Shown one piece after another: positions 1 to 10,122 of a DNA stretch of 10,122 nt. The stretch's first letter is position 1, and each line of letters starts with the position of its first letter. The translations under genes and the position numbers were made by a program. The notes under the pieces were generated by a model that had not been told where the DNA came from, did not search any database, and was given only the letters and a program-made list of their open reading frames with translations. The DNA comes from Candidatus Thorarchaeota archaeon (lineage in GTDB: Archaea > Asgardarchaeota > Thorarchaeia > Thorarchaeales > Thorarchaeaceae): contig JBHLRQ010000112.1 in NCBI GenBank assembly GCA_048882385.1, positions 1 through 10,122 of the forward strand, given 5' to 3'.

Positions 1-303
1 TGTGGATTGCTGATTGGAAGTGGTGCTGCGATTGGTTTCAGGTGTGGTCGAGGCAAAGACTCTGTCCCTGAAGACCATCCTACTGAACGAGGAACTGCAA
101 TAGAAATCGTTACTGAAATGTATGAGTATTTCAAGAAAGAGTTTGGAAGTACATCATGCAAAACTCTGAGTAAGACCGATTTTAGTGACGGAGATCAACT
201 TGGAGAATACATCATGGAAAAGAAGTGGAAATCCACCTGTGATATCTTCCTTGGTTTCATTATTAGGAAACTGGTTGCTCTGGTAGAGGAAGGTCGGTTC
301 TAA
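1..303 (+). CDS. C_GCAxxG_C_C family putative redox-active protein, 5'-truncated by the window edge
   Basis: Frame 1 is open from base 1 and reads CGLLIGSGAAIG (the CGAxxG motif), then FKKEFGSTSCKTL and KSTCDIF (the 3rd and 4th family Cys). The ORF-track start at 7 is an edge artefact. Confidence 0.85.
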   Translation, partial: CGLLIGSGAAIGFRCGRGKDSVPEDHPTERGTAIEIVTEMYEYFKKEFGSTSCKTLSKTDFSDGDQLGEYIMEKKWKSTCDIFLGFIIRKLVALVEEGRF

Positions 304-398
304 ACTTGAATTTTCTGTTGTAAAGTGAAATCCAAATGCAAATGCGTTTTAAGAAGCAAACAAGGAAACAATCAGAAATAACAGGAATGATGTCCTAA

Positions 399-1526
399 TT
401 GAAGCCAAGAGAGAGATTTCATCAAGCAGTAAATCATGAAGAACCTGACCGAGTTCCATTGGATTATTGGACAACATATGAAGCATACGAGAATCTTAGG
501 AATCACTTGGGAATCACAGCTCCTGAAACACATCGATGGGGGCTCTTTTCTGAATGGCAGACTTCAGAAGGACTACTGCAACGATTGAATGTTGACTTCA
601 GACATGTCCACATGAAAGCCTTAGCTGATTTTGAACCTAAACCACTCTCTGATGGATCTCTGGAGAGTGAATGGAAATATGGAACGAAGATCATTGGGGA
701 ATATGAGGAGGTCACATACTACCCTTGGGCAGACTTTACAGAAGTTCAACAAATAAATGAGTTTGACTGGCCTGATCCTGAGGAACCATCAAGGATGGAA
801 AGTGTTGGAGCATTAGCGAAAAAGCTTCATGAAGAAACTGATTATGCCGTAGTGGGTTATGGAGGAGGTCCATGGGGTATCGTGGAAATGCCTGCTCACT
901 TCATGAGAGGATTCGATAAGTTCCTTGTTGACCTGCTTCGCCGTCCGGACCTTGCTGAAGCAATGATGGAAAAGAGCATGAAACTGGCAATCGAAATGAA
1001 CCGGGTTTTCTTGGATGAGGTAGGTGAATACTTGGATATCTTCCAATTTGGTGATGACCTTGGTCATCAGAATGGACTTGTCATGAGTCCAAAATTGTAC
1101 AGGAACATGATTAAAGACCGACATAAGAAAATCTATGACGATATACACAGGCGAGCACCCCATGTTAAGATACTCCATCACACTTGTGGAGCAGTGGAGC
1201 CTTTGATACCGGATCTGATAGATGTCGGAGTGGACATTCTGAATCCCGTCCAACCCCTTGCAAAGGGTATGGATTCTGCTACCCTGAAAAAGAAATATGG
1301 TGACAAACTGACATTTCATGGAGGAATTGACATCCAACGTGTAATGGCTGCCCAAGGTTCAATAGAGGATGTTCGTGGAGAGGTTGATACTCGGATAGAT
1401 GCACTTGCCCATGGTGGCGGCTACATATTGGCACCTGCACATAACATTCAATCAGAGTCTACTCCAGAAAAAATCCTGGAATTGTATGATTATGCCTCAA
1501 AGAAAGGCATCTATCCCTTGAAGTAG
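399..1526 (+). CDS. Uroporphyrinogen decarboxylase superfamily protein (URO-D-like / MtaA-CmuA methylcobamide methyltransferase-like), not canonical HemE
   Basis: N-terminal MKPRERF...HEEPDRVP, then GDDLG, HHTCG (H-x-C metal motif), ILNPVQ, FHGGIDIQ and GGGYILAPAHNIQ. The HemE RQAGR motif is absent. TTG start with AGGA upstream. Confidence 0.88.
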   Translation: MKPRERFHQAVNHEEPDRVPLDYWTTYEAYENLRNHLGITAPETHRWGLFSEWQTSEGLLQRLNVDFRHVHMKALADFEPKPLSDGSLESEWKYGTKIIGEYEEVTYYPWADFTEVQQINEFDWPDPEEPSRMESVGALAKKLHEETDYAVVGYGGGPWGIVEMPAHFMRGFDKFLVDLLRRPDLAEAMMEKSMKLAIEMNRVFLDEVGEYLDIFQFGDDLGHQNGLVMSPKLYRNMIKDRHKKIYDDIHRRAPHVKILHHTCGAVEPLIPDLIDVGVDILNPVQPLAKGMDSATLKKKYGDKLTFHGGIDIQRVMAAQGSIEDVRGEVDTRIDALAHGGGYILAPAHNIQSESTPEKILELYDYASKKGIYPLK

Positions 1527-1527
1527 G

Positions 1528-1614
1528 AATGTCATCCAAAACAATTTCTCAAGCATAGTGACTTTTCTGCTCCTTCATCATCTATTTCGCCTTTTCAGCG
1601 GCTTCAGAGGTCAT
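1528..1614 (-). pseudogene. Decayed 5' fragment of a C_GCAxxG_C_C-family gene
   Basis: Reads MTSEAAEKAK*MMKEQKSHYA*EIVLDDI from ATG 1614, preceded by GGGTGA that overlaps the upstream stop. It aligns without gaps to KIMDEQRGSCSQAIF of the paralog at 10122-10078 (24/45 nt identical by hand count). TAT (Tyr) sits at the Cys (TGT) position and there are two in-frame stops. Confidence 0.5.
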
Positions 1615-1617
1615 GAT

Positions 1618-2445
1618 TCACCCAACAAGTGACCACACATACCCCTTCTTCTCTTTTGAGAGTCTTTTTGTAATCTTGTTCTCACTTTCTAAGGCTTTCA
1701 ATGTTTCAGGAATACGATCCTTGCACTCGGCAGAGACCCTGGCTGATTCTTCGATTATCTCTGTGGTTGTTGCCTCTCCCAATTCCTCCAAGATCATAGT
1801 TATTGTCATTCTTGGATCACTCACCTTGATCTGCATTGCTTTCACAATGAAGTAGAATGCAAAGACAACTTCAGTGATGAACGCGATGTACGCACCTAGA
1901 GTTGAAATCCAAAAAGCGAATCCATTCCCAGCTCCTGTCAGATATCCAACCATCGAACTAACAATCATAGCTATTCCAAGAACCCTACTTAGATAGCCGG
2001 AGATATATACGAGATAACCAATCAGACTCATATAGAGAGTATAGAAAACTAGTCCAATTAGAAGCACAGGATAGAAGAATGGGCTACCAAAAAATAGTAA
2101 CACCATTCCAGCAATGAATATCATGAGCTCTATCCACCTTGATAATTGAGCTCCCTTTGACAGTTCCTTCTCAATTGAGGTTAGAGTATTGTTCAACGGA
2201 AATGCAACTATCAGGCTAAACAGACCCATGAAGAACAACGCAACAAGTACACCAATGAACAAAAACACATTGGCTCTAACCGCCTCAAGGGCTGACAACA
2301 TACCTTCACTTGGAATCGGGAAAACTGTGCCAAGTGAGATGTATATTAATGAGCCAAGTGCTAGTCTAACTAGAAGAAAGGCTCCTGAGTTCATTGCACA
2401 TCCTTTTGGTGCGAGTCCTATCTCTTGATTCAATTCGCTTCCCAT
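1618..2445 (-). CDS. DUF4386-like multi-pass membrane protein fused to a C-terminal winged-helix-like domain
   Basis: About 6 hydrophobic segments in aa 21-202, including GYLVYISGYLSRVLG and EVVFAFYFIVKA, which resemble DUF4386. Soluble aa 210-275 has a wHTH-like pattern: ILEELGEATTTEI...RIPETLKALESENKITK...KGYVWSL. Confidence 0.72.
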   Translation of the reverse strand: MGSELNQEIGLAPKGCAMNSGAFLLVRLALGSLIYISLGTVFPIPSEGMLSALEAVRANVFLFIGVLVALFFMGLFSLIVAFPLNNTLTSIEKELSKGAQLSRWIELMIFIAGMVLLFFGSPFFYPVLLIGLVFYTLYMSLIGYLVYISGYLSRVLGIAMIVSSMVGYLTGAGNGFAFWISTLGAYIAFITEVVFAFYFIVKAMQIKVSDPRMTITMILEELGEATTTEIIEESARVSAECKDRIPETLKALESENKITKRLSKEKKGYVWSLVG

Positions 2446-2535
2446 CTCTGGAGATAGAGAAACTTTGCGATAATAATCTGTTTTGGTTCGAAAGAGTTTC
2501 TGAACTTCTTTTCATTTCTTTATATGCAATAATAG

Positions 2536-2570
2536 GCAAAGTCTTATACAGATTATTAACAATAGTTAAT
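2536..2570 (+). promoter_or_regulatory. Putative archaeal BRE/TATA promoter (GCAAAGTCTTATAC) followed by a palindromic operator-like site ATTAAC-N4-GTTAAT
   Basis: Purine-rich BRE-like segment plus TTATA about 25-30 nt upstream of the ATGs at 2575/2578. Perfect 6-4-6 inverted repeat at 2555-2570. Confidence 0.5.
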
Positions 2571-3012
2571 GATTATGATGAATGATGACGAACTAGTAAT
2601 TACAAGAGAGTTTCCAGTTCCAAAGAGTTTGGTTTTTTCAGCTTTAACAGAGCATGACCACATACAGAAATGGAATAGCCCAAAGAACTTTGACGTGACC
2701 TTTAGTGAAGGTTCACTTGAAGTAGGAGGAAAGTATAGCTACGGGATGCGGTCAGGTGATGGTCCCGAATATGTGATGACAGGTAAGTATAAGGAAATCA
2801 GTCAACCTGATAGACTCGTCTACTCACAATCACGAGTAGGTGCTCCCGATTCTGAAACTGAGATTTCTATCTTCCTCGAAGAGAATGAAGGCAAAACAAG
2901 GATGATCTTTCATCACACTGGATTTTCAAGCAAAGAATTCAGAGATGGCGCAATTCATGGGTGGAACGATGCCTTTGAAAAACTTGAACATCATCTCTCA
3001 TCACAAATCTAG
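2569..3012 (+). CDS. SRPBCC / AHSA1-like (START superfamily) ligand-binding domain protein
   Basis: ELVITREFPVPKSLVFSALTE...KW, LEVGGKYSYGM, GKYKEISQPDRLVYS, GKTRMIFHHTGF and GWNDAFEKLE are typical AHSA1 motifs. The true start may be 2575 or 2578. Confidence 0.92.
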   Translation: MIMMNDDELVITREFPVPKSLVFSALTEHDHIQKWNSPKNFDVTFSEGSLEVGGKYSYGMRSGDGPEYVMTGKYKEISQPDRLVYSQSRVGAPDSETEISIFLEENEGKTRMIFHHTGFSSKEFRDGAIHGWNDAFEKLEHHLSSQI

Positions 3013-3027
3013 AGAGATGGTGGTACT

Positions 3028-3450
3028 ATGACAAGAGTAAGAAATGTCGAAACTGTTCGTAACTTCGTCAGATTCCTTGAGCAGAGAAGATTCGATGAAT
3101 TTTCTAAGCTCTTCGCTGAAAATGCCAAATGGCTTCATCCATATAGTTCGGGTCTGTTTCCTGCTGAGTTAGTCGGACAGAGTGCAATACTTCAAGGCAT
3201 TCAAGAAGCTGCCTCTAATTTTGATGACATCCGATTTCCTATTGAAGAGATTCTTCCTTTAGAGGATCCAAATAGAGTTCTGATGAAGCACACTGGAAAA
3301 CTCAAAATATCCAATGGCAAGGGTTTCTATGAAAATGACTACTTGGCTCTTTTCTCATTTGATGAAGGCGGGAAAATAACAGAGTGGATTGAATACTACA
3401 ATCCAATTATCGCAGCAAAAGCATTTGGACTGATGGATAAGATTGCTTAG
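3028..3450 (+). CDS. SnoaL-like / NTF2-fold protein, PhzA/PhzB-like
   Basis: LFAENAKWLHPY...G...I, DPNRVLMK, YENDYLALFSF and GKITEWIEYYNP. Starts 15 nt after the SRPBCC stop with a GGTGG RBS, so probably co-transcribed. Confidence 0.87.
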   Translation: MTRVRNVETVRNFVRFLEQRRFDEFSKLFAENAKWLHPYSSGLFPAELVGQSAILQGIQEAASNFDDIRFPIEEILPLEDPNRVLMKHTGKLKISNGKGFYENDYLALFSFDEGGKITEWIEYYNPIIAAKAFGLMDKIA

Positions 3451-3905
3451 TTTTCCTGAGTATCTCGAATGAACTCTTTAGTTTCCTTAGCAGAAAGGCG
3501 TTTGAATAGTAGGTCCTTAGGCACAAACTCAACTTGACTGACCTCATCATCACTAGGCACAAGATCCTCACCTGTTCCAATATATTCGACCAAGAACATC
3601 GTAGTTTCCTGTTTGTCAAATCCTATTTCATCTCTGATTTCACGGGGAAAATCAAAGCGAACCTTGTCCTCGTATTCCCTGACAATCCTAAACTGGTTTG
3701 ATCCTGTTTCTTCTCTGAGTTCTCTCATAATTGCTTCAAGATTGGACTCGTCGCTTTCTATGACTCCACCTCCTGGAATATGCCATTCAAGTGGTATATC
3801 TACTGGTCCATTTGGCGAATCCATTAGTTTCACCTTACCCACCAGTAGGAATTTATCACCACTGAAGACAATTGCTCCGACTGCTTTTCTGATCATGTGC
3901 ATCAA
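3447..3905 (-). CDS. NUDIX hydrolase, RppH/Ap4A-hydrolase-like
   Basis: Nudix box G-VIESD-E-SNLEAIM-RELREETG. Downstream RFDFP...KQETTMFLVEY.G resembles the RppH subfamily. The start may be ATG 3902 or 3896. Its stop overlaps the convergent SnoaL stop by 4 nt. Confidence 0.9.
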   Translation of the reverse strand: MMHMIRKAVGAIVFSGDKFLLVGKVKLMDSPNGPVDIPLEWHIPGGGVIESDESNLEAIMRELREETGSNQFRIVREYEDKVRFDFPREIRDEIGFDKQETTMFLVEYIGTGEDLVPSDDEVSQVEFVPKDLLFKRLSAKETKEFIRDTQEN

Positions 3906-3960
3906 ACCTATTTTCTCTAGATGTATGTCTTGAAGTAAATGAAACTATTCTATAGGTTGT

Positions 3961-3972
3961 GAAAGACTTATC
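3961..3972 (+). promoter_or_regulatory. Putative BRE/TATA (GAAAGACTTATC) for the methyltransferase gene
   Basis: Same AAAG-W-C-W-TA-W pattern as at 2538-2547 and 8876-8885, each upstream of a + strand gene. Confidence 0.4.
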
Positions 3973-4006
3973 ATCATCTTCTGAAATCTGTGCCATTTAA
4001 TCACCA

Positions 4007-5302
4007 GTGATTAGGAGATGGAGAGTGCCTTCTACAGAAGATGTTCTGTGTTTCTATTGCAATGAATATTTGAAACTAGTTAAAGAGTATCCAGTGAATC
4101 ATGCGACTAACGATGTTCATACCTTTACTCCACGCTGTCATCTTCATTGGAAATATGAATGCGAAAATTGCGGGAATTTGAGGCACTTCAATGGAATTGC
4201 TTGGTGTTCAGATTGCCAGACATTTACCTGTGTCCACTGTGCAGATGAACAAATGGTCAGAAAGAAATTCTTGGTCTATGATTACTACTACAAAATACCC
4301 TGTCAGAAATGCGGGAAGTATAATCCTGCTTTAGACTATGCAGAATATAATGGCGATCATCCAGTACAGCTGGGTGATCTTCGATTAGATGAAGTCAACG
4401 TTTGGAGTTGCGTTTCCAAGGAGGGAGTTACATCTCGAGAATTCCCCAATCAGGCGTGGGGTTCTGAAAGGATTCTCTCACTTGGAAAAAGTCTTGTTAC
4501 TATGCGACTGGAATCTCTCGATGAATACAATCCCAAGTCAGCATGGGATATGATGGCTCCACATTGGCTATCTGTTGAAGAAGAGAATTACCACCATAAG
4601 TTCAGGATACTACCGGATGTGTATCGAATGCTTGATGCGCGGAAGGGTGATGAGATACTAGATGTTGCTTGTGGGAAGGGTGATGTTGCTAGACATCTTG
4701 CGCAAAATGGAGCAAGGGTGACTGGTATTGATATTTCAAAAATGCTGGACTATGCAATTGAGTATGAGGAACAGGAGCCTCTAGGAATAAGGTACCTTCA
4801 ATTGAATGCTGAGAAATTATCGGGGACGTTTGATAATGCCTTCTTCGACAAAGTAGTATGTAATATGGCTTTGATGGACATGGAGAATTTCAAGACAGTA
4901 ATTCAACAAATATCATATTTACTCAAAGAAGATGGTGTCTTTGTCTTCAGTATCCTTCATCCTGCTTTCTCATTTCCAGCTACAAGGGGAATTCGAGTGC
5001 CACACGATAGCGATAGAAATGAGGATCGAATAAGAGTCATCATAGACTATTTTGATGAAAGACCTGTACTCTTCAACATCAAGGGTGAGGTGTTTCCCGA
5101 CGCAAATTATCTCCTCCATTTTCAAAGACCTATCAGCTCATATCTCAATGAACTAGCAAAGAACAACCTCGTCTTGTATGAAACTAGCGAACCAAAAGCT
5201 TCTGAGGAGTTAGTCCACAAATTCCCAAGGAGTGCCTATTGGGATGATGAGAGAAGACCTGAATTTCTTATTGTGAAAGTGGTGAAGAAGTCGGGTATCT
5301 AA
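4007..5302 (+). CDS. Class I SAM-dependent methyltransferase with an N-terminal multi-zinc-finger domain
   Basis: Motif I EILDVACGKG, then VTGIDIS, FDKVVCNMALMD and LLKEDGVFVFS. The N-terminus has C15xxC18, C44xxH47, C52xxC55, C67xxC70, C75xxC78 and C99xxC102. The likely true start is GTG 4025, after AGGAGATGGAGA. Confidence 0.9.
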   Translation: MIRRWRVPSTEDVLCFYCNEYLKLVKEYPVNHATNDVHTFTPRCHLHWKYECENCGNLRHFNGIAWCSDCQTFTCVHCADEQMVRKKFLVYDYYYKIPCQKCGKYNPALDYAEYNGDHPVQLGDLRLDEVNVWSCVSKEGVTSREFPNQAWGSERILSLGKSLVTMRLESLDEYNPKSAWDMMAPHWLSVEEENYHHKFRILPDVYRMLDARKGDEILDVACGKGDVARHLAQNGARVTGIDISKMLDYAIEYEEQEPLGIRYLQLNAEKLSGTFDNAFFDKVVCNMALMDMENFKTVIQQISYLLKEDGVFVFSILHPAFSFPATRGIRVPHDSDRNEDRIRVIIDYFDERPVLFNIKGEVFPDANYLLHFQRPISSYLNELAKNNLVLYETSEPKASEELVHKFPRSAYWDDERRPEFLIVKVVKKSGI

Positions 5303-5486
5303 TCTACACCTCTGATTTAGCGAAGCTTGTTGAAGACGCATTCTAAATAGGGGACGAAAAGGATTGAATTGTCGAATTCCACTGAAAAGCCGTGAAGACA
5401 TTGGAGCTTTTTTCCTAAATGCTGCGTTGAAGTGCACTATTAAATTCCAGTCAGTCTGCTTTTTCGACCAAATAAGGTGACTACTA

Positions 5487-6434
5487 ATGAGGTGGAAGAT
5501 GGGAGCGTTTCATAGTCGAAAGATTCTAGGTCTATGTTTACTGTCCATTCTGGGATTTATACTTCTTACACCGACACCATCGGTAGCAGTAGTTGAACAT
5601 GATGATCTGACTGGTGTTAAAGTTGCTATCTATAATGGAGAAGGTGTGATGATTTCTAGTCGCACAGCACTAACAAGGATGTTTGAATGGATGAACGCAT
5701 CAGTTGAAGAAGTCAATGCTTCTCAAATTCTTGATGGCATCCTTGATGATTACGATATGCTTGTTATTCCTGGTGGATCAGAAACCATTTGTTGTAGTGA
5801 ACTTGATTATATTGAAGGAGTCCGGAAGATTCAGGATTTCGTTAGAAATGGTGGTTCGTATTTTGGTATCTGTGGTGGAGCAACCTATGGGGCGAACTAT
5901 GTAGATTTCTTTAATGGTTCTATGAGCCCAGTGTCTGAACCAGGATCATTAATTCATATGACTACCATGAATGTTAACCAGTCTTCAAATGGGCCTGAAC
6001 TCTCTGACCTACCTGTTAGTTTCGCTACAATGTATTATGGATCTCAATGCTTCATTCCAAGGGCGGGATTTGCAGTACACATTGTAGCCTCTTACGAATA
6101 TAATGACGAAGCTGGAATGATTGCTTTTGAATATGGAAATGGAACAGTCTTCCTTTCGAGTCCCCATCCTGAATATGAGGAAGATAGCGATAGAGATGAC
6201 ACAACATTTGGCGATGATCTTGATGATCCTGAATCAGAGTGGGATCTTCTGCTAAGAGTTTCAAAATGGCTTATTGAGTCCTCTTATGTTGAACCATCGG
6301 GTTCAACAACGACGTCTACGCCCACGCCCACAGCAATCAATACTCTTGATTTGCCGATCATTGCTGTTGCTTCAGCAGGCAGCATAATAGCTGTGTTGGT
6401 TGTTGCTGTTTTCTATCGAAGAATGAATGCATGA
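5487..6434 (+). CDS. Secreted, C-terminally membrane-anchored BPL_N (class I glutamine amidotransferase-like) domain protein
   Basis: Signal-peptide-like N-terminus. Core motifs VAIYNGEG, YDMLVIPGG, IQDFVRNGGSYFGICGGA and GNGTVFLSSPHPE. Ser/Thr/Pro linker, TM helix and RR tail at the C-terminus. AAGGTGA RBS at 5474-5480. Confidence 0.85.
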   Translation: MRWKMGAFHSRKILGLCLLSILGFILLTPTPSVAVVEHDDLTGVKVAIYNGEGVMISSRTALTRMFEWMNASVEEVNASQILDGILDDYDMLVIPGGSETICCSELDYIEGVRKIQDFVRNGGSYFGICGGATYGANYVDFFNGSMSPVSEPGSLIHMTTMNVNQSSNGPELSDLPVSFATMYYGSQCFIPRAGFAVHIVASYEYNDEAGMIAFEYGNGTVFLSSPHPEYEEDSDRDDTTFGDDLDDPESEWDLLLRVSKWLIESSYVEPSGSTTTSTPTPTAINTLDLPIIAVASAGSIIAVLVVAVFYRRMNA

Positions 6435-6513
6435 AACTGCGCAAGTGAACAAGTTTATGGTCACTGAATTTCAGAATCAACCTAGGGCAGTAATCACTCA
6501 ATGGGGATTCGTC

Positions 6514-7491
6514 ATGAAATCCGCAGAAAACGTAATAATTCCAGAGATACGCGAGCTAAGGTTAGATGAAACTGATGACTTCATTACACTCTTGGAGTTA
6601 GGATTCAAGGGCAGCATTGAAGAGGACAGGCTTGACACAGATGAACTACGGAAGCTAATAAAGAAGATACGTACGCCTGTCTACAAGTTTCTTCAAAGAG
6701 TTGTAGGAATGAGAATGGAGTTCTACATTGCTATAGTGGACAGCACCATTGCAAGTGGAATTCAATTGAATATCGAGAAGGATGAAGTCTATGTTGGTAA
6801 TCTCGCGACACATCCAAACTATCGCCGGCAAGGACTTGCAAGAAAGTTGCTTCATCTATCTTTCGAACGAGCTCGTGAGTTAGATATGACGAAAGTGAGA
6901 CTTGATGCAAGAGCTCTGAATATCAGCGCAGTAAATCTGTACGCCTCTGAGGGTTTCGAAACAACATATCACTCAGGTCGTTTTGAGCTAAACTCTATGA
7001 TTGAAAGAACTACGCACACTTCCAATGATTTGATTCTCCGTGAAGTTAGCAAAATTCCGACACCCGACATTGATGCGATGCTGGATGATTGTTTTCCAGC
7101 GTCATACTTGGAAGCAATCGGCCGTAAAAGATTCCGTAAGGATCTCGTTCCCTCAAGAGCCATCCGGTTCTTTGCAGGAAGACTTGCGGGGCAGTTAATT
7201 CACAACTATGCCTTCTATGTGAAGGGAGAGGAGAATCCTCGTGGAATCATAGAAGCATCTCAATCAAGAGTTGAAGAACGAATCCGTCTTTCATCACCGA
7301 TTCTGTTTGAGAAGGACAATGACCTGTTGTTGGAAGTCATCCCCAAGGTTCTCGAAATAGAAACTGGCTATCGTGGAATAATGACCGCATCTATCAGCTG
7401 TTCAATGCATCGAAGCGATGCAATATCGAAAATTGAGAGTCTAGGTTTCAAGAAACTCCGTGAAAGCATATCGATGACTAAACGACTCTAA
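6514..7491 (+). CDS. GNAT family N-acetyltransferase (one intact GNAT domain plus a degenerate second domain)
   Basis: VGNLATHPNYRRQGLARKLL (motif A) and NISAVNLYASEGF (motif B). The C-terminal AISKIESLGFKK echoes motif B. Start moved from 6427 to ATG 6514, which has a GGGGA RBS and a TATA-like CAAGTTTATG at 6450-6459. Confidence 0.87.
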   Translation: MKSAENVIIPEIRELRLDETDDFITLLELGFKGSIEEDRLDTDELRKLIKKIRTPVYKFLQRVVGMRMEFYIAIVDSTIASGIQLNIEKDEVYVGNLATHPNYRRQGLARKLLHLSFERARELDMTKVRLDARALNISAVNLYASEGFETTYHSGRFELNSMIERTTHTSNDLILREVSKIPTPDIDAMLDDCFPASYLEAIGRKRFRKDLVPSRAIRFFAGRLAGQLIHNYAFYVKGEENPRGIIEASQSRVEERIRLSSPILFEKDNDLLLEVIPKVLEIETGYRGIMTASISCSMHRSDAISKIESLGFKKLRESISMTKRL

Positions 7492-7665
7492 GTTATGTTT
7501 TGATAGAAAGGGTTGGCTCTTCTTGGTCTATTATTCCGTGCCAATTTTGTCTATGTCTGTGCTGGATTGGCATCGAAGAACAGATCAAATGTGAATATTG
7601 CTAAATTCTTGCGTTCAAAGTTCTTCTTATAATCAAACAGTTTTCAATGGTCGGGGGGATAATGC

Positions 7666-8685
7666 TTGATTTCAACAAGGAAGAGGTTGATACTTGGTTT
7701 TTTCATTATATGCGTGGTCACAGCAGGGATTTTTCTCCCCTTAGCTTTGTGGCTCCCTACAGAATCACGGAATATTCAGTTAGATGTTCTGAGTGAATTT
7801 GAAACAGGAGGATTCACATATGATGTACTCGTAAAGGATGATATCGCATATCTTTCTGTAGCCAAAGAACCTGGACCAAGTGAGCTATTGATTTTGGATG
7901 TCAGTGACCCAACTAATCCTATGGAGCTCGGGTCTTATGACGAAATAGGGTATCCAGACCAGTTGGTGGTTGTTGATGAGATAGTCTTCATCACCGATCG
8001 TTTTGGGCCGTTATGCATCATTAACGCAACTGATCCATCAAACCCCGAGAAGATTGGTGAGTATAATGGAAGTGGAGAAACCTATGACATTGAGGTTGTT
8101 GGTGATATTGCGTACTTGGCTGACTGGAACCAAGGTCTCAAAATCTTGAATATTAGTGAACCTTCCACTCCAGAACTGATTGGATACTATAATATCTTGG
8201 GTGCAGCAAATCAATTGGACATTGTCGGAGATTTGCTTTATCTAAGTGACCATCGAAGTTCAAGAACTGGTCTTGTGGTGCTCAATGTAAGTGATCCAAC
8301 AGATCCATTCCTAGTCGGATCTTATCTCCCAAGCGATGAACTTTGGAATGCACATGTGTTTGGGGATTATATTTACTGTGGAAACCACGAGCTTGAAGGT
8401 GGTGCCTTGATTATCCTCGATACAAATGACCCAGCTGTTATTTCTGAGGTAGGACAGTTCAATTTCAGTGATATAGTCAATTCAGTCATTGTTCACGATG
8501 ATATCGCCTTTGCAGCTGGGGGAATGAATGGGCTATACTTGATAGATGTAGCAGACCCTAGTAATCCAAATCTCATCACTGCGCTAGATGGATTGATGAT
8601 AGGACGAGACTTAGCGTTGATTGGAGATATCGTGTATCTAGCCTGTGATGGATGGTTCTGCATAGTCCAGATGACCGAGTCCTAA
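7666..8685 (+). CDS. LVIVD-repeat beta-propeller protein with an N-terminal membrane anchor or signal sequence
   Basis: Repeats about 43 aa apart: LILDVSDPTNP, IINATDPSNP, ILNISEPSTP, VLNVSDPTDP, ILDTNDPAVI, LIDVADPSNP, plus a partial 7th blade. RKR followed by a hydrophobic helix at the N-terminus. GGGGGG RBS before the TTG start. Confidence 0.9.
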   Translation: MISTRKRLILGFFIICVVTAGIFLPLALWLPTESRNIQLDVLSEFETGGFTYDVLVKDDIAYLSVAKEPGPSELLILDVSDPTNPMELGSYDEIGYPDQLVVVDEIVFITDRFGPLCIINATDPSNPEKIGEYNGSGETYDIEVVGDIAYLADWNQGLKILNISEPSTPELIGYYNILGAANQLDIVGDLLYLSDHRSSRTGLVVLNVSDPTDPFLVGSYLPSDELWNAHVFGDYIYCGNHELEGGALIILDTNDPAVISEVGQFNFSDIVNSVIVHDDIAFAAGGMNGLYLIDVADPSNPNLITALDGLMIGRDLALIGDIVYLACDGWFCIVQMTES

Positions 8686-8849
8686 TGATTTGGTATATAG
8701 TGTTGTTCCATTATCCCCAAAATTTGATCATCGACCGGTGGTTGAAAGGGACAAATACTCTTGTTTACATACGAATTATTCGCAGCAGGATTGATGATGA
8801 TTCCAATCACCAGAATTAAAACTGATAGAATCTTCACTAATGTATTCAT
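8682..8849 (-). pseudogene. 55-codon ORF: signal peptide plus the first helix of a probable serine hydrolase (beta-lactamase/AmpC-like), truncated
   Basis: Reads MNTLVKILSVLILVIGIIINPAANNSYVNKSICPFQPPVDDQILGIMEQHYIPNH*, with an AGGGGG RBS upstream. D..I...M....IP matches the segment preceding 'PG.s.a.v' in serine hydrolases, and no SxxK motif follows. Below the ORF-track size cutoff. Confidence 0.55.
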
Positions 8850-8944
8850 TAGGCACAGCCCCCTACCATACAGCGAAAGTCATAACACATCATATTACTA
8901 ATTAACTATTGATTTAAGACAAGAAATCAGAAGTGGAATGATGA

Positions 8945-9319
8945 ATGAAAATGCCAAAGCCAAAAGATGTCGATGCTTACATAGCAAGTTCAGACAAAGA
9001 AGCGCGTCCGATCCTCGAAGAACTCAGGAAGATAATAAAATCAACTATTCCAAAGGTAGAAGAGGGAATAAGCTGGAACGTCCCATTCTACAAGTATCAC
9101 GGTGAGCTTGTTGGATTTGCCACATACAAGAAGCACGTTAGCTTCGGCATTGGTGCGGCTGTGCTTCAAAGTAAAGAGCGTGAAATGCTCGAAGAGAAAG
9201 GCTACAAAACCGGAAAAGGAACGATACAAATCAGGTTCGACCAAAAAGTGCCAACCGTAGTGGTAAAGCGACTTCTAAAAACAAAAGCGAAGATGAATGA
9301 AGTAAAAAGAGTGAAGTAA
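8945..9319 (+). CDS. DUF1801 / YdhG-like protein
   Basis: DVDAYIA...LEELRKIIKSTIP...EGISWNVPFY...LVGFATYKKHVSF...KTGKGTIQIRFDQKVP. The start may be 8951. Confidence 0.9.
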   Translation: MKMPKPKDVDAYIASSDKEARPILEELRKIIKSTIPKVEEGISWNVPFYKYHGELVGFATYKKHVSFGIGAAVLQSKEREMLEEKGYKTGKGTIQIRFDQKVPTVVVKRLLKTKAKMNEVKRVK

Positions 9320-9433
9320 ATCCCAATTGGTCTGAAAATTCGTTCATTCTTCTTAGGACTCTATGCAAATAATCATCTATTTATCCAGCTTTCCTCTAGC
9401 CATACCGCTGACTAATTCGAGAGGGAGAGATCA

Positions 9434-9637
9434 ATGAATAGGTTTCAAGTCACTGCTATCTTGGGTATTTGTATACTTTGCGCGGCACCCATTCCCTTTT
9501 TGCTGCCGCGTACTGCAACTACGGGAAGTGGACTTCCAGATCCACCCCTGCTTTCAGCAATGATTGCGTTAGCAGGCATCATCGTGCTTGTGATATCATA
9601 CATATTCAAGCTCAAGCCAGTACCAGCAAATAGATAG
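9434..9637 (+). CDS. Small hypothetical membrane protein (two hydrophobic helices)
   Basis: GAGGGAG RBS upstream of the ATG. Two hydrophobic stretches separated by a Thr/Gly/Pro loop, with a basic C-terminal tail. Confidence 0.65.
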   Translation: MNRFQVTAILGICILCAAPIPFLLPRTATTGSGLPDPPLLSAMIALAGIIVLVISYIFKLKPVPANR

Positions 9638-9680
9638 AAACATCTATGCTTTGATTTGAAGTTCATCCCACTGATAGTTA

Positions 9681-9714
9681 GGTTCGCTCTTGTTGAGTCA
9701 TACACAAGAGGACC
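9681..9714. terminator. Hairpin between convergent genes (possible 3'-end structure)
   Basis: CTCTTGT (9687-9693) and ACAAGAG (9704-9710) form a perfect 7-bp stem, extendable by GGTT/GACC after a bulge. It begins 4 nt past the stop of the minus-strand gene. No poly-U tail. Confidence 0.3.
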
Positions 9715-9717
9715 AGA

Positions 9718-10122
9718 CTAGATCAATGTTTCAAGAATCTCAGCCACATCTTCAACATATTTCGGACAGTTGTCGAATGCACCCTTTTCGAAGGCTTCTT
9801 TCAAATCTTCTGCATCAGCTAAGTCATATTTGATTAGTTCTCTACATAATACCGAACCATGAATCTTGGTAAAATTTTCGAGAAGCGTATTTGCGGCTTG
9901 GAAGGCTTTCTCCTCCATCATTGACCCTCCGTACTTTAGTCCTAGAGCCATGATTGCTCCAGTCAGAGCTCCACACACATTGCCATTACTAGCTATACCT
10001 CCACCAAACCCAGATGCTATATTCATGCAGATATCAAAGTCAAGATTTCCAGAACTGAGGTGTACACCATAGGTAGCGAATATCGCTTGCGAACAAGAGC
10101 CTCTCTGTTCATCCATTATCTT
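9718..10122 (-). CDS. C_GCAxxG_C_C family putative redox-active protein, probably 5'-truncated by the window edge
   Basis: CSQAI...ASGFGGGI...VCGALTGA...GSVLCREL...NCPKYVE contains all four family Cys. The frame stays open (AAG ATA) to the window edge upstream of ATG 10116. Confidence 0.92.
   Translation of the reverse strand, partial: KIMDEQRGSCSQAIFATYGVHLSSGNLDFDICMNIASGFGGGIASNGNVCGALTGAIMALGLKYGGSMMEEKAFQAANTLLENFTKIHGSVLCRELIKYDLADAEDLKEAFEKGAFDNCPKYVEDVAEILETLI

Follow-up and report, generated by a model that had tools for sequence, protein, structure and literature searches.

Fusions of cross-brace zinc fingers with modifying enzymes are a hallmark of the chromatin and ubiquitin systems of eukaryotes. 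Combinations of a finger with a methyltransferase include MYND and SET in the SMYD proteins, the PHD clusters of MLL-family enzymes and the zinc finger of PRMT3. Fingers of the FYVE/rabphilin type have a cross-brace of eight Cys residues spaced approximately CxxC-x12-CxxC-x4-CxxC-xn-CxxC, are kin of PHD and RING fingers and are mostly eukaryotic. The basic motif of FYVE domains, R(R/K)HHCR, lies around the third Cys and binds PI3P. [quoted passage not shown] The same paper describes the UBR-box, a three-zinc domain of 70-80 residues with which eukaryotic N-recognins recognize N-degrons, as circularly permuted at its first knuckle and as having one ligand that bridges two metals.

Here we analyze an open reading frame in a stretch of 10,122 nucleotides (the window) from a Candidatus Thorarchaeota archaeon, which encodes two modules in one polypeptide (Table 1). 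The explanation that we favor, with a probability of roughly 0.62, is that a three-zinc domain, with two of the ions in an interleaved core, is fused to a methyltransferase and serves it as an interaction module.

An open reading frame with two modules

Table 1. Positions in the window of the open reading frame and its parts
Feature	Position	Strand	Residues	Basis
Whole open reading frame, read from the most upstream GTG (three-zinc domain, linker and class I SAM methyltransferase)	4007..5302	+		
GGAG-rich Shine-Dalgarno-like stretch, then likely true GTG start (4025-4027)	4013..4027	+		Sequence and homologue starts
Putative zinc site 1	4049..4147	+	C15, C18 and C44, H47	Invariant ligands; predicted secondary structure
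Putative binuclear cross-brace core, sites 2 and 3	4160..4312	+	Site 2: C52, C55 and C75, C78; site 3: C67, C70 and C99, C102	Co-loss, strand order, weak superpositions
Conserved C-terminal segment of zinc domain, N-P-A-L-D-x-A-E-x-x-G-x-H-P-x-Q	4313..4414	+	103-136	Alignment
Low-confidence linker from zinc domain to methyltransferase	4415..4462	+	137-152	AF2 pLDDT
Class I SAM-dependent methyltransferase with N-terminal helices and C-terminal beta extension	4469..5299	+	155-431	Pfam, PDB profile, Foldseek
Pfam Methyltransf_11 core	4658-4948	+	218-314	PF08241

Downstream of an in-frame stop (TAA at 3998), translation of window positions 4007-5299 on the + strand gives 431 amino acids including an N-terminal extension, or 425 when started at 4025. 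The GTG at 4025 is probably the true start codon, because its product (M-P-S-T-E-D-V-L-C-F-Y-C) matches the starts of homologues, which begin M-x-S-S-E-x-x-x-C-F-Y-C eight residues ahead of the first Cys, and because GGAG repeats precede it. We nevertheless number residues from 4007 throughout. The database gene call for this protein begins at M83, and the zinc domain is missed by gene callers because the start codon is GTG. The stretch is spanned by contigs of four independent public runs, which contain no indels and leave every ligand codon unchanged.

The initial annotation had placed 12 putative ligands in six CxxC/CxxH pairs, and the translation has them at exactly the codons claimed: C15-F-Y-C18, C44-H-L-H47, C52-E-N-C55, C67-S-D-C70, C75-V-H-C78 and C99-Q-K-C102. 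Their spacing is CxxC-x25-CxxH-x4-CxxC-x11-CxxC-x4-CxxC-x20-CxxC, from the first ligand codon at nt 4049-4051 to the last at 4310-4312, and that of the last four pairs (nt 4160-4312) is as annotated. Residues 15-102 hold 11 of the 14 Cys of the protein. A homologue search returned 67 matches of ∼420 amino acids each, and we aligned the window protein with 59 of them, leaving out eight that are N-terminally short or truncated (P0018, P0020, P0062 and P0064-P0068). All 12 ligands are invariant among these 60 sequences at a mean column identity of 60%; judged from this alignment, such invariance lies far beyond chance.

AF2 models the full-length protein with a mean pLDDT of 86.0 and a pTM of 0.80. 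The N-domain is modeled confidently (pLDDT 88.2; 107 of its 140 residues reach at least 90), with C15/C18 at the start of a helix (residues 16-24) and C44/H47 in a knuckle ahead of the first of seven strands (49-51, 58-60, 64-67, 72-75, 82-88, 91-98 and 105-108). An aromatic beta-hairpin with the motif YDYYY (residues 82-98) separates C75/C78 from C99/C102, and C102 lies three residues ahead of the last strand. In the segment that follows, L109, D110, E113, H118 and P119 are invariant in clade I and Q121 is nearly so; L109, E113, H118 and P119 reach at least 85% conservation over the full set of representatives, and the segment is also kept in a subfamily without the methyltransferase. Confidence then falls, the ten-residue blocks of residues 131-160 having mean pLDDT values of 63, 45 and 53 and residues 143-152 lying below 50. 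Across 60 homologues the zinc domain has a median net charge of -4 (range -11 to 0) and 16.8% aromatic residues, and R43 is its only invariant basic residue.

The claimed fusion to a SAM methyltransferase is real, and the enzyme domain is intact. PF08241 (Methyltransf_11) matches with 64.8 bits against a cut-off of 21.2 (E 1.2e-17) and PF13649 with 60.8 bits against 27, and these family models place the domain in class I. Motif I reads I-L-D-V-A-C-G-K-G (residues 217-225) and is followed by G-I-D-I-S (residues 240-244); D219, G223 and G225 show no variation, and D242 is conserved to at least 95%. The model has a Rossmann-like fold with an acidic residue after strand 2, and Foldseek matches it with probability 1.00 to 3bkw, 3g5l and many other class I enzymes (3bkw with E 1.1e-15 and a TM on target of 0.81-0.83). 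A PDB profile search likewise retrieves 3g5l (1.2e-23) and 3bkw (8.6e-21) over positions 200-420. Both 3BKW, from Mesorhizobium loti, and 3G5L, from Listeria monocytogenes, share this class I fold, and the C-terminal beta extension with it (Foldseek E ∼1e-15, TM 0.79-0.83), but they are proteins of 219-253 residues without a zinc domain and are 24-26% identical to this methyltransferase. They are structural-genomics entries whose titles state no substrate, and a full-text literature search on the two codes returned nothing relevant.

Proposed pairing of the zinc ligands

The domain probably binds three zinc ions. We propose that site 1 would combine C15 and C18 at the helix start with C44 and H47 of the knuckle, and that sites 2 and 3 would form an interleaved, binuclear RING-like treble-clef core. 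In this core the knuckle pair C52/C55 would join C75/C78 in site 2, while C67/C70, in the turn of the intervening beta-hairpin, would join C99/C102, which follow the long aromatic hairpin, in site 3. We infer this pairing from the order of the strands, from weak superpositions and from ligands that are lost together in relatives.

Co-loss was counted in the 60 of 95 representative rows that span all ligand columns, with the last four pairs named C (C52/C55), D (C67/C70), E (C75/C78) and F (C99/C102). C15/C18 is intact in 59 of the 60 rows and C44/H47 in all 60. Both ligands of pair F are gone in 15 of the 60, and all 15 of these have a degraded pair D alongside intact pairs C and E. The five rows that lack both ligands of pair D likewise retain pairs C and E in full. 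In four rows only C52, C55, C75 and C78 remain beyond site 1, suggesting that these four residues form one site. The state of pair F changes four times on trees built from the methyltransferase only (bootstrap range 3-4; well-supported branches force at least two), suggesting that site 3 was lost more than once with C and E retained. An independent-pairs test of co-loss (C67 versus pair F) had too few pairs for any signal. In three representative rows C78 is lost with pair F intact, which shows that site 2 is not inviolable. The joint decay of pairs D and F with retention of C and E points to C15/C18 with C44/H47, C52/C55 with C75/C78, and C67/C70 with C99/C102 as the three sites.

The structural comparisons are consistent with this pairing. 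The best superpositions, all of them weak, are to the ZZ domains of p62 and p300, the PHD finger of MORF, the ZnF-UBP of Ubp8 and the FYVE-type fingers of Rim2, EEA1 and rabphilin; the MORF PHD finger aligns over 41 residues at 1.9 Å (model residues 50-103, a weak match) and the p62 ZZ domain over 48 of 50 residues at 3.0 Å (model residues 45-111, likewise weak). In the model a knuckle is followed by a hairpin whose turn bears ligands, then by a ligand pair, a second hairpin, another ligand pair and a strand, an order that fits the treble-clef class as PMC4506424 describes it.

A sequential topology of three independent zinc ribbons or LIM-like fingers (C15/C18 with C44/H47, C52/C55 with C67/C70, and C75/C78 with C99/C102) would be suggested by the CxxC-x20-CxxC arrangement around a beta-hairpin, which is typical of a zinc ribbon, and by sub-threshold matches of Pfam Zn_ribbon_Elf1 to residues 71-105 (C75 to C102) in 23 of 43 family members (best E 0.0084). 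The top PDB profile matches are LIM domains, those of EPLIN (E 0.038) and FHL1 (E 0.071). However, neither LIM match is significant, and the co-loss contradicts sequential pairing. Under such pairing, the 15 of 60 rows in which pair F is gone with pair E intact and the five in which pair D is gone with pair C intact would mean conserved orphan half-sites; loss of pair F recurs on the tree; and the ZZ and PHD superpositions cover C52 to C102 as a single unit. We thus regard sequential fingers as quite unlikely. The interleaved arrangement of the last four pairs is supported by these comparisons, mainly by the evolutionary pattern.

Family membership and distribution

The zinc domain comprises ∼125 residues and has no name in Pfam and NCBIfam. 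The initial annotation had described it as a three-zinc, FYVE/RING-like cross-brace module. The cross-brace part of that claim is favored by the co-loss of D with F and by the weak superpositions on cross-brace folds, whereas membership of the FYVE, ZZ, RING, PHD or B-box families was not found at the Pfam threshold in any of 43 family members, among the matches listed (25 of 64 families). An NCBIfam scan of the domain returned 0 families, phmmer and profile searches of the PDB with the N-domain gave nothing better than E 0.03, and a search of the ESM Atlas with the N-domain gave scores of at most 0.88 and no family. The domain does not match the ZZ family model (PF00569) at the Pfam threshold; the ligands of that family are CCCCCCHH in PMC4506424. 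B-box models match below threshold (ANCHR-like in 7 of 43 members, best E 0.076; Trim66 in 5 of 43, best E 0.05; PML B-box1 with E 1.9), and we do not assign the domain to this family because of these scores and because its ligand motif is all-Cys where PMC4506424 gives CC/HCCCCHH. Of Prok-RING_1 to _4, only Prok-RING_2 appears among the matches listed (25 of 64 families), in 2 of 43 members with a best E of 0.022, and the UBR-box Pfam family is absent from the same matches. Our literature searches, outside which lay the survey of prokaryotic binuclear treble clefs by Burroughs et al. 2011, found no account of the domain, nor does it occur in a term search of PMC12962969 and PMC13734099.

The domain is rare, with 95 representatives in a profile search of 1.84 billion proteins; the representatives carry no taxon labels. 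Asgard genomes carry it most often (77 of 301), and it is also found outside Asgard in genomes labeled Thermoplasmata and Bathyarchaeia. The annotation's surmise of an Asgard-like host agrees with the source names on the homologues. The same methyltransferase architecture is present in 20 of 33 scanned representatives. No fusion to a GNAT, for which the annotation had proposed to look, was seen. In one small subfamily (P0089 and P0093) the zinc domain is joined to an unrelated, unnamed C-terminal domain in place of the methyltransferase; a search with this domain from P0089 retrieved only P0089 itself.

No neighbor of the gene in the window is common to 43 related loci, and neither a conserved partner gene nor a conserved metabolic gene cluster surrounds the family. 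Neighbors are shared only within a Heimdall-labeled subset, where they are a small GTPase-like gene, Xth, an MFS transporter, an ArsR/permease/thioredoxin set, a GNAT-like gene and a small methyltransferase. The GNAT of the window and the Heimdall GNAT-like neighbor have only the GNAT core in common (hhalign probability 90.7%) and differ in architecture.

Role of the zinc domain and comparison with known systems

We see directly that the two modules are fused, that the ligands follow a conserved pattern and that the SAM-binding motifs are intact. With lower confidence, we propose that the three-zinc domain, tethered by a flexible linker to an intact, 3BKW/3G5L-type class I SAM methyltransferase, may be a rigid, acidic and aromatic-rich interaction module that would recruit a cationic or protein/peptide partner for the catalytic domain or contribute to its binding site. 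Because it also occurs on the unrelated C-terminal domain of P0089 and P0093, the zinc domain seems to behave as a portable module. It may act, as the initial annotation suggested, as a "reader" that targets the methyltransferase to a substrate. In a more specific and unlikely version of this role, the domain would recognize a cationic protein segment (a chromatin, ribosomal or cytoskeletal tail or N-terminus) by way of an acidic and aromatic-rich face made up of the YDYYY hairpin and the L-D-x-x-E...H-P-x-Q segment and hand it to the methyltransferase, forming an archaeal, Asgard-enriched reader-writer based on a cross-brace that arose independently of or before the eukaryotic PHD/ZZ/MYND-methyltransferase architectures.

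Binding of lipids or nucleic acids is argued against by the acidic, aromatic-rich character of the domain, although we hold this with lower confidence as well. The spacing CxxC-x11-CxxC-x4-CxxC-x20-CxxC is near that of FYVE fingers and would fit a genuine FYVE domain anchoring the enzyme to phosphoinositide-containing membranes, and weak Foldseek rows to Rim2 (0.75), EEA1 (0.86) and rabphilin (1.3) as well as sub-threshold matches to FYVE_2 (PF02318, 6 of 43 members, best E 0.11) and FYVE (PF01363, 3 of 43, best E 1.4) point the same way. All of these Pfam matches are far below the gathering score, however, neither family is among the Pfam matches of the window protein itself, and the domain is acidic. 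The absence of R(R/K)HHCR, already remarked upon in the annotation, also holds in the family, as C67 is preceded by H-F-N-G-I-A-W, which is invariant or nearly so, with F-N-G-I-A-W replacing the basic motif. We therefore consider FYVE membership extremely improbable. Nucleic-acid binding is common among zinc ribbons and treble clefs, and the domain could in principle steer the enzyme to RNA or DNA as an rRNA, tRNA or DNA methyltransferase. This is very unlikely given the charge of the domain with its single invariant basic residue, and no RNA methyltransferase family reached its cut-off in Pfam and NCBIfam scans.

A possible reading, though on the unlikely side, is that the zinc domain, rather than being a reader, has a structural, oligomerization or regulatory part to play in a small-molecule methyltransferase, for example as an active-site lid or as a switch sensitive to redox state or zinc. 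The nearest characterized structural neighbors of the catalytic domain by Foldseek and PDB profile (ToxA, UbiG, RebM, AtmM and MitM) all act on small molecules, the pTM of the full-length model may mean a fixed arrangement of the domains, the zinc domain is conserved to a degree unusual for a mere tether, and its eleven Cys thiolates could respond to oxidants. Set against this are the low-confidence core of the linker, the occurrence of the zinc domain on a different C-terminal domain and the lack of a metabolic gene cluster conserved around the family.

What the locus offers is a rare, very strongly conserved and unnamed three-zinc domain with cross-brace ligand logic on a methyltransferase, mainly in Asgard archaea. 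Were it a protein reader, it would provide a compact prokaryotic model for the coupling of reader and writer and would point to a methylation target in the archaea most closely related to eukaryotes; were it no more than a structural cap for a small-molecule enzyme, it would still be a new zinc-domain family worth naming. The relatives without the third zinc site form a natural series that amounts to a ready-made mutagenesis experiment.

Like the RING-like fingers (ZZ, B-box, PHD, FYVE, ZnF-UBP and RING), the domain has a core of eight ligands in four pairs with a probable 1+3 / 2+4 pairing, its second pair in the turn of a hairpin after the first knuckle and its last pair just ahead of a beta-strand. 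Unlike them, it has a vestigial treble-clef helix, comprising three residues after C75/C78 in one AF2 model and absent from the other, and it extends beyond the core by an additional zinc site on the N-terminal side and a conserved helical segment on the C-terminal side. The last pair of ZZ and B-box fingers is His-His in PMC4506424, whereas here it is a CxxC after a 20-residue aromatic hairpin. The UBR-box of the same source is alike in concept, as a RING-like binuclear core with a third zinc held by extensions of the core, but the domain here has ∼125 residues, shows no sign of permutation and would draw its third site from the N-terminal extension alone. The candidate kinship to eukaryotic finger-plus-writer proteins put forward in the initial annotation reduces to analogy. 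Among the matches listed, no eukaryotic finger family with a name scored above its threshold on the domain. The eukaryotic enzymes likewise carry a zinc-stabilized module and a SAM-dependent methyltransferase on one chain, but their catalytic folds are SET or PRMT, whereas the fold here is the generic Rossmann fold of Methyltransf_11.

The open reading frame and its conserved ligands

The six pairs of putative zinc ligands lie exactly where the initial annotation had placed them, and the SAM methyltransferase that it took to be fused to them is matched on the same open reading frame (see the table; residues are numbered from the GTG at 4007). Of the 14 cysteines in the window protein, 11 fall within the 88-residue ligand stretch. 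A word-indexed homologue search with residues 1-140 (E <= 0.001) returned 67 proteins among 80 candidates, nearly all of ~420 aa and, where their source was labelled, from Thor-, Heimdall-, Hermod- or Promethearchaeota. Of these 67 hits, 59 went into an alignment with the window protein; eight that were short or N-terminally cut were omitted. In the resulting 60 sequences all twelve ligands are invariant, where a lack of conservation had been named as a possible refutation, and so are the zinc-domain residues Y17, Y21, Y28, N31, P42, R43, H60, F61, N62, G63, F88, Y91, Y95, L109, D110, E113, H118, P119 and W133. In the closest named homologue, the Thorarchaeota-labelled locus L001, TAG replaces the codon of the invariant Trp66 (GCT TAG TGT), which could be a pseudogene, a sequencing error or read-through; one genome of the phylum sample, G046, likewise has '1 TAG' inside its match.

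The library gene call for this gene (P0062, 349 aa) begins at the ATG of M83 and misses window 4007-4255, thereby cutting off most of the zinc domain, namely ligand pairs one to four and the greater part of pair five. The true start is a GTG, at 4025 or 4007. The former is the likelier because it yields M-P-S-T-E-D-V-L-C-F-Y-C, which resembles the homologue N-termini (M-x-S-S-E-x-x-x-C-F-Y-C), and is preceded by GGAG repeats. Family members P0064-P0068 (348-371 aa) may be mis-called in the same manner. In four public runs, drawn from three studies, contigs span nt 3900-5400 without an indel and without a substitution in a ligand codon.

Features of the zinc-methyltransferase gene, its product and the surrounding loci (window positions and residues of the window protein unless a locus is named; row counts refer to 60 aligned representatives)
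Feature	Position	Strand	Detail
ORF, zinc domain and methyltransferase	4007..5302	+	431 codons, translation
Six ligand pairs	nt 4049-4312	+	within first 102 residues
Pair A	C15xxC18		intact in 59/60 rows
Pair B	C44xxH47		intact in 60/60
Pair C	C52xxC55		intact in 60/60
Pair D	C67xxC70		Cys-Cys 20/60, Cys-His 1/60; C70 replaced in 39, C67 in 5
Pair E	C75xxC78		intact in 57/60
Pair F	C99xxC102		both ligands gone in 15/60
AF2 helix, from C15/C18	16-24
AF2 knuckle C44/H47, then strand	49-51
AF2 knuckle C52/C55, then strands	58-60, 64-67
AF2 turn carrying C67/C70, then strand and C75/C78	72-75
AF2 hairpin, then C99/C102	82-88/91-98
AF2 strand, then helices	105-108; 109-114, 119-122
Methyltransf_11 (Pfam)	residues 218-314	+	E 1.2e-17; 64.8 bits, cut-off 21.2
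TAG at Trp66 codon	L001:6172-6174
C_GCAxxG_C_C family genes (putative redox-active)	1-303; 9718-10122	+; -	at both window ends
URO-D family protein	399-1526	+	E 9.1e-28
BPL_N / glutamine-amidotransferase-like, membrane-anchored	5487-6434	+	8-base overlap with GNAT, same strand
GNAT	6427-7491	+	two genes downstream
GNAT	L004:7382-8359		adjoins the gene; 59% identical to window GNAT
Small GTPase-like, example	L026:3402-4097		upstream, same strand

Distribution, architectures and gene neighbourhood

A zinc-domain profile was built from the window and 42 loci (A3; L001 was left out because of its TAG) and retrieved only 95 of 1.84 billion representative proteins at E <= 0.001. Matches occur in 77 of 301 genomes of the same phylum (18 of 90 when only high-quality genomes are counted), in 4 of 24 other genomes of the window's genus, in 5 of 151 genomes from the class of the Thermoplasmata-labelled locus L043, one of them at just E 9.6e-4, and in 6 of 151 from the class of the Bathyarchaeia-labelled locus L041. 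Scores in the phylum sample form two classes, ~1e-60 and ~1e-26, both present in some genomes; the window genome (3.70 Mb, 256 contigs, 95.3% complete) carries the domain in one copy. By these genome counts the family is rare and patchy, most frequent in Asgard genomes and present outside that group too.

We scanned 33 of the 95 representatives against Pfam, picking longer proteins outside the window's clade and those with an odd domain position. Methyltransf_11 follows the zinc domain in 20; eight of the other 13 are <= 240 aa long and several of the 13 resemble frame-garbled high-GC calls. One protein of 676 aa (P0085) has two Methyltransf_11 domains after the zinc domain (~residues 181-292 and 469-565). 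Two others, P0089 and P0093, join it to an unrelated C-terminal region of ~190 residues that is conserved between them (29% identity overall), has no Pfam match, and as a query against the library retrieved itself alone. Their subfamily keeps all twelve ligands, with H60 changed to Trp and the YDYYY hairpin altered.

The window neighbours (C_GCAxxG_C_C, URO-D family, DUF4386, AHSA1-like, SnoaL-like, NUDIX, BPL_N-like, GNAT, LVIVD and DUF1801) include none common to the 43 related loci, except for two genes in the Thorarchaeota-labelled L004, and gene context does not help with function. The URO-D kind includes methylcobamide:CoM-type methyltransferases and has no evident link to the gene studied here. 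Of 44 loci, 15 have a GNAT acetyltransferase gene close by. In 13 of these, all Heimdall-labelled, it is convergent and adjoining, and it has only the GNAT core in common with that of the window (hhalign probability 90.7%); because GNATs are abundant, the proximity may be coincidence. The overlap of the window GNAT with the BPL_N-like gene suggests co-translation of those two. Upstream in 24 Heimdall-labelled loci, 150-3400 bases off, stands a small GTPase-like gene, the immediate neighbour in nine, which is probably lineage synteny.

Cross-brace or sequential pairing of the ligands

Pairs A and B would form site 1, and the remaining four could be interleaved as a cross-brace (C+E, D+F), as initially proposed, or coordinate sequentially (C+D, E+F). 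We aligned the 95 representatives to the domain profile and recorded pair states in the 60 rows that span all twelve ligand columns. In the 15 rows that have lost pair F, pair D is degraded in every one and pairs C and E are intact in every one. Four rows lack both D and F, so that beyond site 1 just C52, C55, C75 and C78 remain; in one such protein, P0100, reading the sequence revealed no displaced cysteine near the lost ligands. Under a sequential topology C and E would be conserved orphan half-sites in the F-less rows, whereas under a cross-brace these rows would have lost one complete site.

We built trees from the methyltransferase part alone, which keeps the ligand-trait columns out. Two clades were obtained: clade I, to which the window belongs, shows the full set of twelve ligands; in clade II C70 is absent except in the basal member. 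Within clade II the state of pair F changes four times. A quick tree had 31 rows; a more careful tree of 29 rows (P0085, P0077 and P0104 omitted) gives a bootstrap range of 3-4 changes, with at least two forced by well-supported branches. Because the rows are related, their counts are not independent events, but the pattern of loss and retention arose more than once. Against the cross-brace, C78 is lost in three rows in which pair F is intact. The retention of C and E where D and F decay favours the proposal of an interleaved module, and from the evolutionary co-loss we infer that C probably pairs with E and D with F.

Predicted fold, class and role of the zinc domain

AF2 models built on the 60-sequence alignment reached pLDDT 86.0 and pTM 0.80 at full length, and 88.2 and 0.81 for residues 1-140 (five models span 70.7-88.2). 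No Foldseek match to the zinc domain was found at E 0.001; the top weak rows were an Ada2 chain (0.18), KCMF1 zinc domains, the p300/CBP core and JADE1 PZP, and further Rim2, EEA1 FYVE and rabphilin. [quoted passage not shown]

That the domain might belong to an already named family was also considered, and no Pfam or NCBIfam model matches it at threshold. A scan of all 43 A3 members with E up to 10 gave, among the matches listed, nothing but scattered sub-threshold rows: the Elf1 ribbon in 23 members (best E 0.0084), the B-boxes of ANCHR in 7 and Trim66 in 5, FYVE_2 in 6, FYVE in 3, ZZ in 4 (best E 0.048) and Prok-RING_2 in 2, and a PDB profile search gave LIM domains (E 0.038 and 0.071) and PML B-box1 (E 1.9). 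Full-text search found no paper on the domain; Burroughs et al. 2011, reportedly the main survey of binuclear treble clefs in prokaryotes, may already describe it. FYVE fingers carry a basic motif, whereas here an invariant H-F-N-G-I-A-W stands in its place, in keeping with the initial observation that the PI3P-type motif is absent. The ZZ and B-box ligand motifs given in PMC4506424 end in His-His, in contrast to the Cys-Cys that follows a 20-residue hairpin here. On the basis of the sub-threshold scans and the replaced FYVE, ZZ and B-box motifs, we tentatively place the predicted domain in the binuclear treble-clef class, outside all its named families.

Across all 60 homologues the zinc domain is net acidic (median charge -4, range -11 to 0); it is 16.8% aromatic and has R43 as its sole invariant basic residue, which argues against phosphoinositide or nucleic-acid binding. 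Such a composition would fit either a cap shaping the active site or a surface facing a cationic or protein partner. Because linker residues 143-152 are modelled with low confidence in the full-length AF2 model and the domain occurs on another C-terminal domain, we favour a portable interaction module. The catalytic domain has the class I SAM motifs (glycine-rich I-L-D-V-A-C-G-K-G, acidic loop G-I-D-I-S) and is closest to the structural-genomics proteins 3G5L (E 1.2e-23) and 3BKW (8.6e-21), with Foldseek E ~1e-15. Next come the small-molecule enzymes ToxA, UbiG, RebM and AtmM, and with them some that act on proteins or peptides, CypM and Hvo_0019, a mixed list that leaves the substrate unfixed. 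Our best reading is that a predicted three-zinc module would recruit or shape the substrate of the fused methyltransferase, and a reader-writer role is possible.

According to PMC4506424, the UBR-box has a RING-like core whose extensions hold a third zinc, is circularly permuted with one ligand common to two metals, and was found by the authors of that paper in no prokaryote. By this description, it is the nearest concept to the zinc domain reported here.
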